Notes under the pieces: generated by a model
Database searches by the model: none
What the model saw: the letters and a program-made list of their open reading frames with translations, nothing else
What the model was told of the DNA's origin: nothing
Program-made: the position numbers and the translations under genes
Assembly: GCA_963747235.1 (NCBI GenBank)
Contig: CAVVEU010000024.1
Coordinates: forward strand, 384,001-448,000
Length of the DNA stretch: 64,000 nucleotides
Origin: an uncultured Candidatus Rokubacteria bacterium
Lineage (GTDB): Bacteria > Methylomirabilota > Methylomirabilia > Rokubacteriales > CSP1-6
Direction: 5' to 3'
In this document: positions 1 to 64,000 of the stretch, piece by piece
Layout: the number at the start of each line of letters is the position of its first letter
Position numbering within the stretch: the first letter of the stretch is position 1

Positions 1-700
1 AGGGTCACGATGGGGATCGCCGCGTTCTTGAGCGCGTGCGCCGCGAGCACCCGCGGCTCGGCCACGCCCTTGGCCCGCGCGGTCCGCACGTAGTCCTGGC
101 CCAGGACCTCCAGCATGCTCGAGCGCACCAGGCGGGCGAGGCGCCCGAGGATCACGGTGGAGAGGCTCACCGCGGGCAGCACCAGGTGGGCGAGGGAGCC
201 GCGGCCGAAGACGGGCAGCCAGCGCAGGTAGACGCCGAACAGCGTGATCAGCAGCAGCGCGAGCCAGAAGATGGGCACCGCCTGGCCGGCCACCGCGCCC
301 ACCATGGCCACGCGGTCCACCAGCGAGCCGCGGCGGACCGCGGAGACGATGCCGGCGGGCACCGCGACGGCTACCGCGATCAGCAGCGCGGCCAGCGTCA
401 GCTCCACGGTCGCGGGCAGGCGCTCCCGGATCAGGGCGGCGACGGGACGGCTGCTGCGCAAGGACACGCCCAGGTCGCCCTGGGCGGCGCGGGTCACGTA
501 GCGGCCGAACTGCTCGGTAGAGCGGGCGGTCGAAGCCCAGCGCGTGCCGCGTGGCGGTGACCACGTCGGGCGGCGCGTCGCTCGACACCATGAGCAGCAC
601 CGGATCGCCCGAGAGGTGGACGAGGCCGAAGACGACGAGCGACACCCCGACGGCCACGATGACCGCGTGGCCGAGCCGGCGGAGGAGGAACGGAAGCGCT
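1..700 (-). CDS. ABC transporter permease, DppB/OppB-like (3' end runs off the window; indel)
   Basis: Manual translation gives FLLRRLGHAVIVAVGVSLVVFGLVHLSGDP...LARLVRSSMLEVLGQDYVRTARAKG (EAA-loop region). Confidence 0.85.
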
Positions 701-2241
701 TCAGGCCTCCACGTAGGTGTCGCGCACCCAGAGGAAATTGTCCGGGCGCATCTTGAAGCCCTTGACCTTCTTCGAGACGCCGAACAGCTCGTCGAGCTGC
801 CAGAGGAAGAGCCACACCGCCTCGTCGTGCAGCCCCGTGAGCGCCTTGGCGCCGAGCTCCTTGCGTTTCTTCGGATCGAAGGTGCGCTCGTACTCCTCGA
901 TGGTCTTGAGCAGGTCGCCGGAGGCGTCGAAGTAGCGGAAGGTCTGGAAGTCGGGCTTGAAGCGCTGCACGGTGTAGGAGGCGTCCCACGTGCCGTTGAT
1001 GAAGGCGTAGTAGAAGCAGTCCTTGTGGGTGGAGGCGGCCGAGCGCTTGTTGTACTCCGCCCACTCCAGCACCTGTACCTTGGTCTTGACCCCGACCTTG
1101 TCCCAGTAGCCCGCGATGACCTGCGCGGTCTCCTCGGCGAGCACCCAGCGGCCGATCGACTGCCACATCGTCAGCTCGAAGCCCTGGCCGAAGCCCGCCT
1201 CCGCGAGGAGCGCCTTGGCGCGCGCCGGATCGTAGGGATAGGCGCCCGGGTCGATGGTGTTGGCCACGTTCTTGCCGGTGACCGTGTTGAGGAACTGGCC
1301 GCGGCCGGAGTAGAGGCCCTTGAGAATGGCCGCGCGGTCCACCGCCATGTTCGAGCGCCTGGCGCACGCGCCGGTCTTTCAGCGGCGCGGACTCGCGGGC
1401 GTTGAGCAGGATGCCGTGGGTGAGCGAGCTCAGCTCGGAGTAGACGCGGAGGTTGGCTGTCGCCCTCGACGGTGGGCGCGAGCGGGAACGGGAGGTTCAG
1501 CATCACGTCGACGTCGCCGCGCTGGAGCGCGGCCAGCCGGGTGGCCGCGTCCGGGATCACCTGCCAGACGATCTTCTGGCTGGGCGGCTTCGGGCCCCAG
1601 TAGTCCGGATTCGCCTCCAGCACCACGCGGTCGCCCACCACGTTCTCCACGAAGCGGAAGGGGCCGGTGCCGATGAAGCGGTCGGTGACGAACTTGTCCC
1701 GGAACTCGGCCAGGCCCTTGGCGGGGGCGATGTTCATGGACTCGGCGGCGAGCCGGGCCGGCAGCATCGGATCCGGCACCTTGGTGACGATCCGGACGGT
1801 GTAGGGATCGACGATGACCACTTCCTGGCCGAACGACGGGGGCATGGTGAGCTTGGCGAGCGTGTTGAGCTTCGAGAGGACGGCGCGCTCGATGGTGAAC
1901 TTGACCGAGTCCGCGTTGAAGTCCTCGCCGTTGTGGAACTTGACACCGCGGCGCAGCTTGATCTCCCACGTGTTCGGGTTGAGGTTCTTCACCGACTCGG
2001 CCAGGAGCGGCTTGATCTCCATGGTCTGCGGATCGCGCGTGAAGAGCCCCTCGCCCATGAGGTTGATGATCGAGCCGCTCAGCACCGAGCGGAACTGGTG
2101 CGGGTCGATCGTCTCCGGCGTGGACGGGAAGCCGATGGTGAGCGTCGGCTTCCGGGCCTGAGCGGCCGCGGCGACGGGCGACAGCGCGGCGAGGGCGGCG
2201 GCGGCTCCGGCTTGCTTGAACAGGTCGCGGCGAGTCGGCAT
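701..2241 (-). CDS. ABC transporter substrate-binding protein, family 5, Tat signal (frameshifted ~1350 and ~1455)
   Basis: MPTRRDLFKQ twin-Arg signal; LRRGVKFHNGEDFNADSVKFT and GTGPFRF motifs; joins ORFs 1171..3081 and 701..1348. Confidence 0.9.
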
Positions 2242-2328
2242 CGGGTCGAATCCTCCTGGGATCTGGGCGTGCGGAGGGATTTTACCGCAGTGGCCGGGCG
2301 AGGTGCAGCCGAAGGCGAGCCGAGCGAA

Positions 2329-2334
2329 TATAAT
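2329..2334 (+). promoter_or_regulatory. -10 box TATAAT 9 nt before the SDR ATG, no Shine-Dalgarno
   Basis: Perfect TATAAT in a GC-rich intergenic region. Confidence 0.6.
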
Positions 2335-2343
2335 AGGCGCGCC

Positions 2344-3108
2344 ATGGGACGAGTGGACGGCAAGGTCGCGGTGGTGACGGGCGCTGCCCACGGCTTGGGC
2401 CGCGCGATCGCGGAGCGCCTGGCCGGCGAGGGCGCGCACGTGATCCTGGGCGACGTGGACGGGCCCGGACTCGAGCGCGCGGTCGCCGCGATCACCCAGG
2501 CGGGTGGCCGGGCCGCCGCCGTCGTGGGCGACGTGACCGAGGAGGAGCCGGCCGCGCGGCTGATCGCCACCGCGGTGGAGCGGGGCGGCCGGCTCGACAT
2601 CCTGGTCAACAACGTGGGCGGCAGCCGCAACGCGCGCATCTGGGAGATGACGGTGGACGACTGGGACTTCGTCCTCCGCCTGAACCTCCGCTCCACCTTC
2701 CTCTGCACCCGCGCGGCGGTGCCGCACATGATGCGCCGGCGCTACGGCCGCATCGTGTGCCTGTCCTCCGGCGCGCGCGAGGGCACCCCGTGGACCGCCT
2801 ACTATCAGGGCGGCGCGGCCTACTCGGCGGCCAAGGCGGGAGTGCACGGCTTCATCCGAGACGTCGCGCTGGAGCTGGCCGAGCACGGCATCAACGTCAA
2901 CGCGGTGGCGCCCGGCCCGATCGACACCGAGCGCGTCGGCGCGGGCCTCCGGCGCCTGAACGAGACGGTCGAGTACAGCCCCAACCGCATGACGCCGCTG
3001 CGCCGTCTCGGCCGCCCCGCCGAGGTGGCCGACGCGGTCCTGTTCCTGGCCTCCGACGAGGCCACCTACGTCACCGGGCACACCCTGGCCGTCACCGGCG
3101 GGCGCTGA
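2344..3108 (+). CDS. SDR family oxidoreductase
   Basis: TGAAHGLG, NNVG and YSAAK motifs. Confidence 0.92.
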   Translation: MGRVDGKVAVVTGAAHGLGRAIAERLAGEGAHVILGDVDGPGLERAVAAITQAGGRAAAVVGDVTEEEPAARLIATAVERGGRLDILVNNVGGSRNARIWEMTVDDWDFVLRLNLRSTFLCTRAAVPHMMRRRYGRIVCLSSGAREGTPWTAYYQGGAAYSAAKAGVHGFIRDVALELAEHGINVNAVAPGPIDTERVGAGLRRLNETVEYSPNRMTPLRRLGRPAEVADAVLFLASDEATYVTGHTLAVTGGR

Positions 3109-3124
3109 GCGAGGAGATCACGAC

Positions 3125-4465
3125 ATGACCAAGGCCGACCTGATGGCGCAGGTGCGTGCGGCGATCGACCGCCGCGGTGCTGCGATCATCGAGCTGGGAG
3201 AGACGATCCGCCGCCACCCCGAGCTCGGGTTCAAGGAATTCAAGACCGGGAAGCTGGTCGCGCAGACCTTCGAGCGCATGGGCCTGACGCCGCGCACCGG
3301 GCTGGCCCTGACCGGCGTGCGCGCCGACGCGGCCGGGCGCGCGGGCGACGGGCCCACGCTGGCCCTCTTCGGCGAGCTGGACGGCCTCGTGGTGGTGGGG
3401 CACCCGGTGGCCGACCCGGAGACCGGCGCCGCGCACGCCTGCGGCCACAACGCGCAGGTGGCGGGGATGCTGGGCGCGGCCATGGGCCTGCTGGAGGCGG
3501 GCGCCTTCGAGCACCTGGCCGGCCGCGTGGCCTTCATCGGCGTGCCCGCCGAGGAGTACGGCGACGTGGAGTGGCGGGTGGCCCAGCGCGACGCGGGCCG
3601 GCTCGAGTTCATGGGCGGCAAGCCGGAGATGCTGCGGCTCGGCCATCTCGACGACGTGGACATGGGGATGATGATCCACGCCACCCCGCGCCCCGAGGAG
3701 GGCAAGCTCGCGGTGCCGATGTCCAACAACGGCTGCGTGGTGAAGACCGTCCGCTACGTCGGGCGCGCCTCGCACGCGGGTGGCGCCCCGCACATGGGCA
3801 TCAACGCGCTCTACGCGGCCCAGATCGGCCTCATGGCCATCAACGCGATCCGAGAGACGTTTCGCGACGAGGACACCATCCGGGTGCACCCGATCATCAC
3901 CCACGGCGGCTCGCAGGTGAACGTCATCCCCGGCGAGGTGCGGCTCGAGACGTTCGTGCGCGGCAAATCGCTCGAGGCCATCGCGGACGCGGACCGCAAG
4001 GTGGATCGCGCGCTGCGCGCGGGGGCGCTCGCGCTCGGCTGTTCCGTGGAGATCGAGACCCTGCCCGGCTACATGCCGCTCCGCTGCGACCCCTTGATGG
4101 TGGAGCGCTTCCGGGCCATCGCGGCCGACCTGGTGGGCGAGGACAACGTGCGCACGATCCGGCACCGCACCGGCTCCACCGACATGGGCGATCTCGGGCA
4201 GGTCATGCCGATCATCCATCCCTACGTGGGCGGCGCGAAGGGCACGCCGCACGGCGCGGACTACGAGATCGTGGATCCCGAGCTGACCTACCTCACCAAC
4301 GCGAAGGCGCTCGCCTCCATGGTGGTGGACCTGCTGGCCGACGGCGCGACGGTGGGCCGCCAGGTCGTGGCCCAGGCCAAGCCGCCCCTCACCCGCCAGG
4401 CCTATCTGGATTTCCAGCGGCAGATGAGCCGGCGGGAAACCTACGACGGAGCGACGACCGGCTAG
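3125..4465 (+). CDS. M20 family amidohydrolase
   Basis: HPELGFKE, ELDGL, HACGHN, PAEE and GSTDMG motifs. Confidence 0.9.
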   Translation: MTKADLMAQVRAAIDRRGAAIIELGETIRRHPELGFKEFKTGKLVAQTFERMGLTPRTGLALTGVRADAAGRAGDGPTLALFGELDGLVVVGHPVADPETGAAHACGHNAQVAGMLGAAMGLLEAGAFEHLAGRVAFIGVPAEEYGDVEWRVAQRDAGRLEFMGGKPEMLRLGHLDDVDMGMMIHATPRPEEGKLAVPMSNNGCVVKTVRYVGRASHAGGAPHMGINALYAAQIGLMAINAIRETFRDEDTIRVHPIITHGGSQVNVIPGEVRLETFVRGKSLEAIADADRKVDRALRAGALALGCSVEIETLPGYMPLRCDPLMVERFRAIAADLVGEDNVRTIRHRTGSTDMGDLGQVMPIIHPYVGGAKGTPHGADYEIVDPELTYLTNAKALASMVVDLLADGATVGRQVVAQAKPPLTRQAYLDFQRQMSRRETYDGATTG

Positions 4466-5955
4466 CCCCTCGCCACCGTGAAGGCGACGTAGAGGGACTG
4501 CGGGCCGCGCTGGAGCAATACGGTGACGCGGTCGCCGTCCTTCATGTCCTTGGTGACCTTCTCGAAGTCCGGGACGCTCCGCACCTTCTGCCGGTTGACC
4601 TCGCGGATGACGTCGCCGCGCTGGAGCCCGGCCTCGGACGCCGCGCTCTCCTCGTCCACCGAGAAGACGATGACGCCGTCCGGCGTGCGCAGGTTGAGCT
4701 GGCGGGCCAGCTCCGGGGTGATCGGGCGCACGTCGAGGCCGAGCAGGCTCTTGCCCTTGTTGGTGGGCTTGAGCGCGACCGTCTCGTCGGGCGTCTCGCC
4801 GATCTTGATCTCGAGGGTCTTCTCGCCCTTGTCGCGCCACACCTTGAGCGGCACCGCGCGGCCCGGCGTGGTCGCGGCCACCGCCTTCTGCAGCTCCTGG
4901 GGCGAGTCCACCTTCTTCTTGTCGAACTCGATGATGACGTCACCGGAGGCGATGCCCGCGGAGGCGGCCGGGCTCTGCTGCATGACGTCCGAGATGAGGA
5001 CGCCGTTCGGCTCCTTGAGCCCGAAGCTCTTGGCCAGCTCGGGGGTCAGCGGCTGGATGGACACGCCGAGCCAGCCCCGCGTGACCTTGCCCTTGGCGGC
5101 GAGCTCGGTGTAGATCCGCTTCGCCATGTTGACCGGGATCGAGAAGCCGATGCCCACGTTGCCGCCGGTGCGCGAGAGGATCGCGCTGTTGATGCCGACC
5201 ACCTCGCCCGACATGTTCACGAGCGGGCCGCCGGAGTTGCCCGGATTGATGGCCGCGTCGGTCTGCAGGAAGTCGTCGAAGGGGCCCTGCCCGATGGACC
5301 GGCCCTTGGCGCTGATGATGCCGGCGGTCACCGTCTTCTGCAGCCCGAACGGCGAGCCGATGGCCAGCACCCAGTCGCCCACCCGCACCGTGTCGGAGTC
5401 GCCCAGGTTGGCGGCCGGGTAGGGCCCGCCGCCCTGCAGCTTGAGCACGGCCAGGTCGGTCTTCTTGTCCACGCCCGCGAGCTTGGCCTTGTGCTTCTTG
5501 CCGTCCGCGGTGGACACCTCGATCTCGGTGGCGCGCTCGACCACGTGAGCGTTGGTGAGCACGATGCCCGACGGGTCCACGATCACGCCGGAGCCCAGGC
5601 TGCGCTGCACCTGCTGGCGCTCGGGCGCGTCCCCGAAGAAGCGCTTGAAGAACTCGTCGCCGAAGAACTCCTCCACCGGGGTGCGGCCGCTCACCCGGGT
5701 GACCGTGTTGATGTTGACCACCGCCGGCCCCACGCTCTCCGCGACCTGGGCGAAGCTGCCCGAGGGAATCGGCAGGGCCGCGGGAATGATGCGCGGCTGC
5801 GTGCCGGCGGGCAGGGGGGTGAGGGGCAGCGCGCTGCCCGGCCCGGACGGCTTGACCTGGTCCACCGCCCCCGCGCCCCAGGTGCCGAGGCCCGCTCCCA
5901 CCACGAGGGTGACGAGCACAATGAACGCCAATGTGCTGCGCTTGACAGAGATCAT
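4462..5955 (-). CDS. degQ: HtrA/DegQ (Do) serine endoprotease with two PDZ domains
   Basis: TNAHVV, DLAVLK and [14 protein letters not shown] catalytic triad; C-terminal PDZ repeats. Confidence 0.92.
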
Positions 5956-7851
5956 CGTTGCACTCCCGCGGGCTCCCCGGCCAGGAGCTGCCTGAGCCGG
6001 TCGCCCTCCAGCGTCTCTTTCTGTTTGAGCTCGGTCGCGGCCTCCACGAGCACCCGCTTGCGGGCGGTCAGGAGGTCGCGGACGCGATCGTAGATCCGAT
6101 CGATGATCGATCGCGTCTCGCCGTCGATCCGACGCGCGCTCTCTTCGCTGTATTCACGCTCCTGCGGCAGGCCCGACCCGCGGAGGAACATGGCCTGCTG
6201 GCCGCCCCCGAAGGTCATGGGGCCGAGCTCCTCGGACATGCCGTACTGCATGACCATCAGGCGGGCCAGCTCGGTGGCCCGCTCCAGGTCGTTGTGGGCC
6301 CCGGTGGAGACCTCGCCGTAGATGACTTCCTCGGCCACGCGCCCGCCCAGCAGCACCGCGATCCGGTCCTCCAGCTCGCTGCGGGTGAGCAGGTAGCGGT
6401 CCTCCAGCGGGAGCTGGTAGGTGGCGCCGAGCGCGGCCACCCCGCGCGGGATGATCGTCACCTTGTGCACCGGGTCGGCCTGGGGCAGGGAGGAGGCGAC
6501 TAATGCGTGCCCAATTTCGTGATGCGCGACGATGTCGCGCTCTTTCTCCGAGAGCACGCGGCTCTTCCGCTCGAGGCCGCCGACCACCCGGTCCACCGCT
6601 TCCTCGAGATCGGCCATGTCCACCGCGTCCTTGCCCTTGCGCGCGGCGAGCAGCGCGGCCTCGTTGATGAGGTTGGCGAGGTCCGCGCCCGCCATGCCGG
6701 GCGTGCGGGCCGCGAGCACGTGGAGATCCACGCTCGGCGCCAGCTTCACGTTGCGGGCGTGCACCAGGAGGATGGCTTCGCGGCCCTTGACGTCGGGCCG
6801 ATCCACCACCACCTGGCGGTCGAAGCGGCCGGCCCGCATCAGCGCCGCGTCCAGCACCTCGGGCCGGTTGGTGGCGGCCATGATGATCACGCCCTTGGAC
6901 GAGTCGAACCCGTCCATCTCGGCGAGGAGCTGGTTCAGCGTCTGCTCGCGCTCGTCGTGGCCCGACAGGAAGCCGGTATTGCCCGCGCGGGTCTTGCCGA
7001 TCGCGTCGAGCTCGTCGATGAAGACGATGCAGGGCGCCTTCTCCTTGGCCTGCTCGAAGAGATCGCGGACGCGGGAGGCGCCCACGCCCACGAACATCTC
7101 GACGAACTCGGAGCCGGAGAGGAAGAAGAACGGCACGTCCGCCTCGCCCGCCACCGCCCGGGCCAGCAGCGTCTTGCCGGTGCCCGGTGGGCCGACGAGC
7201 AGCACGCCCTTGGGAATGCGGCCGCCCAGGCGCTGGTACTTCTTCGGGATTCTTGAGGAAGTCCACCACCTCGATCAGCTCGGCCTTGGCTTCCTCCACG
7301 CCGGCCACGTCCGCGAAGGTGGTCTTGAGCTCCTTGCGGTCGTAGATCTTCGCCTTGGAGCGGCCGAAGGAGAGGGCCTGGGTCGGCCCGCCGCCCATCC
7401 GGCGCATCAGGAAGAGCCAGAGGGCGGCCATGATGATGAGCGGGACGACCCACGAGAAGAGATCGCGCCAGAAGGTGGACTCGATGCGGCCGGAGAACTC
7501 GACCTTGGCGCTCTCGAGCTCGCGGACGATCTGGTAGTCCTCGGTGGCCGGGATGCGGGCGGTGGTGAACGCGGTCGGCCCTTCCTGGGGGCCCAGCAGC
7601 GCGCGGAGCCGGTCCCCGGGTCCCGGCGGGGGCATCGGGAGCGAGCCGGGCTTGGCGATGCCCTGGATCTCCCGCTCGCCCAGCGTGACCTTCAGCACCT
7701 TGCCCTCGCGGACCAGGGCCAGGAACTGGCTCATCGGGATGTCCACGGTCTGGGGCGCCCGCAGCCAGCTCTGCACCGACAGGACGACCATCAGCGCAAT
7801 GAACAGATAGATAAGGGAAAACTGGGTCTTCTGGCGATTGGGCAGTTTCAT
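5952..7851 (-). CDS. ftsH: ATP-dependent zinc metalloprotease FtsH (frameshift ~7245)
   Basis: Two TM segments, GPPGTGKT Walker A, IFIDELD, SRH region [14 protein letters not shown] zinc motif; ATGA overlap with degQ. Confidence 0.95.
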
Positions 7852-7863
7852 CGTGTGATTTCG

Positions 7864-7892
7864 ATGCTATCGGAACCCCTGGGGGGTGTCAA
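7864..7892 (-). promoter_or_regulatory. sigma70-type promoter of ftsH
   Basis: TTGACA-17 nt-TAGCAT on the minus strand, 12 nt before the ATG. Confidence 0.75.
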
Positions 7893-7937
7893 ACCACCGA
7901 GTGCGACTGCGGGGAGCGGACGGGGGGGCGGGTCAGC

Positions 7938-8642
7938 TCAGGGACAGGTGACCCCTTTCGGGGGCTCGTAGTTGGTCACCTTGTAGGTCGAGTTGAACGA
8001 GTCCTCCCAGACCTCGATCGGCACGCGCCCCACCGGGTCCAGGCCGTCGAAGAGGGTGAACTTGGCCCGGTTGGTGAACTCCTCGGCCGACACCCGCTTG
8101 GCCAGGAACTCCCGCAGCGTGCCCTTGTCGATGAAGAGGGCGAACGTCTCGTTCACCGCCTGGCGGCCGGGCCGGCTCGTGCCGGGCTTGAGCCAGGAGA
8201 GCACGACGGAGAGCCCGGCCACGTCGCCGTCGTCCACCACGTCGGCCAGCGCCGACATCCGCCGCAGCATGTCCACCCCGTAGCGCGAGAACATCGCGGA
8301 GACCCGGCGCTCCTGGGGCAGGGCCGCGAAGACCGCGTCCTCGCGCTGGTCCACGAAGATCCACGTGGAGAGATAGCGGTCGTCCTCCTGGCTGTCGCGG
8401 GCGCGCGGGAAGCCGAGCCCGCCCGGATGCACGGCCAGCCACGGGAGGCAGTTGTAGATCTGGGCGGAGAACTGGAGCAGCCGCGTCCGGTGGGCGGACG
8501 CCAGGCTCTTGCCCTTGAGCGTGGTGTATTTCTCGAGGGGCATCAGGGCGTCTTCGGGAGCGGCGTGACTCACGCCCCCGGAGACGACCAGGGCGGCCGT
8601 GAGCAGCAGGCCGCCCAGGAGTCTCGGGTGGTGCCGGAGCAT
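7938..8642 (-). CDS. Secreted hypothetical protein
   Basis: 234 aa ORF with signal peptide (VSHA|AP) and host-like codon use; no motif recognised. Confidence 0.75.
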
Positions 8643-8652
8643 GTGGCGTCGT

Positions 8653-8913
8653 CTAGTTCTGGAAGATCTGCTCCGGGCTCACCGTGATGGCCTTGCCCCA
8701 CCAGTTCTCCTGCCGCGCCGCATCCACGTCCGTGCGGCTCACGCGCGGATTCGAGCCATCTCGATTGTTCCGCAGCGAGAAGACCCCGTGGGTACCCGAG
8801 GCGAAGTGGGTGTTGTGGCCTCTCCAGTCCGACCACTCTTCCGACGTGGCGCACGCCGACGTCAGCATCACGAGACCACCGAAAAACAATGCCAGCGAAA
8901 GCCATGCACGCAT
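8653..8913 (-). CDS. Small lipoprotein of unknown function (paralogous to the N-terminus of 33078..33668)
   Basis: AAGGAGG RBS; lipobox LTSAC; EWxxWRxHxTH...ENWWG. Confidence 0.75.
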   Translation of the reverse strand: MRAWLSLALFFGGLVMLTSACATSEEWSDWRGHNTHFASGTHGVFSLRNNRDGSNPRVSRTDVDAARQENWWGKAITVSPEQIFQN

Positions 8914-8966
8914 GGTGACTTGCCTCCTTGAGGGCGCTTCGATCTGCCCGTCCCGCTCGATTTGTA

Positions 8967-8996
8967 ATGATACGGAAGGCCTCACGGGGCCGTCAA
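8967..8996 (-). promoter_or_regulatory. sigma70-type promoter of the small lipoprotein
   Basis: TTGACG-18 nt-TATCAT. Confidence 0.65.
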
Positions 8997-9075
8997 CTTT
9001 CATTTCGAGACTTTTGCGGTTGCGGCCCCCGGGCGGCTCAGGCATGCTCGTGTTCAACAGGAGGGAGCGCCGCCG

Positions 9076-10004
9076 ATGAGCGAGTACCTGACGCTCCACG
9101 AGGAGCCGGGGGAGCTGCGCCGGCCCATCATCATCATGGCGTTCTCGGGCTGGAACGACGCGGCCGAGTCCGCCACCACCGCCGCCCGCTACCTGAGCCA
9201 GATCTGGACGTCGCGGCCGCTCGCCACCATCGACCCGGAAGATTTTTACCACTTCGGCCTTTCCCGCCCCTACGTGCGCTTCAAGACCGGCTCCCGGACC
9301 GAGCGCGAGATCGTCTGGCCGGCCACCGAGTTCTCCCTCGCCCAGCCCTCGGAGCTCGAGCGCGACATCGTCGTGGGCGTCGCCATCGAGCCGCATCTCA
9401 AGTGGCGGACGTACTGCGCGGCGGTGCTCGAGCTGGCGCGGCGCTCCCGGGCCTCGATGGTCCTCACCCTGGGCGCCCTGCTCGCCGAGGTGGCCCACAC
9501 CCAGCCCATCCGGCTGTCGGGCAGCTCCTACGACCCCGAGCTCTCCGAGCGCCTGGGTCTCAAGCCGACCCGCTACGAGGGCCCGACCGGGATCGTGGGC
9601 GTGCTCAATACCCTCTGCCGGGAGGCGCGCGTGCCGACCGCCAGCCTCTGGGCGAACGTGCCCGCACTACGTGTCCGGGATCGAGAATCCGCGCGCGGCC
9701 CTGGCCCTGGTGCGGCGCGTGCTGACCATGCTGGACACCGAGGCGGACCTGACCGATCTCCGCGAGGCCGCCGAGCAGTTCGACCAGAACCTGGCCTCGA
9801 TCGTCTCGCAGAACACGAAGATCGGCGACTACGTGCGCCGGCTCGAGCGCAAGAGCGGAGACGACGACGAGGAGCCGCCCGCGCCGGCCGAGGCCATCGA
9901 GCCGTCCGAGGTCGCGGAGATCAAGGACGAGCTGCCGCCCGCCGGCGATCTCGTCGCCGAGATCGAGCAGTTCCTGCGCCAGCAGCGCCCCGAAAGACCC
10001 GTAG
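9076..10004 (+). CDS. PAC2 family (proteasome assembly chaperone-like) protein (frameshift ~9665; end approximate)
   Basis: AFSGWNDAAESAT, EPHLKW, YEGPTGIVGVL, WANVPHY, DLVAEIEQFLR. Confidence 0.85.
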
Positions 10005-10006
10005 CA

Positions 10007-10040
10007 CCCTCTCCCCTCAGGGGAGAGGGCAGGGTGAGGG
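10007..10040 (+). repeat. REP-like palindrome, family A (CCCTCTCCCC-n3-GGGGAGAGGG..AGGGTGAGGG)
   Basis: 10-bp stem plus conserved tail; related copies at 32270 and 52152/52197. Confidence 0.8.
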
Positions 10041-10083
10041 CGGTTCCTAGGGCCCGCCCGGCCCCAGGCGTAGAATCGTCGCG

Positions 10084-10946
10084 ATGCCCCACGTTGCCGC
10101 AGTCCTCGCGGTCCTCGTCTCGCTCATCTCCGTCGTCCCCGCCGCCGCCCTGCAGGTGCGCGTGGTGCCGGCGCGCCGCGGCAGGGGGACACGGTGCTGG
10201 TGTTCGTGGCCGGGACCAAGGGCGCGCAGAACGTGGAGGGCAGCCTCGGCGCGCAGCACCTGGCCTTCTTCCCCTACGGCGCCGAGTTCGCCGCGCTGGC
10301 CGGCGTGGACCTCGAGACCAAGCCCGGGAAAGTGCCGTGGCGGATCGGGCTCGTGGACGGCGGCGGCGTGCCGCGCAAGGCGGCGGGCACCGTGACGGTC
10401 AAGGCGGGCGGCTTCCCGGTGGAGCGCCTCACGCTCCCCGGCGGCATGGTGAACCTCGACCCGGAGGCGGAGCGGCGCGCGGCCAACGAGGCGGTGCGGA
10501 TGCGCGCCCTCTACGACACGGTCACGCCCGAGCGCCTCTGGCGCGGTGCCTTCACCCAGCCGGTGGCGAGCCGCAAGCCGGGCGGCGGGTTCGGCTCCCG
10601 GCGCATCATCAACGGCCAGCCGCGCATGCCGCACTCCGGGATCGACTACTCGGCCGACCGCGGCACCCCGGTGGTCGCGTCGAACCGGGGCCGGGTGGCG
10701 CTGCTCGGCGAGTTCTTCTTCGCGGGCCGCTTCGTGGTCCTCGACCACGGCCTGGGGCTCTACACGCTCTACTTCCACCTGGACGGCGTGGCGGTGACCG
10801 AGGGCCAGATGGTGGAGCGCGGTCAGACCGTGGGCACCGTGGGCACCACCGGCCGCTCCACCGGGCCGCATCTGCACTTCGCGGCCCAGCTCGGGCGCGC
10901 GCGGATCAACCCGCCCGATCTCTACGCGCTGCCCCTCAGGGACTAG
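10084..10946 (+). CDS. M23 family metallopeptidase (frameshift ~10180)
   Basis: Signal peptide; HSGID, LYFHL and STGPHLHF motifs; TAGAAT 7 nt before the ATG. Confidence 0.9.
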
Positions 10947-12659
10947 GCCCGCCGCTCTCGCAGGGCGCGCGTCGCCGCCGCGTCCACCTTGAAGGTGCCC
11001 GGCTCGAGGACCACGCCGTGCTCCCGGCGCGCGTACGCGAGCGAGATCTTCTCGTTCCGCGCGTCGGCGGCGACCCGCTCGGGGTCGCGCGTGAAGGGAT
11101 CGCCGAAGCCGCCCCCGCCCGGTTGCTCGTGCAGGATCACGTCGCCGCGCTTCAGGATCACCGCGAACTTGGCCGGCATCACGCGCGCCTCTCCGTCCGG
11201 GTTGAGCACGTTCCGGGTGCCGCGCGCGGGCCCGCCGCCGTCGAGCCCGTAGGGGAGGAAGCGCATGCGGTCGGAGCGGAGCTGGAGCGTGGCCTCCTCG
11301 TTCAGCAGGGTGTAGACGCGGCGCAGGCCGAGGCCGCCGCGGAAGCGACCGGCCCCGCAGGAGTCGGGCACGAAGCCGTACTCCTCGATGCGGATCGGGT
11401 GCTGCGCCTCCAGCACCTCCACCGGGGTGTTGGACATGTTCTGCGAGGGGTTCGTCACCGCCTCCATGCCGTCCTTGTCCGGGCGGCCGCCCCACGCGCC
11501 GGTGATCATGTCCACGATCACGAACGGGCGCCGGTCCGCGGTCTGCCCGCCGATCGAGAGCACGGTGTTGCCGCCCTCGCCCGCCGCGGGCACGCGGTCG
11601 GGCAGGGCCTGGGCCAGCGCGCCCAGCATCACGTCGAGCATGCGGTAGCCGGTGAGCGCGCGCGCCGCGCAGGCGCCGGGCAGGTACGGGTTCAGGATGC
11701 TGCCCTCGGGCGCGATCACGTCGATGCAGCGGAAGACGCCCGCGTTGTTGGGCACGTCCTGGCGCAGCACCGAGCGGACCGAGAGATAGGTGCACGACTT
11801 GGTGAAGGAGAGCGTGGAGTTGAGCGCGGCCTTCACCTGGGGCGAGCTGCCCGTCCAGTCGCAGGTGAGGTGCCCGTCGGCGTGCACCGTGATGGCCACC
11901 GTGAGCGGCACCGGCTCGTCGCTGAAGCCGTCGCTGTCGAGGTGATCGGTGAAGCGATAGGTGCCCCGCGGCCAGCGGGCGATCTCGGCGCGGGTGAGGC
12001 GCTCCGCGTAGTCGAGCAGCTCCGCGGTGTAGCGGCGCAGCCTCTCGCGGCCGTAGCGGGTGTAGAGCCGCCCCAGCTCGCGCTCGCCCACCTTGCAGGC
12101 CGCGTACTGGGCGCCCAGGTCGCCGAGCACGCGATCGGGCACCCGCACGTTCTTCTCGATGATGCGCCGGACCGAGCGGCTCATGCGTGCCGCCCTCGTA
12201 GAGCTTGATGGGCGGCAGGCGCAGGCCCTCCTGGTAGATCTCGGTGGAGTCGCTCGCGTTGGAGCCGGGCACGCGCCCGCCCATGTCGGTCTGATGCCCG
12301 ATCACCACCGCGAAGGCCTCGACGTCCCCGTCCCAGAAGATCGGCATGAAGAGGAAGACGTCCGGGATGTGCATGCCGCCCTGGTAGGGATCGTTCATGG
12401 CCACCACGTCGCCGGGCCGGAGATCGCCGGTGAACTCGGCGAGCACGCTGGCCATCGCGTCGGGGATGGCGCCCAGGTGCTGGGCGATGGTCTTGGCCTG
12501 GGCGATCATGCGGCCCCGCGCGTCGCAGAGGGCGGCCGAGTAGTCCATCACGTCCTTGATGATCTCGGAGCGCGCGGTGCGGATGACGGTGTAGGCCATC
12601 TCGTCCACGATCGAGTCGAGCGCGCTCTTGATGACGGCCAGCGTGATGGGATCGATCAT
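10943..12659 (-). CDS. Hydantoinase B / oxoprolinase family protein (frameshift ~12190)
   Basis: MIDPITLAVI..., NDPYQGGMHIPD, HQTDMGG, GAGRFRGGLG, GGGGFGDP. Confidence 0.9.
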
Positions 12660-14748
12660 GCGTCCTCTCCGAAGGTGATCAGCAGATTGTCCACCGCGTC
12701 GCGGCGGACGGCCCAGCCGGGCGGCACCACCACCGTCGAGTCGTAGCTCTCGATGATGAGCGGCCCGGCCCGGCCCGCCGCGGCCACCGCCGCGCGCCCC
12801 AGCACCGGGGTCTCCCGCGCGGGGGCGCGCCGGTCGAAGGACACGAGCCGGTGGGTCGCGGGCACGGGCGCCCCGGCCGCCACGCGGATCGTTCGAAAGT
12901 CCAGGCGGCTCGGTCGGACCCCGGTGGCCACCACGCGCACGTTGACCAGCTCGAGCGCCTCGCCGGTGGCGTAGCCGTACGTCGTCGCGTACTCGCGCGC
13001 GAACGCGTCGCGCAGCGCGCGGCAGGCGGTCCGCGGTGATCCGGTCGCCCCGGATCGGGATCACGAGCTCGGAGGACTGGCCGACGTAGCGGAGATCGGC
13101 CTGGGCGTCGAGCCGCACCTGCTCGCGCGGATAGCCCTCCTGGGCGAGGGTGGCGAGCGCTTCCGCGGTCATCTCGTCGAGCCGGGCGTTCGCCCGCTCG
13201 AGCACGCGCTCGTCGAGCGGGCCGCCCGCCGCGCGCACGAAGTGGTGCTCCACGTCGCTGGCCAGCATGCCGACCGCGGTGAACACGCCGGGGGAGACCG
13301 GCACGAGCACGCGGCGGATGTCGAGCGCGCGGGCCACGTCGCCCGCGTGCACCGGGCCGCTGCCGCCGAAGGCCACCAGGGTGAAGTCGCGCGGGTCGCG
13401 CCCGCGCTCGATGGTGACCGACCGGATCGCGCGCGCCATGTTGGCGTTGGCGACCTCCCTGATCCCGTGGGCGGCTTCCTCCACCGAGAGGCCGAGCGGC
13501 GCCGCGACGTGGGCCTGGATCGCCGCGCGCGCCCGCTGCGCGTCGAGCCGGAGCTCGCCGCCCGCCAGGTAGCCGGGGTTGAGAAAGCCCAGGGCCACGT
13601 TGGCGTCGGTGACGGTGGGCCGCGTGCCGCCCAGCGCGTAGCAGGCGGGGCCGGGCATGCGCGCCGGCCGACTCCGGCCCCACCCGCAGCAGGCCGCCGT
13701 CGTCGATGTGCGCGATGGAGCCGGCGCCCGCGCCCACCTCGGCGATGTCGATGGCGGGGACCTTCAGCATGTAGCCGCCCGCCTTGATGAAGCGGCTCGA
13801 CGTGCTGATGCCCTCGCGGAACTCGTACTCGGTGGTCAGCGAGACGCGCCCGTTCTCCACCAGCGAGGCCTTGGCGGTGGTGCCGCCCATGTCGAAGGCG
13901 ATGAGGTTCGGCGTGTCGGCGACCTGCCCGAGCCGCGCCGCGCCCGCCACCCCGGCCGCCGGCCCCGACCCCACCGCGAAGACCGGCCGCTCGCCCGCGC
14001 CCTGCGCGCCCACCACGCCGCCGTTGGAGGCCACCACCAGCAGCGGCGCCTCCACGCCGATCCCCCGCAGGCCCGCCGCGAGGGTCGCCAGGTAGCGGCG
14101 CATCACGGGCAGGAGATAGGCGTTCACCACCGTGGTGCTGGTGCGCTCGTACTCCTTGATCTCGGGCAGCACGCGGTAGGACGCGGTCACGTCGAGGGTG
14201 GGGAAGCGCGCGGCGAGCAGGCTCTCGGCCAGGCGCTCGTGGGCCGGATTCACGTAGCTGTTGATGAAGCTCACCGCCACCACGTCGACGCCGTCGGCGA
14301 CCAGGCGCTCCGCGGCGGCCAGCAGCCCCTCGCGATCGAGCGGGCGCACGACCGCGCCGTCGGCGGCGATCCGCTCGTCGACTTCGAGGCGGTGGCGGCG
14401 CTCGACCAGGGGCTCGGGCTTCTCCCACGTGAGGTCGAAGAGATCGGGCGTGCGCACGCGCCCGATCTCGAGCACGTCCCGGAACCCCCGCGTGGTCAGG
14501 AGCCCGACGCGCGCGCCCTTCTTCTGGAGGATGGTGTTGGACGCCACCGTGGTGCCGTGCACGACCTCGACGACGGACGCGGGGGCGACGCCGGCCGCGT
14601 GGAGGAGCGCGTCGAGCCCGCGCACCACCGCGAGCCCGGGATCCTCGGGCGTGGAGGAGACCTTGCTGACCCGTAGCGCGCCGTCGTGCAGGCGCAGCAC
14701 GATGTCGGTGAAGGTGCCGCCGATGTCCACCCCGACGCGCGCGCTCAT
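12656..14748 (-). CDS. Hydantoinase A / oxoprolinase family protein (frameshifts ~13020 and ~13660)
   Basis: VDIGGTFTD, HGTTVASN, SGPAAGV, DMGGTT, PTVTDAN, FGGSGPVH. Confidence 0.9.
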
Positions 14749-15644
14749 GCGTGAGACCGCAGGCGGCCGGTGAGCACGGTGATCGCGCGGCCTCCGACGC
14801 GCACGCGCTCGGCGTGCCCGGCCTTCGCGGTGAGCTCCACCTGCAGGCGCCCGGGGCGGCCGAGCCCGTCGCCCTGCTCGGCGGTGAAGACGATGCGCCC
14901 GTCGGTGGCGGGGAGCGCGCCCGCCTCGAGCAGCCAGACGCCGAGGGAAGAGTGGACGGAGCCGGTGACGATGTCCTCCGGGATGCCGTAGTGCGGGGCG
15001 AAGAAGCGGCAGTGGCTGCGCGAGCCCGGGTCCACCGTCTCGCGCGAGACCACGCAGACGCCGCGCGCGTGCTGCGGGGCGCGCACCGCGGCCAGGCGGC
15101 GCATGTCGGGCTCGAGCGCCCGCAGCGCGGCCAGATCGCGCGCGGGCAACAGAAGATCCTGGTCGGGCGTCACCACCGGGCGCGCCCAGCCACCCACCGC
15201 GGCGCGGGACAGGCCGAGCGCGTCCAGGATCTCCCCCAGGTCGCCATCGAAAGGCCGGCACGCGGGAAGCGGGGGCTCGAGCCACATCAGCGCGCGGCCG
15301 GCGTCGCGCTCCACGTCGACGCGCAGGAGCCCCGACGGCGTCTCGTAGGTGACGCGATCGCCCGCGAGGCGGCCGCTCTCGACCAGGGCGTGCGTGCCGC
15401 AGAGCGCGGTGTGGCCGGAGTAGCCGACCTCGCGCTTCGGGGTGAACATGCGGAGCCGCCAGTCCACGCCCGCCTGTGTCGAGGCGGAGACGAACGCGGT
15501 GCCCGGCACCAGCATCTCGGCCGCGATCCGCTGCATGGCGGCCGCGTCGAGGTGGTCGGCGTCCAGCACCGCGGCGGCCGGATTGCCGGCGAAGGGCCGC
15601 TCGGTGAAGATGTCGGCCTGGATGATCGCGACGGTCTGGCTCAT
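14745..15644 (-). CDS. PhzF / diaminopimelate epimerase-like family protein
   Basis: DIFTERPFAGNPAA, RMFTPKREV..GH, EDIVTGS. Confidence 0.88.
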   Translation of the reverse strand: MSQTVAIIQADIFTERPFAGNPAAAVLDADHLDAAAMQRIAAEMLVPGTAFVSASTQAGVDWRLRMFTPKREVGYSGHTALCGTHALVESGRLAGDRVTYETPSGLLRVDVERDAGRALMWLEPPLPACRPFDGDLGEILDALGLSRAAVGGWARPVVTPDQDLLLPARDLAALRALEPDMRRLAAVRAPQHARGVCVVSRETVDPGSRSHCRFFAPHYGIPEDIVTGSVHSSLGVWLLEAGALPATDGRIVFTAEQGDGLGRPGRLQVELTAKAGHAERVRVGGRAITVLTGRLRSHA

Positions 15645-16666
15645 GGCCGGATGCGCTCGCGCAGGCGCCGGGCCTGGCGGCCGAGCGCGCGGGTGGACCA
15701 CACGGTGCCGAGCGAATGGGCCATCAGCCCGTAGACGCGCACGCGCGGGACCTTGAGCGTGATGGCCGGATCGAGCCAGTTGGGCGAGGCGGCGAGCAGG
15801 TCGAGGGTCCGGAGCCCGATCAGCAGCGGCCACGCGCAGGCCAGCCGCATGCGCGCCTCGCGCCGCGGGATCGCGAACGTGTACTGCCAGCCCGCTTCGT
15901 AGTGATCGAGCGCGGTGTTGAGCCACTCGCCGAGGAGCGGCCGCGCGGCGGGCGCCCGCGCCGGGTCCAGCAGGTCGCGCGGCTCGAGGCCAAACCGGGC
16001 CAGGTCCTGGCGGGGCAGGTAGCAGCGGCCCTGGCGCAGGTCGCGCGGCACGTCGCGCAGCACGTTGGTGAGCTGCAGGCCCTTGCCGAAGCGCGTGCCG
16101 AGCGCGCGCATGCGCGGCAGGTCCCAGCGGGCGAGGCGGGGGCGATGGGCCACGTGCACCTCGGTCCAGAACTCCCCCACGCAGCCCGCCACCAGGTACG
16201 TGTAGCGGTCGAGATCCTCGCGCGTCTCGAGCGCGGCCAGCTTGCCCTCGTCCTCACCCGGGAAGACGCGCAGGTCCTGGATCTGGCCCTCGATGATCGT
16301 GTTGAGCACCGCGTGCACCCGCCCGCGGTCCGCCGGCGGCAGGGCGCGGTAGGCGGCCAGGCAGTCGGGCAGCCGCTCGAGCAACCTGCGCTCCGCGGGC
16401 AGCGCCTGCGCGGCGGCGGTCGCGTCCACGACGGCGACGATCGGGGCCGCGTCGGGCGCGGCGAGCGCGGCGCGCAGGGCTTCCAGATGCGCGATGCGCG
16501 AGGCCCGGTCGATCAGCCGCGTGTCCGCGATGGTGTCGGAGGCGCGCGCGAACAGGTACGCGAGCCCGATGGTCGGCCGCACCGACCCGGGCAGGACGGC
16601 GAGCGAGAGATAGAAGGATCGACTGACCCGCCGGAGGAGCGCGGCGGTGAGATCGCTGCCGGGCAC
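15641..16666 (-). CDS. Squalene/phytoene synthase family protein (SQS-type)
   Basis: VSRSFYLS, DTIAD, YTYLVAGCVGEF, GLQLTNVLRDVPRD..GRCYLP. Confidence 0.88.
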   Translation of the reverse strand: MPGSDLTAALLRRVSRSFYLSLAVLPGSVRPTIGLAYLFARASDTIADTRLIDRASRIAHLEALRAALAAPDAAPIVAVVDATAAAQALPAERRLLERLPDCLAAYRALPPADRGRVHAVLNTIIEGQIQDLRVFPGEDEGKLAALETREDLDRYTYLVAGCVGEFWTEVHVAHRPRLARWDLPRMRALGTRFGKGLQLTNVLRDVPRDLRQGRCYLPRQDLARFGLEPRDLLDPARAPAARPLLGEWLNTALDHYEAGWQYTFAIPRREARMRLACAWPLLIGLRTLDLLAASPNWLDPAITLKVPRVRVYGLMAHSLGTVWSTRALGRQARRLRERIRP

Positions 16667-16671
16667 GGCGG

Positions 16672-16964
16672 CTAGTCGAGGTCGAGCGGATTGAGGGGAC
16701 GGCCGGGCATGTCCTTGGCCTTCTTGATCCCCTCCTTGAACATCTTGTCGAGGACCTGCGGCTTCTTCTCCTGGGCCTTCGGAGCTCTTCCTTGAAGCGC
16801 TCGGCGCGGCGCGCCTCGGCGCCCTTCAGCGAGGCGAGCGCGTCGTCGAGCCCGAGCCCGGACTTCGCCCGGGGCGCCGGCTCGTGCGCGATGACCGCCT
16901 CGAGCGCCGGATCGATGGTGAGGCGTCCGTCGCAGCAGGGGCAGGTGACCTTGAACTCCGCCAT
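16672..16964 (-). CDS. Small hypothetical protein with N-terminal CPCC motif and coiled-coil (frameshift ~16780)
   Basis: MAEFKVTCPCCDGRLTIDP...KMFKEGIKKAKDMPGRPLNPLDLD; TAGTCT 7 nt before the ATG. Confidence 0.7.
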
Positions 16965-16987
16965 GGCCACGAGACTATCACAGCGGC

Positions 16988-18562
16988 TCAGCGGCGGCGC
17001 AGGCGGGCCTCGAAGCCGGGCAGGATGGCCTTGAAGAACGCGTTCTGGACCAGGCCGACGACGGTCTCGATGATGCCGGCGTTCGGCTTGTCGAGCGGGC
17101 CGGAGATCTCGATGCGGGTCGCCACCTCGTCCCGCGGCCGGTTCTGCAGCACCCGCGAGATGCCGCCCACCACGCCCTCGTAGACCTTTCTCAGCACGTT
17201 CTTGTCGCGATCCTGGCGCGCGTCGTAGACGGTCATGTCCTGGAAGAGCGGCTTGACGTAGCCGGACATCCGCCGGTCCCGGACCGCGATCTCGGTGTAC
17301 ATGGAGAAGCGGCCCGCCGTCACGTCGAAGTTGCCGTGGGCCCGCAGCAGGTCGTTCATGGTCCTGAGATCGGTCTCCTCGATCTCCACCGCCAGGTCGA
17401 AGTCGGGGCCCGGCCGGGTCGGGCGCAGCTTGAAGTCGGCGCTGGCCGGTCCGCTGCCCATGAACTTGCCGGTCAGCTTGGCCTGCGACGTCTCTCCGCT
17501 CGGCAGGCTGCTCAGGTTCGTGAGGGTCATGGCGGTATCGTTCAGGAAGACCCGATAGCTCGGGCTCACCGTCTTGTTCACGAAGCCGAAGTTGCTCCTG
17601 ACGATCTCCAGGCGGTCTATCCGGAACATGAGGCCGGGGTCCTGCGACTTGTCGGCGGCCTTGGTCGCCTCGCGCGCCACCTCCTTGCCCACCCCCGCCA
17701 TCTGCGGGGTGTGCACGTAGTCCACGTGCACGCCGTCCACGGTGGCGTTCCACAGCTTCACCGACTTGAACTGCGGCGCGATCTCGACCTCGCCGTACGC
17801 GGAGAGCGTGCCCTTGGCCACCGCCAGGTTGTAGCGGTTGGTGATCGGCTTGAAGTAGTCGAGCTCGATGCCGTCGAGCTTGATGTCGGTCATGAACGCG
17901 GCGTGGGGCGCGGCGAGGAAGTCGGCCCAGCCGGTGGCGCTGACCGAGCCGCCCTCGAACACGCGCGCGGTCAGGCGCATCGGCGAGGGATAGACCCCCA
18001 CCTCGGAGTGCACGTTGCGGATGTTGGAGGCCTCGAGCTCGAGGTCCTGGACCCGCAGGGGCTTGAAGGGGCCGTTGTCCTTGTAGGTGATGTCGCCCCG
18101 GGAGATCCGGAGCTGGTTGATCTTGAGGGGATAGATGGCCTGGAGCGCGTCCTGCCACCCCTTGTCCTTCACCGGGGTGGCGTCGTCGATCTCTTCCTTC
18201 GCCTGGGGCAGATCGAGGACCACCACCGGACGGTCGATGAGGATGTCGCCGACCACGCGCCCGGCCAGGAGCGCCCGCCAGTGCACGCTCGCGTAGAGCC
18301 GCCCGATGTTGGCCACCGGCGGATCGGGATGCTCGTGCTGGACGATGACGGTGTCCCGAAGCTCGAGCGAGAAGTTGAGCGGGCTGAAGTGGAGCGCGCC
18401 GATCGTGGCGGTGTAGCCCTGCAGGCGCGCGTTCATCTTCGCCTCGGTGTAGCGGCGTAGCGGCTCGTCGATGAAGAAGAGCGCGATGGCGGAGGCGAGG
18501 CCGGCCAGGACGACGAGGGCGACGGCCGCGACGATCCATCGGCGCCGGGTCATGGTGATCAT
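16988..18562 (-). CDS. DUF748/AsmA-like domain protein
   Basis: N-terminal TM anchor and beta-rich body; GYVKPLF and VATRIEISG..LVQNAFFKAILPG C-terminus. Confidence 0.75.
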   Translation of the reverse strand: MITMTRRRWIVAAVALVVLAGLASAIALFFIDEPLRRYTEAKMNARLQGYTATIGALHFSPLNFSLELRDTVIVQHEHPDPPVANIGRLYASVHWRALLAGRVVGDILIDRPVVVLDLPQAKEEIDDATPVKDKGWQDALQAIYPLKINQLRISRGDITYKDNGPFKPLRVQDLELEASNIRNVHSEVGVYPSPMRLTARVFEGGSVSATGWADFLAAPHAAFMTDIKLDGIELDYFKPITNRYNLAVAKGTLSAYGEVEIAPQFKSVKLWNATVDGVHVDYVHTPQMAGVGKEVAREATKAADKSQDPGLMFRIDRLEIVRSNFGFVNKTVSPSYRVFLNDTAMTLTNLSSLPSGETSQAKLTGKFMGSGPASADFKLRPTRPGPDFDLAVEIEETDLRTMNDLLRAHGNFDVTAGRFSMYTEIAVRDRRMSGYVKPLFQDMTVYDARQDRDKNVLRKVYEGVVGGISRVLQNRPRDEVATRIEISGPLDKPNAGIIETVVGLVQNAFFKAILPGFEARLRRR

Positions 18563-18575
18563 GCGAACGAGTCAA

Positions 18576-18592
18576 AGCAAGCGGCGTGCCCA
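18576..18592 (-). promoter_or_regulatory. sigma54 (-24/-12) promoter of the DUF748 gene
   Basis: TGGGCACGCCGCTTGCT matches GGCACG-N4-TTGCW. Confidence 0.7.
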
Positions 18593-18637
18593 CCCGGGTC
18601 GTGACCGCGCGAGCTCGCGCGCCATCGATCGGTCCGA

Positions 18638-18672
18638 CGGGAAGTTCCTTCCGGTTGCCACCGGGAAGTTCC
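18638..18672. promoter_or_regulatory. Tandem palindromic sites CGGGAAGTTCC x2 (putative enhancer-binding-protein site)
   Basis: Identical 11-mers at 18638 and 18662, each containing the GGAA-G-TTCC palindrome, between divergent sigma54-like motifs. Confidence 0.55.
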
Positions 18673-18727
18673 GACCGACCGGCCTGATCCTTCCTTCGTA
18701 AAACCCTCACATCGCGTCCGTTCTCGC

Positions 18728-18743
18728 TGGCACAGGAGTTGTA
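18728..18743 (+). promoter_or_regulatory. sigma54-like promoter of the pyruvyltransferase operon
   Basis: TGGCAC-AGGAG-TTGTA (one mismatch at -12). Confidence 0.5.
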
Positions 18744-18779
18744 GTTGTCCCCGCCCATGACCAACCAGCGGCGGACCAC

Positions 18780-19919
18780 GTGTACCGGATCGGCATCTCG
18801 GGATCGTATGGCGGGCTCAATCTGGGTGACGAGGCGATCCTCCAGTCCATCGTGGCGCAGCTCCGCGCCGCGGTGCCCTGCGAGATCACCGTGTTCTCGC
18901 GCGACGCCAAGGACACCGCGGCGCGGCACAAGGTGGAGAAGAGCATCCCGGTGCGCGATCTCTCGCGCGACGAAGTGCGGCCGGAGGTCGCCGAGCTCGA
19001 TCTGTTGATCCTGGGCGGCGGCGGCATCCTCTACGACGACGCGGCCGCGGTGTATCTCAGAGAGGTCGAGCTCGCGCAGGAGCACAGCGTGCCGGTGCTG
19101 GTCTACGCGGTGAGCGCGGGCCCACTCCACGATGCGGCGGCGCGGACCCTGGTGCGCGACACCCTGAGCCGGGTGGACGCGGTGACGGTCCGGGAGCGGC
19201 GCGCCCGCCAGCTCCTCGAGGAAGTTGGGGTGCGCGACATCGAGGTGACCGCCGACCCCGCGTTCCTGCTCGAGCCCGAGCCGATCCCCGAGGATGCGCT
19301 GCAGCGAGAGGGGCTGAACCAGAACCGCCGGCTGATCGGCCTCTCGGTGCGGGAGCCGGGCTCGGCCGCGCCCGACATCGACGAGACGCACTACCATGCG
19401 CTGCTCGCCAACGCGGCCGACTACATGGTCGACCGGCTCGACGCGGATCTGGTGTTCGTGCCCATGGAGCCGCGCCAGAAGGACACCCAGCACTGCCACG
19501 CGGTGGTGTCGAAGATGGCCCACGCCCACCAGGCCACCGTGCTGAAGGGCGAGTACACGTCGGGCCAGCTCCTCTCGCTCATGAGCCACTTCGACTTCGC
19601 GGTGGGCATGCGGCTGCACTTCCTGATCTTCGCGGCGCTCAACCGGGTGCCGTTCGTGGCGCTGCCCTACTCGAGCAAGGTCGCGGGCTTCCTCGAGGAT
19701 CTGGAGATCGCGATGCCGCCGCTCAAGCAGGTCAACGCGGGCCAGCTCATCGCCTACATCGACCGGTGGTGGGACCTGCGGCGCAATCTGCAGGCGCGGC
19801 TCGAGAAGGCGGTGCCGGAGATCCAGAACCGGGCGCGGCGCACCACCGAGATCGCCCTGCGGCTCCTGACCGACCGGCGGGACCTCCGGGCCGCCGAAGC
19901 GGGACGCGGATCGGCCTGA
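18780..19919 (+). CDS. Polysaccharide pyruvyl transferase family protein (CsaB-like)
   Basis: GSYGGLNLGDEAIL, GGGGILYD, VTVRE, TADPA, GMRLHFLIFAA. Confidence 0.88.
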   Translation: MYRIGISGSYGGLNLGDEAILQSIVAQLRAAVPCEITVFSRDAKDTAARHKVEKSIPVRDLSRDEVRPEVAELDLLILGGGGILYDDAAAVYLREVELAQEHSVPVLVYAVSAGPLHDAAARTLVRDTLSRVDAVTVRERRARQLLEEVGVRDIEVTADPAFLLEPEPIPEDALQREGLNQNRRLIGLSVREPGSAAPDIDETHYHALLANAADYMVDRLDADLVFVPMEPRQKDTQHCHAVVSKMAHAHQATVLKGEYTSGQLLSLMSHFDFAVGMRLHFLIFAALNRVPFVALPYSSKVAGFLEDLEIAMPPLKQVNAGQLIAYIDRWWDLRRNLQARLEKAVPEIQNRARRTTEIALRLLTDRRDLRAAEAGRGSA

Positions 19920-19922
19920 CCC

Positions 19923-21329
19923 GTGCCCCCGCTGCTCCGGCCCCGCGCGCCGGCGACCATCACCCTGGCGCCCCGCACCGCGATGGTCGCCGCGGAGTGC
20001 GACGTCCTGGTGGTGGGCGGGGGTCCCGCCGGCCTCGGGGCCGCCCTCGGCGCGGCCGACGCCGGGGCGGACGTGATCCTGGTGGAGCGCCACGCCTTCC
20101 TGGGCGGCAACGCCACCGCGGCGCTCGTGATGCCGCTCATGTCCTTTCACACCCAGCGCGGTTCGGCGGCGCCGGGGACCGCGTCCGAGCTGATGCCGCA
20201 CGATCACGGCCCGGGCGACCCGGTGGTCCAGGGCGCGCTCAAGCGGCTGCTGGATCGGCTGGAGTCGGCGGGGGGCTCGCTCCGGCCGTCGCCGCAGACC
20301 GGCTACGTGGTGCCGTTCGACCCGGAGATCTTCAAGCTCGTGGCCCTCGATCTGCTGGACGAGGCGGGCGTCCGCGCCCTGCTGTACGCCTTCGCCAGCG
20401 GCGTCGTCGGCGCGCCCCGGCCCGACGGCGTGGTCTTCGAGACCAAGTCGGGGCCCATCGTCGTGATGGCCCGGGCCATCGTGGACGCCACCGGCGACGG
20501 CGACGTGGCCGCGCTGGCGGGGGCGCCCTTCGAGGTCGGCCGCGCGGGCGACGCCCTCGTGCAGCCGATGACGCTGATGTTCCGCATGGTGGAGTTCGAG
20601 CGGAACGGCTTCGCGGCGTACCGGCAGGCGCACCCCGACCAGTGGCGCGGCGTGCACGGACTCTGGGACCTGGTGCGGGAGGCGAGCGCGGCCGGTGAGC
20701 TGGAGCTCGCGCGCGAGGACATCCTCTTCTTCGGGACCCCGCACGAGCGGGAGCTGTCGGTCAACAGCACGCGGGTGACCGGCGCGCTCGGCACCAGCGT
20801 GTGGGATCTCACGGTGGCCGAGTGGCAGGCGCGCAGCCAGATGAAGCAGATCGCCGCCTTCCTGCGCAAGTACGTGCCGGGCTTCGAGCGGTCCTACGTG
20901 GCCCAGAGCGGCGTGACGATCGGGGTGCGCGAAACGCGCCGCATCACCGGGGAATACCAGCTCACCGCGGAGGACATCCTGGGCGCGCGGAAGGCGGACG
21001 ACGTGATCGCGCGGGGAACGTACCCGCTCGACATCCACAATCCAAAGGGGAAGGGCACCGTGCTGATGCGGCTGCCGGACGGCGAGTCCTACGACATCCC
21101 GCTCCGCTGTCTGATGCCGCAGCGGGTGGACCGGCTCATGGTGGCGGGCCGGTGCATCTCGGGCACCCACGAGGCGCACTCGTCCTATCGCGTCATGCCG
21201 ATCGCGATGGCCACCGGCCAGGCCGCGGGCGTGTGCGCGGCGATGGCCGCGCGCGGGGGCAAGGCGGTGCGCGACGTGCCGCCGCGCGACGTGCAGACCG
21301 AGCTGCGCCGCCAGGGCGCCCTGATCTGA
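19923..21329 (+). CDS. FAD-dependent oxidoreductase (FAD_oxidored family)
   Basis: VVGGGPAG, DATGDGD, GVRETRRITGEY, YDIPLRCL, AGRCIS..RVMP. Confidence 0.88.
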   Translation: MPPLLRPRAPATITLAPRTAMVAAECDVLVVGGGPAGLGAALGAADAGADVILVERHAFLGGNATAALVMPLMSFHTQRGSAAPGTASELMPHDHGPGDPVVQGALKRLLDRLESAGGSLRPSPQTGYVVPFDPEIFKLVALDLLDEAGVRALLYAFASGVVGAPRPDGVVFETKSGPIVVMARAIVDATGDGDVAALAGAPFEVGRAGDALVQPMTLMFRMVEFERNGFAAYRQAHPDQWRGVHGLWDLVREASAAGELELAREDILFFGTPHERELSVNSTRVTGALGTSVWDLTVAEWQARSQMKQIAAFLRKYVPGFERSYVAQSGVTIGVRETRRITGEYQLTAEDILGARKADDVIARGTYPLDIHNPKGKGTVLMRLPDGESYDIPLRCLMPQRVDRLMVAGRCISGTHEAHSSYRVMPIAMATGQAAGVCAAMAARGGKAVRDVPPRDVQTELRRQGALI

Positions 21330-21441
21330 GCGCGTCGCGGCAACGCCTTCCTACCGCGTAAGAGATACGCGGGGGAACCTTCGGGGCCCCGCCGATCTAC
21401 GCGAAAGGCGTGTCGAACGCGCGGAAGCGTCGGGCGGGCCG

Positions 21442-21457
21442 CGGCACGTCCCTTGCG
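21442..21457 (+). promoter_or_regulatory. sigma54-like promoter of csbD
   Basis: CGGCACG-TCCC-TTGCG. Confidence 0.6.
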
Positions 21458-21508
21458 TTGTTCTCGAGCAGCAACCCGATCACCCCGTTCACATGAAAGG
21501 GAGCCGCG

Positions 21509-21724
21509 ATGAACAAGGACATCCTTGCCGGCAAGTGGAAGGAGATGAAGGGGCGCGTGAAGGAGCAGTGGGGAAAGTTCACCGACGATGAGCTGGATCG
21601 CGCCGAGGGGAAGGCCGAGCAGATGATCGGCCTGCTCCAGCAGCGGTACGGTTATTCCAAGGAGCGGGCGCAGGAGGAATACGACCGCTTCATGCGGGAC
21701 CAGGAGACGGAGGTCCGCCGCTAG
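21509..21724 (+). CDS. csbD: CsbD family stress protein
   Basis: MNKDILAGKWKEMKGRVKEQWGKFTDDEL...LQQRYGY. Confidence 0.9.
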   Translation: MNKDILAGKWKEMKGRVKEQWGKFTDDELDRAEGKAEQMIGLLQQRYGYSKERAQEEYDRFMRDQETEVRR

Positions 21725-21745
21725 AAGCGGATTCTCCTGTCGACG

Positions 21746-21773
21746 AGCGGCGGCGCCACCGGGCGCCGCCGCT
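21746..21773. terminator. GC-rich hairpin between convergent csbD and livF-like genes
   Basis: AGCGGCGGCGCC-accg-GGCGCCGCCGCT, 12-bp stem. Confidence 0.6.
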
Positions 21774-21780
21774 TCTCGCG

Positions 21781-22497
21781 TCAGAGCGCCAGGTACTGCT
21801 GGCGGATCGCGTCGTTGTCGCGGAACTCCCGCGCGGTGCCCTCGAAGCGGACGTGGCCCTTCTCGAGCACGTAGACTCGATCGGCCAGATCGAGCGAGAA
21901 GCCCACGTTCTGCTCGGCGAGCAGGATGGTGAGGCCTTCGCGCTTGAGGCGCCCGATCTGCTCCTTGAGGTGCTCGACCACGAGCGGGGCGAGGCCCTCC
22001 GACGGCTCGTCCAGGAGCAGGAGCTCCGGGTTGCCCATCAGGGTGCGGGCGATGGTGAGCATCTGCTGCTCGCCGCCCGAGAGGAAGCCGCCCTGCCGGT
22101 CCACCAGCTCGCGCAGCTTCGGGAAGAGATCGAAGACGCGCTCCACCGTCCACCCGCCCGCCGCCGAGCCGCGGCTGGCCACGTCCAGGTTCTCCCAGAC
22201 CGTGAGATCCGCGAAGATGCGCCGATCCTCCGGGATGAAGCCGATGCCCGCGCGGGCGATCTGGTAGGGCGCCCGGCCGGTGACGTCGCGGCCCTTCCAC
22301 ACCACGCGGCCGCGGCGCGGCGGGGTGAGGCCGATGATGCTGCGCATGGTGGTGGTCTTGCCGACCCCGTTGCGCCCGAGCAGGCAGACGCACTCGCCGC
22401 GGGTCACCTGGAGCGTGACGCCGAAGAGCACCTGCGAGAGCCCGTAGGCGGTGTAGACGTCCTCCACGGCGAGCACCCGCTCCGGCGTCGCGGTCAC
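21781..22497 (-). CDS. Branched-chain-type ABC ATPase (LivF-like)
   Basis: GRNGVGKT, LSGGEQQM, LDEPSEGLAP. Confidence 0.92.
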   Translation of the reverse strand: MTATPERVLAVEDVYTAYGLSQVLFGVTLQVTRGECVCLLGRNGVGKTTTMRSIIGLTPPRRGRVVWKGRDVTGRAPYQIARAGIGFIPEDRRIFADLTVWENLDVASRGSAAGGWTVERVFDLFPKLRELVDRQGGFLSGGEQQMLTIARTLMGNPELLLLDEPSEGLAPLVVEHLKEQIGRLKREGLTILLAEQNVGFSLDLADRVYVLEKGHVRFEGTAREFRDNDAIRQQYLAL

Positions 22498-23231
22498 CGG
22501 CTCTCTCCCAGGTAGACGCGCCGCACCTCGGGGTCGCTCCGCACCTCCGCGGGGGTGCCGTCCGCGATCACGTGGCCCTGGTGGAGCACCGTGATCCGAT
22601 GCGCGATGGAGAAGACCACCTCCATGTCGTGCTCGGTGAAGAGCAGGGTCAGCCCCCGGTCGGCCGCGATGCGCTCGATCAGGCGGATGGACTCGCGCGT
22701 CTCGGAGGCGGACATGCCGGCGGTGGGCTCGTCGAGCAGGAGGATCTCGGGCTCGAGCGCGAGCGTGATGCCGAGCTCGAGCTGCTTCTGGTTGCCGTGC
22801 GAGAGAAAGCCCGACGTCTCCTGGGCCTTGTCGAGAAGGCCGACCGCCTCCAGGAGCGCCTCCGTCTCCGGGCGGTAGAGGCGCTCCACCGGGGTGAAGA
22901 GGTTCCAGCCGCGCCCGCGGTGGCACACGAAGGCGGCCTGGACGTTCTCGTACACGGTGAGGCGCGGGAAGATGTTGGTGCGCTGGAACGACCGGCCCAT
23001 CCCGAGCCGGCAGAGGTCGTGGGGCGCGATCCCGGTCACGTCGCGGTCCTTGAAGACCACGCGCCCGCCGTCGGGCTGGAGGTGCCCGGTGATCAGGTTG
23101 AACAGGGTGGTCTTGCCCGCGCCGTTGGGGCCGATGATGGCGCTGATCGAGCCCTTGGGCACCGTGAAGGACACGCCGCCCACCGCCTGGAAGCCGTCGA
23201 AGCTCTTGCTGATCTCCTGGACGTCAAGCAC
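22494..23231 (-). CDS. Branched-chain-type ABC ATPase (LivG-like)
   Basis: GPNGAGKT, LSHGNQK, LDEPTAG, VYLG. Confidence 0.92.
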   Translation of the reverse strand: MLDVQEISKSFDGFQAVGGVSFTVPKGSISAIIGPNGAGKTTLFNLITGHLQPDGGRVVFKDRDVTGIAPHDLCRLGMGRSFQRTNIFPRLTVYENVQAAFVCHRGRGWNLFTPVERLYRPETEALLEAVGLLDKAQETSGFLSHGNQKQLELGITLALEPEILLLDEPTAGMSASETRESIRLIERIAADRGLTLLFTEHDMEVVFSIAHRITVLHQGHVIADGTPAEVRSDPEVRRVYLGESR

Positions 23232-24207
23232 CGGCGGGTCTCCGCGCGAGCCGCCGCCAGAGATCGATCACCGCGCCCGCGATCCCGCCCGGGAACACGA
23301 AGAGCAGGAGGACCAGGATGCTGCCGAGGATCAGCGGCCAGTACTCGGTGTACGACACGATCTGCTGGTTGAGCCCGATGAGCGCCACCGCCCCCACCGC
23401 GGGCCCGTAGAAGGTGCCCATGCCGCCCAGCAGCGTCATGATCAGCACCTCGGAGGACTTGGTCCAGTAGGCGAAGTCGGGGAAGACGCCGCGGTTGAAG
23501 ATGCCGAAGAGGCCCCCGGCCAGGCCCGCGAAGGCCCCCGCGATCACGAAGGCGGCCAGCTCGTAGCGCCGCACGTTCACCCCGATGAACTCGGCGCGCT
23601 CCGCGTTCTCCCGGATCGTGGTGAGCATCCGCCCGAAGGGCGAGGCCACGATGCGGCGGAGCATCCAGAAGCACGCCGCGACCAGGACGAGGCAGGTGAA
23701 GTAGAAGTAGTCGGAGGTGCGGTAGCCGCCCACGAAGGGGAGCACCGCGGCCACCCGCTCCACCCAGTCGAAGCTCGGGTAGGGGATCTCGGGCATGCCC
23801 TGCTCGCCGCCGGTCACCTCGTTCCACTTGAAGCAGATGGCCCACACGATCTGGGCGAAGGCGAGCGTGAGCATCGCGAAGTAGATGCGGGTGAGGCGCA
23901 CGCAGAAGAAGCCGAAGACCAGCGCGCAGAGCCCGGCGATGACCCCCGCGGCGGGGAACGCGATGAGGAACGAGACGCCCAGCTTCTTCATGAGGAGCCC
24001 GGTGGCGTAGGCCCCGATCCCGAAGTAGGCCGCGTGGCCGAAGGAGACGAGCCCGGTGTAGCCGACCAGCATGTTCAAGCTGGTCGCGAAGAGCGCCCAG
24101 ATGACCATGTCGTTGGCGAGGAACGTGTAGAAGCGCGAGCCCATCGACGGCACGCAGAAGGCGACCGCCAGCACGAGCAGCACCCAGGGGATCTTGGCCA
24201 GGCGCAT
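23224..24207 (-). CDS. Branched-chain-type ABC permease (LivM-like)
   Basis: GYTGLVSFGHAAYFGIGAY, TGGEQG, SPFGRML. Confidence 0.92.
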   Translation of the reverse strand: MRLAKIPWVLLVLAVAFCVPSMGSRFYTFLANDMVIWALFATSLNMLVGYTGLVSFGHAAYFGIGAYATGLLMKKLGVSFLIAFPAAGVIAGLCALVFGFFCVRLTRIYFAMLTLAFAQIVWAICFKWNEVTGGEQGMPEIPYPSFDWVERVAAVLPFVGGYRTSDYFYFTCLVLVAACFWMLRRIVASPFGRMLTTIRENAERAEFIGVNVRRYELAAFVIAGAFAGLAGGLFGIFNRGVFPDFAYWTKSSEVLIMTLLGGMGTFYGPAVGAVALIGLNQQIVSYTEYWPLILGSILVLLLFVFPGGIAGAVIDLWRRLARRPAGA

Positions 24208-24210
24208 GGG

Positions 24211-25095
24211 TTACTTGAGCGGGCGGCCCAGGAGGCCCCAGGGGCGGATGATGAGCACCGCGGCCATGAGGGCGAAGACCGCGAAGATCGAGAAGCGCGG
24301 GAAGAAGAGGATGCCGAAGGAGAGCACCTGGCCGTAGATGACCGCCCCCAGGAACGTGCCCCAGAAGGAGCCGAGGCCGCCGATGACCACGACCACGAAG
24401 GCCTCCACGATGACCTCGGTGTCCATGCCCGGCACGGTGGCCCGCATGGGCGCGATGAGGGCGCCGCCGAGGCCGCCCAGGAACGAGGCGAGCACGAACA
24501 CGCCGGTGTAGAGCCCGTCCACGTTCACCCCGAGCGCGCCCAGGGTCTCGCGATCGAGCGCGGCGGCCCGGATGAAGCGCCCGGTGCGCGTGCGCTGCAG
24601 CACGAACCAGAAGGTCAGCGCGATCGCGGGGCCCAGCAGCAGGATGAAGAGGTTGTAGTGCGGCACGGTGGCCCCGAAGACGTGGAAGGCCCCGGTCAGC
24701 TCCGGCGGCCGGCTCACCGACTTCTGCTGCGTGCCCCAGATGATCTTGGCCACGTCGCTCAGGATCAGCACCAGGGCGTAGGTGAACAGGAGCTGGTAGA
24801 GCTCCTCCTTGCCGTAGAGGTGGCGGAAGAGGAAGCGCTCGATCACGCCGCCCATGATGGCGACCGCGGTGGCCGCGCCGAGGGCGGCCAGCCAGAAGCG
24901 CCCGGGGCCGACCCCGATCCACTGCACGAGCTGGAAGGCGCTGTAGGCGCCCAGCATGTAGAAGGTCCCGTGCGCGAAGTTCAGCACGCGGAGGACGCCG
25001 AAGATCAGGGAGAGCCCGGAAGCGATGAGGAAGAGGAACATCGCGGCGGTGAGGCCGCTCAGGCTCTGGGCGAAGACGAACGACGGATCGGGCAT
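24211..25095 (-). CDS. Branched-chain-type ABC permease (LivH-like)
   Basis: GLSLIFGVLRVLNFAHG, VVIGGLGS, RPWGLLG. Confidence 0.92.
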   Translation of the reverse strand: MPDPSFVFAQSLSGLTAAMFLFLIASGLSLIFGVLRVLNFAHGTFYMLGAYSAFQLVQWIGVGPGRFWLAALGAATAVAIMGGVIERFLFRHLYGKEELYQLLFTYALVLILSDVAKIIWGTQQKSVSRPPELTGAFHVFGATVPHYNLFILLLGPAIALTFWFVLQRTRTGRFIRAAALDRETLGALGVNVDGLYTGVFVLASFLGGLGGALIAPMRATVPGMDTEVIVEAFVVVVIGGLGSFWGTFLGAVIYGQVLSFGILFFPRFSIFAVFALMAAVLIIRPWGLLGRPLK

Positions 25096-25120
25096 TTAGG
25101 ATGAAGACGAGCGGTACGGT

Positions 25121-25206
25121 GGGTGCGGACGGCGGCAGGGCGGGGGCGCTCCCGGTGAGTGGTGCACCGAACAAGGGAGCGTTCCCGCCCTGCCGCCGTC
25201 CCACCC
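25121..25206. repeat. Long inverted repeat (~32-bp arms) between the SBP and permease genes
   Basis: GGACGGCGGCAGGGCGGG..CGCTCCC / GGGAGCG..CCCGCCCTGCCGCCGTCC. Confidence 0.8.
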
Positions 25207-25215
25207 GGCCGGGCG

Positions 25216-26403
25216 CTAGTCCATGAATTTCGTCGGGTCGATGTATTCCACCGGCTTCATGATCGGGAACGGATACTTGGGATCCTTCACCGTCTTGCCG
25301 TAGAGCTGGCCGCGATTGGCCTGGTGATCCTTCTCTCGAATCGTCTGCTTGCCGATGGGCGTGTCGATCGTCAGGCCCAGCAGCGCCTTGGAGACCTTGT
25401 CGGAGTCGGTGCTGCCCGCCTTCTTGATGGCCTCGGCCAGGAACTGCATGCCGATGTAGCCCTGGATGGCCCAGGACGACGGGTACTCGTCCTTCAGGTA
25501 CTTGGAGAGCCGAACGATGTACTCGCGATGGGCGGGGGTCTCGGCTCCGTAGAAGGCATCGTAGGAGTTGCCCCAGATGCCCACCGGGTAGTCCGCGCCC
25601 ATCGACTTGGTCGTCTCCGGGGAGCCCGCTTCGCCGAGCCCGATGAAGTTGTACTTGACGGCGTCGAACATGCCGAGGGCGCTGGCCTGCTTGGAGTAGG
25701 TGACGAAGAAGCCGCCCCAGATGGACGACACGATGGCCTCGGGCTTCTTGGCCATCTGGGCGTTGATGAACGGGTTGTAGTCCTGCTCGCCGAGCTTGGG
25801 CCACTGCTGGTCCACGATCTGCACGCTCGGCTTGATCTTCTTCATGTGCTCGACGAACGCCTTGGTCACGTCCTGGCCGTAGGCGTAGTCGAAGGCGATG
25901 GTGGCGACCTTGGTCACCGGCCACTTGGCCACGATCTCGGCCGCGCTGCGCCCCTCCATGGTGGTGTTGGCCGCGACGCGGAAGACGTAGGGGTGGAGCT
26001 TGTCGGCGGCGGTGAGCTGGTCGGTCTTCGGGATCGGCGCGATGAAGACGACCTTGTTCTCCTTGGCCACCACCGAGACCGCCGGGCCTTCCGCGGAGGT
26101 CAGCGTGCCCATCAGGAAGTCCACGTTGTCCTTCAGGATCATCTCGCGGGCGACCCGCACCGCTTCGTTGGCGTCCGCCTTGGAGTCGCGGATGACCAGC
26201 TCGATCTTGCGGCCGAGCACGCCGCCCTTGGCGTTCAGCTCCTCGACGAACATCAGGGCGCCCTTGGAGGCGGGCTCTCCGAACAGCGCGGGCGGGCCCG
26301 AGAGGGGCAGGGGCACGCCGACCTTGATCGGCTTCTGGGCGCTGGCGGCCAGCGGCATCGCCAGCACCAGGGCCAGCAGCATCGTGAGTACGCGAAGCAT
26401 CAT
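25216..26403 (-). CDS. ABC substrate-binding protein, LivJ/K-like (PBP type 1)
   Basis: Signal peptide; PLSGPPALFG, NAKGGVLGRKIEL, DYAYG. Confidence 0.9.
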   Translation of the reverse strand: MMLRVLTMLLALVLAMPLAASAQKPIKVGVPLPLSGPPALFGEPASKGALMFVEELNAKGGVLGRKIELVIRDSKADANEAVRVAREMILKDNVDFLMGTLTSAEGPAVSVVAKENKVVFIAPIPKTDQLTAADKLHPYVFRVAANTTMEGRSAAEIVAKWPVTKVATIAFDYAYGQDVTKAFVEHMKKIKPSVQIVDQQWPKLGEQDYNPFINAQMAKKPEAIVSSIWGGFFVTYSKQASALGMFDAVKYNFIGLGEAGSPETTKSMGADYPVGIWGNSYDAFYGAETPAHREYIVRLSKYLKDEYPSSWAIQGYIGMQFLAEAIKKAGSTDSDKVSKALLGLTIDTPIGKQTIREKDHQANRGQLYGKTVKDPKYPFPIMKPVEYIDPTKFMD

Positions 26404-26419
26404 GGGAAGCCTCCTTTGG

Positions 26420-27673
26420 CTACGAGAGATTGCGCGTCACGAACCGGCCGCCCTTCATCACCGAGAGGCGGCTCCGGTCCTGAAGAATCGCGATGTCCTT
26501 CAGGGGGTCGCCGTTCACCACCACGAGGTCGGCCAGCTTGCCGGGCTCGAGCGTGCCGATCCGGTCCTGCATCCGCATCAGCTCCGCGCCGTACCGCGTG
26601 GCGCACGTGATGGCCTCGAGCGGCGTGAAGCCGATGACGTCCACGAAGACCTGGATGTCCTTCGCGTACTCGCCGTGCGGGTTCCAGGCGAAGCCGAAGT
26701 CGCCGCCCGGGCACATGCGGATGCCCAGGTCCCGGGCGCGCCGATACGTATCCGAGGCCTGCTTGATCTCGTCGCGCAGCCCCGAGGGCCCCACGATCTC
26801 CTCGGTGATGCCGAAGCGCGGCCCGTTCTCGATGATCGAGTAGAGGTAGCGCAGCCCCGGGACCAGGACCAGGCCCTGGTCGGCGATCAGGCGCAGCGTC
26901 TCGTCGTCCGCGTAGGTCGCGTGCTCGATCGAGTCCACCCCGGCCTGGGCGGCCACGCGGCTCGAGCGGGCGCCGCGCACGTGGGCCGCCGCGATGCGGC
27001 CGCGCATGTGCGCCTCCTCCACCAGCACGCGAACCTCGTCGAGGGTATAGGTGCAGTCCGCGATCGGGGTGTGGGGCAGCAGCGCGTCGCCGCCCACGTA
27101 GCACTTGATCACGTCGGCGCCGTCCTTGATCGAGCGCCGCACCGCGATCCGGATCTGGTCCGCCCCGTCCGCGATGAGGGCGAGCCCGTCCATGCCGAGC
27201 TTGAGGTAGGACGGGTTCCAGTCCGACATGCCGCCGGTGGCCACGATGTCACGGCTCGCCGCGAGCAGCCGCGGGCCCGGGTAGAGGCCCTCGTTGATCG
27301 CGCGCTTGAGCGCCACGTCCACCCCGTGCACCGAGCCGGCGGAGCGCGCGGCGGTGTAGCCGTGGGAGAGCGCCAGCTCCGCGTTCCTGGCCGAGACCAG
27401 CGTGGAGTACTCGGGCGGGCAGTTGAGGTCGAGATCCGCGATCACCTTCACGTTGTTGTACGAGAGGTGGATGTGGGCCTCGACCAGCCCGGGGATCACG
27501 CTGCGGCCGGCCAGATCAACCACCTGCGTGTCCGCGCCGGAGGGCGCGTCCCCGGCCGCGAGCGGCCCCGCGTGCACGATCGTTTCGCCCTCGATCACGA
27601 GACTGCCGTCGCGCGCGGGCGCACCGGTGCCGTCGATCACGTGGGCGTTTTTCAGGAAGATGCGCGAGGGCAT
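26420..27673 (-). CDS. Metal-dependent amidohydrolase (Xaa-Pro dipeptidase-like)
   Basis: PGLVEAHIH, GADVIK, AAHVRG, SIEH, GTLEPGKLADLVV. Confidence 0.88.
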   Translation of the reverse strand: MPSRIFLKNAHVIDGTGAPARDGSLVIEGETIVHAGPLAAGDAPSGADTQVVDLAGRSVIPGLVEAHIHLSYNNVKVIADLDLNCPPEYSTLVSARNAELALSHGYTAARSAGSVHGVDVALKRAINEGLYPGPRLLAASRDIVATGGMSDWNPSYLKLGMDGLALIADGADQIRIAVRRSIKDGADVIKCYVGGDALLPHTPIADCTYTLDEVRVLVEEAHMRGRIAAAHVRGARSSRVAAQAGVDSIEHATYADDETLRLIADQGLVLVPGLRYLYSIIENGPRFGITEEIVGPSGLRDEIKQASDTYRRARDLGIRMCPGGDFGFAWNPHGEYAKDIQVFVDVIGFTPLEAITCATRYGAELMRMQDRIGTLEPGKLADLVVVNGDPLKDIAILQDRSRLSVMKGGRFVTRNLS

Positions 27674-27675
27674 GG

Positions 27676-28572
27676 CTAGAGCGCGGGGAGACCCGCGGTG
27701 GCGACGCGGATGCGGTAGACGGAGGTCGACGCGGTGATGTAGAGGCTCCGGTAGTCCGCGTCGCCCCAGGCGAAGTTGGCGACGTACTCCGGCACGTGGA
27801 TCACGCCCAGGCAGACCGCGTCGGGGCTGAACACGTGAATGCCGCCCGGGCCGCAGCAGTAGACGTGGCCCGCGGAGTCGATCTTCATCCCGTCGGGCGC
27901 GCCCTTGCCCTCGCCGGTCGTCTCCGCCCACACCTTGCCGCCGGAGAGCCCGCCGTCGCCCTTCACGTCGAAGACGCGGATGTGCAGGCGGGCGGTGTCG
28001 TTGACGAAGAGCCGGCGGCCGTCGAGCGAGAAGCAGAGCCCGTTCGGCCGGTCGAAGTCGTCCGCGAGCAGCACCGGGCTCTTCGGGTCCGGCCCCACGC
28101 GGAAGAGGCCCTGGAAGGCCAGCTCCTGCGGCCGCGGCACGCCGTAGAACTCGGCGCGGCCGTACGGCGGGTCGCTGAAGTAGATGCCGCCGTCCGCGGA
28201 GCAGACGACGTCGTTCGGGCTATTGAGCTGCTTGCCCTGGAAGTGCGTCGCGAGCGGGACGATCTGGCCGCCGGGCTCGGTGCGCGAGATCTGGCTCGAG
28301 GCGTGCTCGCAGGCCACGAGCCGGCCCTGGCGATCCCACGTGAGGCCGTTGGACTTGTTGCAGGGCTGGCGAAACGTGGTGACGCCGTCCGCGGCCGACC
28401 ACCGGCGCAGGTGATCGCCGGGCATGTCGCTCCACAGCAGATACCGGCCGGCCGGGTGCCAGAGCGGGCCCTCGGTGAAGAGGCACCCGGTGGCGATCCG
28501 CTCGAACTCGACCCGGTTGCCCACGACCTGCGTGAAGCGCGGCTCGCGGATCGAGACGGAGGACGCGGTCAC
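27676..28572 (-). CDS. SMP-30/gluconolactonase family protein
   Basis: FTEGPLW, LNSPND, FSDPPYG, PNGLCFS, PDGMKID. Confidence 0.9.
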   Translation of the reverse strand: MTASSVSIREPRFTQVVGNRVEFERIATGCLFTEGPLWHPAGRYLLWSDMPGDHLRRWSAADGVTTFRQPCNKSNGLTWDRQGRLVACEHASSQISRTEPGGQIVPLATHFQGKQLNSPNDVVCSADGGIYFSDPPYGRAEFYGVPRPQELAFQGLFRVGPDPKSPVLLADDFDRPNGLCFSLDGRRLFVNDTARLHIRVFDVKGDGGLSGGKVWAETTGEGKGAPDGMKIDSAGHVYCCGPGGIHVFSPDAVCLGVIHVPEYVANFAWGDADYRSLYITASTSVYRIRVATAGLPAL

Positions 28573-28760
28573 TTGGACATGCGCTCGCCGGGCTTGCCGC
28601 CGACGTACCAATCGGGGGGATCGACCTCCTCGAAGACGACCCAGACCGCTTCCTTGGGAAGCTTGGTCACGTCGGTGATCGCGGCGGTGACCCGCTTCGC
28701 GATCTCGTTCAGGTTATCCTTGCCCCAGCCTTCGTAGATGCGGATGTTGACGAATGGCAT
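28569..28760 (-). CDS. 4-oxalocrotonate tautomerase family protein
   Basis: N-terminal Pro (MPFVNI), about 63 aa, WYVGG; GGAG RBS. Confidence 0.85.
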   Translation of the reverse strand: MPFVNIRIYEGWGKDNLNEIAKRVTAAITDVTKLPKEAVWVVFEEVDPPDWYVGGKPGERMSK

Positions 28761-28875
28761 CGGAGTCTCCCTTGGCTCCGGAGTGGGCGAGAGCACACGC
28801 CCTCCCGGGAAAGTGGCCGGAGACTAGCACGCCGGCCGGGGACCGGGCAAGGCACGCCGTGCGAGGAGAAGGGTG

Positions 28876-29255
28876 ATGGACAGGGGGCTGGGCTGCTGAA
28901 GCGCCTCGACACGGCGTGGGGCGCGTTCCAGGACTCGTACGCCGGTCTCTCGGCTGCGGAGCTGATGGAGCCGGGTGCCACGGGCGATTGGTCGGTGAGA
29001 GACATCCTCGCGCACGTGGCGACGTGGGAGGAGGAGGCCCTCACGTACCTGCCGCTCATCCTGGAGGGTGGCAGGCCACCGCGGTATCGCGTCACCTATG
29101 GCGGCATCGACGCCTTCAACGCCCTGATGATGGAGCGGAAGAGGAGTCTGCCGCTCTCCGAGGTGCTGCGACAGGTGGAGGCGATCCACCGCCGGATCAT
29201 CGATCTCGTCCGTAGTCCGCGAAGAAGCCGTGCCCCACGCCGCCTTCCCGCTTGA
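28876..29255 (+). pseudogene. DinB/DUF1706-like four-helix protein, C-terminally truncated
   Basis: WSVRDILAHVATWEEE...IDAFNA; the sequence switches to an antisense DLH fragment near 29210, before the C-terminal His region. Confidence 0.6.
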
Positions 29256-29430
29256 ACAGCTCGGGCGCCACCGTGTAATAGCCGTCCTTGGCGAAGCGCC
29301 GGGTCACGTCCTTCACCCACTCGTGCAGGCCCCAGATCTCCGAGATCCCGATCGGGGCATTGGTGGCGTTCGCGGGGCGCACCTCGTAGACCGGCATCTT
29401 GTAGCCGCCGATCGCGACCTCCGCATCGCC
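29197..29430 (-). pseudogene. Dienelactone hydrolase remnant with large internal deletion
   Basis: EIWGLHEWVKDVTRRFAKDGY..APELF joined directly to GHGFFADY; the central GxCxGG nucleophile motif is absent. Confidence 0.7.
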
Positions 29431-29494
29431 GGATCGGTGATGATCCGCGAGGCGGGCAGAGGCTAGCCTGCCGCCCACCCCGGTCGACAAGGAC

Positions 29495-29519
29495 CCCCGC
29501 GCACGAAGACTGCGCGGGG
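29495..29519. terminator. Hairpin downstream of the TPR-like gene
   Basis: CCCCGCGCA-cgaagac-TGCGCGGGG. Confidence 0.45.
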
Positions 29520-29554
29520 ACCCCCGGGGTTCCCTTGACGGAGCGCGTCGAAGG

Positions 29555-31186
29555 CTACTTCGTCGCGCTGAAGCTCTTCGCCTTCTTGAGCTCGGGCCGG
29601 TCGCCCTCGGCTCCCTTGCCGAGGCTCACGAGCCGCCCGTAGTAGGTGCGGGCCTTGTCGCCGTCGCCGGCCAGCTCCGCGGCGCGCGCGGCGCCGTAGA
29701 GGCCCTGGAAGCGGTTCGGCTCCACCCGATGCGAGGCCTCGAACTCCTTGAGCGCCGCCGCCGGCTGCCCCAGGTCGATCAGCATCTCCCCGAGCAGCTC
29801 CCGGGCGGGCTTGATCGACCCCGGCGTCACCGGGTGCTTCTCGGTGGCGTCCTCGGCATCCGCGGAGGCCCGCATGAGCGAGAGGGCCTCCTCGTTCCGG
29901 CCGTCGGCGCGCGCGATCCAGGCCGCGACCGCGAGCCGCTGCACCTCGCTCTGATGCGCCCAGTAGAGATTCTTGGCCGCGGTCAGCGCGTCGCGCAGGG
30001 CCTCGATCCGGGCCAGGTCCTCCCGGGCGCGCGCCGGATTGCCGCTGCGCGCGGCGCCGAGCCCGCGCGCGAACCACACGATGGACTCGGCCTGCGGGAA
30101 GCGATTCCAGGCCAGGTCCGAGGGGGTCGGGGTCAGCGTCGCCGCGTCCGCCCACTGGCCGCGCTCGAGCGCGTAGCGCGCGGGGATGGCGGCGAGGGCG
30201 AACGCGCCCGCGAAGTGGTCCACGTTCAGCTTCCGGGTCGCGCTGACCTCTTCCACCAGCGCCCGCGCCTCGCGGTCGCGGCCGAGCTGCAGGTAGCCGT
30301 ACATCATGTAGTCGGAGGCGTGCAGGCCCTCGTACGAGCGGAGGCCGGACTGCGCCCCGCTCGCGGCCAGGGTGTCCGCGGCGGCCTTGGCGGACGCGCG
30401 ATTGGTATCGATGGACTCCTGCCAGCTCCCCACGCGCGTGAAGATGTGCGACGGCATGTGCAGCGCGTGCGGCGCGGCCGGGGCGATGCCGGCATAGCGC
30501 TTCGCGGCGGGCAGGCCCTTGGCCGCGATGGGCGGGAAGTCGTAGCTGTGGATCAGGTAGTGGGCCACGCCGGGATGATCGGGCTGCTCGGCGAAGACCT
30601 TTTCGAGGATGCCGGCGGCCTTGAGCTGGTTGGCGTAGGTCTTGTCGTTGGGATCGAGCGTGATGTTGAGCGCGAGCGCGTAGAAGACCGCGGCCTCGCG
30701 ATCGGTGGGATTGCGCGCGGCGATCTGCTCCATGGCGCGCTCGTAGGCGAGCGTACGCGTGCGATGGTCCACCCGGTCCGCGTCCTTGTAGATCATCTCG
30801 ATCGCGGCGATGTACTCACGCTCGCGATCGGTCCTGGCGCCCGCCGCCTTCGCCCGGTCGACCGCGGCCGAGCCCTCTTTCAGGCCGCGCGCGCTCGGGG
30901 GGGCGGCCAGCGGGTTGCCCAGCCACGCCATGGCGACGCCCCAATGGGCCATCCCGCAGGCGGGGTCGGCGGCCGCCACCTCCGTGAAGGCGCCCACCGC
31001 GGCGTCCAGGTGAAATGAGTGCAGCAGCGCCACCGCGCGATCGAACTGGGGCTGGACGGCCGGCGCGCAGGATGTCACGAAGCGGACCGTCCCGAGGCGC
31101 TCGGTGGCCTTGCCCTGGGCCGCGGTGGGGCCGGCGGTAAGGGTGGTGAGCCCGATGACGAGAAGTGCTCCGATGGCGGTTCTCAT
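29555..31186 (-). CDS. Secreted TPR-like helical-repeat protein
   Basis: Signal peptide; LGTVRFVTSC..FDRAVALLHSF, HPGVAHYLIHSYD, PHALHMPSHIF; strong RBS. Confidence 0.8.
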   Translation of the reverse strand: MRTAIGALLVIGLTTLTAGPTAAQGKATERLGTVRFVTSCAPAVQPQFDRAVALLHSFHLDAAVGAFTEVAAADPACGMAHWGVAMAWLGNPLAAPPSARGLKEGSAAVDRAKAAGARTDREREYIAAIEMIYKDADRVDHRTRTLAYERAMEQIAARNPTDREAAVFYALALNITLDPNDKTYANQLKAAGILEKVFAEQPDHPGVAHYLIHSYDFPPIAAKGLPAAKRYAGIAPAAPHALHMPSHIFTRVGSWQESIDTNRASAKAAADTLAASGAQSGLRSYEGLHASDYMMYGYLQLGRDREARALVEEVSATRKLNVDHFAGAFALAAIPARYALERGQWADAATLTPTPSDLAWNRFPQAESIVWFARGLGAARSGNPARAREDLARIEALRDALTAAKNLYWAHQSEVQRLAVAAWIARADGRNEEALSLMRASADAEDATEKHPVTPGSIKPARELLGEMLIDLGQPAAALKEFEASHRVEPNRFQGLYGAARAAELAGDGDKARTYYGRLVSLGKGAEGDRPELKKAKSFSATK

Positions 31187-31221
31187 GGTGATCCTCCTTG
31201 AGGAAGCTCTCGCGCACTCCA

Positions 31222-31237
31222 GGCACCAAGTGTGCCA
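31222..31237 (-). promoter_or_regulatory. sigma54-like or palindromic site TGGCAC-ACTTG-GTGCC
   Basis: About 35 nt upstream of the TPR-like gene start; also a GGCAC-N5-GTGCC palindrome. Confidence 0.4.
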
Positions 31238-31352
31238 TGACGGCCGTCGTGCAAGCTCGCGATCCAGATGAGAGGGCGGCCGGGCACCGCGCCGGACGCG
31301 CGGGCAAAGCGCCCGGGCCAGGGTATCGCGCCCGCAATGCTATGCTCTACCC

Positions 31353-32305
31353 GTGGCCGACCTCGTGAACGAATTCTCCTGGTCGCGCACCAGGGACAAT
31401 GTCTTCCAGGACTGCCGCCGACGCTACTACTACCAGTACTACGGCGCCTGGGGCGGCTGGGACGCCGAATCCGACCCACTCGTGCGCCGCCTGTACATCC
31501 TCAAGCAGCTCGCGACCCGCCAGATGTGGGCGGGCCGGCTCGTCCACGAGGCGATCGAGCGCTCCCTGCTGGCCCTGCGCGACGGCCACGGCCTGAGCGA
31601 GGCCTCCCTCATCGAGGACACGGTGCGCCAGATGCGCGAGGAGTGGAAGGGCTCCCGCGCGGGGGTGTACCGGCAGGCGCCGAAGCGGCCCTCGCTGTTC
31701 GAGCACGAGTACGGCGTGGCCATCCGCGACAGCGAGTGGCAGGCCCTGCGCGATCACGTGGTCCGCTGCCTGCGGAACTTCCACCGGCTGCCCGTGCTGA
31801 CCGACATCAAGCAAACCCCGACCGAGCGCTGGGTCTTCATCGAGGACATCGGCTCCTTCCCGTTCGAGGGCACACGCGTGTTCAGCGCGCCCGACTTCGG
31901 CTACTGGAGCCACGCCGACCGGTTGCAGCTCCTGGACTGGAAGACCGGGGGCGGCGGCGAGGGCGCCGGCCTCCAGCTCGGCGGCTACGCCCTCTACGCC
32001 CTCGAGGTGCTGGGCGTCGACCTGGGTCGGGTCGACCTGTTGGAAGTGAACCTCCGCGAGGGCAAGGTGACCAATCATCCGTGGGATGCGACCAGCCTCG
32101 AGCGGGTCCGCGAGCACATCCGGCTCTCGGTGCGCTCCATGAAGGCCTACCTCAAGGATCCCGCGCGCAATCTCGCCGAGGAGTCGGGCTTCGAGAAGAC
32201 GGAGGAGCTGCGCATCTGCCGCTGGTGCAACTTCCGGGCGGTCTGCCGCCCCGAGCTCGCGCCCTTCGTCCCTCTCCCCGGAGGGGAGAGGGTCAGGGTG
32301 AGGGG
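31353..32305 (+). CDS. PD-(D/E)XK nuclease, RecB/Cas4-like with 4-Cys Fe-S signature (3' end uncertain)
   Basis: QDCRRRYY, GRLVHEAIE, APD, LLDWKTG, QLGGYALY, CRWCNFRAVC; TG-n-TATGCT 6 nt before the GTG. Confidence 0.85.
32270..32305 (+). repeat. REP-like palindrome, family A, at the nuclease/HAD junction
   Basis: CCCTCTCCCC-gga-GGGGAGAGGGTCAGGGTGAGGGG. Confidence 0.8.
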
Positions 32306-32310
32306 GCACG

Positions 32311-33010
32311 GTGAAGGCCCTGCTGGTCGGATCTCGACGACACGCTGCTCGACTACTCGGGCGGCGTGGACGAGTGCTGGCTCCACGCCTGCGAGGCGCT
32401 CGCCGGCCCCGCCGGCATCGACCCGCCCGACCTCGTGGCCGCGATCGTCGAGACGCGGCGCTGGTTCTGGAGCGACCCGGGCCGCCACCGGACGGAGCGC
32501 GCCGACATGCTCCGCGCCTGGACGCGCATCACCGCGCACGCGCTCGGCCGGATGGGGCGCGCGGACGAGGCGCTGGCCGGCGGCATCGCCGCGGACTTCG
32601 CCGACCGCCGCTGGGAGCGCATGACGCTCTTCCCCGGCGTCATCCCCGCGCTCGAGGCCCTGCGGGCCCGCGGCGTCCCGCTGGCCATGGTCACCAACGG
32701 GGACGCCTCCCATCAGCGGCGCAAGATCGACCGACACGATCTGGAGCGCTTCTTCGACGTGATCGTCGTGGAAGGGGAGATGGGCGTCGGCAAGCCCGAG
32801 GAGGTCGTCTACCGCTACGCTCTCTCCAAGCTCGGGGTGAAGGCGGAGGAGGCCTGGATGGTCGGAGACAACCTCGAATGGGACGTGCTGGCGCCGCAGC
32901 GTCTCGGCCTCCGCGGCGTCTGGGTGGACGCGCCGGGCCAGGGGCTGCCCAAGTCCTGCTCGGTGGCGCCGCACCGCATCATCCGGGCCTTTCCGGAGCT
33001 GCTCGAATAG
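32311..33010 (+). CDS. HAD family hydrolase (frameshift ~32330)
   Basis: DLDDTLLD, VTNG, GKP, MVGDNLEWDV. Confidence 0.88.
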
Positions 33011-33077
33011 CTTGGGTGGAAAATTCCGGTGTGCAACACTGTGATTCCACATGGATTTTGATTGGAGGGACTCGCCA

Positions 33078-33668
33078 ATGCGCCACCGGATCTTCCTGCC
33101 GCTGCTCCTGGGCTCCGTCATCCTCTCCGCCGGCTGCGCCGCCACTCACCGCGAGTGGGAGGTCTGGCGGGCGCACCCGACGCACTACGCGACCGCCAAC
33201 CACCTGTCCTTCTCGATGGGCAACATGGTGGGCGCCGCGCCCCGGGTCACGCCGGAGATGATGGCCCAGGCCCGGAGCGAGGGCTGGTGGGGACGGAACA
33301 CCCCGTTCGTCGGCCCGCGGGCCGATGTGGCCGGGCGGTGGGAGGGCACCTGGAGCGGTTACGGCATGTCCCGCACGCTGCGGGGCGGCGTGGCGCAGGC
33401 GGTCCTGACGGTCGACGGCTCCACCGGCCAGGGCCGGCTCGTGCTCGTGGACGCGCGCATGGCCGAGGGGGTGCCGCTCTCGCTCCGCGAGAATTCCTCG
33501 TTCGGCTCGCCCATCGAGCTGTCCGTCTCGGAGACGGATATGTGGGTGAACGGCACCGAGCGCGGCCGGCCGTTCGCGGCCACGTTCACGCTGCAGGGGG
33601 ACAAGCTGGTCGGCCAGTTCCTCTACACCAGCTCGCCGGTGCGGATCGAGCTGATGCGCATGCGCTGA
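33078..33668 (+). CDS. Lipoprotein of unknown function (N-domain paralogous to 8653..8913, plus beta-rich C-domain)
   Basis: GGAGG RBS; lipobox LSAGC; EWEVWRAHPTHYA...EGWWG, then DVAGRWEGTW. Confidence 0.78.
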   Translation: MRHRIFLPLLLGSVILSAGCAATHREWEVWRAHPTHYATANHLSFSMGNMVGAAPRVTPEMMAQARSEGWWGRNTPFVGPRADVAGRWEGTWSGYGMSRTLRGGVAQAVLTVDGSTGQGRLVLVDARMAEGVPLSLRENSSFGSPIELSVSETDMWVNGTERGRPFAATFTLQGDKLVGQFLYTSSPVRIELMRMR

Positions 33669-33678
33669 GGCGACGGCC

Positions 33679-34980
33679 TCAGGGTGCGGTAGGCTGGACG
33701 ATGACGGTGCGCAGGACGCCCAGGTAGCGCTGGGCCACGCGCTGCACGTCGGCGGCGGTCACCGCGCGCACCGCCGTCACGTAGCGATCCAGGAACTCGT
33801 AGCCCACCCCGGATTCCTCGTAGGCCGCCAGGTACCACGCCTGGCGGGCGTTCGTCCGGCGGTCCATCGCCAGATTCCCCAGCACGTAGGCCCGGGCCAC
33901 CCGCAGCTCCTCGTCCGAGACGCGCTCGCGCTGCACCCGCTCGAGCTGCGCCCGCAGCGCCGCCTCCGCGCGCGCCACGTTCTCCGGCGCGGTGCCGAGC
34001 TGGGCCAGGAAGTAGCTGTTGTCCACGCGCGCCGGGTAGTGGGCCGCCGTCGTGTAGGCGAGGCCCTGCTTGTCCCGTAGCTCCGAGAAGAACCGGCCCG
34101 CCATGCCGCCGCCCAGCACGGTGGCCAGCACCTTGACCGCCGGATAGTCCGGATCCGTGAGCGCGGGCGCCAGCGCGCCCATCAGGATCTGCGCCTGCGC
34201 GCCGGGCACCACGCGCGCCTCGCGCCACGGGGCCGGCGCGGGAGGCCGCGGCGGAGCCGCCGCCGGCGCGGTCCCCGCGGGCATCGGCCCGAAGAGGCGG
34301 GTGGCCTGCGCCATCACCTCGGCCGTCTTCACGCGGCCGCTCACCGCCAGCACGAGGCCGCCCGGCACGTAGTGCCGCTTGTAGTGGGCGAGGAGCGCGT
34401 TGCGATCGAGCCGCTCGAGGCTGTCCTTGAGGCCGAGCGGATCCCAGGCGTAGGGGTGGCGGCCGAAGACGCGCGCGGTGAGCGCGTCGAGGGCCACGTC
34501 GTAGGGCTTGTCGCCTCGATTGCGGACCTGGCGGATCAGGAAATCGCGCACCGCCCCCACCACGCCGTCCGGCATGGTGGGACGGAGCGCCACGTCGGCC
34601 ACCAGCTCGAGCATCTCCACCCAGTGGCGGGAGAGCGCGGTGGCCGCGACCTCCGAGTAGTCCACGTCGCCGGTGGCCTCGATGCTGCCGCCCATCGCGT
34701 CGGCCGCCTCGACGATCTGACCGCCGTCGCGCGTGGTGGTGCCGCGGACGATCATGAGCTGGACCAGGTTGGAGATGCCCGCGTTGTCGGTGGTCTCCCA
34801 GCGCGTGCCCATGCGGACCATCAGCGAGACGCCGACGACCGGCGCGGTCGGGTTCTCGCGCACCAGCACGGTGAGGCCGTTGGGCAGCCGCGCCCGGCCG
34901 ACCGCGGGGCTCTGGGCCCCCGCGGGCGCCGCGAGCAGCGCGAGGAGGCCGGCCAGCAGGAGCGCGCGCCCGCGCATCAT
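33679..34980 (-). CDS. M16 family peptidase, non-catalytic-type subunit
   Basis: LPNGLTVLV, no HxxEH (NLVQLM instead), RFFSELRDKQGLAY. Confidence 0.88.
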   Translation of the reverse strand: MMRGRALLLAGLLALLAAPAGAQSPAVGRARLPNGLTVLVRENPTAPVVGVSLMVRMGTRWETTDNAGISNLVQLMIVRGTTTRDGGQIVEAADAMGGSIEATGDVDYSEVAATALSRHWVEMLELVADVALRPTMPDGVVGAVRDFLIRQVRNRGDKPYDVALDALTARVFGRHPYAWDPLGLKDSLERLDRNALLAHYKRHYVPGGLVLAVSGRVKTAEVMAQATRLFGPMPAGTAPAAAPPRPPAPAPWREARVVPGAQAQILMGALAPALTDPDYPAVKVLATVLGGGMAGRFFSELRDKQGLAYTTAAHYPARVDNSYFLAQLGTAPENVARAEAALRAQLERVQRERVSDEELRVARAYVLGNLAMDRRTNARQAWYLAAYEESGVGYEFLDRYVTAVRAVTAADVQRVAQRYLGVLRTVIVQPTAP

Positions 34981-36342
34981 CTGGTCCCCGGCTTCGGCAC
35001 GAAGGCCAGCCGCGCGTAGTCGGCGCGCGAGAGATACCGGCGCGCCGCGTCCCGGATCTGCTCGCGGGTGATGCGCCGGAGCCGGTCCACGTAGCGCAGC
35101 TCGGCGTCGAGCGTCCAGGTGGTCTCGGCGAGGCCGTAGGCATACGCCAGGCCCTCCGACGTCTCGGTGTCGAAGGCGTGCTGGGCCTCGAACTTGGTGA
35201 CCGCGAGGCGGCGCTCCTCCTCGGTGGGCCCGCTCTCCTGGATCCGCGCGATCTCCTCCAGGATGATGGCCTCCACCCGCTCCAGGTCCTTGGCCTCGAG
35301 CTCCGCCCGCAGGCTCACGATGCCGCCGCCCATGAGCGCCGAGTAGCTCATGGTCACGGTCGAGACCAGCCGCTCCTTGTCGCGCAGCCGCTGGGCCAGG
35401 CGCGAGCTCTCGGTCCCCGCGAGGATCGTGGTGAGCAGATCCACCGCGTCGCCGTTGACGTCGTCCGAGCGCGGGGCCTGCCAGCCGAGGGCCAGGTGGG
35501 CCTGCTGCTCGTCGCGCTCCACGGTCTTGCGCACCCCGCCGGCGAGCGGCGCGGGCGCGGGCGCCGGGGTCGGCTTGTAGCCGGTGGCCGGCATGCGCCC
35601 GAACGCGCGGTCCACGACGCCGCGCACCGCGACCGGATCCACCGGCCCCGCGACGACCAGCGTCATGTTCTCCGGCACGTAGTAGCGGCGGTTGAAGGCG
35701 CGCAGGCGCTCCTGGGTGGCCGCCTGCATCGTTTGTCTGGTGCCCAGGACGGGCCGTCCGTAGGGATTGCCCGCGAAGACCAGGCCGTAGAGCTGGCGCA
35801 CGATCGCCGAGCGCGGGTTGTCCTGCTCGATGCGCGCTTCCTCGAAGATGACCTCGCGCTCGCGGCCGACCTCGTCGGGGACGAAGCTGGAGCGGAACGC
35901 CATGTCGGCGAGGAGCTCGATGCCCGACGCGGTCGCGTCGCTCGGCAGCACGAGGTAGAACGAGGTGTAGTCGAACGAGGTCACCGCGTTCGAGCGGCCG
36001 CCCACGCCTTCCACCGTGCGGTCCACGTAGCCCGGGCCGAAGCGGTCCGTGCCCTTGAAGAGCATGTGCTCCTGGAAGTGGGCGTAGCCGAGCTGATCGG
36101 GCGCTCTCGTACCGCACCCCGACGCCCACGAAGAGGTAGAGGGCCACGATGTCGGAGGCGCGATGGTCCTGCACGATGAGCCGCATCCCGTTGCGCAGCA
36201 CCTGGCGCGCCGGCGGGGGCAGCTCGGCCTGGGTGGCGTCGGGAGCGGGAGACGCGGAGCGCGCGCCGGAGCCGGCGCAGGCGGAGACGAGCAGGGCGAC
36301 GGCCAGCCACGGCACCGCGCGCCGCGAAGCGGATCGGGTCAC
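34977..36342 (-). CDS. M16 family zinc peptidase, catalytic-type lipoprotein subunit (frameshift ~36095)
   Basis: Lipobox VSAC; HFQEHMLFKG inverted zinc motif; TAGAAT 7 nt before the GTG. Confidence 0.88.
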
Positions 36343-37739
36343 GGACGCGATTCTACTACGCCGGCGCCCTCGACGGGCCGGGTGCCCGTGTCCGGCTCGG
36401 GCCCGAAGGCCCGGATCAGCCGCTCGGTCCGGCTCGGATGCACCGAGATCTGGGTCTCCACCAGGGACGCGGGCACTCGCGAGCGGATGGCGAGCGCGCA
36501 GAGCTGGATCAGCTCCTCCGCGTCGGGCGAGACCATCTGGGCCCCGACGAGGCGCTGCGAGACCTGGTCGAAGACGAGCTTGAAGTAGCCCGCGTCCTCG
36601 CCGGTGGCGGCGCTGTTGCTGCTGCCCCGCGCGTCGTGGCGGGCCACCGCGGCGTGGATGCCGTGCGCGGGCGCCTCGCCATAGGCCACGCCCACCAGGC
36701 CGACCGCGGGGGTGGTGAAGATCACCTGGGGGATCACCGCCTCGTCGGCCCGCTCGGTGTCGCCGCGCAGGGCGTTGGTCGCGGCGATGCGCCCCTCGTG
36801 GGCGGCCACCGTGGTGAGCTGGCGGTTGCCCGCCGCGTCGCCCGCCGCGTAGATGTGCGGGACCGAGGTGGCGAGGTGGGGGGTCGTGCGCAGGCCCAGC
36901 CGGCCCATCTCGAGGCCGATGCGGGCGGCCCCGATGGTCCGCGGGTGGAAGCGGCGCCCCACCGCCGCGCACACGTGCCGGCTCGTCATCTCGTTGGCCA
37001 TCCCGGCGCTGTAGAAGGCGATGCGCACGCCGTCCGCGGTCCGGGCGAGGCCGGTCACGTCGGTCTGGAGCCGGAACGTCACCCCGCGCTCCTCCATGCG
37101 CTTGCGCAGGTTCCGGGCCATGTCCGCGTCGAGACCGGGGAGGATCTCCGCGTCGCGCGCCAGCACCGTGACGCGGGTCCCGAAGTCGTTGAAGGCCCCC
37201 GCCAGCTCGAGCGCCACCGGCCCGGCGCCGATGAAGGTGAGCGAGGCCGGGAAGTCGGGCAGGAAGAGGAGCTGGTCGGAGGTGATGAGCAGCTCGTGTC
37301 CCGGCACGTCGGGGATGACCGGCTGCGAGCCCGCCGCGATGACGAAGCGCTCGGCGCCGAACGGCTGGCCGTTCACCTCGACGATGTGCGGGTCGGTGAA
37401 GCGCGCCACGCCGATCGCCACCCGGATGCCGCGCTTCTCGAGATCGGCGGCGGCGGGGCGGTGCGCGTCCACGATCTCGTTCTGGCGATGCTGGACGGCG
37501 TCCCAGTCGAGCCGGACCGGGCCCGTGAAGGTCCCGAACCCGCCCGCCTCGCGCACCAGCCGGTGCACGCGCCCCGCGGTCACCAGCGCCTTCTTCGGAA
37601 TGCACCCGCGGTTGACGCAGAGCCCGCCGAGGGGGCCGCGGTCCGCGAGGACCACCCGCGCGCCCAGGCCCACCGCGGTCTTGGCGGCCGTGATGCCGGC
37701 GGCGCCGGCGCCGATCACGACGAGATCGAAGCGCTCCAT
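36339..37739 (-). CDS. Pyridine nucleotide-disulfide oxidoreductase, class I (Lpd/glutathione reductase-like)
   Basis: GAGAAG, GGLCVNRGCIPKK redox disulfide, HPSRTE; no C-terminal Cys pair, so not MerA. Confidence 0.88.
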   Translation of the reverse strand: MERFDLVVIGAGAAGITAAKTAVGLGARVVLADRGPLGGLCVNRGCIPKKALVTAGRVHRLVREAGGFGTFTGPVRLDWDAVQHRQNEIVDAHRPAAADLEKRGIRVAIGVARFTDPHIVEVNGQPFGAERFVIAAGSQPVIPDVPGHELLITSDQLLFLPDFPASLTFIGAGPVALELAGAFNDFGTRVTVLARDAEILPGLDADMARNLRKRMEERGVTFRLQTDVTGLARTADGVRIAFYSAGMANEMTSRHVCAAVGRRFHPRTIGAARIGLEMGRLGLRTTPHLATSVPHIYAAGDAAGNRQLTTVAAHEGRIAATNALRGDTERADEAVIPQVIFTTPAVGLVGVAYGEAPAHGIHAAVARHDARGSSNSAATGEDAGYFKLVFDQVSQRLVGAQMVSPDAEELIQLCALAIRSRVPASLVETQISVHPSRTERLIRAFGPEPDTGTRPVEGAGVVESRP

Positions 37740-37752
37740 CGCGCGACTCCGC

Positions 37753-38448
37753 TCAGACGGTGAGGGAGGAGCCGGTGACCGCGGCGGCCCGCTCGGAGAG
37801 CAGGAAGGCCACCACGTGGGCCACGTCCGCGGTGCTGACCCACTCCGAGCGGTCCGCGTCGGGCATGGCGCGGCGATTGCCCGGCGTGTCCATCGTGCTC
37901 GGCAGCACCGCGTTGACCGTGATCCGGTGCTTCTTCACCTCCTGGGCGAGCGCCTGGGTGAGCGTGATCACGCCCGCCTTGGACACGGTGTAGGCGATGA
38001 ACCCGCCCTGCGGCGCGAGCACCGCCCGCGAGGCGATGTTGACGACGCGGCCGCCGCCGCCCGCGATCATGACCGGCAGCACCGCGCGGCAGGCGATGAC
38101 CATGGAGGTGAGGTTGAGCGCCATCATGCGCTCCCACTCCGCCAATGGCGTTCCGAGCAGGTCGCCGCCCGCGAAGCCGCCCACCGCGTTCACGAGGCCG
38201 TCCACCCGGCCGTGCCGGTCGCGCACCACCTGGACGAACTTGCCCATCGCGTCCTCGCGCGTGACGTCGGCGGGCAGGGCGAGCAGGCGCGCGCGCAGCT
38301 CGGGGGCCAGGCGCGACTCGAGCCCCTCGAGCTCCTCGGGCACCGCGTAGGGAATGGCCACCGTCCCGCCGGCCTCGAGCAGGGTGGTGGTGATCGCCTG
38401 CCCGAGCGCGCCGGTGCCGCCGGTGACGACCGCGACCCGGCCGGTCAT
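37753..38448 (-). CDS. SDR family oxidoreductase
   Basis: TGGTGALG, YTVSK, VLPSTMDTPGNR. Confidence 0.9.
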   Translation of the reverse strand: MTGRVAVVTGGTGALGQAITTTLLEAGGTVAIPYAVPEELEGLESRLAPELRARLLALPADVTREDAMGKFVQVVRDRHGRVDGLVNAVGGFAGGDLLGTPLAEWERMMALNLTSMVIACRAVLPVMIAGGGGRVVNIASRAVLAPQGGFIAYTVSKAGVITLTQALAQEVKKHRITVNAVLPSTMDTPGNRRAMPDADRSEWVSTADVAHVVAFLLSERAAAVTGSSLTV

Positions 38449-38756
38449 GGCGCGCGGCGGGCGCGGCGGCCGGCCAGGTCCTCGGCCCGCCGCGCCAGCT
38501 CGAAGTCGAGCGTGGTGATGCCGGCGGCGTCGTGGGTGGCGAGATCGATGACCACGCGGTTGTACACGTTGAACCACTCCGGATGGTGATCGAGCGCGTC
38601 CGCCTCGCGGGCCACGTCGGTCATGAAGGCGAAGGCCTGGGTGAAGTCCGCGAAGGTGAGCTCGCGGTGGAGCTTGCCGCCCTCGAGCCGCCATCCGGGC
38701 AGGGCGGCGAGGCGCTGCGTCACCTCCGCGTCGGCGAGCTTGGTGGGCCGGGCCAT
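38445..38756 (-). CDS. phhB: Pterin-4-alpha-carbinolamine dehydratase
   Basis: DHHPEWFNVYNRV, THDAAGIT..D. Confidence 0.92.
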   Translation of the reverse strand: MARPTKLADAEVTQRLAALPGWRLEGGKLHRELTFADFTQAFAFMTDVAREADALDHHPEWFNVYNRVVIDLATHDAAGITTLDFELARRAEDLAGRRARRAP

Positions 38757-38767
38757 GTCGAGCGCTC

Positions 38768-39676
38768 TCAGCCCGCCGCGGGCGCGCCCATGATGGCGGA
38801 GCGCTGGATGTCCTCGTAGCGCACCTTGGCGACGTCGAAGGCCTCGATGTTCTCGACGAGCTTCTTGAAGGTCTGCTCGAAGCCGGGGAGCGTCTTGCGC
38901 TGGCGCGTCAGCGGGGTGGTGCGCGCGAGGACGAAGTTCTTCACGTAGGGGTGGTTGATGCCGCGCTTCTTGATCCGCGCCACCACCGCGACGAGCGCCT
39001 CGTCGGCGTCGCGCACGAGCGCGGCCCGCTCCTCGCGCTCCTTGAGCGTCTTCGGGAAGTGGCCCTTCAGGAACTTGTCCACCCGCCGCAGGATCGGGGC
39101 GAAGGCGCCGCCCGCGAAGCGCTTGTTCTGCTCGTAGAGCAGCCCGAGCGTGATGAAGTGGGGCGCCTCGAACTGGAAGGTGTAGTCGTCCTCGCCCGAC
39201 TGCGGCTCGTCCTCGACGAGGCCGCGGTACATGCGGATCACCTCGAGGGACTTCTCCTTGAGGTTGTGGGCCTTCTCGGTGTTGAGCGCCAGGATCTGGA
39301 AGGCCACCTCGGGCTCGGGCACCAGGATGGCCGGGATGACCTTGCACTTGAGCTTGGTCAGCACCGTGCGCCGGTGGTTGCCGTTGGGCGTCCAGTAGAC
39401 CCCGGGCCGCGGCGACATCACCACCACCGGATCCACGAAGCGGTCGATCTTCTTGACGACTTCCTGCAGCCGCTTGGCGTGGGTCGGCGAGAGATCGCGC
39501 TGGTAGGGGGTGGGCTCCACCTTCTCGAGCGGCAGGAGGCAGAAGATCTGCCAGTGATCGCCCACCGGCTCGCGATAGATGGCGAGCACCGAGCCGCCGT
39601 CGCGCTCGACCTGGTCGGCCAGCGCCACCACCGCCTTGGCCGGCTCCTCGTCCGGCACCACCCGCCACTTCGCCAT
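38768..39676 (-). CDS. ParB/Sulfiredoxin N-terminal domain protein (no adjacent parA)
   Basis: PTPYQRDLS, PVVV..YWTPNGNHRR, LALNTEK; GATAAT 7 nt before the ATG. Confidence 0.8.
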   Translation of the reverse strand: MAKWRVVPDEEPAKAVVALADQVERDGGSVLAIYREPVGDHWQIFCLLPLEKVEPTPYQRDLSPTHAKRLQEVVKKIDRFVDPVVVMSPRPGVYWTPNGNHRRTVLTKLKCKVIPAILVPEPEVAFQILALNTEKAHNLKEKSLEVIRMYRGLVEDEPQSGEDDYTFQFEAPHFITLGLLYEQNKRFAGGAFAPILRRVDKFLKGHFPKTLKEREERAALVRDADEALVAVVARIKKRGINHPYVKNFVLARTTPLTRQRKTLPGFEQTFKKLVENIEAFDVAKVRYEDIQRSAIMGAPAAG

Positions 39677-39844
39677 GCGGGGGATTATCATCTCTCGCCT
39701 CATGGGGCGCAAGCCGCGCCCACGCCGTCTGCTGCGTTCGCCGGGCGGTCAGTGTCGTGATCGTCTCCGTCAGTCGGTCGACACCGCGGCCAACGCAACC
39801 GACCGATTCTATGTCTCTGTCCGGTGGCCCTGAAGTTGCTGCGT

Positions 39845-40183
39845 ATGCCCACCATGAGATTGCTCGTCCTGACGCTCGGACTCGGCGCGAGCCTCTTGCT
39901 CTTCTGCGGGCAGGCGGACGCGCAGTACCAGTACACCGACGCCAAGGGCGTCACGAAGACCACGCAGTACAAGGTGGACGTTCCCAGGGCGCACCGTGAC
40001 GCGGCCGTCTGGATCGGGCCGACCGGCATCGGCAAACCCGGCTTGAGCGAAGAAGCGCGGCAGACGAAGCAGCGCGACGATGAGTATCGCCGCATCGGGG
40101 AAGCGACGAGCCGGCTCGTGCCCTACCAGGCGGGACCGAGATCAGGTCGATTCGACCGCGTGCCGGTCACGGCGCCGAGGTAG
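39845..40183 (+). CDS. Secreted hypothetical protein (DUF4124-like start)
   Basis: Signal peptide ADA|QYQYTDAKGVT. Confidence 0.6.
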   Translation: MPTMRLLVLTLGLGASLLLFCGQADAQYQYTDAKGVTKTTQYKVDVPRAHRDAAVWIGPTGIGKPGLSEEARQTKQRDDEYRRIGEATSRLVPYQAGPRSGRFDRVPVTAPR

Positions 40184-40226
40184 TCCGCAGGTCCAGGCGC
40201 GATGAGGCCCGTGGTACCGTGCCCTC

Positions 40227-40937
40227 GTGGAGCCCGATGAAGACAAGCTGACCGAGCCGCGTCCCGAGCGGATCGCGAGCCGCGACATCATGCTGCTCGT
40301 GCTCACATGTGCGGCAGGCCTCGTGGACGCGATCAGCTATCTGGAGATGGGCCACGTGTTCACCGCGATGATGACCGGGAACACGGTGCTCCTGGCCCTG
40401 GCGATCGGTCAGGGCGAGGTCATGGCCGCGCTCCGGTCCACCCTCGCGCTCGTCGCCTTCAGCGTGGGCGCCGCGGGTGGCGCGATGGTCCTCCGGCGTG
40501 GGCGTGCGCGAGGGGAATGGCCGGCCATCGTGACCGCCACGCTGGCGATCGAGGCCGTGGTCCTGGCCGTCTTCGCGGCGCTCTGGCAGGTGCCGGGGGC
40601 GGCGGCCCGCTCCGACGTCCTGCTGCTCGTGCTCATCGCGCTGTCGGGGCTCGCCATGGGGATCCAGGCGGCGGCCGTCCGCCATCTGGGCGTCCCCGGC
40701 GTGGCGTCCACCTACATCACGGGCACGCTCACCAGCCTGATGGCGGAGCTCGTGACCGGCTCGGCCACGCGCCATCTGCGACTCCTGGCTTCGGTCTTCC
40801 TCGTCTATGGCGCGGGCGCCCTGATCGGCACCGTGCTCCAGGCGCGATCCTCGTCCCTGCTCGCCTGGCTACCCTTCGTCTGCGTGGCGGCGGTGGTCGT
40901 GAACGGGCTCGTGCGCCATCGGGAGCCCCGCTTCTAG
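40227..40937 (+). CDS. YoaK/DUF1275 family membrane protein
   Basis: AGLVDAISYL..FTAMMTGNTV, AMGIQAA, STYITGTL. Confidence 0.88.
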   Translation: MEPDEDKLTEPRPERIASRDIMLLVLTCAAGLVDAISYLEMGHVFTAMMTGNTVLLALAIGQGEVMAALRSTLALVAFSVGAAGGAMVLRRGRARGEWPAIVTATLAIEAVVLAVFAALWQVPGAAARSDVLLLVLIALSGLAMGIQAAAVRHLGVPGVASTYITGTLTSLMAELVTGSATRHLRLLASVFLVYGAGALIGTVLQARSSSLLAWLPFVCVAAVVVNGLVRHREPRF

Positions 40938-40944
40938 CCCCAGG

Positions 40945-41455
40945 CTAGCGGGCGGGCGTGACGTCGGAGACGGTGTAGCCGCGGCGGTTCAGGCACGCCG
41001 CGAACGTCTGGAGCGCCCACTGGTCCGGCGTTTGCGCCTTCGTCCAGAAGCCGCGCGGGAACATCTGGCCGAAGAAGCTCGAGAAGATGCCCGAGGGGCC
41101 CTTCTTCTCCTTGTTCTCGGGCATCGGGGTGTTGAAGGCCTCGACGCGGCAACCCTGGAAGTCCGCCACGATCACGCCGGCGTCCCGGTTGGCGGTGGCG
41201 TAGAGCGCGCCGATGCCCGCCGGGACCCTGCGCGAGAGGGAGCGGCGCGCGGTAGCCGCGATTGACGAGGCACGCGGCCTCGGCGAGCTCGGGGGTCGTC
41301 TCGGTGTGCGCCTGCACGAAGGGGATGCACTGGGCGCGGTCCTGGGCGATCTGCGCCTCCGACTGCCCGCCGCGCACCACGAGGGCGGGGTTGCCGCCAC
41401 AGCCGGCCGCGACGATCGTGGCCAGGATGGCGGGGCCGAGCGCGCGTCGGGTCAC
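40945..41455 (-). CDS. Cys-containing lipoprotein of unknown function (frameshift ~41225)
   Basis: Lipobox AAGC; internal repeat DxxxC...ACLxxRGY occurs twice. Confidence 0.65.
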
Positions 41456-42466
41456 GAGGGCGCCCGGACCGCGGCCCCGGACGATCGGGCGGGGCGACGG
41501 CGGAACAGGGCGTCACGGATGGAGCCGTAGATCCCGGCGGGCAGGAAGATGATGAAGATGATCAGCAGGAGGCCGTAGATCGTCTCCGCGATGCCGATCA
41601 GCTTGATGCCGAAGTAGATGCGCAGGTACTCGCTGAGCGCGATGGTGAGCGCGGTGCCCACGAAGGGCCCGAGCAGCGAGTACATCCCGCCCAGCACCAC
41701 CGCGAAGACGATGCGCAGCGACACCCCGATGCCGGAGAGCGTGTCCGGGTTCGTGTAGGCGAGATAGAGCGCGAGCAGGGCGCCGCCCAGCGCGGTCAGC
41801 GCGGCCGACAGCGCGGTGATGCCCATCTTGAAGCGCGTGACGCGGATGCCCACCGAGGCCGCCGCGGTCTCGTCCTCGCCGATGGCCTCCATGGCCGAGC
41901 GGGCCATGCTGCGGTCCACGCGCCACCACACCCAGAGGCCGAAGAGCCAGGCGGCCATGCCGACATAATAGAAGACGCGCTTGTCCGCGAACTGGAGCGT
42001 CCACAGGCCCGAGGCGGTGCCGCCGGTCTTGAGGCTCACCCCGAGGGAGCCGCCCGTCCAGTCGCGCTCGGCCACGATCCACAGGCGGACCACCTCGCCC
42101 ACCGCGAGGGTGACGAGGGCGAAGTAGTGGCCAACCACCTGGAAGCGCGAGCAGGGATAGGAGATCACGAGGGCCAGGGCGACGGTGAGCAGGACGGCGA
42201 GGACGACGCCGACCCACGGGGTCATCCCGTAGAAGTTCCAGAGCAGCACGGTCGCGTAGGCGCCGACGCCGAGGAACGCGCCGTGGCCGAGCGAGACGAG
42301 GCCGAAGCGGCCCATCAGCGACCACGCGTTGCCCACGAACGACCACATGAAGATCTGGATGATGACGTGCCAGATGTACTCCTGGGCGGCGCCCCAGGGG
42401 CAGGAACGGGATCAGCGCCATCGCCACCAGCGCGAGCAGCCCCAGGACGCGGAACGCGATCGTCAT
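41452..42466 (-). CDS. Branched-chain-type ABC permease (LivM-like; frameshift ~42390)
   Basis: GLVSLGHGAFLGVGAY, TGGSLG, AIGEDETAA. Confidence 0.9.
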
Positions 42467-43329
42467 CCGCGCTTGGCGAAGATGCCGCCCGGTCGGACGA
42501 ACATCAGCACGATGAAGATCACGAAGGCGATCACGTAGCCCATCTCGGTCGAGACCATCACCCCGCCCACCGAGATGACCTGGGCCATGATGAACGCGGC
42601 GAAGAAGGCGCCCACCATGTTGCCGAGGCCGCCCAGCACGCAGATCATGAAGGTCAGCGGCCCGAAGGCGCCGCCGAAGTAGGGATGCACCGCGTACTGG
42701 ATGATGAGCAGCGCCCCCGCCACCCCCGCCATCGCGCCGCCCACCGCGGAGGTGACGAGGTAGAGCCGCTGCGGCCGCGCCCCCATGAGCGCGATGGCCT
42801 CGCGGTCCTGGCTCACCGCCCGGATGGCGGTGCCGACATAGGTGCGCTTGAGGAAGAGGTAGAGCGCGATCATGGCCAGGATGGACAGGCCGAACGCGAG
42901 CAGCCGCGAGAAGGAGATGAAGATGCCGCCCACCTCGATGGTGGGCAGGCTCACGCGCACCGAGCGGTGATCGGTGGACCAGAGCAGGGTGGCGACCGAC
43001 TGGATGAAGAACAGCAGCCCGCCGGTGGCGAGGAGCTGGTTGATGGGCGGGCTCGACAGGATGGGCGTGATGATGAGCAGGTGCACGAGCACGCCCAGCA
43101 CCGCGCCGATCCCGATCGCGCCCAGCCCGGCCAGCCAGAGCGGCCAGCCGTAGAGCGTGACCAGGAAGTAGACCCCGTACATGCAGAGCGCGACGAGATC
43201 CACGTACGCGATCCACACGATGTCGATGACGCCGAAGATCAGGTTGAGCCCCAGGGCCAGGAGCGCCAGCACCCCGCCGAGCAGGATGCCGTTCACCACC
43301 GCCTCGAGGATGAAGATGGGCTCGATCAT
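42463..43329 (-). CDS. Branched-chain-type ABC permease (LivH-like)
   Basis: GLNLIFGVIDIV, VLGGLGN, RPGGIF. Confidence 0.9.
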   Translation of the reverse strand: MIEPIFILEAVVNGILLGGVLALLALGLNLIFGVIDIVWIAYVDLVALCMYGVYFLVTLYGWPLWLAGLGAIGIGAVLGVLVHLLIITPILSSPPINQLLATGGLLFFIQSVATLLWSTDHRSVRVSLPTIEVGGIFISFSRLLAFGLSILAMIALYLFLKRTYVGTAIRAVSQDREAIALMGARPQRLYLVTSAVGGAMAGVAGALLIIQYAVHPYFGGAFGPLTFMICVLGGLGNMVGAFFAAFIMAQVISVGGVMVSTEMGYVIAFVIFIVLMFVRPGGIFAKRG

Positions 43330-43331
43330 GC

Positions 43332-44036
43332 TCAGAAGCCCACGTAGGCCTGGCGCACGAAGTCCTGCTCGGCCAGGTCGGCGGCGCGGCCCTCCATCTT
43401 GATGCGCCCGACCTCCAGGAGATAGGCGCGGTCCACGAGCTTGAGCACCTGCCGCACGTTCTGCTCGACGATCAAAATGGTGTAGCCGTCTGCCCGCACG
43501 CGTCGAATCATATCGAACAGGCGCAGCACCATGACCGGGGCCAGGCCCATGGACGGCTCGTCGAACAGGATCAGCTTGGGCCGCGACATGAGCGCCCGGC
43601 CCACCGCGACCATCTGCTGCTCGCCGCCCGACAGGCTGCCCGCCCGCTGGGCGGACCGCTCGGCCAGCACCGGGAAGAGCGTGTAGACGCGCTCGAGGCT
43701 CTCGTGGAAGTGGGCGCGCGCGGCGGGCAGGAAGGCGCCCATCTTGAGGTTCTCCGCCACGGTGAGCTGCGGGAAGAGCCGGCGCCCCTCCGGCACGTGC
43801 GCGATGCCGTGCGCCACGATCTCGTAGGCGGGCTTCCCGGCCAGCTCGGCGCCCTCGAAGGTCACGCGCCCGGTGCGCGGCGCGATGAGGCCGGAGATGG
43901 CGCGCAGCAGGGTGGTCTTGCCCGCGCCGTTGGGACCCACCACCGCCACCGCCTCGCCCTGGTTGACGCGCAGGCTCACGTCCCAGAGCGCGGTGAAGGC
44001 GCCGTAGCCCGCGGTGACCTGGGTGAGCTCGAGCAT
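43332..44036 (-). CDS. Branched-chain-type ABC ATPase (LivF-like)
   Basis: GPNGAGKT, LSGGEQQM, DEPSMGLAP. Confidence 0.92.
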   Translation of the reverse strand: MLELTQVTAGYGAFTALWDVSLRVNQGEAVAVVGPNGAGKTTLLRAISGLIAPRTGRVTFEGAELAGKPAYEIVAHGIAHVPEGRRLFPQLTVAENLKMGAFLPAARAHFHESLERVYTLFPVLAERSAQRAGSLSGGEQQMVAVGRALMSRPKLILFDEPSMGLAPVMVLRLFDMIRRVRADGYTILIVEQNVRQVLKLVDRAYLLEVGRIKMEGRAADLAEQDFVRQAYVGF

Positions 44037-44767
44037 CAGGAGAGCACCACCTTCTCGCCCAGGTACGCCTCGATCACCTGGGGATTCTCCGCGACCTCGC
44101 GCGGCGCGCCCTCCGCGATCTTCTCGCCGTGGTCGAGGACGACCAGGCGATCCACCACCCGGAGCAGGGTGCCCATGATGTGCTCGACCCACACGATGGT
44201 GATGCCGAGCTCACCGCGGATGCGCCGGAGCATCTCGGCCGCGTCGTGCATCTCGGTGGGATCGAGCCCGCCCAGGCTCTCGTCGGCCAGCAGCAGGGTG
44301 GGCCGGGTGGCGAGCGCGCGCGCCAGCTCGAGCTTCTTGAGCCCGCCCGCGCCGAGCGTCGAGGTGGTGGCGTCGGGATCGGTGGGCAGACCGACCAGGG
44401 TCAGCATGTCCTGGGCCTGGCGGCGCGCCTCGGCTTCCGTGTTGCGCTCGGCCGCGCCGAAGTGGGCGGCCACCGCCACGTTCTCGAGGATGGTGAGCTT
44501 GCGGAAGGGGCGGGGGATCTGGAACGTGCGCGCGAGCCCGCGATGGCAGACCGCGTCGGGGGTGAGCCCGGCGATGTCGTGGTCCTTGAAGCGGATGGAG
44601 CCCGACGTCGGCGGCAGCGCGCCGGAGATGCAGTTGAAGCAGGTGGTCTTGCCGGAGCCGTTGGGCCCGATGAGGCCGAGGATCTCGCCCTGCTTCACTT
44701 CGAAGGAGACCGCGTTCAGCGCGGTGAAGCCGCCGAACTGCTTGGTGAGCCGGCTGATCGTGAGCAC
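44036..44767 (-). CDS. Branched-chain-type ABC ATPase (LivG-like)
   Basis: GPNGSGKT, RTFQIPRPF, LADESLGGL, EAYLG. Confidence 0.9.
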   Translation of the reverse strand: MLTISRLTKQFGGFTALNAVSFEVKQGEILGLIGPNGSGKTTCFNCISGALPPTSGSIRFKDHDIAGLTPDAVCHRGLARTFQIPRPFRKLTILENVAVAAHFGAAERNTEAEARRQAQDMLTLVGLPTDPDATTSTLGAGGLKKLELARALATRPTLLLADESLGGLDPTEMHDAAEMLRRIRGELGITIVWVEHIMGTLLRVVDRLVVLDHGEKIAEGAPREVAENPQVIEAYLGEKVVLS

Positions 44768-44778
44768 GAGGGGAGTCG

Positions 44779-44808
44779 GCGCGGCGGGGGCGACGGCCCC
44801 CGCCGCGC
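44779..44808. terminator. Hairpin after the SBP gene (attenuating or stabilising)
   Basis: GCGCGGCGGGGG-cgacgg-CCCCCGCCGCGC. Confidence 0.6.
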
Positions 44809-44819
44809 TGGCGATCAGG

Positions 44820-46154
44820 CTAGCGGGCCGCCCAGGGGGATGAGGCGGGCAGCAGGACGGGCGCGTTGGGGGTGGCGATGACCTTGGGCCACACGTGACG
44901 GAACTGGCCATCGACCACCTGGTAGACCGCGGCGATCGCGCGCTCGTTCTGGCCGCGCATCGGGGCACCTTCGCCGAGGAACTTCACGCCGTAGCCCTGC
45001 ATGGTGCCGCCCTCGGGGATGTCGGTCTCGCGGGCCGCCTTCGCGAGCGCCTCCGCGTTCCAGCCCCCGTGCTTCTGGATGGCCCGCGGCAGCACGTCGT
45101 TGAGCAGGATCCACATGTTGTTGAAGCCCATCGAGACGTGCGGCGCGATGTTGTTGACCGGGACGTTGGGCTCGAAGGCCTTGTAGCGCTTCACCATCTC
45201 CTGGGTCAGGTCGGCCACGCCGGGCTTCAGGTTCTTGGCGTCGATGAGCTGGGAGGCGGGCGGATCCGCGGTGTGGAAGCCCTCCACCTCGTTGCCGAAG
45301 GCTTCCTTCAGCTTGTCGAGCTGGCTGTGGCCGGCCCCGTGCCCCATGTAGGCCTTCACGCGCAGGCCCTGCTCCTTGGCCTGACGGAGGAACAGGTTGA
45401 TGTCGGGGTTGTAGCCGGTGTGGAACAGCACGTCCGGCCGCGCCGCGCGCAGCTTGGTCACGAGCGAGGAGAGATCGGCGGCCTGCGCCGAGTACCCTTC
45501 CTTCAGCACGACCTGCATGCCCAGCTTCTTGCCCTCGGACTCGTTCGCGGCGGCGACGCCCGCGCCGTAGGGCCCGTCCTCGTAGATGATCGCGATGCGC
45601 ACGTCCTTGGCCGGCTTCTTGAGCTTGTCCGCCGAGTAGGCCGCGATGTAGTCCACGCTCCCGGTGCCGAAGAGGCTGCCGTTGGGCTGGGGGCGGAAGG
45701 TGTACTGGAGGTTGCGATCCTTCAGCACCGCGTCCGCGATGGCGGTGGTGATCCACAGGAACCTCTTCTGCTTGTCCACCCGCTCGGCGATCGGGACCGC
45801 GTGGGCGCTCGAGTAGACCCCGGCCAGGATGTCCACCTTCTCGACGTTGAGCAGGCGCTCGGCCTCGTTGATCGCCACGTCGGCCTTGGACTGGCTGTCG
45901 CCGTCCACCTGGACGATCTTGTACTTGCCGAGCACGCCGCCCTTCTCGTTGATGTAGTCGATCATCATCTTGGCGCCGCGCCAGCAGTTGAGCGAGCCGG
46001 CGGCGGAGAAGGGCCCGGAGTGATCGTAGAGCGTGCCGATCTTGATGGTCTGGCCCTGGGCCGCCACCGGCGCCGCGGAAACCGCGAGCAGCGCGAGCGC
46101 GGCCATCGCGGCCAGGCCCGATCGAATGCCGAACAGGATGCGGCGAGACTTCAT
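44820..46154 (-). CDS. ABC substrate-binding protein, LivJ-like (PBP type 1)
   Basis: Signal peptide; YDHSGPFS, GVYSSA, YEDGPYG. Confidence 0.9.
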   Translation of the reverse strand: MKSRRILFGIRSGLAAMAALALLAVSAAPVAAQGQTIKIGTLYDHSGPFSAAGSLNCWRGAKMMIDYINEKGGVLGKYKIVQVDGDSQSKADVAINEAERLLNVEKVDILAGVYSSAHAVPIAERVDKQKRFLWITTAIADAVLKDRNLQYTFRPQPNGSLFGTGSVDYIAAYSADKLKKPAKDVRIAIIYEDGPYGAGVAAANESEGKKLGMQVVLKEGYSAQAADLSSLVTKLRAARPDVLFHTGYNPDINLFLRQAKEQGLRVKAYMGHGAGHSQLDKLKEAFGNEVEGFHTADPPASQLIDAKNLKPGVADLTQEMVKRYKAFEPNVPVNNIAPHVSMGFNNMWILLNDVLPRAIQKHGGWNAEALAKAARETDIPEGGTMQGYGVKFLGEGAPMRGQNERAIAAVYQVVDGQFRHVWPKVIATPNAPVLLPASSPWAAR

Positions 46155-46247
46155 GGATGCCTCCTCATTAAGGCTTGAGTTCTTGGACGGCGAGAGAAAA
46201 GTGCGCCAACCCTAGCACGCCCACGCACGGCCGGTCAACGAACGCGA

Positions 46248-46920
46248 TCAGGACCGGCGCGCCGCGACGAGCCATTCGAGATCCCGGCGCCGCTCGGCGG
46301 AGCGGCCCGGCGGCCCGGCCTGCAGGACGGTGAAGCGGCCCGCGAGGGCCCGGTCGATGTCGCCGCGCGAGACGGGAAAGGGCGGGCCGTCTCCGCCCTC
46401 GCGAAGCGGGAAGAAGCAGGCGAGCAGGAGCCCACCCGGTCGCAGGATCGTGTGGAGCACCGACACGTACTCGTCTCGCCGCGCGGGATCGATGGCGCAA
46501 AAGCACGTGTACTCCCAGATCCCGTCGAAGACCCCCGCGTAATCCCGACCGAGCGTGAACACATCACGCTGCTCCACCACCAGCTCGACTCCATCCGACA
46601 GCCGCCAACCGCCGCGCCTCGGTCACCGCCACATCAGAAAAATCAAACGCGGTGACCCGATACCCAAGGCGAGCCAGCAAGCGTGCATCGTGAGCACGCC
46701 CAGCACCAGGAACCGCAACGCGAGCCCGCAGAACGAGTGTCCGCCGACTGGGGGAGTGCGGGGGCCATTTCTGGGCCCCCGCATTCAATAGAGCTCTGAA
46801 GAACTAAACCGGCCAGAAGCCGAAGCCAGCCAGTCTTCCGAGCGCCGGCGCGGCCCCGCCCAGCTCCCAGCCGTCCTGGGCGGCCGCGTAGAGGCCGTCC
46901 CAGAATCCGGCCGTGCTCAC
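46248..46920 (-). CDS. TPMT/halide-thiol-type SAM methyltransferase, interrupted by a family-B repeat (indels)
   Basis: FWDGLY..GWELGGAAPAL, VAVPGAGRAHD, AFDFS, WEYTCFCAIDP, GPPFPVS; GTGA overlap with the HAD gene. Confidence 0.8.
46733..46806. repeat. 73-bp hairpin repeat, family B, copy inside the methyltransferase
   Basis: Near-identical to the 47578 unit; stem TGCGGGGGCC-atttctg-GGCCCCCGCA. Confidence 0.9.
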
Positions 46921-47570
46921 GGCTGGGCGATCTGGCTCCACTCGAGTCCCTGGAAATCGGGGATGGTGCGCTCGGCGCCGGCGGCGACCAGCTCCGCGTC
47001 GGTGTGCGCGGTGGTGACGCCGATCGCCCGCATGCCCGCGGTCCGCGCGGCCTGCACGCCGACGAGCGCGTCCTCGAACACCACGCAGGCCGTCGGCGCG
47101 ACGCGCAGCCGCCGAGCCGCCTGCGTCCACACCTCCGGATCGGGCTTGCCCAGCATGACGTCGTCGGAGGTCACCACGACGTCGAAGTAGCGCAGGAGGC
47201 CGAGGTCATCGAGCAGGCGCTCGGCGTCCCAGCGCGAGGCGGAGGTGCCGACGGCCCGCGGAACGCCGGCGCGGGCCAGCGACGCGAGGAACTCGGGCAC
47301 GCCCGGCACCGGCTCCATCCCGGTCTGCGCCCGCTCCTGGTAGAGGTCGCGCTTGCGCCGCGCGAGCCGGCGCGCTTCCGCGCCGCTCATGCGACGGCCC
47401 AGCAAGAGCGGGATGGCCTCCTCGCTGGGCCGGCCGATGGTGAGCCGCCAGTGCTCGGGATCGGCGGGCTCGGTACCCAGCTCCGCCAGCAGCGCGCGCC
47501 ACGCATGCCGATGGTGCGCCCCACTGTCGATCAGCACCCCATCCATATCGAAGATCGCGCTGGCAATCAC
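46917..47570 (-). CDS. HAD family phosphatase (beta-PGM-like)
   Basis: IFDMDGVLIDS, GTSA, GKPDPE, FEDALVG. Confidence 0.9.
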   Translation of the reverse strand: MIASAIFDMDGVLIDSGAHHRHAWRALLAELGTEPADPEHWRLTIGRPSEEAIPLLLGRRMSGAEARRLARRKRDLYQERAQTGMEPVPGVPEFLASLARAGVPRAVGTSASRWDAERLLDDLGLLRYFDVVVTSDDVMLGKPDPEVWTQAARRLRVAPTACVVFEDALVGVQAARTAGMRAIGVTTAHTDAELVAAGAERTIPDFQGLEWSQIAQP

Positions 47571-47577
47571 AGGTCGT

Positions 47578-47737
47578 AGACGAGTGTCCGCCGACTGGGG
47601 GAGTGCGGGGGCCATTTCTGGGCCCCCGCATATGGAGAGCTTGAAGAACTAGACGAATGTCCGCCGACTGGGGGAGTGCGGGGGCCATTTCTGGGCCCCC
47701 GCATATGGAGAGCTTGAAGAACTAGACGAATGTCCGC
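47578..47737. repeat. Tandem array of the family-B repeat: two full 73-bp units plus a 14-bp partial unit
   Basis: Units start at 47578, 47651 and 47724; the full units differ at one base (GAGTGT vs GAATGT). Confidence 0.92.
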
Positions 47738-47742
47738 AGTCC

Positions 47743-48372
47743 TCACTTCAATCTATACAGGGGGGCGAGCAGGTGAAAGGTCTCGCGCGCGGCCCGCGCG
47801 TACTCGCGGGGCTTCCACTTGGCGGCTTCCTCCGCGGAGACGCAGCGGCCGAGGACGAACTGGCCGTCGCGCGTGCGCAGGAGCTCCTCGCCGAGGCGCG
47901 CCACCGCGTCGGCGGGCAGGTCGGTGAGGATGGCGGACGGGGCCTCGTCGTGCTCGTCCTTGAACCAGCCGAGCCCCTTGGACCGGCGGAGCACCGGAAC
48001 GAGCTGGCGCGTGTGGCGCTTCCAGGCGGCGAGCCAGCGCTTCTTCTGCGCGTGCTCGGGGCCGGCCTCGAAGAGGAAGCGTACCCCGGTGCGCGAGACC
48101 GCGACCTTGAAGTGGCAGTGCTGCTTGTAGCCGCGCTTGTCGAGCGCGAAGGCGACCCAGGTGTCGTCGGGCGGGTTCACGGTCCGCCGCACGTGCTTGG
48201 CCACGTGCGCGAAGGCGGGGGCGCCGCCGATGCGCGCCACGTCGGCGAGCAGCTCCCGCCCCACCGCTTCCAGCTTGGGGCGGACGCGACCCTTGATCGC
48301 CTCCATGCGGGGCTTGAAGCCGGGGATATCGAACACCTTGAAGTCGGACGGCGTGAAGCCGCTGAACGACAT
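47743..48372 (-). CDS. DUF1054 (YktB/UPF0637-like) family protein
   Basis: GFTPSDFKVF..RMEAIK..VRPKL, HVAKHVRRTVNPPDDTWVAF..KRGYK..HF. Confidence 0.8.
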   Translation of the reverse strand: MSFSGFTPSDFKVFDIPGFKPRMEAIKGRVRPKLEAVGRELLADVARIGGAPAFAHVAKHVRRTVNPPDDTWVAFALDKRGYKQHCHFKVAVSRTGVRFLFEAGPEHAQKKRWLAAWKRHTRQLVPVLRRSKGLGWFKDEHDEAPSAILTDLPADAVARLGEELLRTRDGQFVLGRCVSAEEAAKWKPREYARAARETFHLLAPLYRLK

Positions 48373-48386
48373 GCGAGGGCCTCCTT

Positions 48387-49871
48387 CTACTCCGGCTCGT
48401 ACACGGTGTCGGGATCGAGCGGGAAGATGGGGCGCCGGACGCGCCGATATTCGAAGCGCGCGAGGTTGGACGAGGACAGCCCCGGCGCGTCGACCTCGAT
48501 GATCTCCTTGGCGATCGGCTCGAAGGCCGCGCGGTAGTGAATGGTGGACTTCACGACCAGGATTTTCTCCCGGAGGGGGTCGATCCCGACGAACCGGATC
48601 ATCTCCGGATCGAGGGTCTGCCAGCGGTGGGAAATGAGTATCACCTTTACGTCGTTCACGTCCAGTACCGCGGTGGCCCCGAGCCGGCCGGGCAGACCGG
48701 TCATCATGGGTCCGCGATGGATGAAGCGCCCGTCGGAGAGCGTGCGCACCGTGCCGGTCACCCGCACCGGCGCGCCGTGCCGGTCGTCCACCTTGCCGCC
48801 CACGTCGAGGGTCACCGAGGCGCCGACGCCCGCCTTCACGCACGCCTGCACCGCCGCCGCGTCCCAGATGCACGCCACCGTCGCGCTCCGCGCGCCCACC
48901 CGCAGCAGCTCGCGCAGGATCTCGGTGCCGTCGCCCGCCGCGCCGCCGCCGGTGTTGTCGGCCATGTCGGCGAGCACGATCGGCCGGCCGTCGGCGGCGA
49001 GCGCCTTGGCCACCGCGTCCTTCACCGGCAGCGCGGTGTGGATGAACTCGTGCCGGTGCTCCCAGGCCACGCGCGCGAGCTGGTCGGCGAGCCGCTCCGC
49101 GAGGGCCTTGTCGTCGTCGGTGACCACGTAGATGCCGAGGCCCGCGTCGGGGATGTCCGCGTAGGGGAAGCCCGCGAAGAGCGAGATCGAGATGACCTTC
49201 GGATCCTTCTCCATCTCGTCGGCCAGATCGTAGAGCCGCCGCATCGGCCCGCGCGCGGTGCCCTGGCGGCCGAGCGGCGGCATGAGCGGCGGCTTGCGCC
49301 AGGCCGCGGTCGGCTTGAGGCGCCCGGCGATCACCTGGGCGAGCCGCTCGGCCGCCTCCACGCCGCGCTCGGCCATGTCCACGTGCGGGTAGGTCTTGTA
49401 GCCGTGCAGCAGATCGGCCCCCGCGATCATGCCCTGGCCCAGGTTGCCGTGGAAGTCGAGCGTCACCGCGATCGGCACGTCGGGCCCCACCGCCTGGCGC
49501 ACCGCCGCGATGATGTCGCCCTCGCCGTCGTCCACGCCCTCCGGGACCATCGCCCCGTGCAGGTCGAGGAGCACGCCGTCGAGCCGGCCCGCCGCCTTGA
49601 GATCGGTCAGCATGCGCTGCTTGACGTGCTGGTAGATGTCGCGGGTGACGAGGCCGGCCGGCGAGGCGGAGGCGGCCACCGACGGCATCAGGGTCATCCC
49701 GAGGCGCTCGGCCGCTCCGATCATGCCGCCCAGGCAGGTGCCGGTGCCGCGATAGGCCTCGACGATCTCGCCGCCGTAGCTCAGGTCGCGTGCCTCGAAC
49801 TGGGCGCGGTCGGTGGGGACATTGCTGAAGGTGTTGGTCTCGTGCGACAGCATCGCCAGGAAGATTCTCAC
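48387..49871 (-). CDS. M81 family metallopeptidase (MlrC-like)
   Basis: HETNTFS, LDLHGAM, LDFHGN, YKTYPHVD, DNTGGG..GD, VKSTIHYRA. Confidence 0.9.
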   Translation of the reverse strand: MRIFLAMLSHETNTFSNVPTDRAQFEARDLSYGGEIVEAYRGTGTCLGGMIGAAERLGMTLMPSVAASASPAGLVTRDIYQHVKQRMLTDLKAAGRLDGVLLDLHGAMVPEGVDDGEGDIIAAVRQAVGPDVPIAVTLDFHGNLGQGMIAGADLLHGYKTYPHVDMAERGVEAAERLAQVIAGRLKPTAAWRKPPLMPPLGRQGTARGPMRRLYDLADEMEKDPKVISISLFAGFPYADIPDAGLGIYVVTDDDKALAERLADQLARVAWEHRHEFIHTALPVKDAVAKALAADGRPIVLADMADNTGGGAAGDGTEILRELLRVGARSATVACIWDAAAVQACVKAGVGASVTLDVGGKVDDRHGAPVRVTGTVRTLSDGRFIHRGPMMTGLPGRLGATAVLDVNDVKVILISHRWQTLDPEMIRFVGIDPLREKILVVKSTIHYRAAFEPIAKEIIEVDAPGLSSSNLARFEYRRVRRPIFPLDPDTVYEPE

Positions 49872-49915
49872 GCGACTCTCCGGTAGAATGGCGCCTCGGA
49901 CGAAAGGGGGAAATC

Positions 49916-50275
49916 ATGGCCGACGCGTCGTGCTTTCACAACCTGAAGGAGGGCGGCATCCCGCGGCAGCTCGCGGAGGGCTTGACCGCCCGCGTGTTCC
50001 CCGGCGAGCACCTCATGCTCTCGGTGGTCGAGATCCAGCCCGGCTCGGTGTCGCCGGTGCACTCGCACGCCAACGAGCAGTGGGGCGTGTGCCTCGAGGG
50101 CGAGTGGATCCGGATCCAGGACGGGGTGGAGCATCCGGTGAAGGCGGGCGACTTCTGGCAGACGCCGCCCCACGTGCCGCACGGGGGCCGCGCCACCGAC
50201 AAGCGCGCGGTGGTCCTCGACATCTTTTCGCCGCCGCGCGAGGAGTACAAGAAGGCCGGCTCCGGCTACAAGTGA
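49916..50275 (+). CDS. Cupin domain protein
   Basis: HSHANEQ and PPHVPHG motifs; DIFSPPREEY. Confidence 0.88.
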   Translation: MADASCFHNLKEGGIPRQLAEGLTARVFPGEHLMLSVVEIQPGSVSPVHSHANEQWGVCLEGEWIRIQDGVEHPVKAGDFWQTPPHVPHGGRATDKRAVVLDIFSPPREEYKKAGSGYK

Positions 50276-50286
50276 CCGGCGCGCCC

Positions 50287-51223
50287 TCATAGCTTCATGT
50301 GCGGGTCGAGCCAGTCGCGGAGCGCGTTGCCCATGAGGTTGATGACGAGCGTGGTGACGAAGATGGCGGCGCCCGGGAAGGCGGCGATCCACCACGAGTT
50401 GAGCATGTAGACCCGGCCCTCCCCGAGCATGTTGCCCCACGCCGGGGTGGGGGGCTGCACGCCCAGGCCCAGGAACGACAGGAACGACTCGAGGATGATC
50501 ACCTGCGCCATCTGCAGGGTGGCGATCACGGTGATCGCCGAGACCAGGTTGGGGAGGATCTGGCCGAAGATGATGCGCGCGTGGCTCATGCCGAGCGCGC
50601 GACCGGCGACCACGAACTCGCGCTCGCGGAGGGCCATGGTCTCGGCCCGGATCACCCGCGCGTAGATCGGCCAGCCCGCCACGCCCAGGACGAAGATCAT
50701 GTTGGGCAGGCTGGGCCCCAGCACCGCGATCACCGCCAGGGCCAGCAGCACGAACGGGAACGTCAGCATGACGTTGATGAGCGTCATGATCGATCCAGTC
50801 GCATCCTGCGCCCCGAAGTAGCCCGCCGCGAGCCCCAGCAGCACGCCGATGGTCGAGGCGAGATCGCGACCGCGGTCACCCCGATCAGGAGCGAGACGCG
50901 ACCCCCGTAGATCATGCGCGAGAGGAGATCGCGCCCGATCTGATCGGTGCCGAGCCAGTGCTCGGTCGTGCCGCCCTCCATCCACGCGGGCGGCGCCGAG
51001 CCGGTGCTGGATGTCCACCGCCAGCGGGCTCGTAGGGCGCGAGCCAGGGCGCGGACGAGCGCTGCCGACGATGATCAGGAGCAGGATCGCAGCGCGGCGC
51101 CCAGCGCCCCACTTGAGCCGCCAGAGCCGGCGCAGCGATCGACCGGCGCCGCGGTCGGGCCCGCGATCGGCGGCGTTCGCGCTCCTCCAGCGCCACCTCG
51201 CCCGCGCCCGCGACCGCCTTCAC
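50287..51223 (-). CDS. ABC permease, DppC-like (several indels)
   Basis: [41 protein letters not shown]. Confidence 0.88.
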
Positions 51224-52143
51224 GTGCCCACCCGGATGCGCGGGTCGATGTAGCCGACCATCATGTCCACGACGAAATTGATCGACACGATGATCAGGGC
51301 GAGGAGCACCACCGCGCACTGCACCACCGGGAAGTCCTGGTTGCGGATCGAGTCCACGGTCAGCGTGGCCACGCCCGGGCCAGGCGAAGACGGTCTCGGT
51401 GACGATGGCGCCGCCCAGGAGCTGGCCGAACTGCAGCCCGAGCACGGTGATGACCGGGATGCACGCGTTGCGGAAGGCGTGCTTGATCACCACCATCCAC
51501 TCCGCCACGCCCTTGGCGCGCGCGGTCTTGATGTACTCCATGCTCATGACCTCGATCGACGCCGGAGCGGACGAGCCGCATGGTGATCGGGGCCAGGAAG
51601 GCGCCGAGGCGAGAAGGCGGGCATGAGGAAGTGCTGCCAGGTCCCGTAGCCGGAGGCGGGCAGCACCTTGAGCCGCACCGCGAAGATGATGATGAGCATG
51701 ATGCCGAGCCAGAAGATGGGCATCGCCTGGCCCGCCACCGCGAACATCGTGCAGAGGTTGTCCACCAGGGAGTGGCGCTTCAGCGCGGCCAGGATCCCCA
51801 GGGGCAGGGCGATCAGGAGCGCCATGCCCAGGCCGGCGAAGGTGAGGTAGAGCGTGGGCGGCATGCGCTCCATCACGAGCCTGAAGGCGGGGGTGTCGGT
51901 GTACCAGGACTTGCCGAAGTCGCCCTGCACCGCGCGGCTCGCGAACTTCCAGTACTGCACGTAGAGCGGCTGGTCGAGCCCGAGCAGCTTGTGGTAGCGC
52001 GCGTACTCCTCCTTGCCCGCGTTCTGGGGCAGGAGCAGGGTGACCGGGTCGCCGATCACGTGCAGGATCGCGAAGGCCAGCATGGAGATGCCGACGATGA
52101 CGACGACGAGCTGGACGAGCTGGCGGAGGACGTAGCGCTTCAT
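51220..52143 (-). CDS. ABC permease, DppB-like (indels)
   Basis: [33 protein letters not shown]. Confidence 0.88.
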
Positions 52144-52151
52144 GACGAAAG

Positions 52152-52229
52152 CCCCTCACCCTACCCTCTCCCCGAGGGGGAGAGGGGTTCGCGGATCCCT
52201 CTCCCTCTGGGGAGGGGCAGGGTGAGGGG
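52152..52229. repeat. Inverted doublet of the family-A REP-like element (REPIN-like)
   Basis: Reverse-orientation copy at 52152 and forward copy at 52197, separated by about 10 nt. Confidence 0.8.
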
Positions 52230-52239
52230 TCGGTTCTGC

Positions 52240-53789
52240 TTACTTCTTCCGCGGGGTCACGAGGAACATCCGGTCGACTCTCGTCGGCGCGGCGCCTCGT
52301 AGTCGACCCGGTTCGAGATGCCCCACACGCCGCGCAGCCCCCACTTGTAGAGGTAGGCCGCGTCGTCGAAGAGCAGCTTCTGGGCCTTCACGTAGATCTC
52401 GGTCCGCTTCTTCGGGTCGAGGGTGGAGCGCCCCTGGATGATCAGGTCGTCCAGCTGCCGGGTTGCAGTAGTAGCTGTAGTTCTCGCCGCACTTGAAGAC
52501 GTCGTAGAGGATCGCGTCGGCGTCGAAGACCGAGTAGTAGCCCCAGGACCAGTTGAACATCGGGCCGGCCTTGCCGTCCTTGATCCGGGCCGACCAGCAC
52601 CGTGTTGTCGCCGATGTAGTTGCGCTTCACCCGGAAGCCGACCTTGGTCATGTCGGCCGACGATGGCGTCGTTGGTCTGCTGGATCGCCGGCTCGACGAT
52701 GGGCGGGCCCTCGTGGAAGCACGATGTCCACGCCGTTCGGGAAGCCGGCCTCGGCCAGGAGCTTCTTGGCCGGCGCCAGGTCCTGCTTGTAGGGCTTGAG
52801 GCTCGGGTCCCAGCCGAAGGCCATCGGGTTGACGCGCGGTGGCGACGCGGTCACCGAGGCCGTTGAGCACGTGCTTGATGATCGCGTCGATGTCGACGGC
52901 CAGGTTGGCCGCCTGGCGCACCCGCTTGTCGGTGAAGGGGTTCGGGCCGCTGCGCGCGGCCTGGTCGAGCTGCAGCATCGCGGTGCGGAGGATCGGCGAG
53001 GTGGCGGTGCGCGCCGTGGCCCGACTTGTTGATGACGTCCATCTGGTCCGGCGGGACCGCCTTGATGATGTCCACGCCGCCCGAGAGCAGCTCGGCGATC
53101 TCGGTGGCCTTCTCGGGGATGATGCGGACCCGGACGTACTTGAAGGCGGGCTTGGGCCCCCAGTAGTCGTCGTTGCGCACCAGCAGGTGCTCCTGCTTCC
53201 GGCTCCACTTGACGAGCTTGTAGGGCCCGGTGCCGATCGGGTTCTCCTGCATCCACTCGTGGCCCTTCTCGCGGATCACCTTCTCGGACTGCATGACCTG
53301 GGCGGTCAGCCGCTCGACGAAGAGCGGGTAGGGCCCGTCGGTCTTGAAGCGGACGGTGTGGTCGTCGACGATCTCGACGGTCTTGATCTTGGCGTGGTTG
53401 CCGCGCGCGGTCATCTTCTTGGTCGGGTCCAGCACGCGGTCGAAGGTGGCCTTGACGTCCTTGGCGGTGAAGGGCGTGCCGTCGTGGAACTTGACGCCCT
53501 GGCGGAGCTTGACCTCCCAGGTGGTGTCGTCGATCGTCTTCCACGACATGGCCAGGTTCGGCCCGACCTTGCGGGTCTTGAGATCGCGGACCGCCAGGTG
53601 GTCGAAGACGTGGTAGCCGAGGATGATCGCCTCGCGCAGCACCGAGTTGGGCGGGTCCCAGTTCTCGATGTCCGACTGGAGCGCGTAGACAGGGTCTCTT
53701 CCTTCGTCTGGGCCGGAGGCCGGCGGGACGAGCCCGAGGCCGACCAGAAGAGCAGGGCGATGATCCAGCGGTACGAGGATACGACGCAT
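52240..53789 (-). CDS. ABC substrate-binding protein, family 5 (multiple indels)
   Basis: [36 protein letters not shown]; AAGGAGG RBS. Confidence 0.88.
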
Positions 53790-53927
53790 GAAAGCCTCCT
53801 TGCGGTGAAGCGGATGGATGGCGCAGGGTGGGAACCGAGCATCTAGGTGCTGGAACAATAGCCGTGAGGCGCACGGGCAGTCAAGGCGTCCGCGCCGCGC
53901 GGACTGTGCTAAGAGAGGAGGCACGCC

Positions 53928-54483
53928 ATGACCCCGACGCTCGAGACGCCCCGCCTGCGCCTGCGCCCGCTGGCCGCCTCGGACGAGGCCGACCTGGTCG
54001 CGCTCGACAGTGACCCCGAGGTGATGCGGTACGTGGGCAGCCCGGCCGGGGTCAAGAGCCCGGCCGAGACGCGGGAGCGCGCGCGCCTGCGCATCCGCGA
54101 GGAGCAGCGCGGCGACTACGAGCCCCTGGGCTTCTGGCGGATCGAGGGCCGGAGCGACGGCGCGTTCCACGGCGTCGGCGCCCTCATCCAGATGCCCGGA
54201 TAGTGCGGACGTGGAGGTCGCCTACCGGCTGGCGCGGAGCGCCTGGGGCCAGGGGATCGCCACCGAGGCGGCCGGGGCCCTGGTGGCCCACGCGCTGGGC
54301 CCGCTCGGGCTGCCCGGGGTGGTGGCGGTGACCTATCCCGCGAATCAGGCCTCCCAGCGGGTGCTGGACAAGCTCGGCTTCGAGCGGCGCGGGATCCGGG
54401 AATACAAAGGAGTCCAGGCGACGTACCACGTGCTCACCGCCGCCGCCTGGGCCGGGCGCGCCGCGGGTGGTTCTGTTCATTGA
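53928..54483 (+). CDS. GNAT N-acetyltransferase, RimJ-like (frameshift ~54200)
   Basis: LETPRLRLRP, EVAYRL..WGQGIATEAA, NQASQRVLDKLGF. Confidence 0.85.
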
Positions 54484-54509
54484 CTTTATCCCGCCCGCAC
54501 CGCCATACT
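54480..54509 (+). promoter_or_regulatory. sigma70-type promoter of the epimerase-ABC operon
   Basis: TTGACT-18 nt-CATACT. Confidence 0.65.
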
Positions 54510-54532
54510 TAACTCGCTGTTCACGCACACTT

Positions 54533-55498
54533 ATGGCTCCCTCATCTCTCTTCCTCGTCACCGGCGGCGCGGGCTTCATCGGCTCGCACATCGTCGAGCG
54601 GCTCCTTGGCGAGGGGCACCGGGTGCGGGTCTTCGACAACTTCTCGACCGGCAATCGGGCCAATCTCGACTTCGCCCGGGGTAACCGGCGGCTCGAGATC
54701 GTCCGCGGCGAGCTGGCCAACTTCAAGGCGGTCGAGCGCGCGGTGAAGGGCGTGACCGCGGTCTTCCACCAGGCCGCGATGCGCTCGGTGCCCCGCTCGG
54801 TGGCCGATCCGCTGGGCGCCAACGCCTCCAACGTGACCGGCACGCTGCACGTGCTGCACGCGGCGGCGCGGCAGAAGAAGAAGCCGCGCGTGGTCTACGC
54901 CTCGTCGTCGTCGGTGTACGGCGACCGGCCCGACCTGCCCAAGCGCGAGGACCAGCCGACCGCCCCCATCTCGCCCTACGCGGCCACCAAGGTGACGGGC
55001 GAGCTGTACGCCTCCGTGTGGAGCCGCCTCATGGGCGTCGAGACGGTGGGCCTGCGCTACTTCAATGTGTTCGGCCCCCGCCAGGACCCCAAGAGCGAGT
55101 ACGCGGCGGTGATCCCGCGCTTCATCCTGTGGGGGCAGACCGGCAAGCCGCTGCAGGTTCACGGCGACGGCACCCAGTCGCGCGATTTCACGTATATCGA
55201 CAACGTGGTCTCGGCCAACCTGCTCGCCGCCCGCGCGGAGGGCAGCCGCGCCTCCGGGAAGAGCTACAACGTGGGCTGCGGCAGCCGGACGAGCCTGCTC
55301 GAGATCATCGGCAAGCTGGAGAAGATGCTGGGACGGCCGTTCACGCTGAAGCACTCGCCGACCCGCACCGGCGACGTCCCGCACACCCTCGCCGACGTGA
55401 GCGCGGCCAAACGGGATCTCGGCTACGAGCCGCTGGTGGAGTTCGACGAAGGCCTTCGGCGGACGGTGGAGTTCTTCACGGGGAGGAAACTCGGATGA
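54533..55498 (+). CDS. NAD-dependent nucleotide-sugar epimerase (WbpP/GalE-like)
   Basis: TGGAGFIGS, SVPRSV.DP, YAATK, LRYFNVFGPRQDP, GDGTQSRDFTY. Confidence 0.92.
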   Translation: MAPSSLFLVTGGAGFIGSHIVERLLGEGHRVRVFDNFSTGNRANLDFARGNRRLEIVRGELANFKAVERAVKGVTAVFHQAAMRSVPRSVADPLGANASNVTGTLHVLHAAARQKKKPRVVYASSSSVYGDRPDLPKREDQPTAPISPYAATKVTGELYASVWSRLMGVETVGLRYFNVFGPRQDPKSEYAAVIPRFILWGQTGKPLQVHGDGTQSRDFTYIDNVVSANLLAARAEGSRASGKSYNVGCGSRTSLLEIIGKLEKMLGRPFTLKHSPTRTGDVPHTLADVSAAKRDLGYEPLVEFDEGLRRTVEFFTGRKLG

Positions 55499-57012
55499 AG
55501 CGTCTCGCCATTACTACGGTAATCGCCGCGCTTTGCGCGGCGCGGTTGCGGCGGCGGTTGCGGCGCCGGTCGCCGCCCAGACCCCGGGCACCCTGGTGAT
55601 CCAGGTCGCCACCGAGCCGCCCGGACTCGATCTGACCTCCAACCCCTCCTCGGCCATCGCGGCGCGTGGTCTTCGACAACGTGCAGGAGGGGCTGATCAA
55701 GATCGACCGCACCGGCAAGATGGTGCCGTGGCTGGCCGAGCGCTGGTACACGACCGACAGCAAGAACTACACGTTCTTCCTCCGAAAGGGCGTGCGCTTC
55801 CACAACGGGCGCGAGATGAAGGCGGCCGACGTGAAGTTCGCGCTGGACCGGGCGGTGAACCCGGAGACCAAGCATCCCTACCGCACCCAGTACGACGCCA
55901 TCCAGGACGTGATCGTCAAGGACGACTACACGGTGACGGTGACGCTCAAGAAGGTGGACGCGACCTTCCTCTACACGATGGCGCGCCAGGGCTCGGTGAT
56001 CTATCCCCGCGAGGCGGTGGACACGCTCAAGAGCCAGCCGATGGGCACCGGGCCGTTCACGGTGGCCGAGTGGGTGCGCAACGACCGCATCGTCCTCACC
56101 AAGAACAAGGACTACTGGGTGAAGGGGCTGCCCAAGCTGGACCGGGTGGTCTTCCGCTTCATCCCCGATCCCAACGCGGCCCTGGCCGCGCTCAAGGCCG
56201 GCGACGTGGACGTCTCCGCCTTCGGCATCGGGCCCGAGAGCGTGGACGAGTTGAAGAAGGACGCGCGCTTCCAGGTGATCGTGGGCGACACCACCAACGA
56301 CGTGACGCTCTCGATGAACAACAGCAAGAAGCCCTTCTCGGACCAGCGCGTGCGCCTGGCCATCACGCACGCGATCAACAAGGACGAGGTGCTCAAGGGG
56401 GCGATGTTCGGCTCGGGCGAGTCCTCGGCTCCAACGTGGATCCGACCAATCCCTACTTCGTGGACGTCTCCAAGCGCGTGGCCTACGATCCGGCCAAGGC
56501 CAAGAAGCTCCTCGCCGAGGCCGGCTACCCGAACGGCTTCGAGGCGGTCTTCAAGGTGGCGCCGCAGTACTACTACACGGTGCGCTCGGCCGAGGTCATC
56601 GTGAGCCAGCTCGCCAAGGTGGGCATTCGCGCCAGCATCCAGCAGATCGAGTGGGGCCAGTGGCTCTCGCAGGTCTTCTGCCTGGCGCCCTGCCAGAACC
56701 CCGATTACGACATGTCGATCATCGGCCACGCCGAGGCGTTCGACATCGGCAACTTCGCCAATCCCGAAGTACTACTTCCGCTGGGACAGCGCCGCCTTCC
56801 AGAAGCTCTACCAGGATTCGCAGATCACGGTGGACGAGAAGAAGCGGAAAGAGCTCTACGTGAAGATGCAGGAGATGCTGGCCGACGAGGCGCCCGCGGT
56901 CTGGCTCTACATGCACCCGCGGCTCGTGGTCACCAAGAAGGGCGTGACCGGCATCTGGAAGGACCTGCCGCTCCCCGTCCTCGACCTGTCCGAGGTGGCC
57001 TGGCAGAAGTAG
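55495..57012 (+). CDS. ABC substrate-binding protein, family 5 (multiple indels)
   Basis: LRKGVRFHNG, PMGTGPF, KPFSDQRVRLAI; ATGA overlap with the epimerase. Confidence 0.88.
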
Positions 57013-57016
57013 GCGG

Positions 57017-57961
57017 TTGCAGCGCTATATCCTCCGGAGGGTCGCGTCGCTCGCCGCCACCCTCGTCTTCGTCTCGCTCCTGGTCTTCGCGGTCGTCCGC
57101 GTGCTGCCCGGCGACCCGGCCCTCATCATCCTGGGCCTCGAGGCCAACGCGGACTCCGTCGCGCGGGTGCGGCAGGAGCTCGGCCTGGACCGCCCCATGC
57201 CGGTCCAGTACGCGCAGTGGGTGGGCCGGGCCCTCCGCGGTGACCTGGGCCGCTCGATCCAGTACGACCTGCCGGTCTCGACCCTGATCCTGACGCGCCT
57301 CACCGTGACCCTGCCGCTCACCCTGCTGGCCGCCGGGCTGATGATCGCCGCCGCCATCCCGCTCGGGGTCTTCGCGGCCACCCGGCACCGCCGCTGGGGC
57401 GACTACCTGACGATGACCCTCTCCCAGATCGGGGTCGCGGTGCCCGGCTTCTGGGCGGGCCTGCTCCTGATCCTCTTCTTCTCGGTGCACCTCGGCTGGG
57501 TCCGGGCGGGCGGCTTCGACGGCTGGGGGCAGGGGTTCTGGCCCGCGCTGCGCTCGCTGCTGATGCCCGCGGCGGCGCTCGGCCTCTTCCAGTTCGCGGT
57601 GCTGGCCCGGACCACGCGCTCGGCGGTGCTCGAGGTGCTGCGCGAGGAGTACGTGAAGACGGCGCGCGCCAAGGGCCTGGCCGAGCGGCGCGTGCTCTTC
57701 CGTCACGCGCTGCGCAACGCGCTGATCCCGATCGTGACGGTGGCCGGCATCCAGCTCGGCCAGCTCCTGGCCGGCAGCATCATCCTCGAGTCCGTGTTCT
57801 ACCTGCCCGGGCTCGGCCGGCTCACCCTGGCCGCCATCAGCGCCCGCGACCTGCCGGTGGTGCAGGGCGTCGTGCTCTTCGTGGCCTCGATGATCGTGAT
57901 GGTGAACGCGGCGGTGGACATCCTCTACGGCCTGCTCGACCCCCGCATCCGCTATGGCTGA
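57017..57961 (+). CDS. ABC permease, DppB-like
   Basis: PGDPA, GLDRP..QY, EYVKTARAKG, LDPRIR. Confidence 0.92.
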   Translation: MQRYILRRVASLAATLVFVSLLVFAVVRVLPGDPALIILGLEANADSVARVRQELGLDRPMPVQYAQWVGRALRGDLGRSIQYDLPVSTLILTRLTVTLPLTLLAAGLMIAAAIPLGVFAATRHRRWGDYLTMTLSQIGVAVPGFWAGLLLILFFSVHLGWVRAGGFDGWGQGFWPALRSLLMPAAALGLFQFAVLARTTRSAVLEVLREEYVKTARAKGLAERRVLFRHALRNALIPIVTVAGIQLGQLLAGSIILESVFYLPGLGRLTLAAISARDLPVVQGVVLFVASMIVMVNAAVDILYGLLDPRIRYG

Positions 57962-58795
57962 GCCGATGGCCCGTGCGTAGGCGTCCCGGCCGGCACGTCA
58001 CGTTCGTGATCGGCCTCGTCATCACCCTGGCCCTGATCGCCACCGCCGCGGTGAGCCTGGTCTACACGCCCCGCGACCCGCTCGAGATGTCGATCGCGAC
58101 GCCGCCTGCAGGGGCCGACCGCGGCGCACCCGCTGGGCACGGATCAGTTCGGGCGCGATCTGCTCTCGCGGGTGATGCGGGGCGCCATCACCGCGATCCT
58201 GGTCGGCGTGATCGCGGTGGCCATCGGGATGCTGGTGGGCGTGGCCTTCGGCATGCTCTCCGGCTACTTCGGCGGCTGGCTCGACGAGGGGTTCATGCGG
58301 CTGGTGGACGCCATCCAGGGCTTCCCGGCCATCCTCTCCGCGCTCCTGCTCGCCGCGGTGTTCCGGCCCACACTCTCCATCTCCATGATCGCGATCGGCA
58401 TCGCCTTCCTGCCCGTCTTCGCGCGCCTCACCCGCGCGAGCTTCCTCGAGTTCCGCGACCGCGACTTCGTGGTGGCGGCCCGCGCCCTCGGGGCCGGGGA
58501 CGGCGCGGTGATCGGCCGCCACATCCTGCCCAACACGCTGCCCCCGCTCATCGTCCAGGCCACCATCAGCTTCCCGGTGGCCATCCTGGCCGAGGCGGGC
58601 CTGTCCTACCTGGGGCTCGGCACCCAGCCCCCCAATCCCTCGTGGGGCCTCATGTTGCGGGAGGCGCAGGCCTTTCTCACCCTCAACCCGTGGTATGCCA
58701 TCTTCCCGGGTGGCGCCATCGCGCTGACCGTCCTGGGGCTCAACCTGCTCGGCGACGGGCTCCGGGATCTCCTCGACCCCAAGACGGTCGCGTAA
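57954..58795 (+). CDS. ABC permease, DppC-like (indels near the 5' end)
   Basis: HPLGTDQFGRDLLSR, EAGLSYLGLGTQPPNPSWG, GDGLRDLLDP. Confidence 0.9.
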
Positions 58796-58938
58796 CACGT
58801 TTGTCCCCCTGGGAAGCAGGGGAGTGTGCTAGCCTTGGGCCGGTGCCGGTTCTCAGGGTCAGCGGTGTCGGGCCGGCGTTCCCGCGAGCCAACGCCCTCA
58901 AGAATTAGAGCAGCAACCAAGAACAAGGAGACCCATAC

Positions 58939-59673
58939 GTGCTTCGACCGCTTCTGTACGTAATCGGCACGCTCCTGGTGACGCAGGCCGCCGTCATCGC
59001 CACGTCGGTGTACCTGCACCGCGGGCTCGCGCACCGCGCGCTCAATCTGCATCCCTTCGCGGACTGGGTCTTCCGCTTCGTGCTCTGGTTCACCACCGGC
59101 CAGAACCGTCGCGAGTGGGTGGCGGTGCACCGCAAGCATCACGCCTTCACCGACACCGAGCGGGATCCCCACAGCCCCCTCGTGCACGGCTTCTGGAAGA
59201 TCCAGCTCTGGAACGTGTATTACTACGTGCGCGAGGCCCGCAACCCCGAGACCCTCGCCCGCTGGGCCAAGGACATCCGGGACGACGTGTGGGACCGCGT
59301 GCTCTTCAACAAGGGCACGCTCGGCGGGGTGGTCGGCATCGCGGCCGCCATGCTGATCCTGGGCCCCGGCTGGGGCCTGCTCCTGGCGGCGAGCCACTTC
59401 GTGCTCTACGTCTTCGTCCTGGCCCCCTCCATCAACGGCCTCGGCCACTGGTGGGGCCGGCGGAACTTCGGCAACAACTCGGCCACCAACCTGCGGGTGC
59501 TCGCCTGGCTCACCGGCGGCGAGAGCCTGCACAACAACCACCACGCGTATCCCTCGAGCCCCAAGTTCAGCATGGGTCGCCTCGAGTTCGATCCGTCGTG
59601 GGTGGTGATCCGCGTGCTCATGGTGCTGCGCCTGGCGCGCGTCGTGGGCGACAAGGTGAAGCTGGCCGCGTAG
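58939..59673 (+). CDS. Membrane fatty acid desaturase (delta-9-like)
   Basis: Three His boxes HRGLAH, HRKHH and HNNHH; AAGGAG RBS. Confidence 0.92.
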   Translation: MLRPLLYVIGTLLVTQAAVIATSVYLHRGLAHRALNLHPFADWVFRFVLWFTTGQNRREWVAVHRKHHAFTDTERDPHSPLVHGFWKIQLWNVYYYVREARNPETLARWAKDIRDDVWDRVLFNKGTLGGVVGIAAAMLILGPGWGLLLAASHFVLYVFVLAPSINGLGHWWGRRNFGNNSATNLRVLAWLTGGESLHNNHHAYPSSPKFSMGRLEFDPSWVVIRVLMVLRLARVVGDKVKLAA

Positions 59674-59699
59674 GCGTTCCGCGCCCGGCCGGATGCGAG

Positions 59700-59723
59700 C
59701 GGGCCCCGGGAGACCGGGGCCCG
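59700..59723 (+). terminator. Hairpin after the desaturase
   Basis: CGGGCCCCGG-gaga-CCGGGGCCCG followed by a weak T tract. Confidence 0.6.
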
Positions 59724-59748
59724 TCGTGTTTCTGAAGGCCGGTTTTCC

Positions 59749-59778
59749 TTGACGATTCCGGCGGCCCCCGTGTCCAAT
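59749..59778 (+). promoter_or_regulatory. sigma70-type promoter of the MBOAT gene (likely leaderless)
   Basis: TTGACG-18 nt-TCCAAT, 7 nt before the GTG at 59786 that yields MLFSSLEF. Confidence 0.55.
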
Positions 59779-59785
59779 GAGGGCC

Positions 59786-61186
59786 GTGCTGTTCAGCTCG
59801 CTGGAGTTCCTGTTGCTCTTTCTCCCGCTGACGCTCGCGGTCGCGCTGCGTCTGCACGGCCAGCCGCTGCTCCGCTGGATCGCCCTCACGAGCGTGATCT
59901 TCTACGCGTTCGCCGGCCACTGGTGGTTCATCGTCCCGATGCTGGTCACCACGGTGGTGGACTACGGGGTGGCGATCGCGATCGAGCGGGCCCGGGGTCC
60001 GCGGGTGCGCGCGTGGCTCCTCGTGGTCTCCCTTGCCGGCAACCTGGGCATGCTCGCGTACTTCAAGTACTCGGGGCTGATGGTCCACACCGTCGAGCAG
60101 GGCCTCGTGCTCGTGGGCGCGGAGGACCGGGCGGGCTTCTTCCGCTGGTTCGAGGTGATCCTGCCCGCCGGGATCAGCTTCTACACGTTCCAGACGCTGT
60201 CCTACATCATCGACGTGTGGCGGGGCCAGGCCCCGGCCGAGCGCAACTTCGTCCGGTTCGCCGGCTTCGTGAGCTTCTTTCCGCACCTGATCGCGGGGCC
60301 GCTCACGCGCCACCACCAGCTGATCCCGCAGCTCACGCGAATCGCGACGACCGGGATCACCCCGCGATGGCGCGACGGACTGCTGCTCTTCGGCGTGGGC
60401 CTCTGCAAGAAGGTGCTGATCGCGGACCGGCTGGGCAACCTCATCGACCCGCGGCTCGGGAACCCGGCGGAGCTGGATCTGGTGGGGGCGTGGCTGGTGC
60501 TCCTGGGCTACGCGTTCCAGATCTATTTCGACTTCAGCGGGTATTCGGACATGGCCATCGGTCTCGGGCGCCTGTTCGGGATCGAGCTGCCCCAGAACTT
60601 CAACAGCCCGTACAAGGCCACGTCTCCCAGCGACTTCTGGCGACGCTGGCACATGACCCTGTCGTTCTGGCTCCGCGACTATCTCTACATCTCGCTCGGC
60701 GGCAACCGGTGCACGCCCGCGCGCCGGCGGTTCAACCTGATGGCCACCATGGTGCTCGGCGGCCTCTGGCACGGGGCCAACTGGACGTTCGCGGCCTGGG
60801 GCGCGTGGCACGGCGCGCTCCTCGTGTTGCATCAGTCATGGCCCACCTGGGACCGGGCCGTGAGTCTGTTCTGGCAGCGCAACGTGACATTCCTGCTGGT
60901 CACCCTCGGCTGGGTCTTTTTCCGGTCTCCGGATTTCGCTCACGTCGCGCGATGGTTCTCGGGGCTCGCGGGCATGCACGGGATCGGGACGATCTCGACG
61001 CCGGAGACGCTCGCCCTGCTCGGCCTGGTCGCGGTCTGCACGGCCATCGTGCGGCTCTGTCCGAACAGCCTCGAGCTGCCCCTCGATCGCCTGGGCGCGC
61101 TGCCGCAAGCGGGCCTGGGAGCCGCGTGCGCGGCGGCGGTCGTGCTGATGAACTACGGCTCCAAGTTCCTCTACTTCCAGTTCTAG
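59786..61186 (+). CDS. MBOAT O-acyltransferase, AlgI/DltB/PatA-like
   Basis: LPAGISFYTFQ, FFPHLIAGP, QIYFDFSGYSDMA, FWRRWHMTLS, GLWHGA. Confidence 0.93.
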   Translation: MLFSSLEFLLLFLPLTLAVALRLHGQPLLRWIALTSVIFYAFAGHWWFIVPMLVTTVVDYGVAIAIERARGPRVRAWLLVVSLAGNLGMLAYFKYSGLMVHTVEQGLVLVGAEDRAGFFRWFEVILPAGISFYTFQTLSYIIDVWRGQAPAERNFVRFAGFVSFFPHLIAGPLTRHHQLIPQLTRIATTGITPRWRDGLLLFGVGLCKKVLIADRLGNLIDPRLGNPAELDLVGAWLVLLGYAFQIYFDFSGYSDMAIGLGRLFGIELPQNFNSPYKATSPSDFWRRWHMTLSFWLRDYLYISLGGNRCTPARRRFNLMATMVLGGLWHGANWTFAAWGAWHGALLVLHQSWPTWDRAVSLFWQRNVTFLLVTLGWVFFRSPDFAHVARWFSGLAGMHGIGTISTPETLALLGLVAVCTAIVRLCPNSLELPLDRLGALPQAGLGAACAAAVVLMNYGSKFLYFQF

Positions 61187-61189
61187 TCC

Positions 61190-62330
61190 ATGCGCATCTT
61201 CGCGGCGACGCTGGCGGCTCTGCTCGGGGTGGTCGTGCTGATCAATGGGCTCGCCGCGTGGGACCAGCAGCGGCATGAGCGTCGTCTCCGCGCCGCCTCG
61301 GCCTCCTTCCAGCCCGGGCGCGTCATGCTGGTGGAGCGCGACATGGACGAGCGGCGATTTCAGAAGGCGCGCATCGCGGCGATCCCGCGCCCGCGTGTCG
61401 TCGCGATCGGATCGAGCCGCGTCATGCAGCTCTCCACCCCCGGCCTCGGCCTCCGCCCGGGGGAGTTCTACAACGCCGGCATCCCGGCGCCCACCGTCGA
61501 GGACTACATCGCGGTGTGGTGGTGGCTGAAGCGATACGGGAAGATCCCGGACGTCGCCGTCTTCTCGGTCGACGTGTGGGCCTTCCACCGGTATCAGTCG
61601 CAGGTCCACGTGGCGGTGGTCGCCGACGAGGTGACGCGGTTCCTGGAGGGCGCGGGAGTGGGCCGCGGGGTGTTCTGGCGTCCCGCCCAGGAAGTCGTCT
61701 ACTGGTGGTATCGCGCGAAGGAGTTCTTCTCCTACACGGTGCTCAGGCGGTCGCTCCGGGACCTCGAGCGGATGCGGATCGGGAGGGCGCCGCGCGGCGC
61801 CGACGTCTTCCAGATCTTCGTGCCGGAGGCGGAGATGGCGGGACGGTCGGCCCGCCGTGCCGACGGCAGCATGGTGAACGACGGCCCGTCGCCGAACGAG
61901 CCGCCCGCCGACGTCGGCCCCGCCGCGGTCCGCTTCGTCCTGCCCGGCACCACGGATCTCGGCGGATTCCAGTGGGATGCCGAGCGCGCGGCGCGCCTCG
62001 AGCTGCTATGGCGCGACATGACCGCGGCGGGCGTCAAGATCGTGGCCTACATGCCGCCCTACTGCGCCGTCCGCGTGGGCGGTGGCCCGCCGGGTCCCCG
62101 GATACTTCGCGACCGAGACGCCGACCGAGGCCTTTCTCCGGCCGGGTCGCCGCGGAGCTCGGCGTTCAGTTCACGAATGCCTCGAACCCGGCGACGATTC
62201 CGTGTGACGAGGCGGAGTTTCTGGACGTGTTCCACCCGAAGGAGGTGTGCCTGGCGCGGCTTGCTCCGTCCGCGGATCTCCGGGCTCGCGTCAGCGCTTC
62301 CGGGCCACCGTGGGTTCCAGGTGAGCGCCG
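61190..62330 (+). CDS. SGNH-like periplasmic acyltransferase partner (AlgJ/DltD/DUF1574-like; indels, end approximate)
   Basis: TM anchor; IGSSR block I, FYNAG, YMPPY, C-terminal DVFH (DxxH). Confidence 0.65.
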
Positions 62331-62388
62331 TCGGTCGCCACCCGGCCCTGGACGATGTCGAAGCGGCTCAGGATGAGCCTATTCATCG

Positions 62389-64000
62389 ATGGGAATGCCC
62401 CGTCTGCAAGACCTGGGCATGCGTCCGCTCTATCCCATCCGAGCTGGGGCGTCGTTCCATTCCTGCCGACCATGGCGGCATGGCACTGGAACCATGTGGT
62501 TCACGTGCTCATCAAGGTGGCCGGGCTCGTGTCGTTGTGGAGCGCTGGGCTGGCCATTCTGGGTCGCGGTTGTGTCGGCCGGCGCCATGCTCGCGGAGGG
62601 CTCGCTGGTGCAATTCACCGATACCACGATGCTCCTGTCGGCCGCCTGGCTCCCCCTGGAGCTCTGGTTACGCTGAAGGCCGCTCGGCAGGCAGGCTTCT
62701 CTGGACGGGACGCCTCATGGGCGTCGGCTCTCGCCCTGCGAATCCTCTGCTTTCACCCCCAGTACGGGGCGTATGACTAGGTGCTGATCGGGCTGTTCAC
62801 ACTTCGAGTGGAGTGGGGGGAGCGTGCGCCAACTGTTCCCGCTTGGCACTGCGCTACAGTGGGGCCTCCTTGCGGCCCGCCGGCGCGGCGCCGCTTCCGG
62901 GCTACGCGCACTACCTGGAATCGGGCGCCGGCATATCGCGGAGTTTGACGACTGGCACTTTCGCCGGGCCTATCTCTGGTGGAACTACGGACTCCGGTGG
63001 TCGGACTTCCTGACGTCCGCGTTTCTTCCGTACGGCCTGTGGCTGGCCATCGCAGCCGCAGCGTTCCTGGGACGTCTGCGGGGTACGGTGCTCTGGCCGG
63101 TCTTCGGAGCATATGCGGTCTTCGGGCTCTTCCATGCTGTGCCCTGGCTTGCCGTCCCGATGTGGCTCACCCGGATGGCATTGTTTCCGTTCCGGATTCC
63201 GCAGCGGGTCTTCGAGCCGTTCATGTGGCTCGGTATCCTTCTGCTGGCCGAGCTGGCGACCAGGGAGTCGCGCCCGGCGCGACGACAGATCCTCGTCGGG
63301 CTGCTCATCGCGGGGTTCGGGTTCTGCGCGTGGCAAACCAACTTCGATCCGCGCACGTCATACGTCGGCGTGCCCTGGAACCGCGCGCTTCCGGAGCGCT
63401 TGGCCGGGCTGGTCCGTTCGGAGCCTGCAACCCATGCCCTGTTCGTAACCGGGTCCCCCGTCGATGACGATCGAGGGCCCCTCCTGAACTCCAACCACGC
63501 CGATTTCCTGCGGATCCCAGCCGCCCACTTCACCGGGCAGCTTCCCGCCTATCACTTCAACCGGATGGCATATCGTCTGCCGGGATTCCTGCTGCTGCCG
63601 CGAGGCGCCACGCCGCTCCAGGAGTGGGACGCGGTGATCGACGTCTATGCGGAGCTCGGTATCGGCTGGGTGTTCTGGGATGGCAAGGGGGATCCGGTCC
63701 ATCCACGCCTTGAGTTTGTGGACGAGGAGCACGGGTTCCGCCTTTTCCGCATCCAGGGTGCGCGGCCGATGGTCCACACGCTCGAGACCGTGCGAACCGT
63801 GGCGCCACCGGCCCGGCCCGCTGGCGTCACCAAACTGATCTTCTCGACACCGGCTCTCGGTGCCTTCTGCTACGGATGCCCCGGGTCTAAGCGGTGGAGT
63901 CGGCCGGAGGAGGTGACGCTGGGGGTGGATTGGCGGGCGGGAGACGTCATGGTGGAGACCGAATCTCCGAACGAAGTTTTCCTTGTGCTCAATGAGAACC
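62389..64000 (+). CDS. YfhO-like polytopic membrane (GT-C-type) protein, degraded at the 5' end, running off the window
   Basis: Fragments GMP...LYP, AAWLP, HPQYGAY, FRIPQR, ending VFLVLNE; more A/T-ending codons than the rest of the window. Confidence 0.55.

What the first reader, a model, noticed from the sequence alone, without database searches (positions are those of the whole stretch)
46480..46860. Strand-specific synonymous C-to-T footprint in coding DNA around a hairpin repeat
Seen: in the methyltransferase (minus strand), 18 of the first 34 codons after the family-B repeat (46734 downward) end in T, 6 in C, 9 in G and only 1 in A (gtt gct gtt gtt cct ggt gct cgt gct gat ... ttt gat ttt tct gat). 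A control stretch of 34 codons in the M20 gene (3362-3463) has no T-ending codons. The excess fades over roughly 250 bp. It also appears on the other side of the repeat (gct tcg gct tct ggc cgg ttt), and more weakly in the HAD gene below the tandem copies (8 of 37 T-ending, 0 A-ending). The protein motifs are intact (VAVPGAGRAHD, AFDFS). No such footprint flanks the family-A repeats. Inference: this is localized, one-strand cytosine deamination filtered by purifying selection, meaning the minus strand is repeatedly single-stranded or is targeted near this element. Possible causes are HUH/RAYT-type nicking, hairpin extrusion, polymerase stalling or a recruited deaminase. It does not match DGR mutagenesis (A-to-N), and double-strand methylation decay would also raise A-ending codons. 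This could be an undescribed repeat-directed hypermutation process.
Basis: partly seen in the sequence, partly recalled or inferred. Interest (0 to 1): 0.85.

Follow-up and report, generated by a model that had tools for sequence, protein, structure and literature searches.

The report
T-rich codon patch beside repeat
A soil bacterium's methyltransferase gene really does carry a stretch where half the codons end in T, but related genes show this is an inherited loss of C from one strand in one branch of the gene's family, not a mutation process driven by the neighbouring repeat.

Summary
The 34 codons from 46734 to 46633 (minus strand) end in T 18, G 9, C 6, A 1, against a genome baseline of about 3-6% T.

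The gene is a TPMT-family methyltransferase in a Rokubacteria/Methylomirabilota MAG. A 79-nt REP-like hairpin element sits in frame in its linker.

The T-rich state is inherited. Six of 23 orthologs, plus 12 metagenome alleles picked by a T-rich motif, share it. Several of these are intact genes with up to 20 of 33 T-ending codons, so it is not pseudogene decay. T/(T+C) falls from 0.81 to 0.05 over about 300 nt downstream of the element, while A/(A+G) stays flat.

Repeat-directed hypermutation is not supported:
- Ten other insertions of the element at the same site lack the patch.
- The 45 other genomic copies show at most a weak skew.
- The element's own C-rich arm is unchanged.
- Ortholog L007 has no element, yet shows the same C-depletion profile with G in place of T.

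The shared trait is loss of C at synonymous sites on the sense strand. Its cause is unresolved; I favour selection on the transcript over strand-specific mutation.

The parts
46248..46919 (-). TPMT-family SAM methyltransferase gene. GTG start overlaps the HAD stop. Broken in this assembly.
   Evidence: PF05724 matches the 3' piece at E 1.7e-12 and the intact ortholog L007 at 4.3e-24. Frames, stop and shift. Length 670 nt, not a multiple of 3.
46731..46809 (-). REP-like repeat element (about 79 nt) inserted in the linker between the N-terminal segment and the SAM-binding fold. It has a T-rich 5' arm, a hairpin and a C-rich 3' arm.
   Evidence: Other copies align to query positions 117-195 of the search. 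41 copies match a 35-mer with <=4 mismatches and 46 match a 19-mer core with <=2 mismatches. Copies are aligned by anchor.
46757..46783 (-). Hairpin of the element: 10-bp G+C stem with a 7-nt loop.
   Evidence: RNA fold of 46725-46812: MFE -38 kcal/mol, z = -2.7.
46804..46806 (-). In-frame TAG that ends the N-terminal reading frame in this assembly.
   Evidence: In orthologs the same letters are read as ...TTT AGT TCT... (RFSS) in the intact frame.
46633..46734 (-). Core of the T-ending codon patch (34 codons; VAVPGAGRAHD...AFDFSD).
   Evidence: T3 18, G3 9, C3 6, A3 1. Homologous third positions in 23 orthologs.
46530..46632 (-). Second part of the C-depleted zone. Mostly G-ending codons, with some T-ending. 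Contains the frame change near 46590.
   Evidence: L001 third positions: T 7, C 6, A 1, G 20 of 34. The C3 fraction returns to 0.54 or more only below about 46510.
46917..47615 (-). HAD-family hydrolase gene upstream in the same operon-like row. The listed ORF start lies inside a repeat copy.
   Evidence: PF13419 at E 6e-33. ORF list. T3 at the 5' end compared across orthologs.
47592..47699 (-). Two tandem copies of the same element upstream of the HAD gene.
   Evidence: 35-mer matches at C24:431592-431626 and 431665-431699. Tandem arrangement visible.
44820..46154 (-). Periplasmic substrate-binding protein gene downstream. Synteny HAD - methyltransferase - binding protein is kept in relatives.
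   Evidence: PF13458 at E 1e-44. tblastn finds HAD in 12 of 12 loci and the binding protein in 10 of 12, the other two being short loci.

Best explanation
The T-ending codons are the local form of an inherited, sense-strand-specific loss of C at synonymous sites. It covers about 200 nt at the start of the methyltransferase's SAM-binding domain.

The trait arose in one sub-lineage of this Rokubacteria genus: G000, six other genomes, and related soil metagenome alleles. It has been passed on under purifying selection on the protein. In the alleles that also carry the in-frame REP-like element, C was replaced mainly by T near the element and by G further away. In the sister allele L007, which has no element, C was replaced by G.

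The repeat is therefore a neighbour of the patch and not its cause, and G000's copy shows no hypermutation peculiar to it.

Most likely mechanism (inferred, not shown): selection on the transcript or sense strand for a C-poor, G+U-rich 5' segment. One possible purpose is to avoid C-rich, G-poor stretches that would let Rho factor end transcription early (recalled knowledge). The frequent C-to-T transition would supply the T route. The shown part is the inherited C-depletion pattern; the selective reason is conjecture.
For: 1. The count is real and extreme.
2. It is inherited. T3 at 32 homologous third positions is L001 16, L002 10, L003 9, L004 13, L005 12, L006 11, and 0-7 in 17 others.
3. 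It is not decay. Metagenome alleles with open frames to the stop carry T3 of 20, 19, 15 and 15 of 33, and they share G000's unusual residues (GRAHD, ARLGY, FSDVAV).
4. C3 fraction per 45-nt bin:
   - T-rich alleles: 0.12, 0.33, 0.24, 0.34, 0.36, then 0.54-0.68.
   - L007 (no element): 0.07, 0.40, 0.27, 0.27, 0.47, then 0.60-0.67.
   - 16 other orthologs: 0.51-0.65 throughout.
   Per-sequence Fisher tests of the 5' part against the 3' part give p = 2e-7 to 0.016 in all 17 alleles of the T-rich group tested, p = 0.0035 in L007, and p >= 0.11 in all 15 of the 16 others that could be tested (L009 is cut short).
5. At fourfold sites the T-rich alleles have G 52% and T 22%, L007 has G 73%, and the others have G 35-41%. 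C is lost by two routes.
6. There is no dependence on the repeat among orthologs (p = 0.92).
7. The HAD 5' T3 follows lineage, not element orientation.
8. Private changes of L002, L004 and L005 in the zone show C>T (1-4) about equal to T>C (3-4), which is a steady state.
9. The element's C-rich arm is intact next to a bin with T/(T+C) of 0.81.
Against: - No function was tested and none is known. The organism is uncultivated.
- C>T is also raised at codon positions 1 and 2 in the zone (13 of 40 C sites, against 4 of 55 in the 3' part), while G>A is not (7 of 55 against 12 of 64). This fits a mutational push at least as well as selection.
- At fourfold sites, selection against Rho loading would favour G over T, yet the alleles with the element took T.
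- The gradient starts exactly at the element's 3' end and runs one way. All T-rich alleles carry the element or a remnant, so a link between the T route and this one insertion cannot be excluded. There is only one such evolutionary event.
- The reference state was the majority of other orthologs, not a rooted reconstruction, so the direction of C/G changes in 46530-46632 is uncertain. Outgroup L023 has C 14 and G 16 there.
- The groups were partly defined by the trait that was then counted, and 4 of the 10 distinct T-rich alleles were fetched with a T-rich motif.
Confidence: 0.4

Rival explanations
1. Strand-specific mutation. The sense (non-template) strand just downstream of the in-frame hairpin is repeatedly single-stranded, for example in R-loops when ribosomes lag behind RNA polymerase at the hairpin. 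Its cytosines are deaminated or lost. Selection on the protein then leaves mainly synonymous C-to-T changes.
For: - One-way, monotonic decay of T/(T+C): 0.81, 0.47, 0.42, 0.22, 0.09, 0.05, with flat A/(A+G) of 0.02-0.10.
- The asymmetry is significant in each allele (p = 5e-5 to 0.05).
- C>T is raised at positions 1 and 2 as well (13/40 against 4/55), and G>A is not.
- No fixed neighbour-base context is visible in the codon list.
- The zone evolves 2-3 times faster than HAD in four lineages (9-12.5% private changes against 3.5-4.9%).
- The window's + strand has positive GC skew. The gene is therefore probably head-on to replication, and the local skew opposes the replication skew, pointing to transcription rather than replication.
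Against: - L007 shows the same C depletion without any element and with G, not T.
- The element's own C-rich arm, which is nearest the supposed origin, keeps every C in all alleles.
- The 10 other insertions at the same site (4 forward, 6 reverse, outside the T-rich group) and other in-frame copies (for example C8:667784, with T3 of 1, 2, 0, 2 per 15 codons) lack the patch.
- Reaching T/(T+C) of 0.8 from a baseline of about 0.07 needs roughly a 50-fold higher C-to-T flux. That is close to the whole single-strand to double-strand difference in deamination rate (about 140-fold, recalled). This is my own arithmetic.
- L002, L004 and L005 show no net ongoing C>T.
Confidence: 0.28
2. General repeat-directed hypermutation. 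The REP-like family recruits nicking (RAYT/HUH), hairpin extrusion or a deaminase wherever it sits, leaving a C-to-T footprint on its forward strand.
For: - Across 45 other copies, the forward strand shows T-A of +7.5 per 100 nt (sense coding, n=9, z = 3.2) and +8.7 (mixed or non-coding, n=19, z = 5.2) in the first 100 nt downstream.
- Pooled third positions downstream give T/(T+C) of 0.40, 0.29, 0.19 and 0.12 in 21 same-sense ORFs. In 20 antisense ORFs, A/(A+G) is 0.25, 0.17, 0.08 and 0.20.
Against: - The best-looking second case, the MFS gene at C24:696693, dissolves on inspection. The T-rich 40 nt is a degenerate second copy of the element. The next 30 conserved codons have 2-6 T3 in both forward (4) and reverse (3) insertion classes.
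- Stop-to-stop ORFs include non-coding stretches.
- With high-confidence 3' ends, A3 is 3.9% against a null of 2.5% (p = 0.09, n=11). The apparent T3 signal (p = 0.047, n=8) comes from one frameshifted ORF.
- Antisense-coded flanks show +0.6 (n=5).
- There is no effect among orthologs.
- No Y1_Tnp was found, with a positive control in 6 of 14 genomes. No DddA-like hit was found, but that control was silent.
Confidence: 0.07
3. Decay of a dead gene, or assembly error, in G000. The gene is broken, so AT-biased mutation or consensus errors produced the T's.
For: - There is an in-frame TAG and at least one frame change.
- G000 has compensated frameshifts elsewhere in homopolymer runs, so indel errors exist in this assembly.
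- L001 has 9 private C>T changes against 1 T>C in the zone.
Against: - Intact alleles from independent assemblies are as T-rich or richer: 15-20 of 33, and 9-13 of 32 in five other genus genomes.
- G000's unusual residues recur in L056, L049 and L054.
- Decay would raise A-ending codons too and would affect the 3' half, where T3 is 6 and A3 is 4 of 93.
Confidence: 0.05
4. Imported or recombined segment from a lower-GC donor, or a 5' codon ramp from an internal start.
For: The zone is more divergent than its flanks: identity to L001 is 0.58-0.83 in the patch against 0.81-0.92 in the 3' part.
Against: - The protein is nearly identical to that of relatives, and only synonymous sites differ.
- There is no symmetric gain in A3.
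- The genome's 5' ramp is tiny: T3 is 6.2% in codons 2-10 against 3.1% later.
- No sigma-70-like promoter lies in 46200-47700.
Confidence: 0.04

Closest known systems
Rickettsia palindromic elements (RPEs) and other intragenic MITE/ERIC-type elements
   Same: Short palindromic repeats are inserted into protein-coding genes in frame, giving a translated insert. This is described in passages of the review PMC10969869. Here the element sits in the same linker in 14 of 23 orthologs (8 forward, 6 reverse). Open frames around the gene are 387-573 aa in 19 of 22 places. The element also sits in the central loop of an MFS transporter in 7 of 7 orthologs.
   Different: A different phylum (Rokubacteria/Methylomirabilota), a much shorter element (about 79 nt) and a very G+C-rich stem. 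The same site is hit in both orientations. No codon-composition gradient is mentioned for RPEs in the passages I saw.
REP/BIME elements with RAYT (Y1 transposase)
   Same: A multi-copy (41-46) short hairpin repeat, often in tandem and mostly between genes.
   Different: No Y1_Tnp gene was found in this 88%-complete genome. The element has long non-palindromic arms and occurs inside genes. The GTAG/CGTC end tags of REP super-families (abstract of PMC3733652) were not tested properly.
Transcription-associated strand asymmetry (excess C-to-T on the non-transcribed strand; reviewed in PMC2031905 and PMC10030826, seen as search listings and abstract starts only)
   Same: T>A and G>C on the sense strand, with no matching G-to-A changes.
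   Different: The known effect is weak and spans whole transcription units. Here T/(T+C) reaches 0.8, the effect is confined to about 200-300 nt, half of the C loss goes to G, and it is limited to one allele lineage.
APOBEC-type clustered mutation (kataegis) in eukaryotes (recalled, not from a call)
   Same: Strand-coordinated C-to-T plus C-to-G changes in a short tract.
   Different: No such enzyme or pathway is known in bacterial chromosomes. Here the pattern is an evolutionary steady state under protein-level selection, not a single burst. No neighbour-base context is visible.
Rho utilisation (rut) sites: C-rich, G-poor unstructured RNA (recalled, not from a call)
   Same: The trait is the exact opposite composition (C-poor, G+U-rich) in about 200 nt of mRNA. 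That is what avoidance of Rho loading would look like.
   Different: There is no evidence here that Rho acts on this transcript, and no prediction tool was run.

Membership tests
TPMT-like SAM methyltransferase (PF05724) | Profile match above the curated cut-off | tested here: met
   L007 ortholog: 85.8 bits (cut-off 26). Window 3' piece: 47.9 bits.
REP/RAYT system | Short hairpin-forming repeat in many copies | tested here: met
   41 copies (35-mer, <=4 mismatches). 46 copies (19-mer, <=2 mismatches). 10-bp stem.
REP/RAYT system | Cognate Y1 (HUH) transposase gene in the genome | tested here: not met
   PF01797 gives 0 matches in G000. The control rang in 6 of 14 known genomes. The genome is 88% complete with 16,000 bases withheld, so absence is not proven.
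REP/RAYT system | Extragenic location | tested here: not met
   At this locus and in the MFS gene the element lies inside open reading frames. Most other copies are between genes.
REP/RAYT system | GTAG or CGTC tag at one end (abstract of PMC3733652) | tested here: inconclusive
   Some copies read ...TCGTCTAG... at the junction of the 3' arm and the next 5' arm. This was not analysed systematically.
RPE-like in-frame palindromic element | Insertion keeps the host reading frame open | tested here: met
   A single tblastn segment spans the insertion in most orthologs. The frame is open through the element in L002-L004, L008 and L010-L012 (L009 as far as its contig runs). Open frames are 387-573 aa in 19 of 22 places. 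The exceptions are G000 and G013 (frameshifted) and one contig end.
RPE-like in-frame palindromic element | Terminal inverted repeats or target-site duplication of a transposon-derived MITE | tested here: inconclusive
   GTTCT occurs at both ends of the focal copy, and once in L005, which lacks the hairpin. This could be a duplication or a deletion by microhomology. No terminal inverted repeats are evident.
Diversity-generating retroelement mutagenesis | Changes at adenines of a variable repeat (A to N) | tested here: not met
   The changes are at C (C>T, C>G). A>N changes are rare. A reverse transcriptase was not searched for.
Strand-specific cytosine deamination footprint | C-to-T on one strand without the complementary G-to-A | tested here: met
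   T/(T+C) is 0.81-0.22 against A/(A+G) of 0.02-0.09. Fisher p = 5e-5 to 0.05.
Strand-specific cytosine deamination footprint | Transitions only: C is lost to T, not to G | tested here: not met
   C>G occurs at 10 of 17 C sites in 46530-46632 and 4 of 18 in the patch. L007 loses C to G (G 73% at fourfold sites). The direction rests on the majority state, not on a rooted reconstruction.
   Only a weak skew, at most 100 nt long, appears at other copies.
Interbacterial DNA deaminase toxins (DddA-like PF14428) | Gene present in the genome | tested here: inconclusive
   0 matches, but the control rang in 0 of 14 genomes. PF14437 gave 3 matches, but it also rings in 12 of 14 control genomes, so these are housekeeping-type deaminases.

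The most novel reading that the evidence does not exclude
A bacterial, locus-anchored cytosine-loss process. Downstream of an in-frame, translated REP-like hairpin in a probably head-on gene, the non-template strand is chronically exposed, for example by R-loops after ribosome-polymerase uncoupling. It loses cytosines to T, and through abasic sites to G. This writes a one-way gradient about 250 nt long that selection on the protein filters to synonymous sites. On this reading, L007's G-rich version would be an older or recovered stage of the same process.
Probability: 0.15. Interest if true: 0.85.

Novelty: new variant of a known kind. Interest (0 to 1): 0.45.

Why it matters
Stretches in which synonymous sites of an intact, conserved gene depart this far from the genome's codon usage are rare. 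Here 50-60% of codons end in T in a genome with 70% G+C. Apart from one ORF whose stretch I read as out of frame, no in-frame window in this genome came close.

Because the departure is one-stranded, one-directional and inherited, it gives a clean natural case for asking which force shapes codon choice inside genes of high-GC bacteria: selection on the transcript (structure, Rho access) or local strand-specific damage.

The work also shows that a Rokubacteria repeat family repeatedly lands in frame in surface linkers of proteins, in both orientations. This extends a phenomenon known mainly from Rickettsia.

For the scan itself, the result is a caution. A footprint beside a repeat was real, but it was not caused by the repeat.

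Tried and rejected
1. Genome-wide search for other T3-rich windows. All top hits that I inspected were out-of-frame stretches of hydrophobic proteins or frame-switch regions, so they are no use as a second example.
2. C24:746262-747186 looked like a T3 patch next to a repeat. It is a compensated frameshift in homopolymer runs of an ABC permease gene.
3. The MFS transporter locus looked like a second gradient. Orthologs show a degenerate second element copy, and similar T3 (2-6 of 30) in both orientation classes.
4. A flank-gene tree (HAD + binding protein + 3' methyltransferase) has weak support (33-81%) and does not recover clean clades. I used pairwise identities instead.
5. A genome-wide link between G3-richness and T3. 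Both T3 and A3 rise slightly in G3-rich windows, with no T-specific effect. The second half of that script failed.
6. The 5' ramp, a promoter scan (0 found) and Rfam (2 chance-level hits, E 0.6-0.9) gave no explanation.
7. Sequencing runs. No run held more than 0.41 of the sampled words.
8. Literature. Searches found no paper describing a C-to-T gradient next to a bacterial repeat, nor repeats of Rokubacteria. In the 6 papers holding both 'Rokubacteria' and 'palindromic', each word occurs once or twice, and none is about this by title. I read passages of PMC10969869 only; all others were seen as listings and abstract starts. Supplementary files were not opened.
10. Script or input slips: a reference containing a stop codon; redone; column error; redone; invalid reference; replaced.
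Full report
WHAT IS THERE. The window is G000:C24:384001-448000 of a 5.57-Mb, 42-contig genome with 70.7% G+C. The record titles of related loci place it in Candidatus Rokubacteria/Methylomirabilota. On the minus strand lie three genes:
- a HAD hydrolase (46917-47615);
- a TPMT-family methyltransferase (46248-46919; PF05724);
- a periplasmic binding protein (44820-46154).
This order is kept in relatives. A 79-nt repeat element (46731-46809) sits inside the methyltransferase, between its N-terminal segment and the SAM-binding motif VAVPGAG. The element has a T-rich 5' arm, a 10-bp G+C hairpin and a C-rich 3' arm. The genome holds 41-46 copies, depending on the match rule.

THE OBSERVATION. The count is exact: of the 34 codons from 46734 to 46633, 18 end in T, 9 in G, 6 in C and 1 in A. 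The control stretch has none ending in T or A. The baseline is about 3-6% T and 2-5% A. The raw skew lies in the top 47 of 110,833 windows of 300 nt. Among 751,131 in-frame windows, 7 reach 18 T-ending codons. All 7 lie in one ORF, whose stretch I read as out of frame, and no other ORF reached 18. So the patch is real and far beyond chance.

In this assembly the gene is broken, by a TAG at 46806-46804 and a frame change near 46590. The assembly also has homopolymer frameshifts elsewhere. I therefore cannot say whether the breaks are real. Reads could not be viewed.

IT IS INHERITED, NOT DECAY. All 21 genomes of the genus hold the gene. Together with a second copy in one genome and one ortholog from another genus, I compared 23 orthologs. 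At 32 homologous third positions of the patch, T counts are:
- L001: 16
- L002-L006: 10, 9, 13, 12, 11
- the other 17: 0-7.

A metagenome scan with a T-rich 21-base motif returned 12 more alleles of this kind and one unrelated hit. Because these were picked by the trait, they show only what exists. Several are open to the stop codon, with a conserved protein and 15-20 T-ending codons of 33. They share G000's unusual residues. Pseudogene decay and assembly error are therefore not the explanation.

THE GRADIENT. In 10 distinct T-rich alleles, T/(T+C) at third positions runs 0.81, 0.47, 0.42, 0.22, 0.09, 0.05 going downstream from the element. A/(A+G) stays at 0.02-0.10. Upstream, T/(T+C) is 0.40 only in the 13 codons that include the element's own arm, then 0.04. 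The asymmetry is significant within single alleles (p = 5e-5 to 0.05).

THE REPEAT IS NOT THE CAUSE.
1. Fourteen of the 23 orthologs carry the element in this same linker: 8 forward including L001, and 6 reverse. Excluding L001, T3 in the patch averages 4.8 with the element (n=13) and 4.6 without (n=9), p = 0.92. The four forward insertions outside the T-rich group and the six reverse ones show 0.25 and 0.19 in the first 15 codons, against 0.13 with no element.
2. L007 has a native linker and no element. Its C3 fraction per 45-nt bin (0.07, 0.40, 0.27, 0.27, 0.47, then 0.60 or more) matches that of the T-rich alleles (0.12, 0.33, 0.24, 0.34, 0.36, then 0.54 or more). The 16 other orthologs stay at 0.51-0.65. 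L007 replaced C by G (73% G at fourfold sites). The T-rich alleles use both G (52%) and T (22%). The shared derived trait is therefore loss of C, not gain of T, and deamination cannot yield G.
3. The element's own C-rich arm, directly beside the most T-rich bin, keeps its C's in every allele, including synonymous third positions.
4. Other copies. An orientation-matched, masked test on 45 copies gives a forward-strand T-A excess of +7.5 to +8.7 per 100 nt in the first 100 nt only (z = 3.2 and 5.2). Where the flank is antisense-coding it gives +0.6 (n=5). Pooled third-position counts look suggestive, but they include non-coding stretches. The clearest case, an MFS transporter, turned out to be a degenerate second element copy plus codons that are equally T-ending in both orientation classes. 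With high-confidence gene ends the signals are p = 0.09, and p = 0.047 from one frameshifted ORF.
5. The weak T excess at the HAD 5' end follows lineage, not element orientation: L001 6, L002 7 and L005 6 of 30 (the last two with reversed elements upstream), and L007 2 with a forward element adjacent.
6. No Y1 transposase was found. No DddA-like deaminase was found, but that control was silent. The other deaminase hits are of a kind present in 12 of 14 control genomes.

WHAT CANNOT BE EXCLUDED. All T-rich alleles carry this particular forward insertion or a remnant of it. L005-type alleles keep 11 nt of the 5' arm, and L051 has an internal deletion. The choice of T over G is therefore confounded with one insertion event, a sample of one. 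C>T is also raised at codon positions 1 and 2 in the zone (13 of 40 C sites against 4 of 55), while G>A is not. The zone also evolves 2-3 times faster than HAD. Both facts fit a mutational push. The window's + strand has positive GC skew. The gene is thus probably head-on to replication and the local skew runs against the replication skew, which would point to transcription rather than replication if the cause is mutational.

MECHANISM. I commit to the following, with modest confidence (0.4). The pattern is an inherited, sense-strand C depletion maintained at synonymous sites, most likely by selection on the transcript. My conjecture is avoidance of C-rich, G-poor RNA that invites Rho, or of competing structure. 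C-to-T transitions are the commonest supply of non-C alleles.
- Shown: the pattern, its inheritance, its independence from the repeat, and its steady state in three lineages (C>T about equal to T>C).
- Inferred: the selective reason.
The main rival (0.28) is strand-specific damage of the non-template strand at this locus. A general repeat-directed process is unlikely (0.07).

LIMITS.
- Groups were partly defined by the trait counted.
- Kin are not independent, so the per-allele p-values overstate the evidence.
- Gene calls are my own crude ORF filters.
- Reads, supplementary files and earlier findings were unavailable.
- Recalled items are marked as recalled where they appear: Rho site composition, the single-strand deamination rate, and APOBEC spectra.

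Noticed in passing
window 46731-46809; loci L002-L023 (same linker of the methyltransferase): The REP-like element occupies the same protein linker in 14 of 23 orthologs, 8 forward and 6 reverse, with 1 to about 5 copies. It is read through in frame: open frames are 387-573 aa in 19 of 22 places. Deletion derivatives exist (L005 keeps 11 nt; L051 lost the hairpin). This is an insertion hot spot with RPE-like translated inserts, in Rokubacteria.
   Followed up: partly
G000:C24:696646-696750 (outside the window); loci L082-L088: The same element lies in frame in the central loop of an MFS transporter in 7 of 7 orthologs (4 forward, 3 reverse). It has tandem and degenerate copies, and short direct repeats (GGCGGACNACCGTC-like) upstream.
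   Followed up: partly
G000:C24:746262-747186 (outside the window): An ABC permease gene has a compensated pair of frameshifts in homopolymer runs (GGGCCC, GGGG). Several other ORFs show an out-of-frame middle between in-frame flanks. This suggests indel errors in the assembly, or real compensated shifts.
   Followed up: partly
window 47592-47699 and the start of the HAD ORF at 47615: The ATG in the element's loop (…AGAAATGGCC…) opens the longest HAD ORF (MAPALPQSAD…). Many downstream ORFs run into the element in this way, so gene callers may place starts inside repeat copies.
   Followed up: no
window 46809-46823 and 47652-47665 (minus strand): Terminator-like small hairpins followed by the element's T-rich arm (TTTAGTTCTT). 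3 were found, against 0.7 expected from shuffles.
   Followed up: no
window 46633-46734 across all orthologs: This segment is the most divergent part of the gene in every pairwise comparison (65-87% identity, against 80-92% in the 3' part), even though its protein sequence is the most conserved.
   Followed up: partly
G000:C20:62885-63190, about 900 nt from a repeat copy at C20:61996: A deaminase-domain ORF with a 378-aa open frame; a RibD-like gene is my guess. It lies near a repeat copy and is probably housekeeping.
   Followed up: no
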